Assembly: GCA_965197585.1 (NCBI GenBank)
Contig: OZ240215.1
Coordinates: 2,464,001-2,528,000 of the forward strand
Direction of reading: 5' to 3'
Length of the DNA: 64,000 bases
Source: Dehalococcoidia bacterium
Lineage (GTDB): Bacteria; Chloroflexota; Dehalococcoidia; Plut-88900
Shown in pieces: positions 1 to 64,000 of this stretch. The notes under the pieces were generated by a model. It had not been told where the DNA came from. It saw only the letters and a list, made by a program, of their open reading frames with translations, and ran no database searches. Numbering within the stretch: position 1 is the first letter of the stretch; every line of letters begins with the position of its first letter. Both the position numbers and the translations under genes were made by a program.

Positions 1-613
1 GCATCGACACGTCCACCCGCTGCCCCTCCCCCGACACCTCCCGCCAATGCAAGGCTGAAAGCGCCGCTATCGCCCCCGTCATCCCCGACTTGAGCTGCGG
101 CAGATAACCTCCTGATGCGACCGGCTCCTCATCGGGATACCCTGTCGGGTACATCAGCCCACTTATCGCGTGCTCGATAAGCTCGTTGGCCTTGTACCCC
201 GCGTACGGCCCCCACTGCCCGAAATCCGACACCGATATTTGCACCAGCCCCGGATTCCTGGAGCTCAATTCATCATATCCGAGCCCCATCTCTTCCATAA
301 ACCCCGGATCGAAGCTCTCCACCAGCACGTCGGCCTCTTCGGCCAGCCGCTGAAATATCCGCCGCCCCGTGGTCCTGGTCAAATCCAGGGTTATGCTCCG
401 TTTACCGCCGTTCAGGTAGATAAAAAACCCACTGCTCTCCCGACCCGGGAAATCGTTGAAGAACGGCGCATAGTCCCGCACCGGGTCCCCCGACACCGGA
501 GGCTCGACCTTCACCACCTCCGCCCCTCCCCGCCCCAGCAGCCTCGCACAAAACGCCCCCCCGATGCCGTTGCTAACGTCGAGTACCTTTAGATGGGAAA
601 GCCAGTTGTTCAT
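1..613 (-). CDS. CoA-transferase family III (CaiB/BaiF), runs off the window start
   Basis: Not in ORF track. Manual translation from ATG at 613: MNNWLSHLKVLDVSNGIGGAFCARLLGRGGAEVVKVEPP..GDPVR..YLNGGKRSITLDL..ADVLVESF..FGQWGPYA, typical CaiB/BaiF N-terminal motifs. Confidence 0.9.
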   Translation of the reverse strand, partial: MNNWLSHLKVLDVSNGIGGAFCARLLGRGGAEVVKVEPPVSGDPVRDYAPFFNDFPGRESSGFFIYLNGGKRSITLDLTRTTGRRIFQRLAEEADVLVESFDPGFMEEMGLGYDELSSRNPGLVQISVSDFGQWGPYAGYKANELIEHAISGLMYPTGYPDEEPVASGGYLPQLKSGMTGAIAALSALHWREVSGEGQRVDVSM

Positions 614-750
614 TCTTATACTGCTGGAGAGACCATCCTCTCCAGCAGATCCATCTCCTGCCTAAAATGCGGGCGTCACATGCACAAAAAGCATGTGACG
701 CCCGGTTCTTGCGTCTTCTCTTGAGGGGGCGAGGATCTCCCCTCTTGCCC

Positions 751-2085
751 CTAGTACCCTATCGCATCCAGCGACGCGTCCACCGCGTCCACGTAAGCAT
801 CCATCTCCTCGTGACCCATCACCGTCGAGATGCAGCTCAGCCCCCGACCCGCATATACAATGCCGTGCCCCAGCATCTCGTGGCTGAACTTGTTGAACGT
901 CTCCTGTCCAGGCCCGGACGCCGAGAAGTCCCGGAAGTCGTTCATATCCTGGTCCGTCAGGTGGAACCAGAACAGAGACCCGGAGCCCGTGATCTGCGCC
1001 GGCACTTCTTTCCGCACAATTAGGTCGCTCAGCTTACCTCTCACGTAGTCGCCCAGCCCACCTATCCGGTCGAACGCCTCAGGCGTCATCATTTTCATCG
1101 CCGTCAGCCCCGCCGTCATCGTCACCGGGTTCGCGTTGAAAGTCCCTCCGTGATGGACCTGGTGCCCCGACCTATGGTCGAAGACTTCCATCACGTCGTC
1201 CGAGCCTGCCACCGCCCCCACAGGGAAACCTCCCCCGATTATCTTCGCCAGTGCAGTTATGTCCGGCTTGATCCCATGTTGCTCAAGCGCTCCCTTATAG
1301 GAGAGCCGGAAACTGATGACTTCGTCCGAGATCAGAAGTATCCCGTAGTCCTGCGTTATTCGTCTTATCGACTCCAGGAAGCCCGGCTTGGGCGGTATCC
1401 ACCCGAGTGCCGCAGGTAGCGGATCGATGACCACCGCCGCCAGCTCGTCCTTGTGCTTCTCTATGATCGAGGCGCAAGCGTCGAAGTTGTTCCACGGCAT
1501 CGCGATCACTTCTTCCGTGACCACTGGCGATACGCTCGGCTCAGACACGCTGGTCGGGAATACGGAGTCGCCCCACTCACCTGGGTTGGCGGCCTCGCTC
1601 ACCTGGGCGTAGTCGTAGCTCCCGTGGTAGGCGCCCTCAATCTTGGCGATCTTGTACTTGCCCGTCCGAGCCCGAGCAGCCTTAATCGACAGCATCACCG
1701 CCTCACTCCCTGAGTTGCAGAACCGGATCTTGTCGATGGAGTCGATTCGGTCGACCAGCAGGTTCGCCAGTTCCAGCTCGGGCTCCGTCGGCATCGCGAA
1801 GGCCGTCCCCTTCTCCAGTTGCTTGCTGACCGCTTCCACTATCGCCGGATGCGCGTGCCCGTGGATCAGCGAAGTCATGTTGTTGATGAAGTCGAGCCGC
1901 TCCTCGCCCTCAACGTCTCTCAGCTTGAACCCGCTCGCACTGCTCACGTAGATCGGGTACGGATTCATCGTCACCGAGTGTCGGCTGTTTCCCCCCGGCA
2001 GCACCCTCAGACCCTGCTCGTAAAGCTGTTTCGACCGCGACGCTTCGGACCTGTACGCGATAGTCTCGGGGCCTTTGCCGGTCAT
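751..2085 (-). CDS. Class-III PLP aminotransferase, glutamate-1-semialdehyde aminomutase-like
   Basis: LPGGNSR, FCNSGSEA, GAYHG, DEVISFR, ALAKIIGGG (PLP lysine), GTFNANP. Start moved to ATG 2085 (MTGKGPET), preceded by AGGAGGT. Confidence 0.88.
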   Translation of the reverse strand: MTGKGPETIAYRSEASRSKQLYEQGLRVLPGGNSRHSVTMNPYPIYVSSASGFKLRDVEGEERLDFINNMTSLIHGHAHPAIVEAVSKQLEKGTAFAMPTEPELELANLLVDRIDSIDKIRFCNSGSEAVMLSIKAARARTGKYKIAKIEGAYHGSYDYAQVSEAANPGEWGDSVFPTSVSEPSVSPVVTEEVIAMPWNNFDACASIIEKHKDELAAVVIDPLPAALGWIPPKPGFLESIRRITQDYGILLISDEVISFRLSYKGALEQHGIKPDITALAKIIGGGFPVGAVAGSDDVMEVFDHRSGHQVHHGGTFNANPVTMTAGLTAMKMMTPEAFDRIGGLGDYVRGKLSDLIVRKEVPAQITGSGSLFWFHLTDQDMNDFRDFSASGPGQETFNKFSHEMLGHGIVYAGRGLSCISTVMGHEEMDAYVDAVDASLDAIGY

Positions 2086-2369
2086 GGGATACCTCCTAGT
2101 AATAAAGCCCCCGTCCAGGGGCTGAAAAAGAATATCAGACCCCCCACCCCCACGCAACGCCCCACATAGTCCCCTCTTCCTCAATGTGTCAAAGATGCGC
2201 CGAGGCGTGACGCTTGCATAACCGGCATTCCCGCGTAAGCATGTTCCCGAAATACAGCCTTTCCATTCCTGGGGGCAGGGTATTCCGCTCGCCCTGTCGA
2301 AGATGCGCCGTGGCGTGAGCGAAGTCGAAGGGTCTCAAGAACGGAAAGGGGGCAGGGTCCTCCCTCCCC

Positions 2370-3110
2370 CAAATGTGACACGAACCCCTTGACCAAAGCA
2401 AAACACTTGTGCTATATTCTCCCCTGAATGGCCAATCACTCACCCTAACCACCAAGGAGGAACCAAAAACTAGGGAAGCCCACCCGACCCCACCCGAGGA
2501 CTCAACGTCTCAGCCCATCCCAACGGCCCTCGCGCAGGCCCACGGCTCAAGCGAAAGTCGCCATCTCCTCAACCATCGGGTCCCGTGTACCCTTCCCCCT
2601 TCCCTGACCCCCAGGCGATGGAAGACGCCCTGGACCGTACTTAAAAGTCTCCTCATGGAGCAACCTTGTCCCATGGAGCGGAACGGGGCGGCCCGTAGCC
2701 GAGGCCCCCTCGGCTCTCCGTCCGCTTCCTCAAATAAAACTGGACTGTCCGCCACTCCCGGCTCCTGGATACAGGCGGCTAACTGGATACCCCGTACTCC
2801 TGCGAGGGGAACTGACCCTGGACTTTCCCCTTCCTGCACCCGCCTACGGCGGACAGCGCAGCCAACCCTCATTGGAGCCTATGACGGATGACGGACCCGT
2901 ACGTCCGACCATACTTCCAGGTCTAGGCGGCGGCGGAGACCCGTCCCACGCTCCCGGGACGCCTCCTAGCCCGCATTATCTAAATGTAGGCAGCCGAATC
3001 CAGCAAGCGTCTTTCATCGCCTTCCCACCAACAAACGACATACCAAACAAGACCCCACAATCGAAGATGGAACATCCGCCTTGGGCGGGTCCGCCTCAAG
3101 AGGACCGAAT
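2370..3110 (+). ncRNA. Putative large structured ncRNA element, copy A (promoter + conserved scaffold + variable cargo + conserved tail)
   Basis: Shares promoter, ~200-nt 5' region and 3' tail with 18160-18930(-) and 62793-63460(+). Arms 2613-2628 and 3007-3022 pair (16 bp, one G-U). Confidence 0.65.
2389..2418 (+). promoter_or_regulatory. sigma70-type promoter TTGACC-N18-TATATT with extended -10 TG
   Basis: Same -35 hexamer and spacing in copies B (-10 TATTCT) and C (-10 TACTAT). Confidence 0.65.
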
Positions 3111-3115
3111 ACCCC

Positions 3116-4036
3116 CTACTTAAACCCCACCATCACCTCTTTCGCAAACCGCTCTACCTGCGATATCCCCTCCTCCGGCGGACACACGACGTTCATCACA
3201 AACTCCGTCACCCCAACGTCCACGAACGCCTGTAACATCTCTCGCATCCGGTCTGCCGTCCCCAGCAGGTGAGGCGCATTCGCGGGCACGGTTGTCGAGC
3301 TGCCATATCTCCGCGTAAACACCCCCGAGGCTATCTCCGCCGACTCCTCCGCACTCCCCGAGAAGCACAGGAACAGGTGCATCACCCTCGTCATCGCCGA
3401 GTCCCCCCGCCCCGACTCCCGCGCATGCTTCTCGGCCTGCTCGAACATCGCCTTAGCCTCCTCCGGTGTCTTGCTCACAGGGATTAGTGAGTCGGCGAAC
3501 CGTCCAGCCCTTCTCACCACCGACGCCGCTCCTCCCCCGACATGTATCCGAGGGTGAGGCTTCTGCACCGGTTTGGGGACCAGTTGATATTCATCCAGGT
3601 CAAAATGCTTTCCGTGGAACGTCACCGAGTCCTCTGTCCACAACCTCTTGATCACCTCCAACGCCTCATCCGACCAGCTCGCCCTGTGCCGTACGTTGCC
3701 CCCGTATGCCTTGAAGTCGGGCCCTTCGTTACCCACTCCGACTCCCAGCACCGCCCTGCCCCCGGACAGGATGTCCAGGCTTGCCACCGTCTGCGCCACC
3801 ATCACAGGGTTCCTGAGCGGCAGCAGCATCACCGACGGGCCTACCATCAGCTTGCTGGTGTGGGCCGCCATGAACGACAACGCCGTGAAACACTCCAACG
3901 ACGACGCCCCCGACCCTATGTTCTCCGTTACCCAAAGCGAGTCTAACCCCAGTTCTTCAACCTTTTGAGCGTACGCCGGAAGGTCCGTGAAGTCGTCCCG
4001 CTCCGAATAAGTCACGCCGAACTTGATGTCTGACAT
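3116..4036 (-). CDS. LLM-class (luciferase-like) flavin-dependent oxidoreductase
   Basis: DSLWVTE, LLPLRNP, LDILSGGRAVLGVGVG, PKPVQKPHPRIHVGG. Confidence 0.9.
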   Translation of the reverse strand: MSDIKFGVTYSERDDFTDLPAYAQKVEELGLDSLWVTENIGSGASSLECFTALSFMAAHTSKLMVGPSVMLLPLRNPVMVAQTVASLDILSGGRAVLGVGVGNEGPDFKAYGGNVRHRASWSDEALEVIKRLWTEDSVTFHGKHFDLDEYQLVPKPVQKPHPRIHVGGGAASVVRRAGRFADSLIPVSKTPEEAKAMFEQAEKHARESGRGDSAMTRVMHLFLCFSGSAEESAEIASGVFTRRYGSSTTVPANAPHLLGTADRMREMLQAFVDVGVTEFVMNVVCPPEEGISQVERFAKEVMVGFK

Positions 4037-4051
4037 GTCAGTTCACCTCTG

Positions 4052-4969
4052 CTATTTGAAATTCGGCATTATCTCCCGTGCCACCTTCTCCACCGTTGCC
4101 GGGACCTCTCCCGCCGGACACACCGGGTCGAGAATAACGTGCGTCGCCCCCGCTGCCTCGTATTCCTTCAACACCCTAACACACTCCTCTACCGTTCCCA
4201 GAACGGCGTTCACCCCTGCGTGGATATGGTAAACCGGGTATGTGTATCGAGCCAGCAGCGTCGCCCTCGCTACCTCCAGTGCGCCCTCCGCAGAGCCCCC
4301 AAAGTTCACGTACAGGTAAATCCCATTCGCAAACTCTCTCGACTCCCTCCCACACTCTCGCCGGTATCCCTCTATCTTCCTGTACATCTCTGCCGTATCT
4401 CCCGGCGCCGTGTGTGCCGGTATGAACCCGTCCCCCCACCTCCCTGCCCGCCGAAGTACGGGGGGTGCATCTCCCCCGACCCAGATCGGTGGATAAGGTC
4501 GCTGATACGGCCTCGCCCCAAGAGCGTAGTCCGAAAACTGCGAGAACTTGCCTTCAAAGGTGACTGGCTCCCCAGTCCAAAGCTTGGTCATTATCTCCAG
4601 CGTTTCGTCGCACCGCTTGCCCCGCTCGCTCAAGGGCACACTGTAGGCCTTATATCCCTCAACCGCGTTCCCCCCCGACCCTACCCCAAGTATGAACCGC
4701 CCTTCCGAGAGGTGGTCTACCGTCGCCACAGCGTGTGCGAATCCAACTGGGTTCCGGAGAGGCAGAAGCACCACGGCCGGCCCTATCGTGATCCGCTCCG
4801 TATACGCGGCGAACTGGCTCAGGACCACCATCGGTTCCAAGGCCTCGGGGCCGCTGTGCACGTTCTCCGTCACCCACAGGGAGTCGTAGCCCGATGATTC
4901 CACCAGCCGTGCCCACTCCCGAGCCTGCTTCGCGTCCTGGTAGTAAGCGTAAGATATTCCGAATTTCAT
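4052..4969 (-). CDS. LLM-class flavin-dependent oxidoreductase
   Basis: DSLWVTE, LLPLRNP, DHLSEGRFILGVG, PPIWVGG; tandem paralog of 3116-4036. Confidence 0.9.
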   Translation of the reverse strand: MKFGISYAYYQDAKQAREWARLVESSGYDSLWVTENVHSGPEALEPMVVLSQFAAYTERITIGPAVVLLPLRNPVGFAHAVATVDHLSEGRFILGVGSGGNAVEGYKAYSVPLSERGKRCDETLEIMTKLWTGEPVTFEGKFSQFSDYALGARPYQRPYPPIWVGGDAPPVLRRAGRWGDGFIPAHTAPGDTAEMYRKIEGYRRECGRESREFANGIYLYVNFGGSAEGALEVARATLLARYTYPVYHIHAGVNAVLGTVEECVRVLKEYEAAGATHVILDPVCPAGEVPATVEKVAREIMPNFK

Positions 4970-5005
4970 TTAGCTATCCCTACTCGTTTCTCTATGACGC
5001 GCACA

Positions 5006-6028
5006 CTAGCTCATCAAAAAGCCGTGCTTTAGCGGGTCGTCAGGGTCTATTACAAACTGGTGCATCGCCGTCACGTACGCCGACCCCGTGAGCTCAGGCA
5101 CTATAGCCGGGTAGTCCCCGACCTTAGTCTCTCCGATCGCCCGGGCCCGGAACAGTGTCCCGATGTAGCTTTCGTAAACGAATTCTTCACCCTTGCCTAT
5201 CTTCCTGCCGGCGTACATCACCGCCAGCCGAGAGCAAGTCCCCGTCCCGCACGGCGACCGGTCAATGCTCCCCGGCGGTATCACCACGACATTCTTGGAA
5301 TCGGCCTCCGGGTGGGTGGGAGGCCCGTAGAATTGCACCTGCATCGTGCCCCCGAAGTAGGACTGCTCTCTGCCATTCGGCTCAGGGTGCACTATTTCCA
5401 GCTGGTCCAGAGCATCATCCCTAATGCTTATTCCCGACGATATGATCTTCTCCAGCTCCCCCTCCCCAAGTGTCAGCCCCACCGACTCCGCAGGCACGAG
5501 CAGGTAGTACATCCCCCCATAAGCCACGTCCAGCACGACTTCCCCAAACTCCCTCGTATTTACGCTCACATCCTTCTCGTACAGGAACGCCGGCACGTTC
5601 TGGATTGTCACCGATTTCGCCCTTCCCCCCTCCACCAGCACCCGCGCCTCAATCAACCCCGCCAACGTCTCCAGGTTTATCCTGGTTACCGGCTCTTGCA
5701 CTTCCACCATGTCCGTCTCCACCAGCACAGTGCATGTCGCTATAGTGCAGTGGCCGCACATAGGCACGTATCCCTGCGGCTCCAGGATGATCATCCCCAC
5801 GTCGGCCCCCGGCATCGAAGGTTCCGTTATCACCGTCGCACACATTCCGCTGTGTCCCCGTGGCTCGAACAGTACCGCCGTCCGAAGGTGGTCCATTTCG
5901 TCACGCAGATACTGAGTCTTCTCCACCACCGACTTGCCGGGAATCATAGGAAAACCGCCGGTTATCACCCTCAGGGGACACCCGGCGGCATGTGCCTCAA
6001 CACTACTTATCACATTAGAGATGTTCAT
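5006..6028 (-). CDS. Proline racemase / hydroxyproline 2-epimerase family protein
   Basis: EPRGH, MCGH and DRSPCGTG, both catalytic Cys motifs. Confidence 0.92.
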   Translation of the reverse strand: MNISNVISSVEAHAAGCPLRVITGGFPMIPGKSVVEKTQYLRDEMDHLRTAVLFEPRGHSGMCATVITEPSMPGADVGMIILEPQGYVPMCGHCTIATCTVLVETDMVEVQEPVTRINLETLAGLIEARVLVEGGRAKSVTIQNVPAFLYEKDVSVNTREFGEVVLDVAYGGMYYLLVPAESVGLTLGEGELEKIISSGISIRDDALDQLEIVHPEPNGREQSYFGGTMQVQFYGPPTHPEADSKNVVVIPPGSIDRSPCGTGTCSRLAVMYAGRKIGKGEEFVYESYIGTLFRARAIGETKVGDYPAIVPELTGSAYVTAMHQFVIDPDDPLKHGFLMS

Positions 6029-6123
6029 TCATGTGTAAACGGGCCTACATCAATCCTGTTTGCATTAGCTAAAATCTAGAATTAGTTGAATTGCTGGGCC
6101 TGTATAGGGGTTGTAGGTCGACT

Positions 6124-6474
6124 TTAGGACTTTTGCTGGATTGCACGGTTCAACAGCGTCTTTCTTACCCGCCCATTTACACCAATAAGGCCAAGCGTGG
6201 CAAGCTTATAATATTCAGTCTTATTGTATCTTCCTAATTTTCTTTCCATTACGTATAAGCAGTGGTAGGCTTTTATCTGCTCCACCTCTTCTACGTTAAG
6301 GCGGGATTGCATCATGGCATCGTACAAGTGAGGCCGTGATATATCTTTGGTTATCATATCTACATAAGTCTGGTCAGCTAAGCCCTCCAATATTTTCCAG
6401 ACGGGCATAGTTTCCTTCTTCTTTTCGCTGCCTAGGAGCCGTTTTAGTAATCCAATCATGAACAACTTATACAC
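6124..6474 (-). CDS. Hypothetical protein, AT-rich orphan
   Basis: 116-aa ORF in a low-GC patch with GGAG upstream; no recognisable motif. Confidence 0.55.
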   Translation of the reverse strand: MYKLFMIGLLKRLLGSEKKKETMPVWKILEGLADQTYVDMITKDISRPHLYDAMMQSRLNVEEVEQIKAYHCLYVMERKLGRYNKTEYYKLATLGLIGVNGRVRKTLLNRAIQQKS

Positions 6475-6534
6475 TCCGTAAATACAAATAGATCAACATG
6501 TCCGACTTTAGAGACGCATAAAGAGGAGGACGTC

Positions 6535-7512
6535 CTACAACTGATACGCCAAATCCACCCCCGACACCTCCTCCCAATCCCCATCCCTCGACACATAGAA
6601 TTCTAGTCGTAGCCCGTCCGGGTCAAGCAGGAAGAAGCTCCTCTTGGTCGACGAGTCGATACTAGCCTCCGGCTCAATTCCCCTGGCCTTGACTGCCGCC
6701 TCTGCCGCTTCCACTTCCTCTTCGCTCTTCAACTCAAACCCGACATGGTGCATCCCCGGCTCCCGACCCTCTGTCAAAGGCAGTATCACCAGGTCATGCC
6801 TGTCCAGGGGACCCGTGAACACGGTATAAGACCCATCCGCCCCTGCTTGTGCGACCTCCAGCCCAGCCACGTCCTTGTAGAAATCCACCAGTCCTTCGTA
6901 GTCTTGGGCCACCAGTGCTCCGTGCCCCACCTGTCTGCTCGGTATTATCGCTCCAGGGTTAGGCACGAGGTCGGGGTTATCGGCGTATCTCGGGGCCGTG
7001 CTTCGCTCTGCCGTCTGTGGTGTCCACTTGACCGTCAGCACCTCCGTATTCCCGTCCCGCCACACTTCTCGCCAGTCCTTGGCAGCATCAGCGTAGAACT
7101 CGTGATAGTTGCCCTCGGGATCAAAAAGATAAACGCTATGCGAAACTTGGTGGTCCGCCGTCCGGTGGATCGGCAGCCCCGACTCCAGCGCCCGCTCATA
7201 AGCCTCCAGCAACACGAGCTCGTTCTCCATCTCCCACCCAAAGTGGTTCAGCCCGGGCCTCATGCCTCGCTTATCCGATATCAGGCTCGACCCGTCTCCG
7301 GCCTTCCGCGCCCTCGCCGATATCTCGATCAGGGCGACGTCATGATGCGAGCTCCCGTTGCTCAGGAATATAGCCTTGATCGGCGGCTCCCGGAACACCT
7401 CGCTGAGCCCGCACACTTTCGTGTAGAACTCCATCGAGCGCTCCAACTCCCCAACGAACAAATTCGCATGCCCCAACCTCCGAGGCCTGAACATCACACT
7501 CATTTCACCCAT
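6535..7512 (-). CDS. VOC-family protein, extradiol (catechol 2,3-) dioxygenase-like
   Basis: Two VOC modules: LGHANLFV, HHDVAL, GLNHFG, SVYLFDPEGN, GMHHVGF, DPDGLRLEF. Confidence 0.85.
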   Translation of the reverse strand: MGEMSVMFRPRRLGHANLFVGELERSMEFYTKVCGLSEVFREPPIKAIFLSNGSSHHDVALIEISARARKAGDGSSLISDKRGMRPGLNHFGWEMENELVLLEAYERALESGLPIHRTADHQVSHSVYLFDPEGNYHEFYADAAKDWREVWRDGNTEVLTVKWTPQTAERSTAPRYADNPDLVPNPGAIIPSRQVGHGALVAQDYEGLVDFYKDVAGLEVAQAGADGSYTVFTGPLDRHDLVILPLTEGREPGMHHVGFELKSEEEVEAAEAAVKARGIEPEASIDSSTKRSFFLLDPDGLRLEFYVSRDGDWEEVSGVDLAYQL

Positions 7513-7538
7513 CTCATCTTCTCCTATCCTTCGGAATC

Positions 7539-7575
7539 CCCTCTCCCTTGACTGGAGAGGGCTAGGGTGAGGGTG
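7539..7575. repeat. CCCTCTCCC-loop-GGGAGAGGG(CTAGGGTGAGGG) palindromic intergenic repeat family
   Basis: Further copies at about 8698, 16823, 25678, 44487, 45463, 59521 and 61259, mostly at gene ends. Confidence 0.8.
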
Positions 7576-7587
7576 ACCCCCTCCCCC

Positions 7588-8679
7588 CTACAACCCGTGC
7601 ACCTTCGCCACATTCCCACCGACCAGCTTCTCCTGGTCCTCGCTCGAAAGACCATCCAGTATCCGCTCCAGCGACTCGTGCGCGTCCAGCCCTATCGACC
7701 GGATATGCGGGAAGTCCGATCCCCACATCACCCCATCCGCCCCGATGTGATTTACCGCGTCACGCCCGAACGGGTCGTCGATCATCCCGTGCCACATCCG
7801 TTTCTTTATGTAGTCGCTGGCCAGCATGTCCAGCTTCTCCATCGGCATCCGGTGCGCCGCTGCCCCTTGCACCTGGTCCATCCGGAACATGAACATCGGC
7901 ACCCAGGCTATCTCCCACTCCGCGCAGATCAGCTTCAGTTTGGGGAATCGGTCTAATATTCGACCGAATATGAAGTCGTCGGCCAGCGTGGTGGTCAGCT
8001 CCAGGAACAGATCGACCCACGTGCTGGGCGCCCTCTCCATGTCTTCCCTGGTGTGGAAGTGCAAGGGGTCCGGCACCCGACCCGTTATCGAGTGCAAAGT
8101 GATGGAAATCCCTGCGTCCTCCGCTGCCGCCCAAAACGGGTCGTAGTATTTGTCCCTGTACGGCTTCGACCCCTCAGGCGGAACGACGTTGATCATCGCA
8201 CCCTTGAGGCCCTTCTTCGATATCCGTTCCAACTCCGCCAGTCCCCAATCCACGTCCTCCATAGGCACCGCCCCGATCCCGATAAGTGTGCTTGGACTGT
8301 ACGACACGAACTCCGCCAGCCAGTCGTTATACGTTTGCGCCGCCGCCCGTACCACCTCCCGGTCCCGACCCTGCATCGCCAGCATCATCAGCGTCGGGTT
8401 CAGCACCTCCGCCTCGACCTTGGCCTCCTGCTGGAACTTGACCCGCTTCGCCGGGTCCTTGCCCGCGTCGACCAGGTCGCCCATGTCGGCCATTTCGGCC
8501 TCGGTCTCGTCGATCTTCAGGTACTGAGCGCCCGTATAGAAGAACCGGCCCTTTTTCCCCAGGTGCTCATTGACGATGCGCGGCGTCCGCTCACCGTATT
8601 TGGCGCCTATCGCGTCCCACCACAGCTCCGTCGGCTCGACAACATGGGAATCCGCCGAAATTACTCTGTCAAACTTCAA
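7588..8679 (-). CDS. Amidohydrolase_2 family protein
   Basis: ADSHVVEP, YNDWLAEF, ITLH, DRFPKLK, MWGSDFPH; TTG start with GGAGG RBS. Confidence 0.9.
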   Translation of the reverse strand: MKFDRVISADSHVVEPTELWWDAIGAKYGERTPRIVNEHLGKKGRFFYTGAQYLKIDETEAEMADMGDLVDAGKDPAKRVKFQQEAKVEAEVLNPTLMMLAMQGRDREVVRAAAQTYNDWLAEFVSYSPSTLIGIGAVPMEDVDWGLAELERISKKGLKGAMINVVPPEGSKPYRDKYYDPFWAAAEDAGISITLHSITGRVPDPLHFHTREDMERAPSTWVDLFLELTTTLADDFIFGRILDRFPKLKLICAEWEIAWVPMFMFRMDQVQGAAAHRMPMEKLDMLASDYIKKRMWHGMIDDPFGRDAVNHIGADGVMWGSDFPHIRSIGLDAHESLERILDGLSSEDQEKLVGGNVAKVHGL

Positions 8680-8837
8680 TTATTTCCTCCGTCCATCCCC
8701 TCTCCCTTAACGGGAGTCGTAGATGCTGCAAGTGCGCTTTTGGCGTACGCCGAGGCGTGAGGGATAGGGCTATAGTGGCTCCCCCAACCGCCCGATTCTA
8801 CCCAAAAACCCCCCACCCTTCAATCAAACTACCCCCC

Positions 8838-8861
8838 GTAGGGGCGACCGGCTGGTCGCCT
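8838..8861 (+). repeat. GTAG-type REP palindrome
   Basis: GTAGGGGCGACCGGCTGGTCGCC: GTAG tetranucleotide followed by a hairpin, as in RAYT-associated REPs. Confidence 0.65.
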
Positions 8862-8899
8862 TCCCTGCCGAACACCCCTCACAGGGAGAACCCCACGAT

Positions 8900-8972
8900 C
8901 TGTTACCCATGTCTCCGAACATGTGTTACCTATCTCCCCGAACAACTGTTACCTATGTCCCCGGTCTGTACC
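8900..8972. mobile_element. Solo IS end remnant (IS481-like) with three 23-bp-period direct repeats
   Basis: TGTTACCYATSTCYCCG at 8901, 8924 and 8947, ending ...GGTCTGTAC; no transposase adjacent. Confidence 0.6.
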
Positions 8973-8993
8973 GTGGTGATTCCTCTCCCCCCA

Positions 8994-10100
8994 TCACCCC
9001 CCAAAAATATCCAACGGCAGAAACGCCGACACGCACACGTTCGGCAGGTCCACTACCTCGCTCACCTTGAAGTCCACCGCCACGCTGCAGATTACGTACG
9101 CCTGCTCCCGACTGTACCCCCGCTCCATCAGCAGGCTGATCATGTTCAGAAGCGCCTGTCTCATGGCGAGAGTCACGTTGCCGGACTCGTTCTTGCCATC
9201 CTCTATCGGCATCCCCGTAGTCGCTATGAACCGCTTCGGCGCCGCCATCTCCGGCAAAGTCCAATACTGGTCCGACTCGAATATCGGGAACCGTATGTTA
9301 CGCCTTTCCGCTGCTCCCTCTCTTATCCGGAACTTGGCATGAATCGCCGCCGACATCTCGACGGCCGTCCCGCAGCATTCGCTATCCCCCTGAGCAAAAT
9401 GCCCATCCCCCGCCGAGAACATCCCACCTTCTACAAAGACCGGGCACAGCAGGCGAACACCCCTAGTCAACTGCTTTATGTCCATGTTGCCGCCATTCTC
9501 CCTGGGCGGCATAGTCCTCAGTCCCTCCGACGCCACGGGGTCCCAGGAAGGCACCGCTCCCACCTTTTCCGGCGGCAGCGCCGTCCCTCCTGCCTCCACT
9601 GCCCGTGCCTCCCTCTCCCGACACTCCTCCATCAAGGCCCGAGACGGTGCCACGCCTATGGTTCCCATGAACGAGGCTTCAGGTATCCGCACCCCAGGCA
9701 CCTGCTCCGATACCGCAAACTTGCCGTCCATCGACCATTTTGCCAGGAAAGGTTCACCATACAGGTCGGCAATAAACCCGAAGCCCGGTTTAATGCTTGT
9801 GAAACCAAAAGTACCGGGCACGATGTCGATGATGTCGATTTCCAGGAGGTCGCCGGGCTTCGCGCCCTTCACGTACACAGGCCCCGTAAGCGGGTGCACT
9901 ACATTGCGGCTAAACCCAAGCAGTGACTCTGACGTAGAGTCGGGGGTGCACTGGCCGTCCGAGGCGTCCCGAGTCTCCATGTACACCTCTTCCTCAGGCT
10001 CGACCTCAAGCGCCGGCGGGATGTCTGGGTGCCAGCGATTGTGCCCCTTCTCCGGCTCCTCCGCACACCTCTTCGAATAATCCAGTTCTATGCTCTTCAT
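8994..10100 (-). CDS. Acetamidase/formamidase family protein
   Basis: HNRWHPDIPP, HPLTGPV, GGNMDIK, GDGHFAQGD.E.CG.A.E. Confidence 0.92.
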   Translation of the reverse strand: MKSIELDYSKRCAEEPEKGHNRWHPDIPPALEVEPEEEVYMETRDASDGQCTPDSTSESLLGFSRNVVHPLTGPVYVKGAKPGDLLEIDIIDIVPGTFGFTSIKPGFGFIADLYGEPFLAKWSMDGKFAVSEQVPGVRIPEASFMGTIGVAPSRALMEECREREARAVEAGGTALPPEKVGAVPSWDPVASEGLRTMPPRENGGNMDIKQLTRGVRLLCPVFVEGGMFSAGDGHFAQGDSECCGTAVEMSAAIHAKFRIREGAAERRNIRFPIFESDQYWTLPEMAAPKRFIATTGMPIEDGKNESGNVTLAMRQALLNMISLLMERGYSREQAYVICSVAVDFKVSEVVDLPNVCVSAFLPLDIFGG

Positions 10101-10289
10101 TCTTCCTTCTCCATTCCAAAACTCTTTTTACCTGTCATTCCGAGGCCCCGCGAGGAATCTAGGACTTGCCCACTCACCTTCCTCCTTAAAGCACCTGGGG
10201 CAGGGAGAATCCGCTCACCCTGTCGCAGATCCGCCGAGGCGGGAGCCAAGTCGAAGGGTCGAGCGGATTCCGGGTGGGGGCCTCTCCCC

Positions 10290-11396
10290 CTACCCCTCAA
10301 ATATGTCCAACGGCAGAAACGCCGACACGCACACGTTCGGCAAGTCCACTACCTCGCTCACCTTGAAATCGACCGCCACGCTCGTTATGCAATACGCCTG
10401 CTCCCTGGAGTACCCCCGCTCCATGATTATCCCGATCATGTTCAGTAAAGCCTGTCTCGTCGCCAACGTTATATTCCCCGATTCGTTCCGACCATCCTCT
10501 ATAGGCATCCCTGTCGTTGCAATGAACCGCTTGGGCGCTGCCATCTCCGGCGACGTCCAGTACTGGTCCGACTCGAATATTGGGAACCGGATGTTCCGTC
10601 TTTCGGCCGCTCCCTCCCTTATCCGAAATCGAGCGTGGATCGCCGTAGCCATCTCCACCGCCGTCCCGCACGTCTCTCCGTCCCCCTGTGCAAAGTGCCC
10701 GTCCCCCACCGAGAACATCCCCCCGTCCACGAACATCGGACACAGTAGCCGCACGCCCTTGGTCAGCTGTTTGATGTCCATGTTGCCGCCGTTTTCCCTC
10801 GGCGGAATCGTCCTCAGCCCCTCCGAAGCTACCGGCTCCCACGTGGGAACAGCACCAGCCTTGTCCGGTGGCTCTGCCACGCCCCCCGCCTCCGCCGCCC
10901 GGGCTTCCCTCTCCCGCCACTCCTCCATCGCTGTCCTCGACGGCGCAACCCCGATAGTTCCCATGAACGACGCCTCCGGTATCCGCACTCCCGGCAGCTG
11001 CTCCGACACCGCGTGCTTCCCGTCCATCGACCATTTCACCAGGAACGGGTCCGTAAACAGGTCCGACAGAAACCCGAAATGCGGCAATATCCCCGTGAAC
11101 CCGAAAGTCCCAGGCACTATGTCGATGATTTCGATTTCCAGCAAGTCTCCCGGCTTTGCCCCCTTCACGTACACGGGCCCCGTCATCGGGTGCACGACAC
11201 CGCCGTCAATGCCCGGCACATCTGCCAATGTGGACTCCGGAGTTATCTGTCCGTCCAGTGCGTCCCTGGTCTGAAGGTAGACCTCTTCCTCCGGCTCCAC
11301 CTCTAACGCTGGCGGAATATCCGGGTGCCAGCGGTTGTGGACCTTCTCCTGCTCCTCCCAACACCTCTTCGAGTAGTCCATCTCAATACTTTTCAT
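10290..11396 (-). CDS. Acetamidase/formamidase family protein (tandem paralog)
   Basis: Same motifs and highly similar to 8994-10100; start set at MKSIEM by alignment and the GGAGG RBS. Confidence 0.92.
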   Translation of the reverse strand: MKSIEMDYSKRCWEEQEKVHNRWHPDIPPALEVEPEEEVYLQTRDALDGQITPESTLADVPGIDGGVVHPMTGPVYVKGAKPGDLLEIEIIDIVPGTFGFTGILPHFGFLSDLFTDPFLVKWSMDGKHAVSEQLPGVRIPEASFMGTIGVAPSRTAMEEWREREARAAEAGGVAEPPDKAGAVPTWEPVASEGLRTIPPRENGGNMDIKQLTKGVRLLCPMFVDGGMFSVGDGHFAQGDGETCGTAVEMATAIHARFRIREGAAERRNIRFPIFESDQYWTSPEMAAPKRFIATTGMPIEDGRNESGNITLATRQALLNMIGIIMERGYSREQAYCITSVAVDFKVSEVVDLPNVCVSAFLPLDIFEG

Positions 11397-11674
11397 TCTT
11401 ACCCCTCCAAGACTATCAATCCCGAACACTTACCCGTTCAATTTCTGTCGGCAGTCAGCGCACGATATCCCCGCTCACCCTGAGCCCCTCTTTAGCTGTC
11501 AAACCGAGGCCCTTTTCACTGTCATTCCGAGGCTCCGCGAGGAATCTAGGACTTGCCCCATCACAATCTTCCTAACCTCCCGTTCCCTCATCACCTACTT
11601 CCTAACCCCCCACTCCCCCGCCCCCGAAAGCTATACTACTATCTAGTCCACCCAATGGAAACGGGCACAAACTC

Positions 11675-12670
11675 ATGGTGAAGTTTGGCATCCAGGTCCC
11701 CGCCGGCCGAGAAGGCATATACATACCCTCTGCCTTCTCGACCCCGGAGCAGCTCATGGGCCTGTTCACCCAGGCCGAGTCCTTCGGCTTCCATTCCGCC
11801 TGGGGCAACGACCACCTCAACACCCCCAGGGACGCCCGCTTCAGGTACGACCAACCTCCCAACGTCTACGAAATCCTCATCACCCTTGCCAGTGCTGCCG
11901 CAATCACGACACGTATCAGGCTCGGCGTTGCAGCCCTGACCCTACCTCTCCGAGAGCCCGTGGCCCTCGCCAAGCAGGTCGCGACTCTGGATGTATTCAG
12001 CAAGGGCCGAGTGTCCCTGGCCGTTGGCATCGGCCACTACCGCGACGAGTTCGTCAATGTGAAGCCCCGACAGAAGTATGACCACCGCGGCGAGATGTTC
12101 GAAGAGGCCCTTGAAGCCCTACACGTGATCTTCACCCAAGATCCCGCGAGCTTCTCCAGCAAGCACTATGAGTTCGAAGATATCTCCCTACACCCCAAGC
12201 CCCTCCAGGACCCCTTCCCCATCTACATCACGGGCACGGGGCCCAAGACTTCTGAGCGGGTAGTCCGATGGGGCACGGGCTGGATGCTGACAAATGTGGA
12301 AGACCAAACACTCGGTGAGCGCATAGAAGCCGTAAAGCGCCTCGCCGAAAACGCAGGCCGAGACCCCTCCACCCTGGAAATGGCCCACACCATAGCCCTC
12401 CGGGTAGACCCTACCCACGAGAAAGCCGTCGACAGATTCCAAAACAGCCTGCTCATGAACGGACCCCGTGGCCTTGGCAGCAAGTCCTACCTATTCACCA
12501 GGTGCGTCGGAACCCCATCTGAAGTCGCCGAGCAGATACGGAACATCTGCCGGGAAGGAATCGACCACATTATTATCCAGGACTTCGCCGTCGACACCTT
12601 CTCCGAAATGCAAGAGCAGATTCAGTTCTTCGGAGAAGAGGTCATACCCCTCTTCGAGACCTTTGCATGA
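11675..12670 (+). CDS. LLM-class flavin-dependent oxidoreductase
   Basis: SAWGNDH, LPLREP, LDVFSKGRVSLAVGIG, PKPLQ. Confidence 0.9.
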   Translation: MVKFGIQVPAGREGIYIPSAFSTPEQLMGLFTQAESFGFHSAWGNDHLNTPRDARFRYDQPPNVYEILITLASAAAITTRIRLGVAALTLPLREPVALAKQVATLDVFSKGRVSLAVGIGHYRDEFVNVKPRQKYDHRGEMFEEALEALHVIFTQDPASFSSKHYEFEDISLHPKPLQDPFPIYITGTGPKTSERVVRWGTGWMLTNVEDQTLGERIEAVKRLAENAGRDPSTLEMAHTIALRVDPTHEKAVDRFQNSLLMNGPRGLGSKSYLFTRCVGTPSEVAEQIRNICREGIDHIIIQDFAVDTFSEMQEQIQFFGEEVIPLFETFA

Positions 12671-12717
12671 CCCTCATTCCGGGCGGCGGAGGGAATTCCG
12701 ATCCCCTCTCCCTCAAT

Positions 12718-12870
12718 GTGACCCTTGCATAACCTCTCTCGGTGGGGCCGAGGCCGCTCGTGCTGTCGTAGATCCGCCGAGGCGGGAGGCTCTCGAAGTA
12801 TGAGCGGGGGGTGGAGATCACGTTATCTGGGTAGTACAACAGAGGGAATCTGTAGTTGTGTACAGGTATC
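12718..12870. mobile_element. MITE with degenerate GAGACCTTTGCATAAC-type terminal inverted repeats
   Basis: Nearly the same interior as 61274-61425 and related to 56066-56195; inserted in the loop of a CCCTCTCCC repeat. Confidence 0.7.
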
Positions 12871-12951
12871 TCGACGGGCCGTAGGTGCGCCTTTGGCGTG
12901 AGGGGCTAGAGCCTGCCCTGAATCTGTCGAAGGGGTGAGCGTGAACCTCCC

Positions 12952-14115
12952 CTATAACCCATATAACCCAGCCGCGTTCTCCCCCAACACCTTACGCTGG
13001 TCTACCGCCGGCAATACCTCCAGCGTCTTCCTGAGTTCATTGACCGGGTCCGGCACGCCGTCAGCATGTGGATAGTCCGACGCCCAGATGAACCTGTCCG
13101 CCCCGACATGCGATATGACCGCCGGGGCAAAATGTTCGTCGGGGTCCAGCGAGATCCAGCATTGCTCCTTGAAATACTCGCTCGGAGGCCGCTTGCACCC
13201 GGTCGTGAACCCCGCTATCTCGAACTTCTCGTCCATCCGATCGAGCCACCAGGGCAGCCACCCACACCCCGACTCCAATATCACTATCTTCAACCCCGGA
13301 AACTTCTCGAACACTCCGCCCTGGAACAAAGAGGCGACTGCCAACGGCATATCCAGGACCGCAGTCGTCAGATGCCACCAATAGGTGTCCGAGTAGGTGA
13401 TCTTGTAATAGCCTTGGATGACCCCCGGAGCTTTAACGCTATCGTGCGGATGGATGGTAACCGGCAGCCCCGACTCCTGGGCCTCCGCCCAAAACGGATC
13501 ATACAGAGAGTCCCCGTATGGCCGGCCCTCCGGGGCTTCCATCCCGATATTGACCGCCCTGGCCCCGAGCCTCGCCACTCTCTGGAGTTCGGCAACTGCA
13601 AGATCTACGTCGAGCATCGAAAGGTGAGGAATCGGAATCAACCTGTCCGGGTAGGGCTCGCAGAAATCGACGATCCATCGGTTGTACGCACGGACATACG
13701 CCGCCGACAAATCCGCGTCCTTCCACTCCGACTGCGTCTGGACGATGATCGTGTGGTAGAGCACCGCAATGTCGATCCCATCCCCGTCTAGCACCTTGAT
13801 CCGTTCATGGGAGTCGCAGGAGCCGGGAGCCATCTTCAGACCGTCGGCGTAAGTGAAGGCGCCTGGTTTCAGGCTATTCTCCAGCCTCCACTCCATCGAC
13901 TTACCTGCGGATGCCACATTTCCCAGTGTCCCCACCGCCCCCGCCTCCGATGGCCTCCCATCAATCTCGATATACTCCAGCCCCGCCTCATTCGTGGCGA
14001 TTCGAATGGCGCGGTCCTTATACTCGGATTCCAGGTACTCCTCCCACAACCCGGGAGGCTCCAGCACATGCCCATCCGCATCCACAATTTTGGGCTCGCC
14101 ATTGGTACGCGTCAT
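12952..14115 (-). CDS. Amidohydrolase_2 family protein
   Basis: DADGHVLEP, YNRW, VTIHP, FEKFP, ESGCGW, WASDYPH. Confidence 0.92.
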   Translation of the reverse strand: MTRTNGEPKIVDADGHVLEPPGLWEEYLESEYKDRAIRIATNEAGLEYIEIDGRPSEAGAVGTLGNVASAGKSMEWRLENSLKPGAFTYADGLKMAPGSCDSHERIKVLDGDGIDIAVLYHTIIVQTQSEWKDADLSAAYVRAYNRWIVDFCEPYPDRLIPIPHLSMLDVDLAVAELQRVARLGARAVNIGMEAPEGRPYGDSLYDPFWAEAQESGLPVTIHPHDSVKAPGVIQGYYKITYSDTYWWHLTTAVLDMPLAVASLFQGGVFEKFPGLKIVILESGCGWLPWWLDRMDEKFEIAGFTTGCKRPPSEYFKEQCWISLDPDEHFAPAVISHVGADRFIWASDYPHADGVPDPVNELRKTLEVLPAVDQRKVLGENAAGLYGL

Positions 14116-14154
14116 CGTCCAAATCTCCTAATGCGTCCCATCCTCTCCATCGAC

Positions 14155-14274
14155 GAGCCCTTTGCGTACTCGTCATTCCCGATTACTCGGGAATCCAGGG
14201 TTGGGAATTCAGGGTCGAATAGTATGACTGAGATGCTCAACCCGGCACCGTTCTAGGAGCTGTGCAAAGGTTTC
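14155..14274. mobile_element. Degenerate MITE of the same TIR family with a different interior
   Basis: GAGCCCTTTGCGTA...TGTGCAAAGGTTTC flanked by TCGAC on both sides. Confidence 0.55.
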
Positions 14275-14318
14275 TCGACGGCGGAGGGCTAGCGCCGAGG
14301 AGAGTGAGGTTGACCCCC

Positions 14319-15464
14319 CTACAACCCGTACAACCCTATCGCATTCTCCCCCATGATCTTCCGCTGGTCCGACTCCGGGAGCACACCCAGGTTCTCCTTC
14401 AACTCACCCACAGGGTCAGCGCTGCTGTCACTATGCGGAAAGTCGCCTGCCCAAAGGAACCTGTCCGCCCCGAGCAATTCTATTGGCCGATGTGCTTCCT
14501 TCTCTTCAGGCTCCATGTCGATCCAGCACTGCCTTTTGAAATACTCCGTCGGCTTCATCTTCATACCCGTCGTGAAACCAAAAAGCTCGTAGTACTCGTC
14601 CATCCGCTCCAGCCAGTGTGGCAGCCACCCGCTCCCCGACTCCGTAACCACCAGCTTGAATCCTGGGAACCGCTCGAACACGCCTCCCTGGAAGAACGAC
14701 GTAAACCCCAGCTTCACGTCCTCCGCAGCCCACATGTAAACCCACCACGTAACCGTGTGGTCCGACTGTGGGTACAGCTCGTTCCCGAAATGGCGCGGGT
14801 TCCCCGTAGCATGCAGCGACACCGGCAGGTCTAGTTCCTGGCACGCGTCCCACAACGGATCGAAGTACGCGTCCCCATACGAGCCCCCATTCGTTGGCCG
14901 ACCGTAGACCATCAACCCCTTCGCCCCCTGTCCCTTCACCCGCCTCACCTCCTCGACAGCCCCCGCCATGTCCCGCAGTGGAACGTGGGCCACATGCGCC
15001 AGCCGAGAGGGGCTCGTGCTGCAGAACTCGGCGATCCAGTCGTTGTAGACCCGGGCGTAAGCCAAAGCGAGACCCGCATCAGGACACACCGTCTCCCACG
15101 TCAGTCCCAGCGTCGGGTATAGGATAACCATGTCGATTCCTCGCTGGTCCAGCACCTTCACGTGCTCATCGGGGTCGTAGGCCGCCGGAGGTCGTCCCTC
15201 CGCGTACCCGACCTTCCCGGGTATCAGATAGTCTTCAATCGGGTGTGGTCGGTCGGGTTGGCCCGCGCCCGCCCTCCCGAAAATCCCCCCATCCAGGAAG
15301 TAGCCGTGGTGGTGCGCATTGTCCACGCACATGTACTCCCAGCCCTTCTCATCCTTCTCAAAACGAAGCGCTCGGTCCTTGTACTTCGCCTCGATATTCT
15401 CGACCCAAAGGTCCGGCGGCTCCAGCACATGGCTGTCTATATCGATAAGTCTGGGCGCGGACAT
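14319..15464 (-). CDS. Amidohydrolase_2 family protein
   Basis: DIDSHVLEP, YNDW, VSLH, FERFP, WAGDFPH. Confidence 0.92.
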   Translation of the reverse strand: MSAPRLIDIDSHVLEPPDLWVENIEAKYKDRALRFEKDEKGWEYMCVDNAHHHGYFLDGGIFGRAGAGQPDRPHPIEDYLIPGKVGYAEGRPPAAYDPDEHVKVLDQRGIDMVILYPTLGLTWETVCPDAGLALAYARVYNDWIAEFCSTSPSRLAHVAHVPLRDMAGAVEEVRRVKGQGAKGLMVYGRPTNGGSYGDAYFDPLWDACQELDLPVSLHATGNPRHFGNELYPQSDHTVTWWVYMWAAEDVKLGFTSFFQGGVFERFPGFKLVVTESGSGWLPHWLERMDEYYELFGFTTGMKMKPTEYFKRQCWIDMEPEEKEAHRPIELLGADRFLWAGDFPHSDSSADPVGELKENLGVLPESDQRKIMGENAIGLYGL

Positions 15465-15525
15465 CTTTACTCACCTCCCAGTTCGAGCGAGACCTGTTGT
15501 AAGGGGCCCGAGTTACAGCTGGTTG

Positions 15526-16656
15526 CTAAGAAGCCAGCTTGTAAAGCTCCATCGCGTTCCCCCCGAATACCTTCCGCTGGTCTTCTTCCGGCAAGTCCCC
15601 GAGGTTCTTCTCCAGCTCGTTCACCGGGTCGAGTATGGAGTCGGAGTGGGGGAAGTCGTAGGCCCACATGAACCTGTCGGCGCCCAGGATTTCTATGCTG
15701 AGCGGCGCAAGTCTCTCGTCGGGGTCCATGGAGATAAAGCCCTGCCGCTTGAAGTAGGTGCTGGGTATCTCCTTCATGGGAGTGGTGAAGCCGTTGATCT
15801 CGAATTTCTCGTCCATCCGGTCCAACCACCATACAATCCAACCGATGCCCGATTCCAGTATCACCACTTTCAGGTCGGGGAACCTGTCGAAGGTGCCGTG
15901 GTTGAAGTAGCTGCTGAAGTTGAGTTTGACGGTCTCGCCGCCGTAGAGGAAGAGCCACCAGGGGGTCTGGTTCTCGGGCTCGGGGTACGCCACTGCCGAG
16001 ACGGAGTTGGGCCCTGTGGAGGGGTGAATGGTCATGGGCATGTCAAGGGCCACGGCCTCTTCCCAGAGGGGGTCGAAGTAGGGGTGGCCGTATGGCCTTC
16101 CGGGTTCGCAGTCGGAGCCCATCATCATAGCCTTGGCCCCGCGCGCGGCGGTCCTTTTCATTTCCTTGATGGCCTCGTCGACGTTACCCATGGGTATGTG
16201 GGCCACGGGGACGAGTCGGGTGGGGGCTTCGCTGCAAAGGTCGAACACCCAGTCGTTGTAGGCCCGGCAGTTTGCCGCAGCGACCTTGATGTCGGGGCAG
16301 TCGTATTCCCAGAGGAGCCCGAGGGACGGGTAGACTAGGGTCATGTCTATGCGCTCGTCGTCCATCACCTTGGTTCGCTCGGAGGCTATATAGCCGCCGG
16401 GGACCATGGCTTCTTCCCAAGATATGCGTCCCGGTTCAAGATAAGGCCTCGCATCCTTGCCTATCGCTCCAAGGGCCCCGAGGGCACCACCCCGGCCGAA
16501 GAAGGACTTTTTGCCGTCAACGTTCAGGTACTCCAGCCCGTCCTCGTCTTTCGAGATTTTGAGGGCGTGGTCCCGGTACTCGGGGTCTATGTAGTCCTGC
16601 CACAGGTTGGAGGGCTCCATTATGTGACCGTCAATGTCGACGAAGGTGGCGTTCAT
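15526..16656 (-). CDS. Amidohydrolase_2 family protein
   Basis: DIDGHIMEP, YNDW, TIHP, FDRFP, WAYDFPH. Confidence 0.92.
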   Translation of the reverse strand: MNATFVDIDGHIMEPSNLWQDYIDPEYRDHALKISKDEDGLEYLNVDGKKSFFGRGGALGALGAIGKDARPYLEPGRISWEEAMVPGGYIASERTKVMDDERIDMTLVYPSLGLLWEYDCPDIKVAAANCRAYNDWVFDLCSEAPTRLVPVAHIPMGNVDEAIKEMKRTAARGAKAMMMGSDCEPGRPYGHPYFDPLWEEAVALDMPMTIHPSTGPNSVSAVAYPEPENQTPWWLFLYGGETVKLNFSSYFNHGTFDRFPDLKVVILESGIGWIVWWLDRMDEKFEINGFTTPMKEIPSTYFKRQGFISMDPDERLAPLSIEILGADRFMWAYDFPHSDSILDPVNELEKNLGDLPEEDQRKVFGGNAMELYKLAS

Positions 16657-16937
16657 TTCCTGTCTCCTTAGCTAAAGGGGCGCCTGACGATTGAGGGGAA
16701 TGTTACTGCACATCCACGGCGGGCACAACGCGGATTTCAGACTTCAAGTCGGTTTGAAAAGACATCCTGTTCCTCTTTCCTTGACGAGAGCCTTGCGTAA
16801 CTGGTATTTCGGCAACCGAATCACCCTCACCCGAACCCTCTCCCCTCAAGGGAGAGGGGACCAGACGCCCCTTCCCGGCCCCCTTGGAGAGGGTTAAGCA
16901 AAGTTTCCTCTACGGGAGAGGGTTCGGGTGGTTCTCT

Positions 16938-18068
16938 CTACATTGCCAGGTTGTACAGCTGTAGCGCGTTCCCCCCAAACACCATCTGCTGGTCTTCTTC
17001 CGGCAGGTCGGCGAGGTTCTTTTCCAGCTCATTAACCGGGTCGAGAATAGAGTCGGAGTGGGGGAAGTCGTAGGCCCACATGAACCTGTCGGCGCCCAGG
17101 ACCTCGATGCTGAACTTGGCGAGGCGCTCATCCGGGTCCATGGATATGAAGCACTGGCGCTTGAAGTAGGTGCTTGGTATCTCCTTCATGGGGGTGGTGA
17201 AGCCGTTGACCTCGAACTTTTCGTCCATCCGGTCAAGCCACCAGACGAGCCATCCTATCCCCGACTCCAGAATCACCAGATTCAGGTCCGGGAACCTGTC
17301 GAAAGTGCCGTGGTTGAAGAAGCTGCTGAAGTTCAGCTTTACGGTCTCGCCGCCATAGAGGAAGACCCACCAAGTAGTGAGGTCCTCGACGTTGGGGTAG
17401 GCCACCGCCGAGACCGAATTGCGCCCGGTGGCAGGGTGAATGGTCATGGGCATGTCCAGCGCCTCGGCTTCCGCCCACAGGGGGTCGAAGTACGGGTGCC
17501 CGTAGGGCCTTCCGGGTTCGCAATCGGAGCCCATCATCATTGCCTTGGCCCCAAGGGCCGCCGTTCTCTTCATTTCCTTGATCGCCTCGTCGACGTCGGC
17601 CATCGGGATGTGGGCCACGGGGACGAGGCGCGTCGGGGCTCCGCTGCAGAAGTCGAACACCCAGTCGTTGTATGCCCGACAGTTGGCCGCCGCAACTTTC
17701 ACGTCGTCGCAGTCGTATTCCCAGACCAGGCCGAGGGAGGGGTATACGAGGGTCATGTCTATGCGCTCGTCGTCCATCACCTTGGCCCTCTCGGAGCCGA
17801 TGTAGCCTCCGGGGACCATCGCGTCGTCCCAGGAGATGCGGCCGGGCTCCAGGTAGGGCCTCACGTCTTTGCCGATCGCGCCCAGGGCCCCGAAAGCCCC
17901 GTCCCTCGCCAAGAAAGCCTTGTTGCCGTCGACGTTCACGTACTCAAGCCCGTTTTCGTCTTTGGATATTTTGATGGCGTGGTCACGGTACTCGGGGTCG
18001 ATATAGTCCTGCCACAAGTTTGCGGGTTCCGTGATGTGGCCGTCTATGTCCACGAATGTAGCGCTCAT
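16938..18068 (-). CDS. Amidohydrolase_2 family protein (close tandem paralog of 15526-16656)
   Basis: Start at MSATFVDIDGH with the same AAGGAGACAGGA leader as the neighbouring copy. Confidence 0.92.
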   Translation of the reverse strand: MSATFVDIDGHITEPANLWQDYIDPEYRDHAIKISKDENGLEYVNVDGNKAFLARDGAFGALGAIGKDVRPYLEPGRISWDDAMVPGGYIGSERAKVMDDERIDMTLVYPSLGLVWEYDCDDVKVAAANCRAYNDWVFDFCSGAPTRLVPVAHIPMADVDEAIKEMKRTAALGAKAMMMGSDCEPGRPYGHPYFDPLWAEAEALDMPMTIHPATGRNSVSAVAYPNVEDLTTWWVFLYGGETVKLNFSSFFNHGTFDRFPDLNLVILESGIGWLVWWLDRMDEKFEVNGFTTPMKEIPSTYFKRQCFISMDPDERLAKFSIEVLGADRFMWAYDFPHSDSILDPVNELEKNLADLPEEDQQMVFGGNALQLYNLAM

Positions 18069-18159
18069 GTCCTGTCTCCTTTGACTAGAATGCGCCTGAC
18101 GATCGGGGGGAATGTTACCCCACGTCCACGGTGGGTACAATGAGGGAGATGGGGCGGTT

Positions 18160-18930
18160 ATTCAGTTGGAGTGGGGTTTCGGGTCTTGTTCTGTCTGTTG
18201 GGAAGGGGTTGGCGATGGAAGACGCCCTCTTGCCCTCAAATTGGCTTGCACTCTTCATTACGGGTGTTCCGGCTGTTGGGGGACCTTTAGAGCAGGCCCC
18301 GCCTGAGAGGGAGGGACTTGCAGCCGGCCGTGCCTTTTTGCTCGATTATATACACGGACCATTCCGGGTCAGGACGTCCGTCAGAGGCTCCTACTATTGT
18401 TTTCGGGGCTGTATGCCGCTATGGGCACGACGGGGCCAGTGATCCAGCTGTGGCCCCACAGCCTAACTAATGATTTTCAGTTTGCCGGAGCCCTGAGGAG
18501 CCCAGTCTCCGGCGCCCCCGCGCACAATGCGCATTAGTAGCAGGAGCAGACCTATTTGGAGATGGTTCTCCGTCGGGGGCACATGGTCCGCTGCATACCT
18601 CCTTAATTATCACCCCCGCTGCTAAACTCCCGGTGTAGGGAGAGGGGTGGGAGTAAAAGCCAGGGCGTCTTTCCATCGCCTGCGGATCAGGGAAGGGGCA
18701 CGGGACCCGGTGGTGAGGAGATGGCGGTCCTCCATAGGCGGATGTTCCACTTTCGCTTGAGCCGCGGGCCTGCGCGAGGGCCGTTGGGATGGGCTTGGAC
18801 GTTGAGTCCTCTGGTGGGTCGGGTGGGCTTCCCTGGGTTTTTGGTTCCTCCTTGAGATAGTTAGGTTGGTGTTCGAACGGGGAGGAGAATAGCACGAGTG
18901 TTCGGGTTGGGTCAAGGGGTTCGTGTCACA
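18160..18930 (-). ncRNA. Putative large structured ncRNA element, copy B
   Basis: Reverse-complement homolog of the copy A/C promoter, scaffold and tail; arms 18211-18228 and 18662-18680 pair. Confidence 0.65.
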
Positions 18931-18942
18931 CTTGGGGAGACA

Positions 18943-19322
18943 CCGCCCCAGCCCCACCGGGGAACCCTCACCCCCTTTATCCCCCTCTCCCTTAGGGCCT
19001 TCAAGGGAGAGGGGGAGATAAGAACAGAGGGAGACGTTGGCGCGTCTGCGCCAACGTCTCCCTCTAGTTCAGTACTGGGGGGGAAGGGGGATGGATTCCC
19101 GATCGGGGTCGGGAATGACGGGAGGGGGGCAGGACGTCCCACCCCAGATTCCTCGCGGGGCATCGGAATGACACGGGAGAAAGGGGATCCGCCCCAGCCC
19201 CACCGGGGAACCCTCACCCCCTTGGTCCCCCTCTCCCTTAGGGCCTTTAAGGGAGAGGGGGAAATAAGAATAGAGGCCCACGTGCGTGCTCTGCACGCAC
19301 GTGGGCCTCTAATTCAGTACTG
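18943..19322 (-). repeat. Two tandem ~140-bp composite palindromic repeats (third copy 62624-62785)
   Basis: Shared flanks AGTACTGAAYTAGAGG...CCTCTRTTCTTATYTCCCCCTCTCCCTT...GGGAGAGGGGG...GGGGCTGGGGCGG around perfect hairpins. Confidence 0.75.
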
Positions 19323-19387
19323 GTGAGAGGGGAATGGGGATGGATTCACGCCAGAGGCGCACTTACAGCCTGATCGGGGTTGGGAAT

Positions 19388-20442
19388 TGTAAGTGTTAGG
19401 TAATTCGTTGACAGATTGGTATAAGAGGCCAACACCAATCTGGAGGCGAAAATGCGAGACAACAGCAAGGACCTCACCCTTGAAAGGAACTACATTCAGA
19501 AGTGGCGATTCCTCATACAGGAATACCGATTGGTCAAGGCCAGGAAGCATCCCCGCTTCCGCTTTGCCCAAGACTTCTATGCCTTCCACGGCACTACACG
19601 TCAGACCTTTGCCAAGTACTACAACCGGTTCCTCCTCTCCCCCTCCGACGACTCCTTCTTCCCCCGTAAGCGGGGCCCAATTGGAAGAGCCGCCGTACCC
19701 TGCCCTACATAGAGCAGAAGGTTCTCAGCGAATGCTTCAACGGTACCAATCGCTACGAGATATATGCCATACTCAAGCCCATCCTCAAACAGCACACCCC
19801 TAAGCCCTCTACCATCTACGCCATCACCAGACGCCACGGTGTTAATAGGCTCACAAAGCCGATGCAGCAATCGAAGCGCAAGATCATCAAGACCCGGGCA
19901 GGGGAGTTGGGGCACCTGGACAGCCACCACCTCAGCCGGGACCTCCTGGTAGACTCCAAGCGCCGTTACTACCTGGTAGCCCTCATCGACGCCTGCACCC
20001 GCTTGGCCTGGGCCGAAGTGGTCGGAGACATCAAGAGCCTTTCTGTGATGTTCGCAACCCTGAAATCCATCAACTTCCTTAATGCGGAGTACGGCATCAA
20101 ATTCGAGGCCATCCTCACCGACAATGGCCCTGAGATGGCCTCGCCCAGGAACATTGAGGGCCACCCCATGGAACGGATGCTCAATGAGCTGGGCATCAAG
20201 CACCGCTACACACGCCCTTATAGGCCCCAGACCAACGGGAAGATAGAGCGGTTCTGGAGAACCCTGAACGAGGACCTGCTGGAGGGGACCACCTTCGAGT
20301 CGGTGGCAGAGCTGCGGGACGAACTGCAGCAATATCTGCTCTACTACAATACCCAGAGACCCCACCAGGCAATGGACGGAAAGACCCCTTTGGAGACCCT
20401 TCAATCCCTCTAATTCTGTCAACGAATTATCTGACATTTACA
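19388..20442 (+). mobile_element. IS481-family insertion sequence
   Basis: 28-bp imperfect TIRs (TGTAAGTGTTAGGTAATTCGTTGACAGA vs reverse complement of right end TGTAAATGTCAGATAATTCGTTGACAGA), GGAAT duplicated on both sides, rve/DDE transposase inside. Confidence 0.88.
19452..20413 (+). pseudogene. IS481-family transposase split by a frameshift near 19680
   Basis: The N-terminal ORF (19452-19712) continues in the -1 frame (NWKSRRTLPYIEQKVL...) into the integrase core (HLD, TDNGPE, PQTNGKIERF, YNTQRPH). Confidence 0.82.
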
Positions 20443-20621
20443 GGAATGACGGATGGAGGGAGAAGAAGGATGTAATGGCAACGAATGAGGTGGTATATGG
20501 GGGAGATGCTGTAGATTCCTCGCGGGGCCTCGGGATGGGAGGGGGGTGGGGTGAGGGTGATCCGAGTTCCGAAATAGTAGTTGTCCAAAGGTCCCTCGAT
20601 AGGTGAGGGTGAAAGAGTCCT

Positions 20622-21752
20622 CTACACCCCCAGCTTATACAACTCCACCGCATTCCCCCCAAACACCTTCAACTGGTCCTCCTCCGACAAGCCCGCCAGA
20701 TTCTCCTCCAACTCCCTCACCGGGTCGAGAATCGAGTCCGAGTGGGGAAAATCGTAGGCCCACATGAACTTGTCCGCGCCTAAGACCTCGATGCTGAATT
20801 TGGCCAGCCTCTCATCCGGGTCCATCGATATGAACCCCTGCCGCTTGAAGTAGGTGCTCGGGACTTCCTGCATCGGCGTAGTAAACCCGTTGACCTCGAA
20901 CTTCTCGTCGAGCCTGTCCAGCCACCACACCAGCCACCCGATACCCGCCTCCAGGATCACGACGTTCAGGTCTGGAAACTTGTCGAACGTACCATGATTG
21001 AAGAGACTGGTGAAGTTCATCTTCACGTTCTCGCCCCCGTGGATGTTCACCCACCAGACCGTCAGCTCTTCCCTGTTGGGATACGCCACCGCGGTCAGAG
21101 ACCCCTTCCCCGTCGACGGGTGAATGGTTATCGGCATGTCCATTGACTGGGCCTCTACCCAGAACGGGTCGTAATACGAGTGCCCGTAGGTCTTGCCCTC
21201 GTGAAAGTCCGACCCCACCATCATTGCCTTAGCCCCGAGCCCCGCAGTCCGCTGCATCTCCTTGATAGCCTCATCGACGTCGCCCATCGGGATGTGCGCG
21301 ACCGGTACCAGCCGCTCCGGCGCACCGCCACAGAAGTCGAAGATCCAGTTGTTGTATGCCCGGCAATTGGCCGCCGCCACCTTCAAGTCGTCGCAGTCGT
21401 ACTCCCACATCAGCCCCAGCGACGGATACACCATCGTGACGTCGATTCGCTCGGCGTCCATCACCTTCACCCGTTCGCCGGAGATGTACCCTCCCGGGAC
21501 CATCGCCTCCTCCCAAGAGATCCGGCCCGGCTCCAGATACGGCCTCACGTCCTGCCCGATAGCCCCCAGCGCACCCAACGACCCCCCTCGCCCGAAGTAC
21601 GACTTCTTCCCGTCTACATTGAGATACTCCAGCCCGTCCTCATCCTCCGATATCCTCAACGCATGCTCCCGGTACTCCGGCTCGATATAGTCAAGCCACA
21701 GGTTCGCCGGCTCCATGATGTGTCCGTCTATATCCACAAACTTCGCTGTCAC
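20622..21752 (-). CDS. Amidohydrolase_2 family protein
   Basis: DIDGHIMEP, WAYDFPH; close paralog of 15526 and 16938. Confidence 0.92.
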   Translation of the reverse strand: MTAKFVDIDGHIMEPANLWLDYIEPEYREHALRISEDEDGLEYLNVDGKKSYFGRGGSLGALGAIGQDVRPYLEPGRISWEEAMVPGGYISGERVKVMDAERIDVTMVYPSLGLMWEYDCDDLKVAAANCRAYNNWIFDFCGGAPERLVPVAHIPMGDVDEAIKEMQRTAGLGAKAMMVGSDFHEGKTYGHSYYDPFWVEAQSMDMPITIHPSTGKGSLTAVAYPNREELTVWWVNIHGGENVKMNFTSLFNHGTFDKFPDLNVVILEAGIGWLVWWLDRLDEKFEVNGFTTPMQEVPSTYFKRQGFISMDPDERLAKFSIEVLGADKFMWAYDFPHSDSILDPVRELEENLAGLSEEDQLKVFGGNAVELYKLGV

Positions 21753-21806
21753 TTCTCAACTCCTATTGGGAATCGCACGACAAGCCGATACGGGGGCAAT
21801 TGGTGA

Positions 21807-22739
21807 CTAAAACACCGCCAACGGATTCGCCGGACTCCCCGTCGCCCCCCGAAACCTGAGCGGCGCAACCACCATCATGAACTCCCACCGACCCCGCTCC
21901 GCACACGCCTGCGCCACCTCTTCAAGGTTCATGTTGTCGATCAGCCACAACCCCAGCGCCGGTATCCCGACCATGTGGATGGGCTCCCCGATGTTTGGAT
22001 ACCCGCTGGGGGAGACTTCGTTGTTCTGGTCGCCGCCCAGCATCGCTATGCCCCTTTCACGGAACCACGGCAAACACGACACATGTGGCCCAGGCCTCGG
22101 GTCCGACGTATCCGTTACGATGCCGTCGTAGTACCGAGCCAGGTGCCCCGTCCGAATGAGTAGTACGTCCCCCGACTCCACTCTCACACCCTCCGACGCC
22201 TCCGCCTCTTCCAGAATGTCAGGCGTAATCGCCACCGGGGATTCGATCCGGTCCTCGCCCCGCAGCCGGGCTATGTCCAGCAGCACCCCCCTCGTCACCA
22301 CCCCCTGAGAAAGCAGAGTGATCGACTCCGCTTCCGCCCCATTCTCGCTGTTCACCAGGGTGGATGGGAGACCGTTGTACATCTTCCCGCCGGTGAACAC
22401 GTGACACAGCGCGTCCACGTGGGTGATGCAATTGCCGTGATAAGCCATCCCCAGGAAGTCCCCCGACCAAGTGGCATCGGCGCCCGCCTCCCCCGTTGCC
22501 ACCATGTAGTGCAGCACCCGGGACGTGTGCTCCCCCGGCATATCCGTCTTGATAGTCCAGGCGCAGGACACCGACACCCCATCCTTCACCAGTCCCCCCG
22601 CCTGCCGCCTCTTCTCCTCCGTCACCAGGTTCAGCGTCCCCAGCTGGTCCTCCGGCCCCCAGCGCCCCCAATTCGAGCATGTATCGGCATACCCCAGCAC
22701 CTCTTCTTCGGTCGGTAAACGAGCTTCTGCCATCTTCAT
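21807..22739 (-). CDS. Cyclase family (kynurenine formamidase-like) metal-dependent hydrolase
   Basis: NWGRWG.EDQLGTLN, HG..THVDALCH, GDVLLIRTG, GATGSPANP. Confidence 0.88.
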   Translation of the reverse strand: MKMAEARLPTEEEVLGYADTCSNWGRWGPEDQLGTLNLVTEEKRRQAGGLVKDGVSVSCAWTIKTDMPGEHTSRVLHYMVATGEAGADATWSGDFLGMAYHGNCITHVDALCHVFTGGKMYNGLPSTLVNSENGAEAESITLLSQGVVTRGVLLDIARLRGEDRIESPVAITPDILEEAEASEGVRVESGDVLLIRTGHLARYYDGIVTDTSDPRPGPHVSCLPWFRERGIAMLGGDQNNEVSPSGYPNIGEPIHMVGIPALGLWLIDNMNLEEVAQACAERGRWEFMMVVAPLRFRGATGSPANPLAVF

Positions 22740-22849
22740 TCTCCAGACTCGACCAATAACGGGCCGAAAAGCGGTTGTCTCATATTAGGTACACAGTTGC
22801 CCATGTCAAGGCAGGTGTCCGTCATTGTCCCGTATAGTACACTGGATAA

Positions 22850-23407
22850 ATGCAAGCCCCCGTCACCCGAAAATCGGGCCGCAAGATGGACCTCCATCTC
22901 CTCCAGATGGCCGAGTTTATCGGCTTCACTGAGGATGACACCCAGCTAATCCGGTCCACCGGCCCGACTGTCTTGGCCCGCGCCGACGAGGTCACAAAGG
23001 TCGTTTACGACCATCTCCTCGAACAGCCCGGCACCCACGATTTCTTCCGAAAACCCGACGGCTCCATCGACGAGGAGCGCGTCGAGAACCGGCGCAAGGG
23101 CCTCGCCCGATGGCTCACCCGAACCGCCGACGCCAAGCTCGACTACTCATTCGCCTGGCACATGGTCGCGATGGGCATCGCCCACAGCCACCGTATGCAA
23201 AAGCCGATGGGCCGGGTCCCGGGGCCTTTCATGGTCGGCACAATGAGCTTCGTCCAGACCACCGTCAGCACCATTCTGCTCGAAGACCTGGAAAACAAGG
23301 ACCTCGCCATCCGGGCCGGCATCGCCTGGAACAAGCTGCTGATGCTGGAGCTGGACCTGCTCCTCACAGGCTACTACTCCGCCACCCCACCCCCCGACAG
23401 CCAGTGA
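22850..23407 (+). CDS. Single-domain protoglobin / sensor-type globin
   Basis: FIGFTEDD, VYDHL (B10 Tyr), G.AH proximal His, AWNKLL; no signalling domain fused. Confidence 0.8.
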   Translation: MQAPVTRKSGRKMDLHLLQMAEFIGFTEDDTQLIRSTGPTVLARADEVTKVVYDHLLEQPGTHDFFRKPDGSIDEERVENRRKGLARWLTRTADAKLDYSFAWHMVAMGIAHSHRMQKPMGRVPGPFMVGTMSFVQTTVSTILLEDLENKDLAIRAGIAWNKLLMLELDLLLTGYYSATPPPDSQ

Positions 23408-23709
23408 CCTACCTGGAAAACTTCAAGACACAACGCTTCCAGAATCCGGGAGATGAGGGTGGGCCTCCACTCTTCAGCCCCGGGGCCCGGGTCCGCATAA
23501 CCCTCTACCCCGTCGACTCCACCCTCGTCGGACAAACGGGCTCCGTCCGCTCCCTCCGCGGCCGATACGGCAGCCGAGCCTCTGAAGCCAGCACTGGCGC
23601 CATGCTCGCCTCCCCCGGCGAATACCTCTACGAAATCACCCTCGACATCCCACCCCTCAACAAACCCAAAACAATCTCCGTCCGAGAATCCGGCCTGAAT
23701 CCCCTCTGA
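23404..23709 (+). CDS. Small protein, possible SH3/KOW-like beta-barrel, coupled to the globin
   Basis: GTG start overlaps the globin TGA (GTGA); FSPGARVRI...GQTGSV...YLYEITLD...VRESGL pattern. Confidence 0.6.
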   Translation: MTYLENFKTQRFQNPGDEGGPPLFSPGARVRITLYPVDSTLVGQTGSVRSLRGRYGSRASEASTGAMLASPGEYLYEITLDIPPLNKPKTISVRESGLNPL

Positions 23710-23937
23710 CCCGCCATCCCCTCCGTTTTTCCCGTCATACCAGCCCTTGAACCGGGTCGTGAAGTACGACCTTTCCATTCCCAGGAGTGGGGTATTCCGC
23801 TCGCCCTGAGCCGAGTCGAAGGGTCTCAAGAGCGGAATGGGGGGTGAGTCCCGCCTCTACACCTTGAGTCACGCAAAGATCCTTCGAAGGAAGAAGGCTA
23901 GGGCCCTGGCCTCGCTGAAAAGAGTGAGCGTAATCCC

Positions 23938-24675
23938 CTATCCCGGCTTGACCGCCACAATGTCCATGTCCCGGACAGCCTCCGGATAACAGGCAGACTG
24001 CTTGTCCGACATTATCCGCACTTCCTCAAATCCCGCCGACTTTAACCGAGCCAGGTACGTTTCCTTCAAGTCTGCCCCGCTGACGCAGGACACCCACTGG
24101 GCCATGTCGGATTGCACTTCCGGTGGCAGCGCCTCCCAAAGGACCATGTCTGAGATGTACATCCTTCCGCCGGGTTTCAGAATCCGGTACGCCTCCCGGA
24201 ACACCGCATCCTTGTCTGGGGCCAGGGTGATAACGCAGTTGGATATGATCACGTCCACCGTGTTCTCTTCAAGGGGTGTGCGCTCCATCTCGGCAAGGTG
24301 AAACTCCACATTCGCCAAGCCGAGCTTGTCCCGGTTCTTGTTTGCGAGGGCGATCATGTCGGGCGTCATGTCGATCCCGATAACCCGTCCCCCACCCCCA
24401 ACCTGCTGTGCCGCGAGGAAGCAGTCGATGCCGCCTCCGCTCCCGAAATCCACCACCGTCTCCCCTGCCTTCAGCGATGCCAGAGCCGTCGGGTTTCCGC
24501 ACCCCGCCGATGCCTGCACGGCCTCGCTCGGCAGTGCCGCTACCTCCTCCTCGCTATATAGTGCCATCTCGGGAGACGTGCCCGCCTGGCCTATCTGGGA
24601 CCTCGCCCCCCGGGCCAGGCCCCCGTAGTGCTCCTTCACCACCTCTTTGATCTTCTTTTCGTCGATGTTCACCAT
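23938..24675 (-). CDS. arsM: Arsenite S-adenosylmethionine methyltransferase-like
   Basis: GCGNP, DFGSGGGID, GIDMT, ISNCVI, W..C..GA. Confidence 0.85.
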   Translation of the reverse strand: MVNIDEKKIKEVVKEHYGGLARGARSQIGQAGTSPEMALYSEEEVAALPSEAVQASAGCGNPTALASLKAGETVVDFGSGGGIDCFLAAQQVGGGGRVIGIDMTPDMIALANKNRDKLGLANVEFHLAEMERTPLEENTVDVIISNCVITLAPDKDAVFREAYRILKPGGRMYISDMVLWEALPPEVQSDMAQWVSCVSGADLKETYLARLKSAGFEEVRIMSDKQSACYPEAVRDMDIVAVKPG

Positions 24676-24722
24676 GTATTTATCCTCCTCTTGAGTCGGT
24701 CCTCATTACAAGCGGGTTGCAG

Positions 24723-25115
24723 TTAATCAACTCCCGCTTTCTTAAAATCGACGCCCGCGTTCCTGACAGATTGCTCCAGATAGGGAAGTAGCCGAGCCCA
24801 GACTCCGGCTGCTGTCCTGTGGGCCTCTCTGCCGGAGTCCGTAAGCTCGCATACCTTCCTGAGCCGTCCCCCGATTACTTCTTCCCTGCTCGCAATGTGG
24901 CCGCTCTCGGTCATTTCCTTGATGGTAGGGTAAATCATGCCTGAAGTCGGCTTGCTCCACCCCTCACAGCAGCTTTCTATGCTGGCAGCGAGCTCATAGC
25001 CGTGCATCGGCCGCTCGGCCAGCATCCCCAGTAGAAAGTAACGGGAAACACTCTTCTTGATTAGGTTTTCCCAGTATTCTTCCGTCTCGATGTGAGAACG
25101 TGTCTTCGAAAGCAT
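24723..25115 (-). CDS. PadR-family transcriptional regulator
   Basis: RPMHGYEL, G.IYP, RKV.ELT.SG. Confidence 0.88.
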   Translation of the reverse strand: MLSKTRSHIETEEYWENLIKKSVSRYFLLGMLAERPMHGYELAASIESCCEGWSKPTSGMIYPTIKEMTESGHIASREEVIGGRLRKVCELTDSGREAHRTAAGVWARLLPYLEQSVRNAGVDFKKAGVD

Positions 25116-25280
25116 ATATCTCCTTACTATATATATCTATCATCTATATTAACGGAGTCCCACGACTTGTCAACCTGCTGGTCTCCCGAGAGGTCCTGGC
25201 CCCTTGAATTGGAATTCAATGAAACACTCTCCCTGTGGTAAGATTCACCCGTCCCGACCCATCACTCAGGAGGTGCACCG

Positions 25281-25610
25281 ATGATCTACGAGATGCGAAG
25301 ATACGAGGCCACGCCCGGCAAAATGGCCGCACTCAACGAGGTTATGGAAAGCCTTGCCGTACCGGTCTTCGAAAAGGTCGGCATGAGGTTGGTCGGGGCC
25401 TGGACTCCCGTGGCCGGAGACTACACCAATGCCCTTTCCTACATGCTCGCCTGGGAGTCCCTCAACGAGCGCGAAGAGAAGTGGCAGGACTTCTTCAACC
25501 ACCCCGATTGGCTCGCCGGACGCGAAGATGTCGGCAAGAAGCACGGCGCGATCGTCTCCCGGGAGTTCCACACATTCCTCGGCCCGACCTCCTACTCCCC
25601 CCTCAAGTAA
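25281..25610 (+). CDS. NIPSNAP family protein
   Basis: IYEMRRY...PGK, VGAW, W.S...R...W..F..HPDW, P.SYSPLK; AGGAGG RBS. Confidence 0.88.
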   Translation: MIYEMRRYEATPGKMAALNEVMESLAVPVFEKVGMRLVGAWTPVAGDYTNALSYMLAWESLNEREEKWQDFFNHPDWLAGREDVGKKHGAIVSREFHTFLGPTSYSPLK

Positions 25611-25753
25611 CCCCCATCCCCTCTCCCTCCATCTCATCGCCTGGCCTTTTCGCAAGAGGTGGGGATGAAGTCCTGTCCCCTCTCCCTTGACGGGAGAGGG
25701 CTAGGGTGAGGGTGAATGAAAAGTAGACGCGCCTGAAATTAGGCGAACACGCA

Positions 25754-26827
25754 ATGAACACCACCCCCCTCCACCCAGCCCACCTATCCCTGGACGCCCA
25801 GATGATCGAGTTCGGCGGCTGGGACATGCCCGCCCGCTACGGCTCCCCCATCCAGGAACACCACGCCGTTCGCTCCCTCGCCGGCATGTTCGACGTCTCC
25901 CATATGGGCAGGCTCTTCCTCGATGGATCCGACGCTGAGGCCCTCGCCGACTCCGTTGTTACCGCCGACGTCACCTCCATCTCGACCGGCCACGCCCGCT
26001 ACTGCATGGCCTGCAACCCTGATGGCGGCATCCTCGACGATCTCATTGTCTACCGGCTCCCGGATGAGCGCATCTTCATCGTTTGCAACGCCTCCAACCG
26101 GGACGTTATCGTCCAAACCTTGACCAATAGGCTCTCCGACTTCCCCAATGCCAACATGGTCGACAGTACTCGGGAGACGACCATGATCGCCGTCCAGGGC
26201 CCGAGCGCCGCATCTATCGTACAGTCCCTTCTACCCTTCAACCCCGACAACGCACCAATCTTCTCCATCGCCGTCCCAACTCCTGATACCTTCATCGCTC
26301 GCACCGGCTACACCGGAGAGGATGGAGTTGAAATCATCGTTAACGCCGACGCCGCCATCCCCCTGTGGGACCGGCTCCGGGACGCGGGTGTCGAACCATG
26401 CGGCCTCGTCGCCCGAGATAGCCTCCGTCTCGAAGCTTCCCTCCGGCTCTACGGTAACGACATGAACACCTCCGTAAACCCTTTCGAAGCCGGACTTGGC
26501 CGTTTCGTCGACCTCACAGCCGGTTCCTTCACCGGCAAAGACGCCCTGCTCAAGGTCAAGGAAGCAGGCCCCAAACGCAGGATAGTCGGTTTCACCATGG
26601 ACGCCCGAGGCATACCCCGGCACGGCCAGGCCATCCTCAACGATGGCCAAGCGGTCGGAGAGGTCACCAGCGGGGGTCGTGCCCCGAGCCTGAACAAGGA
26701 CATAGGCATGGGCTTCGTCCCCATAGACCTCGCCCGCAAGGGCACTAACATAGATATCGATATCCGCGGCCGCCACGTCCCCGCCACAGTGACGCCCATG
26801 CCCTTCTACCGTCGCCCGCTCCCTTGA
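25754..26827 (+). CDS. gcvT: Glycine cleavage system aminomethyltransferase T
   Basis: FGGWDMP, FDVSHMG, RTGYTGEDG, ARDSLRLEA, PFY C-terminus. Confidence 0.95.
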   Translation: MNTTPLHPAHLSLDAQMIEFGGWDMPARYGSPIQEHHAVRSLAGMFDVSHMGRLFLDGSDAEALADSVVTADVTSISTGHARYCMACNPDGGILDDLIVYRLPDERIFIVCNASNRDVIVQTLTNRLSDFPNANMVDSTRETTMIAVQGPSAASIVQSLLPFNPDNAPIFSIAVPTPDTFIARTGYTGEDGVEIIVNADAAIPLWDRLRDAGVEPCGLVARDSLRLEASLRLYGNDMNTSVNPFEAGLGRFVDLTAGSFTGKDALLKVKEAGPKRRIVGFTMDARGIPRHGQAILNDGQAVGEVTSGGRAPSLNKDIGMGFVPIDLARKGTNIDIDIRGRHVPATVTPMPFYRRPLP

Positions 26828-26900
26828 CCAAGCCTTCCTATTCGTTTGTGAGTCCAGGATTCCGTTACAATAGTCCAAAAGTACATAGATAGAGGACACG

Positions 26901-27101
26901 ATGATGAAGGTTACGGAATTGCAACGGGCCATTCTGGACCTGTCCGAGGCTGAATACACAGAGCTGGTTCGCTGGCTGCGAGATCAGGACTGGGAGCGAT
27001 GGGAGCGGGAGTTCGACCAGGACGTGCGAGCTGGCAGGCTGGACTTACTGGCAGGTAACGCTTTGGAGGCTAAAGCCAATGGCTGGCTCGAGGCTCTTTA
27101 G
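26901..27101 (+). CDS. Putative antitoxin
   Basis: 66 aa with the W.....D...G.LD pattern, directly upstream of a RelE/ParE-like gene. Confidence 0.7.
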   Translation: MMKVTELQRAILDLSEAEYTELVRWLRDQDWERWEREFDQDVRAGRLDLLAGNALEAKANGWLEAL

Positions 27102-27356
27102 GTGCACCGGACGGACCCACGCTTCCGCCAGCTCTTCCAGGAACTGCCTGAATCGGTGCAACGAACGGCTCGCCGGAACTTCGATCTCCTGAAAGCGAAT
27201 CCCAGACACCCTTCGTTGCGGTTCAGAAATGTTGGACGCTACTGGTCGGCCCGCGTGGGAGCCTCCTTCCGCGCAGTGGCAGTCAGAGAAGGCGCAGACT
27301 TCGTTTGGTTCTGGATTGGTGACCATGACGAGTACGCACGCGTGATTAGCCGGTAG
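27102..27356 (+). CDS. RelE/ParE-superfamily toxin
   Basis: F..LP..VQ, NPRHPSLRF, WSARVG..FRA, WFWIG.H..Y. Confidence 0.8.
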   Translation: MHRTDPRFRQLFQELPESVQRTARRNFDLLKANPRHPSLRFRNVGRYWSARVGASFRAVAVREGADFVWFWIGDHDEYARVISR

Positions 27357-27490
27357 AGATTGGGGATATCGTTGTCCCCATGCCCTTCTACCGCCACCCC
27401 AGGCCCGACGCCTAGCCGGATCTTGATGTTTCCCGCCATTTAGCGCAGAATCTGTTTGAGGGAGGGCCATCAGGCCTTGGCGGAGGAGAT

Positions 27491-27877
27491 ATGAACCCAA
27501 CCGACCGGAAGTACTCTAAAGAGCACGAATGGGTCAAGATCGAGTCCGGTGACGTAGCCCTCGTCGGTATTACCCATTTCGCCCAGGACCAGCTAGGCGA
27601 CATCGTGTTCGTCTACTTCCCCGATGACCTGGAAAACCTCGAGCAGTTTAAGTCCTTCGGAGAGATCGAATCCCCCAAGGCCGTCTCTGAGCTATTCGCT
27701 CCCGTCAGCGGCCAGATCATCGAGGTAAATGCCGAGCTCCAGGAGCGCCCCGAGCTCGTCAACGAGGAGCCTTACGAAGCCGGTTGGATGCTCAAAGTCC
27801 AACTCTCAGACACCTCCGAAATGGACAACCTCATGTCCGCCGACCAGTACGAAGCCCTCACCGCCGAGTCCGAGTAA
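27491..27877 (+). CDS. gcvH: Glycine cleavage system H protein
   Basis: YSKEHEW, GIT.FAQ.QLGD, IES.KAVS lipoyl-Lys, PELVN..PY..GW. Confidence 0.95.
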   Translation: MNPTDRKYSKEHEWVKIESGDVALVGITHFAQDQLGDIVFVYFPDDLENLEQFKSFGEIESPKAVSELFAPVSGQIIEVNAELQERPELVNEEPYEAGWMLKVQLSDTSEMDNLMSADQYEALTAESE

Positions 27878-27919
27878 AGCCAGCGCCAAACTCCCCTCAA
27901 CCGACAACGCTGATAAGCC

Positions 27920-29227
27920 ATGACTTCTCCCTACATCTCCAACACTGACGCCGACCGCACGGCCATGTTGGAGTCGGTCGGTGTAGCCTCCGTAGCAGAA
28001 CTGTTCCTCGAAATCCCCGAGTCCCACCGGGACCCCCCTCTCGACCTCCCCGCCCCCCTCTCCGAGCTTGAGCTCATCCGCGAACTCCGCTCCCTGTCCC
28101 TCAAGAACGCTAATCTTGATGACTACGCCTGCTTCCTCGGTGCGGGCTCCTATAACCACTACATCCCCAGCGTGGTCCGCCATGTCACGGGCCGCAGCGA
28201 GTTTTATACCTCCTACACTCCCTACCAGGCCGAGATCAGCCAGGGCACGCTACAGACTGGCTACGACTTCCAGTCCATGGTCTGCCATCTCACCGGCATG
28301 GACGTCGCCAACGCAGGTATGTACGACGGTTCCACCGCCCTCGCCGAGGCCGCTCTCATGGCCTGCCGACTCACCCGCCGCCGAAACGTCGTAGTCCTGG
28401 ATACCGTATCACCCCTCTATCGGGATATCATCGCCCACTACATGGGGCCCCAGGGCATCGGCATGAGCGTCGTCTCACCGGACAACTTGGCTGTCACTGA
28501 CGCGGACGCCTGTGTCCTCACCCAATACCCCGACTTCTACGGCCGTATCCAAGCCCTTACCCCTTACGCAGAAGCCGCCCATGAGGCCAAGGCCCTCCTG
28601 GTCGTCTCTGCCGACCCCGTCGCCCTCGCCATGTTCAAGTCACCCGGCGACTACGGCGCCGACATCGTCGTCGGCGAAGGCCAGACCGTCGGTTCATCTA
28701 CGACCTTCGGCGGACCCTATGTCGGGCTCTTTGCCGCCAAGACCAGGCACCTGCGCCAGATGCCCGGCCGCATCGTCGGCAAGACTACCGACGACCGTGG
28801 CCGTGAGGGTTATGTCCTAACACTCCAGACCCGTGAACAGCACATCCGGCGACAGACCGCCACTTCCAATATCTGCACCAGCGAGGCCCTCGTCGCGCTC
28901 GCATCTACCGCCTATCTCACCGCTGTCGGGCCCAAGGGCCTTGCCCACGTCGCCGAGCTTTGTTACCACAAGGCCCACTACGCCGCCTCCCAAATCGCCG
29001 AGCTTCCCGGCTATTCCCTGCCCTTTGATGGCCCTTTCTTCAGGGAATTCGTAGTCCGGTGCCCCAGGCCCCCATCTGAGATCAACGCCGCCCTCCTCGA
29101 CTCCCAGATCATCGGCGGCCTGGATGTCAGCGACACCGTCCCCAACGGAATGCTCCTCTGCGCCACCGAGATGAACACCCGAGACCAGATAGACCACCTG
29201 GTCCAAACCCTGAAGGCCCAGTCCTAA
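27920..29227 (+). CDS. gcvPA: Glycine dehydrogenase subunit 1
   Basis: FLGAG.Y.H, YTPYQ.EISQG, REQHIRR..ATSNICT. Confidence 0.95.
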   Translation: MTSPYISNTDADRTAMLESVGVASVAELFLEIPESHRDPPLDLPAPLSELELIRELRSLSLKNANLDDYACFLGAGSYNHYIPSVVRHVTGRSEFYTSYTPYQAEISQGTLQTGYDFQSMVCHLTGMDVANAGMYDGSTALAEAALMACRLTRRRNVVVLDTVSPLYRDIIAHYMGPQGIGMSVVSPDNLAVTDADACVLTQYPDFYGRIQALTPYAEAAHEAKALLVVSADPVALAMFKSPGDYGADIVVGEGQTVGSSTTFGGPYVGLFAAKTRHLRQMPGRIVGKTTDDRGREGYVLTLQTREQHIRRQTATSNICTSEALVALASTAYLTAVGPKGLAHVAELCYHKAHYAASQIAELPGYSLPFDGPFFREFVVRCPRPPSEINAALLDSQIIGGLDVSDTVPNGMLLCATEMNTRDQIDHLVQTLKAQS

Positions 29228-29229
29228 CC

Positions 29230-30699
29230 ATGACCGAAACCACCGACACCCAATCCAGGCGGCCCACCCTTAAAGACCTCCACGCCCCCGGCGCACGGGG
29301 CACGACCCTCCCCGCCCTCGACGTACCCCCCGCCCCCCTCCCCGAGGAAAACCTCCTTCGCACTGAACTCGATATCCCGGAGCTCAGTGAGCTAGACCTG
29401 GTCCGCTACTTCACCGGCTTGAGCAAGCTGAATTTCGGCATAGACAGCGGTTTCTACCCCCTCGGCAGCTGCACCATGAAGTACAACCCCAAGTGGCACG
29501 AGGAGGTCGCTCGGCTCCCGGGCTTTGCCCAGATTCACCCCCTCCAGCCTGCCGAGTCCGTCCAGGGCGCCCTTGGCATCATGTACGGCCTCCAAAACCT
29601 CCTCGCCGAGATTACCGGAGCCAAGGCCGTCAGCCTCGCTCCTCTTGCTGGCGCACACGGCGAGATGGCAGGACTCCTGATGATCCGCGCATACCACGAG
29701 TCCCGCGGCGAAGGTGAAACCCGTAGGCAGGTCCTAATCCCCGACACCGCTCACGGCACCAACGCCGCATCCGTCAAGATGTGCGGCTACGACCTCGTTA
29801 CCGCTCCCTCCGACGCCCAAGGCAACCTCGACGTCGAGGCCCTTAAAGAGCTCGCCACCTCAGAGACCGCCGCCCTTATGCTCACCCTCCCCAGCACCCT
29901 GGGACTCTTCAATCCACGTATCCTCGAAATCTGCGACGCCCTCCACAATGCCGGTGCCATGGTCTACGGCGACGGCGCTAACCTCAACGCCATTCTCGGA
30001 CGGGTCCGCTTCGGTGACCTGGGTTTCGACGTCGTCCACTCCAACCTGCACAAGACTTTCAGCACCCCTCACGGCGGCGGAGGCCCGGGCGCCGGGCCCG
30101 TATGCGCCGCCGAGTCCCTCGCCGACTTCCTGCCCGCACCCGTCGTGCACAAGTCCCCGCCCGGCTCCCCCGGCCCCGAGTACCAGCTTGGACGGCCTGC
30201 CAAGTCCATCGGCAAGATAAGCGCCTTCCACTGTAACTTCGGTGTCGTCCTCAGGGCCTACGCCTACATACGGCTGCTCGGCGCTCCGGGAATGCGGGAG
30301 ATAAGCGAAAACGCCGTCCTGAACGCCAATTATCTCCTCTCAAGGCTGGAAGAAGACTACCTGCTCCCCAACAAGCGCACCTGCATGCACGAGGTCGTGT
30401 TCTCGGCTTCCAAGCAAAAGGCCCTGGGCGTCCGGGCCTTGGACATTTCCAAGCGCCTCATGGACTACGGCTTCCACCCGCCGACCATGTACTTCCCCCA
30501 GGTAGTCCCCGAGGCCCTCATGATCGAACCCACCGAGTGCGAGAGTAAACGCACCCTCGACACCTTCATCGACGCCATGAAGGCCATTGCCCGTGAAGCC
30601 GAGACCGACCCGAATATCGTCACAACCGCCCCCCACACCACCCCCTCCTCCCGCCTCGACGAGGCCCAGGCCGCCCGCCACCCAGACTTGCACTGGTAG
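29230..30699 (+). CDS. gcvPB: Glycine dehydrogenase subunit 2
   Basis: PLGSCTMKYN, AHGTN, NLHKTFSTPHGGGGPG, MIEPTE. Confidence 0.95.
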   Translation: MTETTDTQSRRPTLKDLHAPGARGTTLPALDVPPAPLPEENLLRTELDIPELSELDLVRYFTGLSKLNFGIDSGFYPLGSCTMKYNPKWHEEVARLPGFAQIHPLQPAESVQGALGIMYGLQNLLAEITGAKAVSLAPLAGAHGEMAGLLMIRAYHESRGEGETRRQVLIPDTAHGTNAASVKMCGYDLVTAPSDAQGNLDVEALKELATSETAALMLTLPSTLGLFNPRILEICDALHNAGAMVYGDGANLNAILGRVRFGDLGFDVVHSNLHKTFSTPHGGGGPGAGPVCAAESLADFLPAPVVHKSPPGSPGPEYQLGRPAKSIGKISAFHCNFGVVLRAYAYIRLLGAPGMREISENAVLNANYLLSRLEEDYLLPNKRTCMHEVVFSASKQKALGVRALDISKRLMDYGFHPPTMYFPQVVPEALMIEPTECESKRTLDTFIDAMKAIAREAETDPNIVTTAPHTTPSSRLDEAQAARHPDLHW

Positions 30700-30711
30700 A
30701 CCCGCCTTCCC

Positions 30712-31878
30712 CTACACCTCCACCCCCGCGAACCTCCCCATCCCCAGCGCTCTGATATCCACCATCTTCGCCTCACCCTCCGTTATCAGCTCGGCCATAA
30801 CGATCCCGACGGCTGGTGACAACTTGAACCCGTACCCGCTGAAACCGCCCGCGAAATACAGCCCATCCAGGCCTTCTGCCTTGCCCAGGATCGGGAGATT
30901 GTCCGGAGTGTTCGTGTATAAACCCGAGAAACTGGTGAACAGTTCAGCGTCCTCCAGCGACGGCATAAGCTCGCCCAAACGCCCCCATATCGTACGGGTC
31001 TGCTCCATGGTCGTGCCCTGGTCGTAAGTGTCGGGGTCGTTTACGTGCTCGTCCTTCTGTATGTCCCCTGCCAGCATCAGGTCGGGGCTCTCCTCCCGCA
31101 TGTATGTCATTTCTATCAGGTCGAAGACCACGGGGTGCGTGGTCGGGGTCCCGGGGCCCTTCTTCAGGAAGAACACCTCGTGCCTGGTGGGTTGCAGGGG
31201 CAGGTTGTAGCCAAGTTTCTTCATCAATTGCCCGTTCCAGGGGCCTCCTGCTACCACTACCGTATCCGTAGCTATTCGACCCTGCTCGCTGACCACCCCC
31301 GTCACCCGACCCCCCTCTACCTCGATATCCAAAGCAGCGTTGCCCAGCGATATCTCAGCCCCCAGCCTCCCCGCCGCCGAAGCGAAGCCCTGCGCGACGC
31401 CCGGCGGGTCTGCAAATCCTGATCGTGGCTCGATGCCCAGGAAGTCAAAGTCCCCCGGTTCAAGGTATGGCGCTATCTCCTTCAGGTCTTCTCGGCTTAA
31501 TTCTTTGTTCTCGAAACCCAATTCCCTCACCTTGGCGAAGCCTGCCCTTAACGCCGGTGAGAAGTCCTCCCCCGACAGGAATATCACTCCAACTTCCCTG
31601 AACCCCGACTCGGCTCCCACAAGCTCCTTGAAATTCTTCAGCCACTTCTGACCTTCCTTGGCCATAAGCGAAATTGGCATTCCGAATTCGCTGCCGTGCG
31701 TGAACAGCAAAAGACTGAACCCCGTGGTGATACCCGACGACTTCCCCGTCGACCCAGCCCCCAGCCCCTCCTTCTCCAGCAGCACGGTCTCCTTGACACC
31801 CCGCGACGCCAGGTTAAAGCAAATACTCGTCCCCGCCAGCCCACCCCCGATGATCACGGCTTCTGCGCTACTCTTCAT
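30712..31878 (-). CDS. FAD-dependent oxidoreductase, sarcosine oxidase beta/DadA family
   Basis: IIGGGLAG, STGKSSG, TPD..PILG, GFSGYGFKLSP. Confidence 0.88.
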   Translation of the reverse strand: MKSSAEAVIIGGGLAGTSICFNLASRGVKETVLLEKEGLGAGSTGKSSGITTGFSLLLFTHGSEFGMPISLMAKEGQKWLKNFKELVGAESGFREVGVIFLSGEDFSPALRAGFAKVRELGFENKELSREDLKEIAPYLEPGDFDFLGIEPRSGFADPPGVAQGFASAAGRLGAEISLGNAALDIEVEGGRVTGVVSEQGRIATDTVVVAGGPWNGQLMKKLGYNLPLQPTRHEVFFLKKGPGTPTTHPVVFDLIEMTYMREESPDLMLAGDIQKDEHVNDPDTYDQGTTMEQTRTIWGRLGELMPSLEDAELFTSFSGLYTNTPDNLPILGKAEGLDGLYFAGGFSGYGFKLSPAVGIVMAELITEGEAKMVDIRALGMGRFAGVEV

Positions 31879-32078
31879 AGGTCACCCCCTGGTACTGTTA
31901 CATCTACATTCTTTATCGCGTCACACGACGCCTCTTTTTGCGCCATCGCAACACTCCTTATGCGCCATCCCACGTCTCTTTTTATGTCATCCCGAGGCTC
32001 CGCGAGGGATCTAAGGCGTCCCTCTACCCATCAACCCCATTCCAACTAAGCCTAGACACCCGCCATTCCCCTCTCCCC

Positions 32079-32495
32079 CTACTCGTCCACAATCGCTATC
32101 GCCTCCACCTCTATCACCAGACCGTCATATGCTAATCCGGCCACCTTCACCGCCGTCGCCGCGGGACCTGGACTGGGGATGTACTGGTTCCTCACGTGGG
32201 TCATCTTCTCCCAGAACTTCCGGGAATCGTCACCCTTGGAGTCATCCATGTAGTAAGTGTTCAGCTTTACTATGTCCTTCATGTCCGCCCCGACTTCCCT
32301 CAGCACCGTCCGCACGTTCTCAAACACGATCCGTGTCTGCTCTTCGATGTCGAACGGGGCTATCGGTGTGCCCTGCTCGTCTGCCGAAATCTGCCCCCCG
32401 ACGAATATCATCTTCCCGACCTTCCACCCCTGCGAAAACGGCACCGGCATGCTCCAGTACCAATGGCCCTTCGGCATTATCCGTATTTTTTCCAT
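32079..32495 (-). CDS. Rid (YjgF/YER057c/UK114) family protein
   Basis: IFVGGQ, EEQT...FEN, DIVK, IEVEAIA; start set at MEKIRIM with a GGGAGG RBS. Confidence 0.85.
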   Translation of the reverse strand: MEKIRIMPKGHWYWSMPVPFSQGWKVGKMIFVGGQISADEQGTPIAPFDIEEQTRIVFENVRTVLREVGADMKDIVKLNTYYMDDSKGDDSRKFWEKMTHVRNQYIPSPGPAATAVKVAGLAYDGLVIEVEAIAIVDE

Positions 32496-32752
32496 CAGAC
32501 AGTACCTCCCGTATGCTCTAAATTCCCGCCCGCACCGATACCATACCCCACAGCCCCAACCCTTTCCACCTGTTACTCCCCTCTTCATGGTCCACGGACA
32601 AAGGCCATCCCTTTCGACGTAGGGGCGGGTAGGATCGAAGGGCTGAACGTAAACCCCGAGTTCCCTCCCCCCACCCTTGCCCCACCCCCCACAACCGCGC
32701 TAAAATACCCCCACGCAATCAACGCCCGACAAACCTGTAAACGCGGTAACGG

Positions 32753-32850
32753 ACCTTTAATTCAGTCCCGAGAGGCTGGCAAGGAAAACAGGATTACCGC
32801 AGCCGATTTCGGCCTACACCCTTGCCGCCCCTTAGCAGGGGTATTTTTTT
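32753..32850 (+). promoter_or_regulatory. PyrR-binding loop and attenuator
   Basis: CCTTTAA..CAGTCCCGAGAGGCTG..AAGG matches the PyrR binding-loop pattern; CCTTGCC can pair with GGCAAGG; CCCCT-TAGC-AGGGG plus T-run terminator. Confidence 0.9.
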
Positions 32851-33433
32851 GACCGACACCGTCCTAATGTCCCCCGCCGACATCGGCAAGTCCCTCCGCC
32901 GTGTTTCCCATGAGCTCATAGAGGCCCATCCAGACACCTCTCACCTTCTTCTGATCGGCATCCGCACCCGTGGCCTCCCCCTCGCCCAGCGCATCACCCG
33001 CAATATTGCCTCCGGCGGCAATGGCCGGATCCCTGTCGCCGCCCTGGACACGACTCCCTACCGCGATGACCGGATCACCCCCGCTCAGCCTGCCAACGGC
33101 ACAGGCTCGCCCATACCCGGCGGCGTCACCGATCGCGACGTAGTCCTCGTCGACGACGTCCTCTTTACCGGACGCACCATCCGGGCAGCACTCGATGCCC
33201 TCGTCAATCTCGGGAGACCCCGCTCCGTTCAACTCCTCGTTCTCGTCGACAGAGGCCACCGCGAGCTCCCCATCCGCGCCGACTACGTGGGCAAGAATAT
33301 ACCCACTTCTCTCACTCAGACCGTCAAGGTCCGCCTCGAAGAGATGGATGGCAGAGATGAGGTCGTGCTACTGGGCGATGCTGTTTCTACACAAGGCCGA
33401 GCCCGCGTCGCCGGAGGTCTCAAACTCACATGA
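32849..33433 (+). CDS. pyrR: Pyrimidine operon regulator / uracil phosphoribosyltransferase
   Basis: GIRTRG, YRDD, VLVDDVLFTGRT, DRGHRELPIRADYVG; start TTG 32849 or ATG 32867. Confidence 0.93.
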   Translation: MTDTVLMSPADIGKSLRRVSHELIEAHPDTSHLLLIGIRTRGLPLAQRITRNIASGGNGRIPVAALDTTPYRDDRITPAQPANGTGSPIPGGVTDRDVVLVDDVLFTGRTIRAALDALVNLGRPRSVQLLVLVDRGHRELPIRADYVGKNIPTSLTQTVKVRLEEMDGRDEVVLLGDAVSTQGRARVAGGLKLT

Positions 33434-34821
33434 ACCTCCAAGGGCGCAACCTTATCACCGTCGACGACATCTCCAACGACGAGGTCGAGTCCGTCTTCTC
33501 CCTCGCCGACCTGATGCACGCCGACATCCGCGGCCAGTCCAACCTCTGCAAAGGCATGGTCATGGCCAGCCTCTTCTACGAACCCAGCACCCGCACCCGG
33601 CTCTCCTTCGAAACGGCCATGCACCGGCTCGGAGGCAATGTCGTCACCGCCGCCGACATAAACACCACCTCCATAGCAAAGGGCGAGACCCTCGCCGACA
33701 CCGCCCGCGTCGTCAGCAGCTACGTCGATGTCATAGTCATCCGCCACCCTTGGGAGGGCGCCGCCCAGGCCCTCGCCGACTACGCCTCCGTACCCGTTAT
33801 CAACGCCGGAGACGGCAGCCACGAGCACCCCACCCAGTCCCTCTGCGACCTCTACACCCTCAAACGTGAGAAAGGCGATATCCGCGGCATTACCGTAGCC
33901 CTCTGCGGCGATCTGAAAGGCGCCAGGACTGTCCACTCCCTGACCTACGCCCTAGCCCGGTTCGGTGCCAACATCATGTTCATGCCCAGCAAGGGCTATG
34001 AGCTTCCCGACTACGTCAAAGACCGGCTGAACCGGGAGTACATGGGTACCGTCTCGGAAGGCAAGGGCAACGCGTCTAGCTCCTTCAAGGAAATGGACGC
34101 CATATACCAGACGCCCACTCGGCCCCACCTCCTTCCACCCCACCCCAAGGGAGGCAAGGCTACCGATACGGGAAGAGCTAAGACCAGCCTGGACGTGGTC
34201 TACGCTAGCCGTATGCAAAAGGAACGCCACCCCGAGGCCACAGATGATGCCACCGGCGGCGGCCTCCGCCTCGACAAGCGATTCATGCAGCGCCCCCAGT
34301 TCAGAAACGCCCTGATAATGCACCCCCTCCCCCGCGTCGACGAGATCGACTACGCCCTCGACGAAAACCCCAGGAGCATATATTTCAAGCAAGCTGCCTA
34401 TGGCGTCCCCGTCCGCATGTCCCTTCTGGCTTGCCTCCTTGGCGTATCCCAGCCCCAGGCGCAGGCCCACTACGGCAGCTTCGCCTATCCCGTGAGCTAT
34501 CCGCCCTACAAGTCAGACGCCGGCATAAGGTGCCCCAACCCGACCTGCGTCTCCAACAATGAGAGCGCCTACATCGTCCCCGAGTTCTTCCGCGTCGACG
34601 AAAACCCCACCGTTCTCCGCTGCCGCTACTGCCGCCGGGATGCAAGGGCCGAAGCCGCCGGCAGCGTCAGGACCAAGGTATATCACAAGGCCGGCCGCCA
34701 CCCCTCTAGACGCCTCCGCGGCGGCAACCTCGTCTACTTCGAATCTTTTGAGCAGGCTTCCAGCCTCGGCTACCGGCCCGGATACCGTGTCCCAGACCGC
34801 CAAATGGAGAATGAAGATTAG
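33430..34821 (+). CDS. pyrB: Aspartate carbamoyltransferase with C-terminal PyrI-like Zn domain and Ada-like tail
   Basis: FYEPSTRTRLSF, NAGDG.HEHPTQ, MHPLPR; extension CPNPTC...CRYC. Confidence 0.93.
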   Translation: MNLQGRNLITVDDISNDEVESVFSLADLMHADIRGQSNLCKGMVMASLFYEPSTRTRLSFETAMHRLGGNVVTAADINTTSIAKGETLADTARVVSSYVDVIVIRHPWEGAAQALADYASVPVINAGDGSHEHPTQSLCDLYTLKREKGDIRGITVALCGDLKGARTVHSLTYALARFGANIMFMPSKGYELPDYVKDRLNREYMGTVSEGKGNASSSFKEMDAIYQTPTRPHLLPPHPKGGKATDTGRAKTSLDVVYASRMQKERHPEATDDATGGGLRLDKRFMQRPQFRNALIMHPLPRVDEIDYALDENPRSIYFKQAAYGVPVRMSLLACLLGVSQPQAQAHYGSFAYPVSYPPYKSDAGIRCPNPTCVSNNESAYIVPEFFRVDENPTVLRCRYCRRDARAEAAGSVRTKVYHKAGRHPSRRLRGGNLVYFESFEQASSLGYRPGYRVPDRQMENED

Positions 34822-35938
34822 CGTGACCTCAACCAACCCGACCAACAACTCAAACCACCCTGCCTGGCTCGTGCTGGAGGACGGCAGCTCCTTTCAGGGC
34901 ACGTCCTTCGGCGCAAACGGCGAAGGTCACGGCGAGGTCGTCTTCAACACCAGCATGACCGGCTACCAGGAGATCCTCACCGATCCCTCCTACGCCGGCC
35001 AGATTGTCATGCTCACCTACCCACTTATCGGCAACTACGGCATCAACCCCGAGACCGTCGAATCCAAGAAGATCCAGGTACGCGGCCTCATAGTCCGAGA
35101 GGACTGTGACCTCCCGAGTCACTGGAACAGCGAGGCCACAGTGGCCCAGTTCCTCGCCTCCCAGGGTGTCTCCGGAATCTCGGGCGTCGATACCCGGGCA
35201 GTCACCCGGCGTCTACGTTCAAGCGGCGTGATGATGGGCATTATCACCAGGGACGACCCCCAGTCTGCCCTCAAAAAGCTCGCGTCCCTTCCCAGTTACG
35301 GCTCCGTGAACTACGTCTCAGAGGTCTCAACACCCGCCCCCTACACCTGGGACCCCACCGAGACCCCCACCTCCTACAATATCGTCGCCCTGGACTATGG
35401 CCTGAAGTACAACATCCTGCGCATCCTCAACAAGCTCGGATGCCGGGTCACCGTGATACCCGCCGACACCAGTGCGGAGGACATCCTCCAGATCGACCCT
35501 GACGGCCTTCTACTCTCCCCCGGCCCCGGCGACCCCGCCCTTCTCGGCCAGATCTCGGATACGGTGCGCGCCCTGGTCGGCGTCAAGCCGATAATGGGGA
35601 TCTGCCTGGGTAATCAGATGCTCGGCAAAGCCTTCGGGGGCAAGACCTTCAAGCTCAAGTTCGGCCATCGAGGCGCGAACCACCCCGTCAAAGACCTCGT
35701 CACTGGACGCGTCCACATCACCGCCCAGAACCACGGTTATGCCCTGGACGCCGACAGCCTGCCCCCATCCCTGGAGGTCAGCCACCTCAACCTCAATGAC
35801 GAAACCGTCGAGGGCCTAACCCACCGGGACTATCCCATTGTCTCCATCCAGTACCACTCCGAGGCCTCACCCGGCCCCCTCGACAACGTCTATCTCTTCC
35901 AGCGCTTCCTGGACATGGTCAAGGACCAGAAGAATTGA
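34811..35938 (+). CDS. carA: Carbamoyl-phosphate synthase small subunit
   Basis: GEVVFNTSMTGYQE, GICLG, QNHG, QYH.EASPGP; start 34811 or 34823. Confidence 0.95.
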   Translation: MKISVTSTNPTNNSNHPAWLVLEDGSSFQGTSFGANGEGHGEVVFNTSMTGYQEILTDPSYAGQIVMLTYPLIGNYGINPETVESKKIQVRGLIVREDCDLPSHWNSEATVAQFLASQGVSGISGVDTRAVTRRLRSSGVMMGIITRDDPQSALKKLASLPSYGSVNYVSEVSTPAPYTWDPTETPTSYNIVALDYGLKYNILRILNKLGCRVTVIPADTSAEDILQIDPDGLLLSPGPGDPALLGQISDTVRALVGVKPIMGICLGNQMLGKAFGGKTFKLKFGHRGANHPVKDLVTGRVHITAQNHGYALDADSLPPSLEVSHLNLNDETVEGLTHRDYPIVSIQYHSEASPGPLDNVYLFQRFLDMVKDQKN

Positions 35939-36004
35939 TGCCTCACAAAATGATGTGCTATAATGATGCAAATTAATGCCGCGCTGTAGAGGTGCTACTG
36001 AATT

Positions 36005-36244
36005 ATGAGAACCACCCTAAACATAGACAACAAGCTCCTCGAAACCGTGGTGGAAGCCACGGGTGAAAGGACAAAGAGCAAGGCCGTCAATGTTGCTCTC
36101 AAGGAGTACATTCGCCGTAAGCATGTGCAAGAACTAATAGACTCTTGGGGCAAGATAATCGTCGACGACTACAGAGACGAGGTGGAGCTTGTTAACGAGG
36201 AGCGACGTACTTACCTAGAATCCTTGAGGGATGGTACGGATTGA
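36005..36244 (+). CDS. vapB: VapB-type (RHH) antitoxin
   Basis: MRTTLNID..LL...TKS.AV..AL; overlaps the PIN gene. Confidence 0.82.
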   Translation: MRTTLNIDNKLLETVVEATGERTKSKAVNVALKEYIRRKHVQELIDSWGKIIVDDYRDEVELVNEERRTYLESLRDGTD

Positions 36245-36633
36245 CCGTCCTTCTTGATACGTCGGTACTCCTACATGCCCAGAAGCTGCCCAAGTCCGGT
36301 GTCGCGCGGCAGGTTGCGGTCCTTCTTGCTTCTGGTGAAGCCTCTGTGGCTGGCCCCGTAATCATGGAATATATGCGCGGTGCCCGGACACAAGGGCAAC
36401 TGCATTTCCTTAAGGAACGTATCGTATCCATCGACTTCTTGGTCGCGGACCAGTTGGTTTGGTCATTAGCTGGAACCCTTGCCTTTCGCCTCCGACGCTC
36501 TGGCAAGCACCTTCCCGACCCTGACGTTATTGTTGCCGCCACCGCCATCCGCCACAACGTCCCGCTCTACACTCTGGATAAGGGCTTCAACCGAATAGCT
36601 GAGCTTGAGCTTTACCAACCCTCTTTATCCTGA
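36241..36633 (+). CDS. vapC: PIN-domain toxin
   Basis: LLDTSV, E..RG, D..VAATA, TLD..F. Confidence 0.88.
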   Translation: MTVLLDTSVLLHAQKLPKSGVARQVAVLLASGEASVAGPVIMEYMRGARTQGQLHFLKERIVSIDFLVADQLVWSLAGTLAFRLRRSGKHLPDPDVIVAATAIRHNVPLYTLDKGFNRIAELELYQPSLS

Positions 36634-36679
36634 ACTCAAGCACTTTATGACTTACGAAAATCGAGGAATTACCCGACCA

Positions 36680-37396
36680 GTGACCTCCCTCCCCAACATC
36701 ACAACCATATCCTTCGACGTCGACGGCACCCTCTGGGATTTCGAGCGATTTACGCGCCAAGCCCTCCAGGAAGTCCTGAACGAGCTCACGCGGATCGACC
36801 CCCAGGCCGCCCAAAACCTCACCGTTGATCAAATGGTGACCATCAGAGACCGGGTCCACGAGCAGTTGTGGGGCAATGACACAGACCTCGACACAATCCG
36901 TGAGAAGTCGATGCAGCAGGCCCTCCGAGAGGCAGGCCGTCCCAACGACTCCCTCGGCTCCTACCTGACTAAGATCTACTTCCAGCGTCGTGACGAGGCG
37001 CGCACAATCTTCCCTGACGCCCGACCCGCGCTGGAGCCCCTGGCCCGACATTTCAAGCTCGGCCTCCTGTCCAACGGCAACAGCCGAGCCAAAGTCCTCG
37101 GCATCGAAGACATAGTCTCTTTCGAGGTCTTTTCGCAAGACCACGGCGCCGTTGATAAGCCCGACCCCCGCATCTTCGAAATAGCAATGCACGAAGCTCG
37201 ATGCCAGCCCCATGAGCTTCTTCACGTCGGCGATTCCTGGGAGAACGACGTTCTGGGCGCCTTGAATGCGGGAGCCACGCCCGTCTTTTTCAACCGCAAC
37301 CCCACTGGGCAGGCGCCTCAATCCGTTATTGAGATTGGTTCCCTGGCCGAACTCTCCTCCCTGCTCTTGGCCCAACCTGCAATGGAGTCCCGTTAA
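36680..37396 (+). CDS. HAD-superfamily hydrolase (YjjG/YigB-like)
   Basis: [31 protein letters not shown]; start GTG 36680 or ATG 36647. Confidence 0.88.
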
Positions 37397-37397
37397 C

Positions 37398-40300
37398 ATG
37401 CCCCCCAAACCCTCTAAAGTCCTCGTCATAGGCTCCGGCCCAATCGTCATCGGTCAGGCCGCCGAGTTCGACTACGCCGGTACCCAGGCCTGTAAGGCCC
37501 TCCGCGAAGAGGGTGTCATTTCCGTCCTCGTCAACTCCAACCCCGCTACCATCATGACCGACGAAGACATCGCCGACATCGTCTATATCGAACCCCTCAC
37601 CGTCGATGTTGTATCCCGTATCATCGAGCAGGAGCGCCCCGACGGCGTTCTCCCGACTCTCGGCGGTCAGACCGGCCTAAACCTCGCAGTCGAACTCGCC
37701 GACGCCGGTGTCCTCGAAAAGTACGGCGTCCGCATGCTCGGCACTCCCTTAGGCACCATCCGCCAGGCCGAGGACCGTGAACTCTTCAAGCAGCTCCTCC
37801 ACGATATCGGCGAGCCTTCCCCTCCCAGCGCCACCGTCGAGACCGTAGATGGCGCCTTGGCTGTAGAAGACAAGCTCGGACTGCCCCTAGTCATACGCCC
37901 TGCCTACACCCTCGGCGGCACCGGTGGCGGCATTGCCCGCACCCGGGACGAGCTAGCCACCATCGCCGCCGGTGGTATCGCTGCCAGCCCCATCAATCAG
38001 GTCCTCATCGAGCGCTACCTCGAAGGTTGGAAGGAGCTGGAGTACGAGGTAATGCGCGATTCTGCGGACAACTGCATAACCATCTGCAACATGGAGAATA
38101 TCGATCCCATGGGTGTCCACACCGGCGACAGTATCGTCGTTGCCCCGAGCCAGACCCTCTCCGACCGCGACTATCAAATGCTCCGTTCTTCCAGCCTCAA
38201 CATCATCCGAGCCCTCGGCATCGAGGGCGGTTGCAACGTCCAGTTCGCCCTCGCCCCCGGGCCCCTCGTCGCCGAGGCCTTCGGCCAGTCCTCTGTAGAT
38301 GGCCGCTCTTACTATGTCATCGAGGTCAATCCACGCGTCAGCCGCAGCTCCGCCCTCGCCAGCAAGGCCACCGGCTATCCCATCGCCCGAGTCGCCGCCA
38401 AGATCGCCGTCGGCAAGACGCTGGACGAAATCCCCAACGCCGTCACCGGCAAGACCCGAGCCGCCTTCGAACCCTCCCTTGACTACTGCGTCGTCAAGAT
38501 TCCCCGCTGGCCCTTCGACAAGTTCGCCTCCGGAGACCGCCGCCTCGGAACCCAGATGAAGGCCACCGGAGAGGTCATGGCCGTGGACCGCTCCTTTGAG
38601 GCCGCACTGCAGAAGGCCGTCCGATCCCTGGAAACCGGCCAACGTCGCCTCCTCTGGGAAGACCGAGCCTGGGCCCAGGACGAAAATGGCGCCAATGGCA
38701 CTGTCCCCACGGAACCCAGCGATGATCGAATCTGGGCCCTCATGGCCTCCCTCCGCCGAGGCCTAAGCCCCGAAGACCTCTCCCGCCGCACCGGCATCGA
38801 CCCCTGGTTCACAAACAAGCTGTACAACATCGTCCACATGGAGCGCCGCCTCCTGAAGGAACCCCTCACCCCGTCTCTAATGCGTTCCGCCAAGCGTCTC
38901 GGCTTCGCCGACGATTACATCGGTACACTCGCCGACCGCCTCCCCGAGCAGGTCCGAGACCTCCGCCAATTCTGGGGCCTCCGCCCCGTCTACAAGATGG
39001 TCGACACCTGCGCCGCAGAGTTCGCCGCCGAGACTCCTTATTTCTACAGCTCCTACGAGCAGGAGAACGAGGCTGAGGCAATACCCGGCCGCAGGGCTGT
39101 CGTCATCGGCTCCGGCCCCATCCGCATCGGCCAGGGTATCGAGTTCGACTACTGCAGCGTCCACGCTTCCTGGGCCCTCAAGAAAGAGGGCACCGGTTCC
39201 ATCATGGTCAACTCCAACCCCGAGACCGTTTCCACCGACTTCGACACCAGCGACAGACTCTACTTCGAACCCCTCGACGAGGAAAGCCTCCGGGACATCC
39301 TCGAAAACGAAAATGCTGATGTGGTAGGCGGCAACGGCAACTCAGCCGAGATCGTAGTCCAGTTCGGTGGCCAGACCGCTATCAACCTCGCCGAGCCCCT
39401 ACACCGCACCGGCACGCCCATTCTCGGCTCCTCCTCCGATACCATAGACATGGCCGAGGACCGGCACCGCTTCGAGGACTTCCTCAATCGCCTCGGCATT
39501 CCTCAGCCCCCCGGCGCCGCCATCTCCTCTGTCGAGGCCGGCCTCAACGTCGCTCAGAGCATCGGCTATCCCGTTCTCGTACGCCCCAGCTACGTATTAG
39601 GCGGCCGGGCTATGGAGATAGTTCACAACGCCACCGAGCTAATCCGTTACGTTGCCGCCGCCGTAGACGTCGCCCCGGGCCGCCCCATCCTCATCGACAA
39701 GTACCTCGAGGGCATGGAGGTCGAGGTCGACGCCATCTGCGATGGGGAGCAGGTCCTCATCCCCGGCATCATGGAGCACATTGAGCGGGCCGGAGTCCAC
39801 AGCGGCGACTCCATGGCCGTCTACCCCGCCCCCAGCCTCACCACCGCCCAGAGAGACGCCATCATCGACTACACTGTCAGCATTGGCATTGGCCTTCAGG
39901 TCAAAGGTCTTATGAACATCCAGTATGTAGTAATGAAACCCTCCGACACAGATGAACGTGACCGGGGAGAACCCCTCGTCTACGTGCTTGAAGTAAACCC
40001 GCGCGCCAGCCGCACCGTCCCGTTCCTCTCCAAGATCACCGGCGTCCCTATAGTCCAGGTGGCAACCCGTATCATGATGGGCAAGTCCCTGGAGCAGCAG
40101 GGCTACTCTGGCGGCCTCTGGCCCGCCAAAGACATCGTCGCCATCAAGGCCCCCGTCTTCTCCATGTCCAAGCTAATTGGCGTCGACACCTTCCTAGGCC
40201 CCGAGATGAAGTCCACCGGCGAGGTCATGGGCATCGACCATTCCCTCGGCTCCGCCCTCGCCAAGGCCCTCCTCGCCAGCGACATGATGCTCCCACCCAA

Positions 40301-40706
40301 GGGTGCAGTCCTCCTCAGCATTGCCGACCGGGACAAGGCCGAAGCCCTGGACATCGTCAGGATGTTCGCCTCCCTCTCTTACAAACTTTATGCCACCCAA
40401 GGCACCGCCGAGATGATCCAGGCCATCGGCCTTTCCGTTACCGCCGTGGTCAAGGCCGGACAGGGCACTCCCGACATCGTCGACATCATCCAGGATGGCA
40501 CCGTCGACGTCGTAGTCAACACCTTGACCGGTCACCGCACCCCTCTCAGGGACGGCTTCCAGATACGACGCGCCGCCGCCGAGAGACGTATCCCATGCTT
40601 CACCTCCCTGGACACCGCCCGAGCCACCGTCGACGCCCTCGTAAACGGGCCCCTCAGCTTTTCCGTAAAACCACTTCGCGCCTATCTGGAATCGAGCCCC
40701 AAATGA
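37398..40706 (+). CDS. carB: Carbamoyl-phosphate synthase large subunit
   Basis: [17 protein letters not shown], duplicated ATP-grasp halves, MGS-like C-terminus. Confidence 0.97.
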
Positions 40707-41524
40707 TGGAAGATCACCTAGCCAAGGTCCTCGCAAACCACACCATCGCCCCCGGCGTCCACTGCCTGTGGGTCGACTCTCCTTCAGTCGCCGAAAGCCG
40801 GACCCCCGGTGAGTTCGTCATGGCCGAATGCGGCGACACTTCGGACCCTCTTCTCAGAAGAGCCATCAGCATTCACCGCTACGGACCCGACCTTCTCGCT
40901 GCTGATCCTGCCCTCGCCTCAGATTGGATAACCCCTGACTCTACAGCGCTTCTCTTCAATACGGGGAGCGCCGCCCGGACTTGGCTCGCCAACCGGGTAG
41001 CAGGTGATGAGATAAGAGTGCTCGGGCCCCTTGGTCGAGGCTACAGCATCGATCCCTCTGCCCAGAACCTAGTCATGGGCGGTGGTGGCACTGGCCTCGC
41101 TCCCCTGATCGCCTTGGCCGACCAGGCCGTCGCGTCGGGAAAGGACGTGACCATCGTTTCCGCCGCCCGTAAAGCCTCCCTCCTCTATCCCCGGGACTGG
41201 GTCCCGGAAGGAGTTAACGTCGTTGAGGTCACAGAGGACGGCTCAACCGGGGAAAAGGGTCTTATCACTGAAGCCCTGCCAAAAATCATGCAGAACGCCG
41301 ACCAGGCATTCTTCTGTGGCCCCGTGCCCATGTACCGAGCCATTTGGGAGACTTGGCGCAACCATGACATTTCCACTCCTACCCAGATCCTTCTTGAGGT
41401 GCGAATGGCCTGTGGCTTCGGCATCTGCTACGGTTGCGCCGTGGCCACACATTCGGGCCGTAAGATGGTCTGCACCCAGGGCCCGATGTTTGACCTCGCA
41501 GAGGTCAACTGGACGGGGTTGTGA
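40703..41524 (+). CDS. pyrK: Dihydroorotate dehydrogenase electron-transfer subunit
   Basis: LRRAISI, GPLG.G, GGG.G.APL, CGP..M, MACG.G.C.GC...C..GP [2Fe-2S] motif; ATGA overlap with carB. Confidence 0.88.
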
Positions 41525-42915
41525 TCAGATGCTCCCGCATAAGTGCGGGTCTCCTTCCCCTTATTCTCATACTTGTGCTCGTCCTCACGGCCTGTGGTAG
41601 CAATGAGGAGCCCCCGGATGACACACCCACGATCCCTCCCCCCTCACCCACATCCGCGCCTCCGACCGCCACTCCTGAACCCGCCCCCACACCCACTCCT
41701 ACCCCGGCGCCGGAACCCGACGTGAACCTCATCGCCTTCGTCGGCCTCGACGACAGCATCTACACGATCCGACCTGATGGCACGGACCAGCAGCTTGTGT
41801 CAATCCCTATGTCCGGGGAGACCGCCTCCCTTGCCGGTAGCGCATTCTTTGCCAGTCACACCGTCTACAACTGGCCCACCTGGTCCCCCGACGCTTCCAA
41901 GCTCGCCTTCACCTCCTTCTCCGACAACGGCGATTTCGGTGGCGCACTCTGGCTCGTCGATATCCCCGGCGGGCTCCCCAGCAAAGTCTTCCAGGACCCC
42001 GACGACACCATAGGCAGGTTCGTAGCCCAGCGCAGTCCCCACTACATCTACTGGGCCCCCGGCAGCGACAGGGTCGCCTTCCTCGCCCCCACCCCCACCT
42101 CCCTCGTCCTCTACATGATCGAGACCAATGATCCTCACCACCCCGAGGTCCTATCCTTCGGCGCTCCTTCTTACATGGCCTGGTCCCCTGACGGACAATA
42201 CCTCCTCCACCACTTGGTCGACGCCGTCGACCTCATCGATACCCGCAATGACTTGGAAAGGGCCTCCCTCGATGCCCGATCCGTCTCTTTCAGGACCCCC
42301 GCCTGGAGCCCGGACAGCCGGCAAATGGCTTACGTGGACGGCTCCATTGGCGCTGATACCCTCGTCATTACCGATGTCCAGGGCAACTCCAAAATCGAAG
42401 TCGACCGCGTTAGCATCCTCACAGTCTTCCTGTGGTCCCCATCGTTAAACGAGATCGCATACACTGAGTTGACCCCGGCACGTAGCCTGGGCATCCCCAC
42501 CTACGGTGGGCTTGCCGTCTTCGACGTTGACTCCGGCGAGACCCGTCAGATCACCAACCGCGAGATCGCTGCCTTCTTCTGGTCTCCAGACGGCTCGATG
42601 GTCGCCTACGTGGGCATTGACCGTCCCGCTGCTACCATCTCTTGGTACGTCAACGATAGGTCTGGCAAGGCCGAAAAGAAACTCACCGACTTCGTCCCTT
42701 CCTCCGAGCAGCTTTTCGTCATGTTTGCCTTCTTCGATCAGTACGCCTACTCCAACAACCTCTGGTCCCCCGACGGCCGGTCCCTCGTCTACTCTGCCCG
42801 AGACCCGGACGCCAATGGCACCGGAGGCAGTACCATCCAGGTCGTCTCGATAGACGGCGTTTCTCCCCCCAGGGTAATAGCCCCTGGCAACCTCGCCTTC
42901 TGGTCCCCTAAATAA
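41521..42915 (+). CDS. Lipoprotein with Pro/Thr linker and TolB-like (PD40) beta-propeller
   Basis: Lipobox LTAC, PTPTP linker, repeated WSPDG motifs. Confidence 0.82.
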   Translation: MIRCSRISAGLLPLILILVLVLTACGSNEEPPDDTPTIPPPSPTSAPPTATPEPAPTPTPTPAPEPDVNLIAFVGLDDSIYTIRPDGTDQQLVSIPMSGETASLAGSAFFASHTVYNWPTWSPDASKLAFTSFSDNGDFGGALWLVDIPGGLPSKVFQDPDDTIGRFVAQRSPHYIYWAPGSDRVAFLAPTPTSLVLYMIETNDPHHPEVLSFGAPSYMAWSPDGQYLLHHLVDAVDLIDTRNDLERASLDARSVSFRTPAWSPDSRQMAYVDGSIGADTLVITDVQGNSKIEVDRVSILTVFLWSPSLNEIAYTELTPARSLGIPTYGGLAVFDVDSGETRQITNREIAAFFWSPDGSMVAYVGIDRPAATISWYVNDRSGKAEKKLTDFVPSSEQLFVMFAFFDQYAYSNNLWSPDGRSLVYSARDPDANGTGGSTIQVVSIDGVSPPRVIAPGNLAFWSPK

Positions 42916-42947
42916 CCGCCTCATACCCCCACCCCCCACCCACCCCC

Positions 42948-43679
42948 CTAATACACCATCTCCCCGCCGAGAAACGCCCTAGTCCTCGGGTCGCGCGCCT
43001 CGGAGAATAGCGACTCCGTGGGCCCCACCTCCACCACCTTCCCATCCAGCAGCAGCGCCGTCCTGTCCGCCAGCCGACGCGCCTGAAACACATTGTGCGT
43101 CACCAGCACAATCGTCGTTCCCATCTCCCTGCGAGCCTTCATCATCAAGTCCTCTACGAGTGCCACGTTATAGGGGTCCAGGTTCGCCGTCGGCTCGTCC
43201 AGCAGCAACACCTCCGGCTCGATTATCAGTGCCCGTGCCAGCGCCACCCTCTGCGTCTCCCCGAACGAGATTGTCGACGGGTGCTCCTTCGCCAACGCCC
43301 CCATGCCCAGCCGGTCCAGAAATTCCGCCGCCCGAGCCTTGGCATCCCGTACCCCCCGCAGCTTCAGCCCATACGCCACGTTCCCCAACACCGACGTGTT
43401 GAACAGCAGGGGACTCTGAAACACCAGCGTCATCCGTCTCCGCACCGATAGCGATACCTGCGTCCTCCCGTCATACGCTTCCCCCGAGAACCGAATCACA
43501 CCCGAGCTCTGCGGCTCCAGAAAGTTCAACATCCTTAAAAGCGTGCTTTTCCCAGACCCACTCGGCCCGATGAGACCCAACACCTCACCCCGTTCTATCT
43601 CCAGGTGATCTATATTGCACGCTTCCCGCTCCCCGTACCGTTTCACCAGCCCTTCCAGCTTGTAAATGCTCTCGCTCAT
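42948..43679 (-). CDS. tupC: Tungstate ABC transporter ATPase
   Basis: GPSGSGKST, LLLDEP, VTH; context downstream of tupAB. Confidence 0.8.
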   Translation of the reverse strand: MSESIYKLEGLVKRYGEREACNIDHLEIERGEVLGLIGPSGSGKSTLLRMLNFLEPQSSGVIRFSGEAYDGRTQVSLSVRRRMTLVFQSPLLFNTSVLGNVAYGLKLRGVRDAKARAAEFLDRLGMGALAKEHPSTISFGETQRVALARALIIEPEVLLLDEPTANLDPYNVALVEDLMMKARREMGTTIVLVTHNVFQARRLADRTALLLDGKVVEVGPTESLFSEARDPRTRAFLGGEMVY

Positions 43680-44374
43680 CGGGCCAACGCCCTTCCCTGC
43701 AACCGAGTCGCGACCAAATTGATCGTGAACGATATCAAGAGCAGTATGATCCCCAGCGCTATCGCCGCGGCGAACTCCCCCTTCCTCGTCTCCAGCACTA
43801 TGGCCGTCGTCAACACCCTAGTGTTTCCGGCAATGTTCCCACCCACAATGATCACCGCCCCGACCTCCGTCACCACCCGCCCAAACGCCGCCGCCAACGC
43901 TATTACCATCGAGACCCGCGCCTCACCCAGCAGTGCCAGTGTCGCCTGTGCACGAGTTGCCCCCAGGCTCCTGAGCTGCAGCCACATCCCGGGGTTGATC
44001 GACAGTATCGCCGACATGGTCAGGCTCGCGATCACCGGGAAGGCGATGATGAACTGGGCTACCACTATGGCCCAGGGAGTGAAGAGCCAACCTAGCAGCC
44101 CGAATGGCCCCTGCTGCGACAACATCAGGAACACTATCAGCCCTACGACAACCGTGGGAAAGGCCATCCCCGAATAGGTCAGACCTATAAGGACCCGACG
44201 CCCCGGGAACCGGCTGAACGCCAGCCATATGCCGTACGGGACTGCCGCCGTCGCCGCCGCCAGCAGCGCCAGCCCCGAGACCTGGAGAGAGAACAGCGCT
44301 ATCTGGCGGACCTCCGGGTCCAGGCTCCCGATGAGCTTTATAGCCTGCCAGATCCCCCTTGCTATCTCATCCAT
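43676..44374 (-). CDS. tupB: Tungstate ABC transporter permease
   Basis: P.VVVGL, GPFG...LFTP.A, FGR...EVGA..IVGGNI..TRVLTTAI. Confidence 0.88.
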   Translation of the reverse strand: MDEIARGIWQAIKLIGSLDPEVRQIALFSLQVSGLALLAAATAAVPYGIWLAFSRFPGRRVLIGLTYSGMAFPTVVVGLIVFLMLSQQGPFGLLGWLFTPWAIVVAQFIIAFPVIASLTMSAILSINPGMWLQLRSLGATRAQATLALLGEARVSMVIALAAAFGRVVTEVGAVIIVGGNIAGNTRVLTTAIVLETRKGEFAAAIALGIILLLISFTINLVATRLQGRALAR

Positions 44375-44569
44375 CAGCCTACACCATCCACGCAGAATGA
44401 ACGAAGGCGTGACCCCCGCTCCCTCTCCCTCGATGACGCCGCCTCTGCACAACCGCCATTCCCGGCGGCTGGGGGGAGGTCCAGTCCCCTCTCCCTTGAT
44501 GGGAGAGGGCTAGGGTGAGGGTGAGAATGGTCCGAGTCCCCCCACGCATCCCGTTTCCACTCGGCGCTC

Positions 44570-45445
44570 CTATGGCCCAACCCCTTCCAGATGCACCGGG
44601 TTGAACAGAGAAAGCCCGTACTCCTCCCGCCTGAACTCCCTGATCCGCTCCTGTGTCTCCCTGGAAATCAGGAAATCGACAAACGCCTCGGCCAACTGCT
44701 TCTGCACCTGTATGTACTTCTCGGGATTCACAATGATGATGTGATAGGGGTTGAACAGCGTTTCATCGCCCTCCGCCAGGATATCCAGATTCAGGTTCTT
44801 CCTCGAAAGGAACGTGCCCCTGTCGGTCAGCGTGTATGCCCCCAGCTCGTCGGCGGTGGTAAGTGTGCCCCCCATCCCCTGCCCCAGCGACAGATACCAG
44901 TCCTCCGACTCCGGCGTCCCCACCCCCGACTCCACCCAAAGCTCCTTCTCCTTTACGTGCGTCCCCGACTCGTCCCCCCGAGACGCGAATATTGACTCAG
45001 TAGCTGCTATTCTCCTGAAGGCTTCCAGCCCATCCTTCAGCCCCGATATACCTGCCGGGTCTTCCTGCGGCCCCAGTATCACGAAGTCGTTGTACATCAC
45101 GTAGGTCCGATTCACTCCGTTCCCATCCGCCACGAACTTCTCTTCCAGGGTTGGCGCATGCACCAGCACCACGTCGGCGTCCCCCCGTGCCCCGATGGCC
45201 AACGCCTGCCCCGTTCCCACCGATATCACCCGCACGTTTGCGTTGTACTCCTCCTCGAACGGCGGGATGATGTAGTCAAGCAATCCCGAGTCGTATGTGC
45301 TCGTGGTTGTAGTCAGCACCAGCGACCGGCTCGTGTCCTGGAAGCACGCCATGCTTGCCAATAGAGCCACAAGGACCGCCACAAACGTGCCGAAGACTGC
45401 CACCCGCCCCCGTCCCCCAAATTTGTCCGACTTCATCCCTGTCAT
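44570..45445 (-). CDS. tupA: Tungstate-binding lipoprotein
   Basis: TTTS signature, DSGLL, GTGQAL, GDADV.LVHAP, SRGD.SGTH; lipobox MAC. Confidence 0.9.
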   Translation of the reverse strand: MTGMKSDKFGGRGRVAVFGTFVAVLVALLASMACFQDTSRSLVLTTTTSTYDSGLLDYIIPPFEEEYNANVRVISVGTGQALAIGARGDADVVLVHAPTLEEKFVADGNGVNRTYVMYNDFVILGPQEDPAGISGLKDGLEAFRRIAATESIFASRGDESGTHVKEKELWVESGVGTPESEDWYLSLGQGMGGTLTTADELGAYTLTDRGTFLSRKNLNLDILAEGDETLFNPYHIIIVNPEKYIQVQKQLAEAFVDFLISRETQERIREFRREEYGLSLFNPVHLEGVGP

Positions 45446-45606
45446 TTCAAAGGCGATCTTATCCCCTCTCCCTCGATGGGAGAGGGCTAGGGCCGTAGGC
45501 TCGCTGAGGAGAGTGAGGGTGATCCTCCTCCCCCAAAGCCACCGCATTCTAAGTACGTCAAGAACACTTGTCAATCTATCAATCAAACAATACAATCCTT
45601 AGTGAC

Positions 45607-46719
45607 ATGCCGACCCTTAAAACCAACCTCAAGTCCACCCGACTCGCCGCCGGCCTCTCTCAAACCGCCCTCGCCCGACAGGCCGCCATCTCCCGGCAGG
45701 CCTACGTCTCGATAGAAACCGGCAGGTCCGTCCCCTCCACCGAGGTCTCCCTCCGACTCGCCCGCTCCCTCGGATGCACCGTCGAGTCCCTATTCTCCCT
45801 ACCCTTCGAAGAGGGCAGCACCGTCAGGGCCGAGCTGGTCCCCACCCCACACCCCTCCCCCATACCATCCCGAGTCCAGCTCTTCTCTGTAGGCGGCAGG
45901 CTTCTCGCCCGTCCTCTCTCCGGTCGTAGCTCCACCAGCTACACCATGACCCCCGCCGACGGCATTGCTATGACTTCCGATTCCCCCGAAGATGTATCGG
46001 TCCGGCTGCTGGCCCCCTTGGACCAGGCCAATACGCTGGTACTGGCCGGCGGAGACCCCGCCATCCCCTTCCTCTCCCGAGACCTGGCCCTCCGTAACTT
46101 CCGCATGGTTCGACTCGGAGAGGACAGCGAGACTGCCCTTGCCTACTTGGCGGCGGGGACGGCCCACGTCGCCGGTTGCCACCTGTTTGACGAGACTACC
46201 GGACAGTACAACGTGTCCTGGGTCCGGCGCCTCGCTCCCTTCCCATGCTCCGTTATCACCTTCGCCATTCGGGAGCAGGGCCTTATCGTAACTGCGGGCA
46301 ACCCAAAGAACGTAGCCTCCATCGACGATCTCTCCCGTTCAGACCTCTCTTTCATCAACCGTGAAGAGGGTTCCGGCAGTCGAGCCCTCATGGACCGGCT
46401 CGTATCCCAGGCCGGCCTCACCCCCAACTCCATATACGGCTACCAACGCACCGCCGAGGGACACTTGGCCGTCGCCGACACCGTCGCCCTCGGTCTCGCT
46501 GACGCGGGTATCGGCGTCCGCTCCGCCGCTGAAGCCCGGGGCCTCGATTTCGTATCCCTCGGCCAAGAGCGATACGACTTCGTCATCCCCAACCACTTCC
46601 TCGACCTCCCCATGCTCCAAGCCTTCATCGATACCCTCAAGCAACCCTACTCCCGACGCCAGGTCGAAGCTCTCGGCGGCTACGACATTTCCTCCATGGG
46701 AGACCCTGTCACCGTCTGA
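45607..46719 (+). CDS. XRE-HTH + oxyanion-binding PBP-like domain transcriptional regulator
   Basis: N-terminal SQ..LA....ISRQ....IE.G..PS HTH; C-terminal HVAG.H, REQGL, FINR..GSGSR, ADAG.G, ERYDFVIP. Confidence 0.85.
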   Translation: MPTLKTNLKSTRLAAGLSQTALARQAAISRQAYVSIETGRSVPSTEVSLRLARSLGCTVESLFSLPFEEGSTVRAELVPTPHPSPIPSRVQLFSVGGRLLARPLSGRSSTSYTMTPADGIAMTSDSPEDVSVRLLAPLDQANTLVLAGGDPAIPFLSRDLALRNFRMVRLGEDSETALAYLAAGTAHVAGCHLFDETTGQYNVSWVRRLAPFPCSVITFAIREQGLIVTAGNPKNVASIDDLSRSDLSFINREEGSGSRALMDRLVSQAGLTPNSIYGYQRTAEGHLAVADTVALGLADAGIGVRSAAEARGLDFVSLGQERYDFVIPNHFLDLPMLQAFIDTLKQPYSRRQVEALGGYDISSMGDPVTV

Positions 46720-46811
46720 TCGGCTCTCCTTCGAAGTTCATATCGGTTCGGAGCCTTGGATCGGCAATCGATGGTATAGTCGGTATAGTCCCCTCGAAAG
46801 GAGCGTTGCGG

Positions 46812-47129
46812 ATGTCGGAAGCAAAGCAAGTTTGGTGGTTCACCGTGGATATCGTAGCTACGGGACAAAGCGCCATTGGGATAGTCGCGGCAGGTTTCTG
46901 GAACTCGATTGGCCTGGTAGCAATAAGCGTCCTGAATTCGATGGGGCTGGTCGCAATCGGCCCCATTAACTGTATGGGTTTCGTTGCCATCGGCGGCGTT
47001 AACGCTCTGGGAGTAGTTGCTATCGGCGGCGTCAACAGTGTCGGGGTGGTCGCCATTGGCGGCTACAACGCTACGGGTATCATTGCTATCGGTGGCGTAC
47101 ACAGCAAGACTGCTTTTCCCCTGATGTAA
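46812..47129 (+). CDS. Small hydrophobic protein built from 11-aa repeats
   Basis: AAGGAG RBS; about seven xxN(S/A)xGxVAIG repeats. Confidence 0.7.
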   Translation: MSEAKQVWWFTVDIVATGQSAIGIVAAGFWNSIGLVAISVLNSMGLVAIGPINCMGFVAIGGVNALGVVAIGGVNSVGVVAIGGYNATGIIAIGGVHSKTAFPLM

Positions 47130-47227
47130 TGGACTATAGGCGCCGGGGCAAAGACTTGTTTGAGACCCCGGCATGGACAAGCCGATAATCCTGGAACTAC
47201 AACCCCCCAGCGCGTCGACTTGAACCC

Positions 47228-48739
47228 ATGACGCCTCCAGAGCTCCCCCGCCACTCGGACACTGTAGTCATCGGTGGCGGCACTGCCGGTGCAGCAGTAG
47301 CGGGCCTCCTGGCTGAGCGCGGCAACCAGTCGGTTTTGCTCCTGGAAGCCGGCCCCGACTACGGCCCCTTTGCAGGACAACGCTGGCCGACTGAGCTCCT
47401 TGATGGCCGCATCGTAGCCAACACCCACGACTGGTCGTACACCAGCGCCGCTGCTGCCGGGCAGCCCGGCCACTCACTCCAACGCGCCAGGGTGATAGGC
47501 GGTTGCTCGGCTCACAACGGCTGCATCGCTCTTTGGGGCAGCCGCGCCGACTACGATGCCTGGGCATCTGCAGGCAACGACGGCTGGTCGACGGAAGAGT
47601 TGCTTCCCTATTTCCGAAAGGCTTCCACAAGGCTGCGAGTTCGGAAATTCGCGCCGGAGGAGATAACACCGTTCCACGGAGCCTGTCTCGACGCGATTGT
47701 CGACAGTCATATCCCCCATACCACCGACCTGAACGACATGGACGAAAACGTCGGCGCTGCTATGGCCCCAGTCAACATCTGGAACGGGATACGTTGGAAC
47801 GCCTCCTTCGCATATCTCGATCCCGTCCGGGACAAAAAAGGGCTCACGATTGCGGGTGATGTCCTGGTGGACAAGATCAACGTGGCTCACTCAAGAGCAG
47901 CTTCAGTCGATGTAGTCCATGCGGGAAAGAAAATAACAGTAGAGGCCGGACGGTTAGTCCTGTGCGCCGGAGCCTACGGCTCTCCCGCAGTTCTGTTGCG
48001 CTCAGGCATCGGCCCATCCGATGACCTAGCGGGGTTGGGTATCTCCAACCAGATCGATCTACCGGGCGTCGGGGCAAACCTCCACGACCATCCCGGCTTC
48101 AACATGAGCTACTGCGGCACCCCGTTCTTCGACTCCCTCATGGAGGAATTCATCGCCGACGGCAGGACCGTCTTTGCTGAGCAGAGCCTGGCCAAGGCCC
48201 GTAGCAGCCGCTGCAGTCAGGCCTTCGACCTGCACATTGCACCAGTCGCATCCCCGAGCCCCGACTCATCAGGACGCTGGCAGTGCAAGATCCTCGTCGC
48301 AAACATGGCCCCGAAGTCCCGAGGCCGTCTGACTCTTCCTGACGCCGACCCCCAAAGCAGTCCGGTTATCGACACCGGCTATCTTACAGACCCCGACGAC
48401 AACGACATCGCAGTGCTCATGGACGGGGTGACCATCAGCAGGGATATCGCTGTCCGACCATCGCTTGCCAAGCTGATAGGTAAAGAGCTTGACGATACGG
48501 CCAATGTGGTTTCAATCGAGGCAGTGCGGCGCAACAGCCTCCATTACTACCATCCAGTGGGCGCCTGCAAAATGGGCCCCGATACCGACCCTGCCGCAGT
48601 CGTCGACCCGACGGGCAAGGTCCACGGCCTGGATAACCTCTACGTCGCCGACGCCTCAATCATGCCCGTCGTGCCAAGGGCCAACACCAACCTCCCAACT
48701 CTCATGCTCGCCGAGCGCATCGCCGCCTCCCTCGACTAG
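47228..48739 (+). CDS. GMC-family oxidoreductase (choline dehydrogenase-like)
   Basis: IGGGTAG, LLEAG, GGCS..N, GVG.NLHDH, YYHPVG.CKMG, ADASIMP..PRANTN. Confidence 0.92.
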   Translation: MTPPELPRHSDTVVIGGGTAGAAVAGLLAERGNQSVLLLEAGPDYGPFAGQRWPTELLDGRIVANTHDWSYTSAAAAGQPGHSLQRARVIGGCSAHNGCIALWGSRADYDAWASAGNDGWSTEELLPYFRKASTRLRVRKFAPEEITPFHGACLDAIVDSHIPHTTDLNDMDENVGAAMAPVNIWNGIRWNASFAYLDPVRDKKGLTIAGDVLVDKINVAHSRAASVDVVHAGKKITVEAGRLVLCAGAYGSPAVLLRSGIGPSDDLAGLGISNQIDLPGVGANLHDHPGFNMSYCGTPFFDSLMEEFIADGRTVFAEQSLAKARSSRCSQAFDLHIAPVASPSPDSSGRWQCKILVANMAPKSRGRLTLPDADPQSSPVIDTGYLTDPDDNDIAVLMDGVTISRDIAVRPSLAKLIGKELDDTANVVSIEAVRRNSLHYYHPVGACKMGPDTDPAAVVDPTGKVHGLDNLYVADASIMPVVPRANTNLPTLMLAERIAASLD

Positions 48740-48788
48740 CTAGATTTTCGCCCAGCGGAGAGTTGCACTCCTACGTTTTCAGTTATAT

Positions 48789-49337
48789 CTAAGCCATCTC
48801 TCCGTCGATGCCCGCTACTCCCCCGATTATCACCAACACGACTACGTTCACGATGACAACAGGAATCGCAGCAATCAGGATTACGAAGAACGCCCGCCAG
48901 GTGGACGTGTAGTCCAGAGCTTGTCGTACGGCAATCAACATAGCCACGAAACTCCAGATAAATACGACCAGCAGAATCAGGCCTCCGACGACAGGTATGA
49001 ATGAAAGCACGTTCAGAAGCCGCGGCGTCTGGGCGAATCCCGTACACCGGGCCAGTTGTCCCCAGTTGGCTTCAGTATGTTCCGTCTTCAATATAGTGGC
49101 CCCGACAATCCAGGTGCCCAGCGCCCAAAGGGCCCAGCTGACGATTCCTCCGACTATCCCAAAGATCACGGCCTCGACAATCTTTATTTCGTCGCCGCCC
49201 AACAGCGTGCCAACCAGGCCAGCGATAGAAACCAGAATGACTATGGCCAGAGCTTGTAGAGTGGCTCCGCGGTCCCTTTCCACCTCCTCATAGGTGTCTG
49301 AACTCAATCGGGCAGCGCCCAACATTCTGCCTATCAT
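48789..49337 (-). CDS. YIP1-like membrane protein
   Basis: YEEVE.D..AT.QA, GFAQTP, AVRQALDY; several TM segments. Confidence 0.75.
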   Translation of the reverse strand: MIGRMLGAARLSSDTYEEVERDRGATLQALAIVILVSIAGLVGTLLGGDEIKIVEAVIFGIVGGIVSWALWALGTWIVGATILKTEHTEANWGQLARCTGFAQTPRLLNVLSFIPVVGGLILLVVFIWSFVAMLIAVRQALDYTSTWRAFFVILIAAIPVVIVNVVVLVIIGGVAGIDGEMA

Positions 49338-49519
49338 AGGATCACCTCGTTCCAGGGAAATTTGTGGATCTGGGATCTCTGCAGGGCTATGCCATCAGCC
49401 CCTCGATACGCTAGTGGATTGAGGGATAAAGGGGGAATCAGGTTAAGCATATGAATCATTGCTTTGATTGGGGAATGATAGCCGACTTTAGTCCCCGTAG
49501 GAAGTGACCATACTTTTGA

Positions 49520-50203
49520 TCACTTCCTCCTCCCATAATCGCATACCTGCTTCAAGGCACACCCGAGGCACAGCGGGTTCTTCCGACAAACGTCCTTCCC
49601 GAGCGCCACCAGCAAAGCGTGATACTCCCCAAACACCCTCACATCCGAGGGCAGAGCCTCCTCGAATAACCGCTGGTAATCAGCATATGCCCCCGGCCCC
49701 ATTGGCCCCACCCCCAGCCGCCCCACTATCCGCCTCGTGTACTCATCTATGACAAATGTCGGCTTCCCCGCCGCGTACAGCACTATGCAGTCCGCCGTTT
49801 CTTCTCCAATACCGTGAATCCCTAGCAGCTCTTTCCTCAACTCCGCCGCACCCTGCTCCAGCATCGAATCCAGGGCGCCCCCGTACCGCTCCATGACATA
49901 CTCCACGAACGCCTTCACCCGACGCCCCTTCACCGTATAGAATCCCGACGACCTTACCAACTCCGCAATCTCCCCCTCCGACAACCGAGCCAGGGCCGCG
50001 ACGTCAAGGGCCCCGGCCTCTCTTATCGCATCCAGGGCTTTCGCCGCATTACCCCAGGCCGTGGATTGCACCAGAATCGCTCCTAACACGACCTCAAGCT
50101 TTGTCTTGGCTGGCCACCAACCCTGTGGCCCATACCTTTCATACAGCAGGTCGTATACTCGTCTCACAATACTACCCGCATAGCTAGTATCCACCCTGCT
50201 CAT
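49520..50203 (-). CDS. Endonuclease III-related HhH-GPD DNA glycosylase
   Basis: GPQGWWP, GAILVQ.T.W.N, GIGEETAD.I, C-terminal Cys cluster; ATG overlaps the sfsA stop. Confidence 0.88.
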   Translation of the reverse strand: MSRVDTSYAGSIVRRVYDLLYERYGPQGWWPAKTKLEVVLGAILVQSTAWGNAAKALDAIREAGALDVAALARLSEGEIAELVRSSGFYTVKGRRVKAFVEYVMERYGGALDSMLEQGAAELRKELLGIHGIGEETADCIVLYAAGKPTFVIDEYTRRIVGRLGVGPMGPGAYADYQRLFEEALPSDVRVFGEYHALLVALGKDVCRKNPLCLGCALKQVCDYGRRK

Positions 50204-50892
50204 CGAAACTCCACTGGCACCCTTGCCCCGAGGCTTATCTCTTCCAACGTCACCCGACACACATACGCGTACACCCCGACTCCCTTCCGCTGAGCCTCCC
50301 CCAGCGCCGAGGTAAACTCCGGGTCCGCATCCCTGTTCGGCGAAAGGCAGGTCGCATCGTCCCTCTGCACCACGAATACCACAGCCGCCCCGTGTCCTTC
50401 GTCCACCGCCTTCATCAGCGTCCGAACGTGCTTCGTCCCTCGCGTAGTCGGAGCGTCCGGGAAAAGCGCTCTCCCGCCACTGACCAGCGTCGCCGACTTC
50501 GTTTCCACGTACACCCGGCCCCTCGGCCCCGAGAAACAAAGGTCGAGCCGGCTGTCCCCAAAGGTCCTCTCCCTCTCGATCACAGGATACCCGTCGAACT
50601 CCTCAATCCTTCCCAATCTCTGCGCTTCAGCCACTACCGCTGGCGGCAGCCGCGAGTCGCACGACACCAGAACACCGTCTATCGAGACCAGGCACAGATC
50701 GAAGGCCGTCTTACGCCCGGGCGTAACGCCGGGAGACACGTACACCGTCGCACCCGGCACGAACAGCTCCCTCATCCGCCCCGAGTTCGGCACGTGCACC
50801 ATCGTCTCCTTCCCATCCACCTCCACCCGAGCCAAAAACCTGTTCAACCTCTCCCCAAACCGCCCCTCCCTTAGCCCTGATGCCATCCTCAT
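50200..50892 (-). CDS. sfsA: DNA/RNA nuclease SfsA
   Basis: R.NRF, HVPNSGRM.EL, SRLD, VETKS.TL, FPDAPT.RG.KH. Confidence 0.92.
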   Translation of the reverse strand: MRMASGLREGRFGERLNRFLARVEVDGKETMVHVPNSGRMRELFVPGATVYVSPGVTPGRKTAFDLCLVSIDGVLVSCDSRLPPAVVAEAQRLGRIEEFDGYPVIERERTFGDSRLDLCFSGPRGRVYVETKSATLVSGGRALFPDAPTTRGTKHVRTLMKAVDEGHGAAVVFVVQRDDATCLSPNRDADPEFTSALGEAQRKGVGVYAYVCRVTLEEISLGARVPVEFR

Positions 50893-51023
50893 ATCTGCAA
50901 AATGCTCGCTCTTTCAGAAAAGGCTCTTCTATAAGCAGGTAGGAATCCGCTCGCCCTACCCCCATAAGGTCGACTCTCGTGATCCCCCTCCCCCCACCCT
51001 CGCATAGATGATACGATTATCCC

Positions 51024-51857
51024 ATGAGCACCAACAATTTCGTCGACAAGCTCCGCCGCACCTCCGAGGCCAACCAGAGCCTCCTATGCGTAGGCTTGGA
51101 CCCCGACCTCCGCCTCATGCCCATTGACGATATTTTTGAGTTCAACCGCTCCATTATCGACGCCACCCACGACCTGGTCTGCTGCTACAAGCCGAACATG
51201 GCCTTCTACGAAGCCTTCGGACCCCCCGGCCTCGAGGTTCTGCGCCGCACCCTCGAACACATCCCCGATGACATCCCCGTCATCGGAGACGCCAAACGTG
51301 GAGATATCGGCAACACAGCAAAGGCATACGCAGCATCCCTATTCGAATACTATGGCTTCGACGCGGTCACGGCCAACCCCTACCTCGGCGGCGACTCCCT
51401 CGCCCCCTTCTTAGCCTACGCCGATAAAGGAGTCTTCGTCCTCTGCCGCAACTCCAACCCGGGCGCTGCCGATTTCCAGTTATTGTCCGTCTCCCGAGAC
51501 AATGGTGAGCAGCGGCCTCTCTACATGGAAGTCGCCGCACGGTGCAATGACTGGAATGTCTTTGGCAACGTTGGACTGGTCGTCGGTGCCACCTACCCCG
51601 AGGAGCTTCGGCAGGTCCGCCAGCAGTGCCCCGACCTTCCTATCCTTCTCCCGGGCATAGGGGCCCAGGGCGGCGACTTGCGTGCCTCCGTAACCAACGG
51701 TCTCGACTCAAACGGCGCCGGCCTCATCATCGCCTCCTCCCGACAGGTCCTCTACGCTTCCAAAGGCGCCGACTTCGCCCAACGCGCCCGGGACGCCGCC
51801 CTGGACCTCCGAGACCGCATCAACGAATGCCGAGTTGAGGCTACCGCAAAGGCCTAA
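51024..51857 (+). CDS. pyrF: Orotidine-5'-phosphate decarboxylase
   Basis: [38 protein letters not shown]. Confidence 0.95.
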
Positions 51858-51861
51858 CGCA

Positions 51862-52083
51862 ATGCCTCAAGAGTTCTCCCTCGGAGACGTAGTTCGGATG
51901 CGCAAGCCTCACCCCTGCGGAGGCAGCGTTTGGGAAGTCTACCGCCTCGGCGCCGACATCGGAGTCCGTTGCCTAACCTGTCAACACCGCATCCTCCTTC
52001 CCCGTTCAGCCTTCGAAAAACGGGTCAAGACCATAATCTCCAGTACCCGTACCTCCAACCCCCCCTCCCCCAACCCCGATTAA
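51862..52083 (+). CDS. DUF951 family protein
   Basis: GDVV.MRK.HPCG...W...R.GADI...C..C. Confidence 0.85.
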
Positions 52084-52089
52084 AAGCTT

Positions 52090-52125
52090 GAGGCCGGTCC
52101 GCCAATGGCGGACCGGCCTCTTTCT
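52090..52125. terminator. Perfect 14-bp hairpin between convergent genes; likely terminator
   Basis: GAGGCCGGTCCGCC-AAT-GGCGGACCGGCCTC followed by TTTCT. Confidence 0.65.
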
Positions 52126-52149
52126 AAGTCTAGGTTTTCTTGTACCGGA

Positions 52150-53475
52150 CTAGCGGAACGTTACCCGTATGGCCAGCCGAGACTCGTCGGGCTCCCGACG
52201 TGTCACCACCTCAACCTCTCTGCCTACTACGTCGTCTGCAGTGATGCTGCTGGGAAGAATGTCATCCAATTCGGCGTCGCCTATCACTTCGGTCTCGAAG
52301 TCAATTAGCTTGAATACCGCTCCGTTTACGTTCCATTCAATGACCGTGGTGGTTAGACCGGCCTCAAACGTGGACACAACCTCTACCGATTCGACGGTTC
52401 CCGCAAAGTCCTGTATGAAGCCGCTCCCCCGCTCGCACTCCCAGATCAAATCTGTTACCAGGTCAGTGGTGTAGGATTCAATTAGGGATACTTCCTCGCT
52501 CGCAGCCCCGGCTAAGCCGGTCTGGCTAAGGGTCGATTCGCCCTCGGAACCCGGGAAGAGTGGCGGGAGTTCTCCGTTCAGTCGTCCCTCGAAGTTGTTC
52601 AGATACCGGAAGAAGTCGGAATTGGCTTCCAATACTAGTGTGTCCTGCTCGGACAGGGCATTGGAATAGGCCTCCAGGCTCCTTTGGAAGTTGTAGAATT
52701 CAGGGTCTTTGTTGAAGGCGCTCGCGAAGATCTTAACCGCTATCGCCTCTCCACAACCTCTGATTATGTCCGAGTCCCGCATCGCGTTCGCAACAGTGAT
52801 CGTTCTAGTTCTGTCCGCCAAAGCACGGATCCTGAAATCAAACTCGGCGCCTTCCGCTCGGAACAGCGCTGCTTCCTGCTGCCGCTCAGCATTCATCCTC
52901 TGGAATATGCTCTGGTTAATCGTTTCAGTGAAGTCCGCTCTCTTGATCCGCACGTCGATTATCTGGACGCCGATGTCACGCGCACTCTCCCTACTGACGT
53001 CCGTCACCGTCTGAACGATCGTCGGAACCCCGTCGATGGTTCCTGTCCGTCTCTGGTTCAAGATGATGTCGGACTGGTCGTAGGACGCGATCTCCTTTTT
53101 CAATTCACCGGAGATAATGTCCCTGAGGCGGGCGTCGGCTCCGGGAACATCCAGGACCGTTTCGAAGAACTTCCTCGGGTCGGTGATCTTGTACCGCGCG
53201 TAGGCGTCGATGATCAGGTTCTTCTTGTCCAGAGTAATGAGCGTCTCCGGCGGAGCGTCAAAGCGCAACAATCTCTTGTCGAACTTCGTGACCGTCTCTA
53301 TGAATGGCACCTTGGTCTTCAGACCCGGCTCCACCAACTGCCTGTTGAATTCACCAAACCGCAGCACTAAGGCCTGGTCTGTCTCATCCACGGTGAAGAG
53401 AAACTGGGGTATCACTATCAGCGCGATGATTATTAGGACTACAAGTCCGATTGCGTATTTAAGGGCCTTAGGCAT
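52150..53475 (-). CDS. hflC: FtsH modulator HflC with long C-terminal extension
   Basis: N-terminal TM, SPFH domain, DVRIKR.D, RM.AER, DPEFY.F.RSLEAY. Confidence 0.9.
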   Translation of the reverse strand: MPKALKYAIGLVVLIIIALIVIPQFLFTVDETDQALVLRFGEFNRQLVEPGLKTKVPFIETVTKFDKRLLRFDAPPETLITLDKKNLIIDAYARYKITDPRKFFETVLDVPGADARLRDIISGELKKEIASYDQSDIILNQRRTGTIDGVPTIVQTVTDVSRESARDIGVQIIDVRIKRADFTETINQSIFQRMNAERQQEAALFRAEGAEFDFRIRALADRTRTITVANAMRDSDIIRGCGEAIAVKIFASAFNKDPEFYNFQRSLEAYSNALSEQDTLVLEANSDFFRYLNNFEGRLNGELPPLFPGSEGESTLSQTGLAGAASEEVSLIESYTTDLVTDLIWECERGSGFIQDFAGTVESVEVVSTFEAGLTTTVIEWNVNGAVFKLIDFETEVIGDAELDDILPSSITADDVVGREVEVVTRREPDESRLAIRVTFR

Positions 53476-53508
53476 TCGCTTCGAGCTCCTGTTTATTTGC
53501 TGCGGCTC

Positions 53509-54636
53509 TTATTGCAGAGTCTCGGCCGCCGCAGCATTGGTTGTCTCTTCGTCGGATGAATTCAGGTTTAGGATCGGCAACACGTCTTCTCCCGAAGAGC
53601 TGGACGTGAGCACAAACTCCTTGGTAGCGCCTAGTACCGTCTCCACCGTCTCCAGGTAGAGCCGGTATCGGGTGACCAGCGGTGCCTGCCGGTACTCTGC
53701 GAGTATGGCATCGAACTCCGCGGCTTTACCTAGCGCCTCCGCTACCCTGGCCCTCTGCGAAGCTTCGGCGTTCAGGACTATCTGTTCCGCTTCACCACGG
53801 GCCTTGGGGACAATATCGTTCCTGTAGGCTTCCGCCTGGTTTATGAGCCGTACCCGGTCCTCTCTGGCTGCCACCACGTCGTCGAAGGCGGCCTGCACTT
53901 GGGTGGGCGGGTCCACCGATTGTATCTGCACCCGGACAATCTCCAACCCTGTCCCGTACAGGACCATGAGGTCGGTGAGGATGTCCTGGACCTGGTCTTC
54001 GATCACGCTTCGCTCTTCGGTAAGTACATCGTCCAGAGACCCCTCACCAACTACCTGGCGCAGGGCGGTCTCTGCGGCGTCTCTCAATGTCACCTGGTCC
54101 GGCGACCCGTTGGGGTCGAATACGTTGAACAGGAACGCCGAGGCCCCCCTGTCTCGCCGCGGGACCAGATTATCAGCTTCCAACTGCGTGTTCCCGACCG
54201 ACCCGGGGTTGATACGGGCCTGGATGGCCATCTTCACGTCCACCAGGTTCTCGTCACCCGTGAGCATCAGGGATTCGACAGGGAAGGGAGTTATGGTGGC
54301 AGGAGGCCCGGGGTCCACTACCCGGAATCCAACCTCAAGCCGTCTGATCTCTTCAACTCTCACTTTATCCACTCGCTCAATCGGCGAGGGCCAGTGCCAA
54401 TGTAGTCCCGGGTTCGTCTGGCCTACTTCCTGGCCAAACCGCCTGACTACTCCTAGCTGTCCGGTGTCGACCTGATAAATGCCCGTGCCCAGCCAGATAA
54501 CGAGTATCAGGCCGATCACTAACAGTGCCATTATCAAGCCCAGGCCTCTGAAGCGCCTGCTTATGTTGCGGGCAGCGGGGCCGAAGGCATCGAGCATCCG
54601 GTCAAAATCGCCCCCCCCGCCTGGTCGTCGGGCCAT
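53509..54636 (-). CDS. hflK: FtsH modulator HflK
   Basis: PGLHWHWP.PIE, MLTGDEN.V, V..AFDDV..ARED, VP.ARG.A, RLYLET. Confidence 0.92.
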   Translation of the reverse strand: MARRPGGGGDFDRMLDAFGPAARNISRRFRGLGLIMALLVIGLILVIWLGTGIYQVDTGQLGVVRRFGQEVGQTNPGLHWHWPSPIERVDKVRVEEIRRLEVGFRVVDPGPPATITPFPVESLMLTGDENLVDVKMAIQARINPGSVGNTQLEADNLVPRRDRGASAFLFNVFDPNGSPDQVTLRDAAETALRQVVGEGSLDDVLTEERSVIEDQVQDILTDLMVLYGTGLEIVRVQIQSVDPPTQVQAAFDDVVAAREDRVRLINQAEAYRNDIVPKARGEAEQIVLNAEASQRARVAEALGKAAEFDAILAEYRQAPLVTRYRLYLETVETVLGATKEFVLTSSSSGEDVLPILNLNSSDEETTNAAAAETLQ

Positions 54637-54702
54637 ATCCTATTCTCCTGGTTCTTGGTTGCTTCCGAGCTAGATTGGTTGTTGCCTTGAAATATGGCGC
54701 TA

Positions 54703-55056
54703 TCAGCGCCCTTTTCGAGCCGGGCCTTGATCGCTGTCGTCGTCATTCAGAATACGGTATTCGCCTTCGGTGACCTTGTCGCCTTCCTTCAGGCCCGAGC
54801 CCCAAATCGACTCCCGATGCTCGCGCACAACCTGCGGCGGCGCGAGCCGTACGAAGATTAGGGAGGCAATTGCAAGGATGAGAAGGTCGTCGAAACGCCC
54901 CACCACGGGGATAACGTCTTTGAGGAGATCGAAGGGGAGGGCCAGATAGCCCAGTGACATGGGCATGGCCAGCTTCAATATCAAAGGTACGCGCTGGTCC
55001 CAGAAGAGACGCCAGACCAGCCTGAAGTTCTTTACTACATCTAGAATTCTACGCAT
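54703..55056 (-). CDS. YkvA/DUF1232 family protein
   Basis: D.RVP...K, Y...P.DL..D.IP..G..DD. Confidence 0.8.
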   Translation of the reverse strand: MRRILDVVKNFRLVWRLFWDQRVPLILKLAMPMSLGYLALPFDLLKDVIPVVGRFDDLLILAIASLIFVRLAPPQVVREHRESIWGSGLKEGDKVTEGEYRILNDDDSDQGPARKGR

Positions 55057-55171
55057 TGACTCGAACGCTAATTATCGCATGGGGTGTCGGAGATGACAAG
55101 ACGAACGTTGTTTGGCCTCAAACCCAGTCCTTTCAACGAAGCGGCAGACTAAAGGCTAGCCCCGAGCCCCG

Positions 55172-55906
55172 TCAAGCCGCCAGGTGCTTCCCGAAGAACT
55201 TCAAGGTGCGTTCCCAGGCATCCTCGGCGTCATCCTCGTTGTAGATGTCGGGCTGGGTGTCATTGAAGAACGCGTGCTGGGCGTTCGGGTAGGACTTCAC
55301 CTCTCCCTCCTTGCCCGTCGACGCCATCGCCTCCCGCAGCCTGTCTGCGTGGTCTAAGGTAATCCATTCATCCAGTCCTGCGTGGACGAAAAGAAGCGGG
55401 CATGACATCTGGGGCGCCATATCTATCGGATTGACTGGGTTCTCCTCCGTCGGCTCTTCATTCACGATCTGGCCGTAATACGACGCCGCCGCCCCGATGC
55501 CCGTGTCCTGGCACGACATCAGCAGTGCATAGCTCCCGCCCAGGCAGTAGCCCACCGCCCCTATCCTGTCCGCCGCAACCCCGGTCGTCTTCAAATATTC
55601 CACCCCTCCCCTCAAATAGCCCATCGCCGTGTCGTAACGCAGCTCTTCGGCCAGCTTGGCCGCCTCGTCGGCATCCTTGGTAACCCGATGCCCGGCATAC
55701 GTGTACAGGTCGGGGGCCAGCGCTGCGTAACCCTCCCGTGCAAATCTCTCCACGAGGTCCTTGATATGCCCATCCACGCCCCACCACTCCTGTATAACTA
55801 TCATCCCGGGATGAGGTTCCCCGAAGGCAGGCCGAGCCAGGTATCCCGTCACCTCTTCCCCACCCAACTTATACGAGATTGTTGAAGTCGTAATCTCTTC
55901 GGCCAT
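55172..55906 (-). CDS. Dienelactone hydrolase family protein
   Basis: IQEWWG, ALAPDL, GYCLGG, Y..A.HAFFN. Confidence 0.92.
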   Translation of the reverse strand: MAEEITTSTISYKLGGEEVTGYLARPAFGEPHPGMIVIQEWWGVDGHIKDLVERFAREGYAALAPDLYTYAGHRVTKDADEAAKLAEELRYDTAMGYLRGGVEYLKTTGVAADRIGAVGYCLGGSYALLMSCQDTGIGAAASYYGQIVNEEPTEENPVNPIDMAPQMSCPLLFVHAGLDEWITLDHADRLREAMASTGKEGEVKSYPNAQHAFFNDTQPDIYNEDDAEDAWERTLKFFGKHLAA

Positions 55907-56065
55907 TGCCCTTACATCCCTCGGCAAGTATCCTTGACGGCTGTTGCGGCTATCCATATAACTACCCCCCACCCTTTTGTCAACCCCGCAATGCCTTAGA
56001 AGTGAGATGCTATTACAAAACTCTCCCGGAGAGAGTTTAGAATTCGTGTTTCCCTATCCCTTTGC

Positions 56066-56195
56066 GAGACCTTTGCATAACCAGTGTTGGAGGGGCTGGG
56101 GCCGCTCGTGCTGAGACTCTCGAAGTATGAGCGAGGGCGGAGGTTAAGTGATCTGGATGGCACAAACGATACATCTGCAGTTACGCAAACGTCCT
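56066..56195. mobile_element. MITE (GAGACCTTTGCATAAC TIR family) lacking the 21-nt micro-insertion
   Basis: Homologous to 12718-12870 and 61274-61425; TTGC repeated on both sides. Confidence 0.65.
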
Positions 56196-56273
56196 TTGCC
56201 ATAGAATGGTTGGGGTGAGGATGTACCGAATAAAGAGGAATTGTCACGCAAAGGCCTTGGGTCGGAGGAAATC

Positions 56274-56651
56274 ATGCTCAAACTACAGGGTCTGGACCAC
56301 TTCGGAATTGAGGTCAGTGACATGGAGCGCAGCCTCGACTTCTATTCCAAGACCCTTGGCATGGAGTTTCAGACCCGTTTCGGTCACATGTCCGTTATGA
56401 AATGCGGCGACAACGACCTCGCCCTCTTCGAACGTTCAGACCTTCCCCCCGCCACCCGAGAGCTCACCGAACCCCGAGGCCGCGGCCACTGGGCCTTCCG
56501 CGTCAGCGAATCTGACTTCGCTCAGGCCCAGGCCCGCTTCCCCGCCGAGGGCATCCCCATCCACGGCCCCGTCGACTGGGGCGACCACCAGTGCTTCTAC
56601 TTCCTTGACCCCGACGACAACCTCCTCGAACTCATCTCATACCCTGAATAA
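56274..56651 (+). CDS. VOC/glyoxalase family protein
   Basis: LDHFGI.V.D.ERS..FY, HWAF, FYF.DPD.N..ELI. Confidence 0.88.
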   Translation: MLKLQGLDHFGIEVSDMERSLDFYSKTLGMEFQTRFGHMSVMKCGDNDLALFERSDLPPATRELTEPRGRGHWAFRVSESDFAQAQARFPAEGIPIHGPVDWGDHQCFYFLDPDDNLLELISYPE

Positions 56652-56666
56652 GGTCCTTAACGTAAG

Positions 56667-58160
56667 ATGACAGCAACTCCTTTCGACTGGCGCCGAGCGT
56701 ACGCAGACAAGCTGGTGGACGCCGATGAGGCTGCCCGATACGTCCAGTCCGGCAACGTGGTCCTGGTCACCCGCCACCCCCCGCCCCGACACTTGTTGAA
56801 TGCCCTGGCCGCCCGCAGAGACGAGCTCTCTAGTGTGGTTATCCGCGGCGTCTCCCCCGCCTTCGATCCCGGCTGGTTCCAGCCGGGTTGGCAAGACTCA
56901 TTCCTCCCCATCCCCGAGACATTCCTCGGCCCCGTGGCCCGACCCGCCCTTGACGAGCGCCGCATCGACTACCTCCCATCACCCTTCTCCCTCCTCATCA
57001 AACCCCTCCGGGAGCGCCCCACCGAGTCCCGCGGCCTGGATGTCCTCTTAACCGTAGTCTCGCCCCCCGATAGAAACGGTTTCTGCAGTTTCGGCTCCGA
57101 CCTCTGGGGCAAGCGCCAGTCCGCCAAGTACGCCCGCACCGTCATAGCCCAGGTCAACGAAAGCGCCATACGCACCTACGGCCAGAACTACATCCACGTC
57201 TCCGAGATCGACCACCTTGTCGACTACACCCCGCCCATCCTATCCCCCGAGGAGACAGAGTCCCTCATAGGCCAGGCTGTCGATGAAGAGGCCAAGGCAG
57301 AGCTCTGGAACATTGCCAGCGCGATCCCCAAAGAACGCCTCGCCGAAGTGCTCCCCATGCTGGTAGTTCGCCGGGCCGACCAGATTAGGGAGTTCGGCCG
57401 GGCCAGGGGCCTTGACCGCCCCGCCGAGGACGTCCGCCGCATCGCCGAACACCTATCCGAAATCATCCGTGACGGCGACACTATCCAGATCGGCATTGGC
57501 ACCCCCAGCGCCTACATGCCCCAGCTCGGTGTCTTCGACTCCAAAAAGGACCTCGGATGGCACTCGGAAATGGGCGCCCCCGGCGTTATCGACCTTGTTA
57601 GGCAGGGTGTCATCACCGGCAACCGCAAGACCATCAACCGCGGCAAGGCCATCTTCACCGGCATGGACGGCTGCAAGGCCGATGAAATCGCCTGGGCCGC
57701 CGACAACCCCCTCATCGAGCTCCACGACTCGATACAGGTCCTCAACATATCCCGCACCATCTCCGCCCACGAGAACATGACCTCCATCAACAACGCTCTT
57801 TCCATAGACCTGACGGGCCAGATAAACTCGGAGACCGTATTCGGCTCCCGGCTCTACAACGGCACCGGCGGCCAGCCCGAATTCCACATCGGCTCCGTAA
57901 TGTCCAAGGGTGGCAGGGCCATCACGCTTCTGCGTTCCCGGGCCGTCGGTGGCGCAGTCTCCCGCATCGTAGCCAACCACGACGAAGGCGCCGTCATCAC
58001 CATCCCCCGCACCTTCGCCGACATCATCATCACAGAATTCGGCGTGGCCCGCCTCCTCGGCAAGTCCATCCGGGAGCGCGCCCAGGAGCTAATAAATATC
58101 GCCCACCCAGACTTCCGCCCCGACCTCCAATCCGCCGCCCAAAACCTCTTCTACCCCTAG
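56667..58160 (+). CDS. Acetyl-CoA hydrolase / 4-hydroxybutyrate CoA-transferase family
   Basis: VSPPD..G.CS.G, DGDTIQIGIG, HSEM, IDLTGQ, GTGGQ, TEFGVA.L.GK, IAHPDFR. Confidence 0.9.
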   Translation: MTATPFDWRRAYADKLVDADEAARYVQSGNVVLVTRHPPPRHLLNALAARRDELSSVVIRGVSPAFDPGWFQPGWQDSFLPIPETFLGPVARPALDERRIDYLPSPFSLLIKPLRERPTESRGLDVLLTVVSPPDRNGFCSFGSDLWGKRQSAKYARTVIAQVNESAIRTYGQNYIHVSEIDHLVDYTPPILSPEETESLIGQAVDEEAKAELWNIASAIPKERLAEVLPMLVVRRADQIREFGRARGLDRPAEDVRRIAEHLSEIIRDGDTIQIGIGTPSAYMPQLGVFDSKKDLGWHSEMGAPGVIDLVRQGVITGNRKTINRGKAIFTGMDGCKADEIAWAADNPLIELHDSIQVLNISRTISAHENMTSINNALSIDLTGQINSETVFGSRLYNGTGGQPEFHIGSVMSKGGRAITLLRSRAVGGAVSRIVANHDEGAVITIPRTFADIIITEFGVARLLGKSIRERAQELINIAHPDFRPDLQSAAQNLFYP

Positions 58161-58251
58161 CCCCACCGTTATTCCCCACCCCGATCGTGAATCCATCTCG
58201 CGTGAAACGGGATGGGGCCGTAGACTCGCTGAGGCAAGTGACATCACCCCC

Positions 58252-58281
58252 TTGACCTAACTTGTACACTTGTACTATATT
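58252..58281 (+). promoter_or_regulatory. Promoter TTGACC-N18-TATATT with a GTAC-ACTT-GTAC palindrome in the spacer
   Basis: Same architecture as the promoter of the three ncRNA-like elements. Confidence 0.5.
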
Positions 58282-58365
58282 CATATTCAAATGCCCACCC
58301 ATTTTCACTTTCCCACCACCCCCTCCCGGACACGGCAAAAAACTTTTTCTCCCTTCCAGGCGTCA

Positions 58366-58480
58366 TTCAATCAAACTAGCTACGAATTCAATCACCCTTC
58401 AATCTAGTCCAATCAATCTTCAATCAAGTTCAATCGGCTTTCAATCTAGTCCAATCAACCTCCAATCAAGACCAATCAAT
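58366..58480. repeat. 21-bp-period tandem repeat with CAATC every 10/11 bp
   Basis: CAATC at 58368, 58389, 58400, 58410, 58421, 58431, 58442, 58452, 58463 and 58473. Confidence 0.85.
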
Positions 58481-58565
58481 GCCCACCTTGCCGAACACCT
58501 CCCCCCTAGCTTTCCCCTCCACCCCGTTCTAAAATCTACCGTCTCCTCACTAATACGAACACGCC

Positions 58566-59546
58566 ATGAACCAACACGCCATCCACACCGAGTCCCTCTC
58601 CCGCGATTTCAACGGCGTCCGCGCCGTCGACGGCATCGACCTCTCCGTCTCCGAAGGGGAGATCTACGCCTTCCTCGGCCCCAATGGCGCGGGAAAGACA
58701 ACCCTCGTCAGGATGCTCACCACCCTCCTTATGCCCACCGGGGGCCGAGCCTCCGTCGCTGGCTATGACATCGTCTCCGACTCCATGCAGGTCCGCCTTA
58801 GCATAGGTGCAGCCCTACAGGACGCCTCCCTCGACAACAAGCAGACCGGCCGAGAGCTCATAAAGCTCCAGGGCCGCCTCTACGGCCTATCCGGCAAGCA
58901 GATCGATATGCGCATAAAGTCCCTCGAGCCCCTCATGGACATCGGCCCCGCCATAGACCGGCTCATCGGTACCTACTCCGGCGGCATGAAGCGCAGGCTC
59001 GACCTCGCCACCGCCCTCGTCCACAATCCCAAAGTCCTCTTCCTCGACGAGCCCACTACCGGCCTCGACCCCGTCAGCCGGGCCCGAGTCTGGGAAGAGG
59101 TCCGCCGCGTCAACGCCGACCTCGGCGTCACCATCTTCCTCACAACCCACTATCTCGAAGAAGCCGACAGCCTGGCCGACCGCGTAGGAATCATCAACCT
59201 CGGCAAACTCGTAGCCGAAGGCACCCCCGCAGAGCTCAAGCGCAACATTGGCACCGACATCATAGTCGCCACCATTGAGGGAGATGGCGCCATCTCCGCC
59301 CGTGCGTTGAGGCGCGTCGGCCAAGTCGAGCAGGTCGACATTTACGACAACATCCTGAGCATCGGCGTCACCAATGGCGTCGCGGCCATGAGCGACGTAG
59401 CCCTCGCACTCAGCCGGTCCGGGGCCCGGGTCAAAGAGCTAACCCTCCGTACCCCCACCCTTGACGACGTTTTCCTCCAGGCAACCGGCGCCCGCCTAGA
59501 TGATGAGTCCCCTTCTAATACCCTCTCCCTTGACGGGAGAGGGTGA
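58566..59546 (+). CDS. ABC-2 type exporter ATPase (DrrA-like)
   Basis: GPNGAGKTT, YSGGM, FLDEPTTGLDP, PTLDDVF. Confidence 0.92.
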   Translation: MNQHAIHTESLSRDFNGVRAVDGIDLSVSEGEIYAFLGPNGAGKTTLVRMLTTLLMPTGGRASVAGYDIVSDSMQVRLSIGAALQDASLDNKQTGRELIKLQGRLYGLSGKQIDMRIKSLEPLMDIGPAIDRLIGTYSGGMKRRLDLATALVHNPKVLFLDEPTTGLDPVSRARVWEEVRRVNADLGVTIFLTTHYLEEADSLADRVGIINLGKLVAEGTPAELKRNIGTDIIVATIEGDGAISARALRRVGQVEQVDIYDNILSIGVTNGVAAMSDVALALSRSGARVKELTLRTPTLDDVFLQATGARLDDESPSNTLSLDGRG

Positions 59547-59562
59547 CCGTGAGATCAGACAT

Positions 59563-60366
59563 ATGGCCACGCTAGTCGACGAAAGCACCCAAATCCGAGC
59601 CCGGAAGGCCGGATTCATCAACGAAGTCGCCGCCGTCGCCCGACGCGCTCTCCGTTCCACCAAACGTGACCCCGAGAGCGTTATCCCCGCCCTCATAATC
59701 CCCGTATTCTTCTTCGTAGCTAACGTCGGCGCCCTCCAGGACCTCGCCGAGACCCTCCCCGGCCTCGACTACAAGGCCTTCCAGCTTCCCGTAGCAATCA
59801 TATTCGCCGTTACCGGCATCTCACGCGCCGTCACCCTCGTCATCGATATCCAGTCCGGCTATTTCGACCGCCTCTCCCTGACCCCCGTCAATCGGCTCGC
59901 CATGCTCTTCGGCCTCATGGTCGCCGATTTCGCCCTTGTCGTCGCACTCACCATACCCGTCATCGTCCTCGGTTTCGCCGTAGGCGTCCGCTTTGAAAGC
60001 GGCGTGCTGGGGGTGATAGTCTTCGTACTGATTTCGGGCGCCTGGGGCCTCGTCTACACCGGCTTCCCCTACGCCATAGCCTTCAAGACCGGCAATCCCG
60101 CCGCGGTCAACACCTCCTTCCTCCTGTTCTTCCCCTTCGCCTTCCTGACCACAACGTTCCTCCCCAGGGAGGCCATGACTGGCTGGCTGGCAGCAATCGC
60201 TGCCTTCAACCCCGTCACTTACCTTCTTGAAGCCCTCCGCTCCCTGCTCATGGTCGGCTGGGACCCCGAGGCCCTGCTCAAAGGATTGGCCGCCGTCCTC
60301 GGCGTGGGAGTAGTCAGCATGACCCTCGCCCTCCTCGCCCTCCGAGGCCGCACCCTCCGCCGTTAA
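59563..60366 (+). CDS. ABC-2 type exporter permease
   Basis: Multi-TM profile, D..SG.FDRL...P, NPVTY.LEALR. Confidence 0.88.
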   Translation: MATLVDESTQIRARKAGFINEVAAVARRALRSTKRDPESVIPALIIPVFFFVANVGALQDLAETLPGLDYKAFQLPVAIIFAVTGISRAVTLVIDIQSGYFDRLSLTPVNRLAMLFGLMVADFALVVALTIPVIVLGFAVGVRFESGVLGVIVFVLISGAWGLVYTGFPYAIAFKTGNPAAVNTSFLLFFPFAFLTTTFLPREAMTGWLAAIAAFNPVTYLLEALRSLLMVGWDPEALLKGLAAVLGVGVVSMTLALLALRGRTLRR

Positions 60367-60432
60367 CCCGCTCTTCCCCTCCCCTCCTCGATAACCTAAC
60401 ATGCTCCCAGACCCTTCAAAGGAGCCCGACCC

Positions 60433-61224
60433 TTGAACAAGCTCGACTACACCCCCCTCGACCTCCCCCAAATCACCCACTACATGTTCTACCCCCGCCC
60501 CGACTCCTCGCCCCCTCCAACCGGCGCCCTGGACCACACCTTCCCTTCCCATGACGGGGTCCAGCTATGCGGCCGTTTCTTCCCCGAAGATAAACAACGC
60601 CCCACTATCCTCTTCTTCCACGGCAACGGTGAAGTCGCCCCCGAATACGACGCCATTTCCTCCCTTTACAACCATATCGGCCTCAACCTCTTCGTCACCG
60701 ACTACCGAGGCTACGGCAAAAGCCAGGGAGAGCCCTCCGTATCCGCCTTGGTCGAGGACAGCCACACAGCCCTCGCCGCCCTGGAGACGTTTCTCAGCAA
60801 AAACGGCTACGCTCCCTCAATCTACGTGATGGGCCGGTCCCTCGGCGCATACTGCGCTGTCGAAATAGCCGCGGGCGCCCGAGAAAACATCAAGGGCATG
60901 ATCATCGAAAGTGGCTCAGCCAACGTCGGTGGTATGCCTGAAAGGCTCGGCATCGCCGAGACCCCCGTAATCTCCCAGCTCCTCCAGGACCACTGGGCCC
61001 GGGTACGGAGCATCGACACCCCACTGCTCATCATCCACGGAGACCGTGACTTTCTCGTCCCCATCTCCCACCCCCAGGACCTCTACGAAGCCGTCTCCTC
61101 CACCGACAAGACCTTCTTCACCATCCCCGGCGCCGGCCACAACGACATCATGTTCGTCGACACAGACGCCTACTTCCGCGCCATCCGTGACTTCATAAGC
61201 CGCATGGAAGAGACCTCTGCATAA
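60433..61224 (+). CDS. Alpha/beta hydrolase
   Basis: FFHGNGE, DYRGYG.S, GRSLG, IIHG..D, GAGHND. Confidence 0.9.
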   Translation: MNKLDYTPLDLPQITHYMFYPRPDSSPPPTGALDHTFPSHDGVQLCGRFFPEDKQRPTILFFHGNGEVAPEYDAISSLYNHIGLNLFVTDYRGYGKSQGEPSVSALVEDSHTALAALETFLSKNGYAPSIYVMGRSLGAYCAVEIAAGARENIKGMIIESGSANVGGMPERLGIAETPVISQLLQDHWARVRSIDTPLLIIHGDRDFLVPISHPQDLYEAVSSTDKTFFTIPGAGHNDIMFVDTDAYFRAIRDFISRMEETSA

Positions 61225-61273
61225 CCGTCTTTCCCGGGATGCGGAGGGGAAGTCCAGTCCCCTCTCCCTCGAT

Positions 61274-61425
61274 GAGACCTTTGCATAATCTCTCGTGGTG
61301 GGGCCTGGGCCGCTCGTGCTGTCGTATATCCGCCGAGGCGGGAGGCTCTCGAAGTATGAGCGGGGGTGGAGGTCACGTGATCTGGGCAGTACAGCAGAGG
61401 CAATCTGTAGTTGTGCAAAGGTCTT
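61274..61425. mobile_element. MITE (GAGACCTTTGCA...TGCAAAGGTCT TIRs)
   Basis: Best-preserved TIRs; flanked by TCGAT/TCGAC inside a CCCTCTCCC...GGGAG repeat. Confidence 0.75.
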
Positions 61426-61486
61426 TCGACGGGAGCGGGTGATCAGCGTCTCGCAACACCCGTCAGTCGAAGCCCTACGAAAAGAA

Positions 61487-61954
61487 TCACCCCCCAGACT
61501 CCTCCTCCCGCAGTTTCTCCAACCCTTTAAGCAGCTTCTTCACGTGCCGACCTATTCCCACAACCACGTATTCATGTGCCCCCCGCACCACCCCCGACTG
61601 GTCAATCAGGTAAGCCGTCCTGAATCCCCCAAACACCCGTAGCGAATCGTAAGATTTCCTGATCTTCCTGTCGGGGTCGGACAGCAGGACAGCCTGCATC
61701 CCAAACTCACTGCGGAACTGCGCATTGACCTCGGGGGTGTTGGGACTGATCCCGGCGACTAGGGCGTTGTATCCCTGGAAGGCTTCATCCGCGTCACGGA
61801 AGCCCTTAGATTGGATGTTTCAGAGGATGCTGAAGGCCCCGGTGTGAAAATACAGCACCACGGGTTGACGGCCAAAGTGCTCGCTCAGTCTGAACGTCTC
61901 GCCGTCATGCTGCACCGCCTCGAAATCCGGGGCCCTGGTCCCTACCTTTATCAT
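61487..61954 (-). CDS. BCP/PrxQ-type peroxiredoxin with in-frame UGA at codon 45 (putative selenoprotein)
   Basis: Manual translation MIKVGTRAPDF...VVLYFHTGAFSIL-UGA-NIQSKGFRD...GISP...LLSDPD...AYLID..G; UGA (61820-61822) sits at the peroxidatic Cys position with a downstream hairpin. Confidence 0.85.
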
Positions 61955-62038
61955 TCTCTCTCCCATTTACCTGTTGTTGCCCAATCCTACACGCCGCCGG
62001 GCTGCAGTTCTCTATGTACCTGACGTCTGAACTAGCCC

Positions 62039-62521
62039 TCACTCGGGTCGCACTTCCCCTCCCCCCTCCCTGTCCAGGGCCCTCAGCCCATCCAGCACAT
62101 CGTCCACGTGCTTGCCGATTCTCACCTCGTGATGGAACACCTCCCTGATGACCCCCGCCTTGTCGATAAGGTAAGTCACCCGAGACACCCCCAGTCCCAT
62201 CCTCCTTGCAACGTCGTAGAGCCGGGCGACCTTCTTGTCGGGGTCCGACACCAGCGTGAACGGAATAGAAAAATGGCGTCGGAACCAGTCGTGGCTTTCC
62301 GGGCTGTCGGTGCTGATCCCCACCACCTGCGCCCCGTACCCCCTTATGGCTTCATATGCGTCACGGAAGCCTCTGGCCTGGCGGTTTCAGCCGGCAGTGA
62401 AGTTCTTCAGATAGAAATAGAGTACGACCGCCCTGTCACCACGCCAGTCGGCGAAGTTAAACCTCTCGCCGTCATGCTGCATCGCTTCAAAATCCGGCGC
62501 CCGAGTCCCAACCTTCAGCAT
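62039..62521 (-). CDS. BCP/PrxQ-type peroxiredoxin with in-frame UGA at codon 45 (putative selenoprotein)
   Basis: MLKVGTRAPDF...VVLYFYLKNFTAG-UGA-NRQARGFRD...GISTDS..SH...LVSDPD...RVTYLIDK.G; GGAGG RBS; UGA at 62387-62389. Confidence 0.9.
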
Positions 62522-62623
62522 TCTTCCTCCACCTATCCCTAATACTGCCCATTCTACCCCACCCCCCCACCCCCTCCGTCATTCCAGCCGCCGAGAGCCG
62601 AAATCCATCCCGTCTCCCTTCTA

Positions 62624-62785
62624 CCCAGTACTGAACTAGAGGCCCGCACGGGTGCTGTGCACCCGTGCGGGCCTCTGTTCTTATCTCCCCCTCTCCCTTG
62701 AAGGCCCTAAGGGTCGAAGATGCGCCTATGGCGTGAGAGGGGGATCAAGGGGGTGAGGGTTCCCCTGTGGGGCTGGGGCGGTGTC
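62624..62785 (+). repeat. Composite palindromic repeat, third copy
   Basis: Homologous to 18943-19082 and 19189-19322; directly upstream of ncRNA-like copy C. Confidence 0.75.
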
Positions 62786-62792
62786 CCCAAAA

Positions 62793-63460
62793 GTGTGACA
62801 CGAACCCCTTGACCCTACCCAAACATACGTGCTACTATCCTCACCGTTCGAACACCAACCTAACTTACCCAAGGAGGAACCAAAAACCCAGGGAAGCCCA
62901 CCCGACCCACCCGAGGACTCAACGTCCAAGCCCATCCCAAAGGCCCTCGCTCAGGCCCGCGGCTCAAGCTGGAACATCCGCCTCAGGCGGGAAACGACGC
63001 CATCTCCTCCTCCCACGGGCCCGGCTCACCCTTCCCCCTACTTCCAGGCGATGGAAGGTCCACAATACTAAACGGCATGTCCCTTGCAAAGGACCCCTGC
63101 CGGAATAGCCCCGCTCACGCCGGGCTAAAACACTCGGGCCTCACGGCCCTTGGAAAATCTCCCCCGTCGTTCCCTTCGGAGATCCCCATACACCCAGCGA
63201 CGGCAGCGAGAAAACGCTCGCCATCCCTCCGAGTGGCCTAGAGAAGTCTGGTGGTAGAGGCAGCCCCGAGGCGAGGACCCCTCGCTTCTCTACCACGTCA
63301 TTACAGAAACACGAGGCTGAACCAGGCTGGCCTCCCGCCCCCTGAATCCGAGTCCAGGACCTTCCATCGCCTGCCCCCTCCCAAACCAAACAGAACAAAC
63401 CGAAACCCCACAATCGAAGATGGAACATCCGCCTCTGGAGGATCCGCCTCTGGAGGACTG
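62793..63460 (+). ncRNA. Putative large structured ncRNA element, copy C
   Basis: Perfect 17-bp arms 63045-63061 and 63357-63373 with compensatory changes relative to copies A and B. Confidence 0.65.
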
Positions 63461-63576
63461 AAGAAAAACCCGGTGTGTCACCAACCTACCGGATCGGTAC
63501 GGTTCGTTGACCCGACATTTACCCCAAATGTATACTCGAATTCATCTGAGGCCCCGCTTTTATCAGGAGGAATATC

Positions 63577-64000
63577 ATGACCCGTTCCATCGTAATCGAC
63601 GCCGACAGCCACATCATGGAACCGCCCACCTTGTGGCAGGAGTACATGGACCCCGAGTTCCGTAGCCGGGCCCTGCGAATCAGTGCGGATGAATTCGGCT
63701 TGGAGTATCTCGACATCGATGGCAAGGTCAGCATCGGGTACAACGGGGGCACCCTGGGCAGGATTGCGGGCGTCGACCAGACCCGGCAGTGGATGATGGA
63801 GCATCCCACCCTCCCCTATGACGAGATCAAGAACTTCGCCCCGGGATCCGTAGACCCCCACGCTCGGATCAAACACCTGGATAGGCACGGTGTCGACAAG
63901 ACCTTCCTCTTCCCGACCCTCGGCCTCGGTTGGGAAGCCGAGTGCGAAGACCCTGCACTTTCCGCCGCCTATTGCACCGCCTACAACCGCTGGCTTGTCG
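63577..64000 (+). CDS. Amidohydrolase_2 family protein, runs off the window end
   Basis: Not in ORF track. AGGAGG RBS then MTRSIVIDADSHIMEPPTLWQEYMDPEFRSRALRI...GLEYLDIDG...FPTLGL...AYNRW. Confidence 0.9.
   Translation, partial: MTRSIVIDADSHIMEPPTLWQEYMDPEFRSRALRISADEFGLEYLDIDGKVSIGYNGGTLGRIAGVDQTRQWMMEHPTLPYDEIKNFAPGSVDPHARIKHLDRHGVDKTFLFPTLGLGWEAECEDPALSAAYCTAYNRWLV

Follow-up and report, generated by a model that had tools for sequence, protein, structure and literature searches.

A repetitive element present in 57 copies in the 3.43-Mb genome of a Dehalococcoidia bacterium (genome G000) is probably a non-autonomous DNA transposon, which is MITE-like but 0.73-0.9 kb in size, and which carries a promoter and a structured RNA. 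The mobile-DNA reading of this family (family 1) is well supported, and the family is a genuine, abundant and genus-restricted mobile element. Located upstream of diverse metabolic genes, it may influence how genes are expressed throughout this uncultured Dehalococcoidia lineage.

Three copies, designated A, B and C, are found in the window, i.e. the whole stretch of 64,000 nt which was analysed and which is part of one contig of 3.43 Mb. A first-pass annotation had placed three copies at these positions, and this was confirmed by repeat pairs with 84-92% identity, namely 18755-18989 and 62735-62969 (235 nt, 92%), 2453-2558 and 18749-18854 (106 nt, 86%), and 2452-2552 and 62869-62969 (84%). 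The three-way alignment of the copies revealed a conserved promoter, 5' domain, pair of stem arms and tail around a poorly aligned middle, in line with the earlier description. Consensus sites also bore out the promoter in copy A (2389-2418) and copy C (62809-62838). The features of the three copies are the following:

2375-2418, plus strand: left part of copy A, with a left end of type i and no left terminal inverted repeat (TIR) within 3 mismatches, GTGACAC motif (2375-2381) and promoter P1 of copy A from the promoter scan, with -35 box TTGACC (2389-2394), 18-nt spacer and TG-extended -10 box TATATT (2413-2418), 10 of 12 consensus matches
2425-2613, plus strand: conserved 5' domain of copy A with blocks invariant across 57 and 74 copies, AAGGAGGA (2454-2461), GAGGACTCAACG (2496-2507), GCCCATCCCAA (2513-2523) and CGCCATCTCCT (2559-2569)
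2525-2540, plus strand: hairpin of variable sequence in copy A
2614-2633, plus strand: 5' arm of the closing stem of copy A, GGCGATGGAAGACGCCCTGG
2634-2999, plus strand: type I variable domain of copy A, from a class of 10 copies
3000-3021, plus strand: 3' arm of the closing stem of copy A, CCAGCAAGCGTCTTTCATCGCC
3022-3111, plus strand: A/C-rich tail of copy A with small TCCGCC..GGAGGA hairpins, without right TIR
18158-18937, minus strand: copy B, with type i left end, P1, 5' domain and type I domain, without TIRs
18915-18910 and 18891-18886, minus strand: -35 and -10 boxes of P1 of copy B
18680-18661 and 18227-18211, minus strand: 5' and 3' arms of copy B, whose tail extends to 18158
62793-63501, plus strand: copy C, with type i left end, P1, 5' domain, type II domain and tail
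62809-62838, plus strand: P1 of copy C from the promoter scan, TTGACC-18-TACTAT
63047-63061 and 63357-63371, plus strand: 5' and 3' arms of copy C
63470-63501, plus strand: degenerate right TIR of copy C, identified by eye against the right-end consensus, with more than 3 mismatches
63502-63506, plus strand: five bases at the position of the target duplication 3' of copy C
63507-63536, plus strand: promoter of the gene downstream of copy C, with TTGACC (63507-63512), 18-nt spacer and TATACT (63531-63536); the ATG is at 63577

In copy A the scan for P1 found one site versus 0.2 expected. The end of this copy was set at approximately 3111, since homology with element-free congeners picks up again at CCCCTAC.. 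past this position. The 5' domain of copy B carries an extra inserted hairpin, and the gene co-oriented with this copy, which starts at 18068, belongs to the amidohydrolase family and clusters with PF04909 proteins.

The copy number in the genome is based on a BLASTN search with the promoter and the 5' domain as query, which resulted in 64 HSPs, 57 of them with the 5' domain. Both stem arms are present in all 57 copies at a spacing of 305-533 nt. When 41 genomes were searched at the DNA level for the 5' domain, the element was found in all eight congeneric Dehalococcoidia MAGs, and neither in the three other genera of the taxonomic family nor in the 29 further genomes from the class that were included. 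A first look gave 51-88 candidates in each of the congeners, or 50-90 per 3-4-Mb genome, which are not copy numbers. A pattern scan of contigs retrieved at least 92 stretches and, among the matches listed, all are from the same eight congeners. BLASTN of the element against phage records gave no match, and a pattern scan of IMG/VR gave 0 stretches.

The ends of the element are those of a DNA transposon. Complete copies are 734-885 bp long, or 1029-2076 bp if they harbour nested IS or REP insertions. They start with TGATCCCGTTCACATAGAGGGGTGACA and finish with TGTCAC...CTACCGAACGAGTACA, corresponding to TG...CA termini, and their imperfect TIRs of about 30 bp (TGATCCCGTTCAC... / ...GAACGAGTACA) were aligned by eye, the left end TGATCCCGTTCACATAGAGGGGTGACA against the reverse complement of the right end TGTACTCGTTCGGTAGATTAGTGACAC. 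Within 3 mismatches, 15 of the 57 copies have both ends, nine the right end only, one the left end only and 32 neither. None of the three copies in the window keeps intact ends; they are, like most copies, immobile relics missing one or both ends. The A/C-rich tail of the earlier description is present, but it is not always the end of the unit, because the right TIR follows the tail in 24 of the 57 copies.

Target duplication was analysed in 23 distinct complete copies, 16 from this genome and seven from loci of congeners; the cases are partly orthologous between genomes and amount to roughly 20 independent events. The two 5-mers flanking the element (left of TGATCC and right of GTACA) are identical at 5/5 positions in 11 and at 4/5 positions in eight of the 23, compared to 0.4% and 2.8%, respectively, of the re-paired controls. 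Position by position, the sequence that follows the duplication agrees with TTGAC in 19 (T), 17 (T), 20 (G), 15 (A) and 14 (C) of the 23 copies. The insertion point is thus directly 5' of a TTGAC -35 box, with a 5-bp target duplication. The first-pass annotation had seen an ncRNA family and had named an IS end or a transposon as the finding that would speak against it; IS-like ends and target duplications are what these copies exhibit.

Filled and empty sites were compared by mapping the flanks of 80 eight-kb congener loci with the element onto G000. In the cleanest pair, the filled site (congener G001, locus L059) reads ATGC TTTCG, then TGATCTCGTTCAGATAGAG...element...CCGAACGAGTGCA, then TTTCG TTGACAGCC, and the empty site (G000:2383888-2384287) reads GTGC TTTCG TTGACAGCTCC, with TTTCG followed by a native TTGACA-17-TAAGAT promoter. 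Since TTTCG is present once in the empty site and twice in the filled one, the element was inserted directly 5' of the native promoter and generated a 5-bp duplication. Further empty sites in G000 correspond to filled sites in G005, G006 and G007, but these pairs are less clean. At the locus orthologous to that of copy A, two of the eight congeners have the element, while six have other intergenic content.

As judged by genes called with a crude custom caller based on codon usage, the downstream gene is co-oriented in 23 of the 24 copies with a right end and in 45 of the 57 copies overall, and none of the 57 copies overlaps a called gene. The genes downstream of co-oriented copies are diverse: eight of the 45 belong to one amidohydrolase-2 family and 37 are singletons. 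The 20 downstream proteins which were annotated are encoded by metabolic, transport or IS genes, for example for MFS, FAD enzymes, luciferase-like monooxygenase, deformylase, aminotransferase, SulP, UvrA and MetE. A downstream "second promoter" was also considered as a part of the element and rejected, since the empty site shows that its -35 and -10 boxes are the host gene's own.

Because G000 contains no gene-bearing unit, e.g. one with a transposase gene, that is bounded by the ends of the element, mobility is deduced from the footprints only. IS110-family and IS5-like elements are present in this genome, along with two IS481-like ISs, for which both NCBIfam IS481 scores lie under the curated cut-off. 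The first of these is 1094 bp long, occurs in about 20 copies with a 5-bp duplication, has the ends TGTAAGTGTTAGG... and uses as target the REP sequence GTCATTCC/GAGG; it was rejected as the mobiliser, since its ends and target differ from those of the element. A diverged IS481-like copy is located in the window at 19388-20437, where the first-pass annotation had noticed no recombinase. The second, a 423-aa IS481-like IS of which G000 holds one, was found inserted in the element's own promoter in G000 and at the orthologue of the copy A locus in G005. Both insertions have a 5-bp duplication directly 5' of TTGAC, the same geometry as in the element. As a candidate mobiliser, the 423-aa IS thus has an identical target geometry but unlike ends and, by eye, the TIRs of the element resemble the ends of neither IS481-like IS. 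From the common target geometry we infer that a related rve/DDE enzyme acts as the mobiliser. With the IS481 family (rve/DDE) the element has in common TG...CA-type termini and short duplications, but it encodes no transposase.

We propose that an rve-type (retroviral-integrase) DDE transposase, which would be encoded elsewhere, mobilises the element, and that a staggered 5-bp cut beside promoters would lead to its insertion. The base-precise and gene-pointing insertion by the -35 box implies that the transposition machinery recognises promoters, and the same -35-box insertion is shown by an unrelated-looking IS481-like element in these genomes. The element is also a compact, testable system for promoter-targeted insertion.

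Just inside its left end, the element has a near-consensus sigma-70 promoter. This promoter type, GTGACAC-N7-TTGAC, is present at 66 sites in the genome, 42 of them at elements, and the other sites precede a tRNA gene, a module with a gene similar to that of the terminase large subunit (TerL-like), protein genes and a second element family (family 2). A scan of two copies, A and C, detected no intrinsic terminator in the sense strand. Thus, read-through from P1 into the co-oriented downstream gene is predicted to be possible, and in this way the element could act as a promoter that moves in upstream of genes and brings a long structured leader with it.

The promoter is followed by the conserved 5' domain of about 190 nt, by the stem closing a domain of 305-533 nt, and by the A/C-rich tail. 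A conserved ORF was not detected: of the 49 copies which could be anchored at AAGGAGGA, 47 have each of the three sense frames interrupted by stops, with eight of the 57 copies outside this anchoring. The closing stem comprises 14-24 bp (mean 19.8; 101 distinct arm pairs from nine genomes), and the long-range stem that had been postulated from the three copies is therefore real. Mismatches had been interpreted as G-U pairs on the promoter-sense strand, an interpretation which did not hold for this stem: only 47 of the 101 arm pairs form a better duplex in sense than in antisense, and G-U accounts for 56 of 1997 pairs.

A second helix, the hairpin after GCCCATCCCAA, persists in 68 of the 70 sequence variants that could be distinguished, with 34 stem types (for example GGCC/GGCC, GGTCGC/GCGACC, GGGCGGC/GCCGCCC and GGGCAGC/GCTGCCC). 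Its stability in the antisense strand equals or exceeds that in the sense strand, and it shows no sense-strand G-U bias. Since the closing stem lacks a G-U strand asymmetry and the hairpin is at least equally stable in antisense, these helices could act in the DNA. When the approximate transcript was folded, in 10 of 10 copies the sense z-score, calculated from 15-20 shuffles per copy, is below the antisense one (sense: -4.27, -6.28, -4.82, -8.28, -2.78, -0.87, -4.66, -1.24, -3.31 and -4.61; antisense in the same order: -0.43, -1.51, -2.75, -8.17, -1.0, +0.3, -3.4, +0.7, -2.2 and -1.64). For 74 5' domains aligned with MAFFT, RNAalifold returned a weak consensus of -10.2 kcal/mol with 17 pairs and one two-sided change; this poor consensus is explained by misalignment of hairpin variants of unequal length. 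In Rfam 15 (4227 models) there were no matches at the gathering score, and the five matches in the window at E<=1 are all outside the elements. The earlier view of a multicopy, promoter-driven, structured and non-coding unit without Rfam match is supported.

Contigs from four metatranscriptome libraries of two studies cover positions 2424-3013 of copy A with a summed word depth of up to 48-225, as compared to 0-17 for the gene upstream and 0 for the gene downstream; being contigs of a multicopy family, they give no strand, ends or level, and DNA carry-over may contribute to them. Several pieces specific for individual variable domains ("cargos") have 0-2 differences. This cover is consistent with transcription from P1, and the existence of the RNA is likely; its length would be roughly 600-700 nt. 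The only joints seen in the RNA contigs are skips of 73 and 86 nt within the 5' domain, from one run. The RNA contigs hardly extend over the tail (3022-3111) or the promoter.

A long inverted repeat that closes a variable domain is also what one would expect from a retron-like or other substrate of an RT, or from a cargo which is excised or circularised. We consider this highly improbable. The inverted repeat is already present inside the intact TerL-like coding sequence, and the RNA contigs show neither a circular joint nor one that skips across the stem. Further, the promoter, although located upstream of the transcript start, is copied along with the element, and the copies show the footprints of a DNA transposon, which argues against spread through an RNA intermediate. 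The options offered by the first-pass annotation, namely a retron-like substrate, an RNase III-excisable or circularising cargo and an RNA-capturing cassette, gained no support.

It is conceivable, but we consider this less likely, that the unit is in the first place a new large structured ncRNA with a cellular or element-level function, and that transposition merely spreads its gene. Such an RNA could be a transposition or targeting factor, or a sponge for ribosomes or proteins via its invariant AAGGAGGA and CUCCU blocks. The invariant blocks between variable stretches (57 and 74 copies, 73-91% identical), the excess folding specific to the sense strand in all 10 copies folded and the compensatory hairpin variants would fit this explanation, as would the use of the same promoter type in front of a tRNA gene, the cover in RNA libraries, which is higher than that of neighbouring genes, and the 32 copies which have lost both ends but still possess promoter and RNA. 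However, the helices tested are without strand asymmetry and the alifold consensus is weak, the conserved blocks may be DNA sites for a transposase or host factor or may reflect a young age, the family is restricted to one genus, and a partner protein was not found.

The variable domain turned out to be less individual than the comparison of three copies had suggested. The cargos of the 57 copies fall into eight classes with several members (12, 10, 7, 6, 6, 6, 3 and 2) and five singletons. At a higher level, defined by the arms, there are two unrelated superclasses: type I with 37 copies (A and B among them) and type II with 20 copies (C among them). Unrelated versions of the domain do exist, but a different cargo in each copy, as proposed earlier, was not confirmed, and copies A and B, both of type I, have motifs in common. 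Part of the length variation is due to nested REP insertions. When all 57 cargos were compared with the genome by BLASTN, the matches were confined to other elements, family 2, TerL-like genes and short REP insertions, and after this search the idea of antisense or captured host sequences was dropped.

Type II cargos are homologous to a part of a 504-codon open frame, the TerL-like gene. This frame gives weak PHROG matches to the terminase large subunit (E=8e-6) and has thousands of homologues in Dehalococcoidia, a few of them with PF17289. The similarity amounts to 77% over 227 nt in BLASTN and to 65% over 78 aa and 47% over 125 aa in TBLASTN, and it was detected in nine (BLASTN) and six (TBLASTN) of the 20 type II cargos, copy C not among them. 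The stem arms also occur inside the TerL-like gene. Judged from these alignments, the type II domain is a descendant of a terminase-large-subunit-like gene, and it provides a traceable case of a coding sequence turned into a part of a non-coding repeat. A decayed protein-coding gene had been named earlier as an outcome that would count against an ncRNA family; for one of the two cargo superclasses this outcome applies, as it is a decayed gene fragment of the terminase-large-subunit-like kind. Type I cargos were also considered as diverged TerL fragments, but this was dropped, since an nhmmer profile of 35 type I cargos gave no match beyond family 1. They have no detectable relation to TerL or to any protein of this genome.

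Family 2 was found with 17 matches to its start motif. It has the promoter and the arms in common with family 1 and matches the TerL-like protein at 46% over 193 aa. A frame starting with ATG is open over 220-366 codons in all nine copies examined, the other frames contain one to seven stops, and the frame remains open in no more than 1.2% of shuffles. Since the ATG frame is kept open in 9 of 9 copies, family 2 is probably coding.

The relation to TerL raises the question whether family 1 is the decayed remnant of a promoter-driven TerL-like protein gene such as those of the family 2 elements, with the RNA as a by-product. The match of the type II cargos to the TerL-like gene, the family 2 copies with their common promoter and arms, TerL similarity and open frame, and the stops in all frames of family 1 are compatible with such a decay. 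We nevertheless regard it as unlikely, given that 37 of the 57 copies have a type I cargo and that the conserved 5' domain of family 1 has no coding homologue. Moreover, decay leaves the invariant blocks, the TIRs, the target duplications and the fixed position at the -35 box unexplained.

Going beyond the non-autonomous transposon which we prefer, one may imagine a promoter-recognising transposon that is inserted in an oriented manner 5 bp upstream of the -35 box and whose RNA is a working part of its life cycle, although we give this extension little credence. If true, the RNA could guide the transposase or serve it as a scaffold, or it could link the promoter to the captured gene as an insulator or leader. 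It would then represent a new class of large bacterial ncRNA, spread by transposition and partly built from a fragment of a phage terminase gene.

The non-autonomous transposon described here can be compared with several known systems. Large ncRNAs in Rfam such as OLE, GOLLD, ROOL, HEARO and raiA are several hundred nt long, have ornate predicted structures and were without known function when first described. The presumed RNA of the element is similarly several hundred nt long and foldable. However, those RNAs are single- or low-copy, while the element reaches 57 copies per genome, bears the footprints of a transposon and has no Rfam 15 match at E<=1. MITEs usually have a size under about 300-600 bp. 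The element has the inverted ends, the target duplication and the presence/absence polymorphism of a MITE but not the small size, so that "large non-autonomous element" describes it better than "miniature".

Promoter-carrying repeat elements are already known in bacteria. According to the passages on Correia elements in PMC10969869, these Neisseria MITEs number more than 100 per genome and are mostly located a short distance upstream of genes, their sigma-70-like promoters can drive neighbouring genes, and their inverted repeats form RNA stems which are cut by RNase III. As far as described there, Correia elements resemble the element in being non-autonomous and promoter-bearing, in having TIRs and in their location upstream of genes (PMC10969869). 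The element, at 734-885 bp, is longer than Correia elements (about 100-200 bp) and, in contrast to them, has a dedicated structured interior of about 600 nt and one domain derived from a phage-type gene. The 5-bp duplication exactly 5' of TTGAC and the strict orientation are traits of the element, in a comparison which leaves out the target and duplication of Correia.

The same source, in its part on Coxiella, describes that QMITE1 and QMITE2 give rise to the small RNAs Cbsr3, Cbsr13 and Cbsr16 (PMC10969869). These are likewise bacterial MITEs producing non-coding RNAs, which are without known function (PMC10969869). Both the MITEs and their RNAs are small, while the presumed RNA of the element is several hundred nt long, with conserved blocks and an own strong promoter. 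Among the systems covered by these passages, promoter-bearing MITEs (Correia) and MITE-derived small RNAs (Coxiella) are the closest kinds. The element is distinguished by its base-precise, oriented position at -35 boxes, its large structured interior and its recycled terminase-like domain. A length that is mostly promoter-driven, foldable and non-coding, with invariant blocks, is unusual baggage for a non-autonomous transposon. Finally, the host lineage is apparently sponge-associated, as indicated solely by the run labels of the RNA libraries.

The promoter type of the element (GTGACAC-N7-TTGAC; family 1, a transposon-like repeat) and its inverted arms are shared with a second repeat family, family 2, and with a stand-alone module encoding a terminase-large-subunit-like (TerL-like) protein. 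Both are found in the source genome, on its single contig G000:C1:

62860, 505610, 684518, 1590859, 2280200, 3022084, 3035253, 3062928 and 3386770, copies of family 2, all outside the window (extracted loci L156 and L157)
1117829-1119956 (L159) and 2872274-2874405 (L160), two diverged copies of the TerL-like module

The 5' part of family 2 is unlike that of family 1 and begins with AAGGAG-N4-ATG. An Arg/Pro-rich frame with homology to the TerL-like protein's nuclease part is open over 220-366 codons in 9/9 copies, and the genome contains 17 motif matches for the family, which is probably a multicopy protein gene. In the TerL-like module, a promoter of the family 1 type is followed by a ~140-aa ORF and a ~460-500-aa terminase-large-subunit-like ORF, and the 12-bp inverted arms of family 1 are also present within the TerL-like coding sequence. 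In L159 the TerL-like ORF has no portal or capsid gene after it; next comes a 335-aa frame in convergent orientation.

Three kinds of smaller feature accompany family 1:

window 3068-3105, 18700-18760, 62970-63000 and 63420-63460, a 15-35-nt hairpin unit (GGAACATCCGCC-loop-GGAGGA)
window 2475-2491 (-), 62888-62905 (-) and 63470-63484 (-), antisense terminator-like sites
G000:C1:3404961-3405150 (L158), a solitary left end with the promoter-proximal part

The hairpin unit varies in number between family 1 tails and is also inserted in the 5' domain of window copies B and C and in family 2, as a small hairpin able to move or expand would be. The terminator-like sites are the conserved AACCAAAAAC and GAAGAAAAAC runs, which when read antisense are T-runs after short hairpins; their counts are within shuffle expectation, but their positions are conserved between copies. 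Downstream of the solitary end are a CIRCE-like inverted repeat (TTAGCACTC-N9-GAGTGCTAA) and a GroES-like ORF, the latter read by eye. Another GTGACA-N7-TTGAC-type promoter was seen at window 58238-58472, upstream of a 327-aa gene; the promoter is followed by 21-nt units (CAATCAAnCTAG...-like), five of them arranged head to tail at 58368-58472.

Two IS481-like insertion sequences and further repeats were also located:

window 19388-20437, just upstream of copy B, one diverged copy (about 90%) of a ~20-copy IS; the rve frame of this copy is open for 247 aa
G000:C1:659305-660635 and L051 (congeneric genome G005), a single-copy IS of 423 aa
window 7523-7576, 10126-10186, 18943-19283, 25662-25715, 44471-44524 and 62602-62781, other REP-like families

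When intact, the ~20-copy IS targets the REP sequence GTCATTCC|GAGG with a 5-bp duplication (ATTCC). The two insertions of the 423-aa IS, in two species, are both into the family 1 elements' own promoter, each with 5 bp duplicated directly 5' of TTGAC. Left ends of family 1 are often abutted by other REP-like repeats. The intergenic regions of the window are crowded by several such families, e.g. CCCCTCTCCCTTGAnGGGAGAGGGCTAGGGTGAGGGTGA and GTCATTCCGAGGCnCCGCGAGGAATC. At window 32750-32851 the PyrR binding site of Rfam is matched over its full length, below threshold, at 47.1 bits (gathering score 54; E=0.0025).
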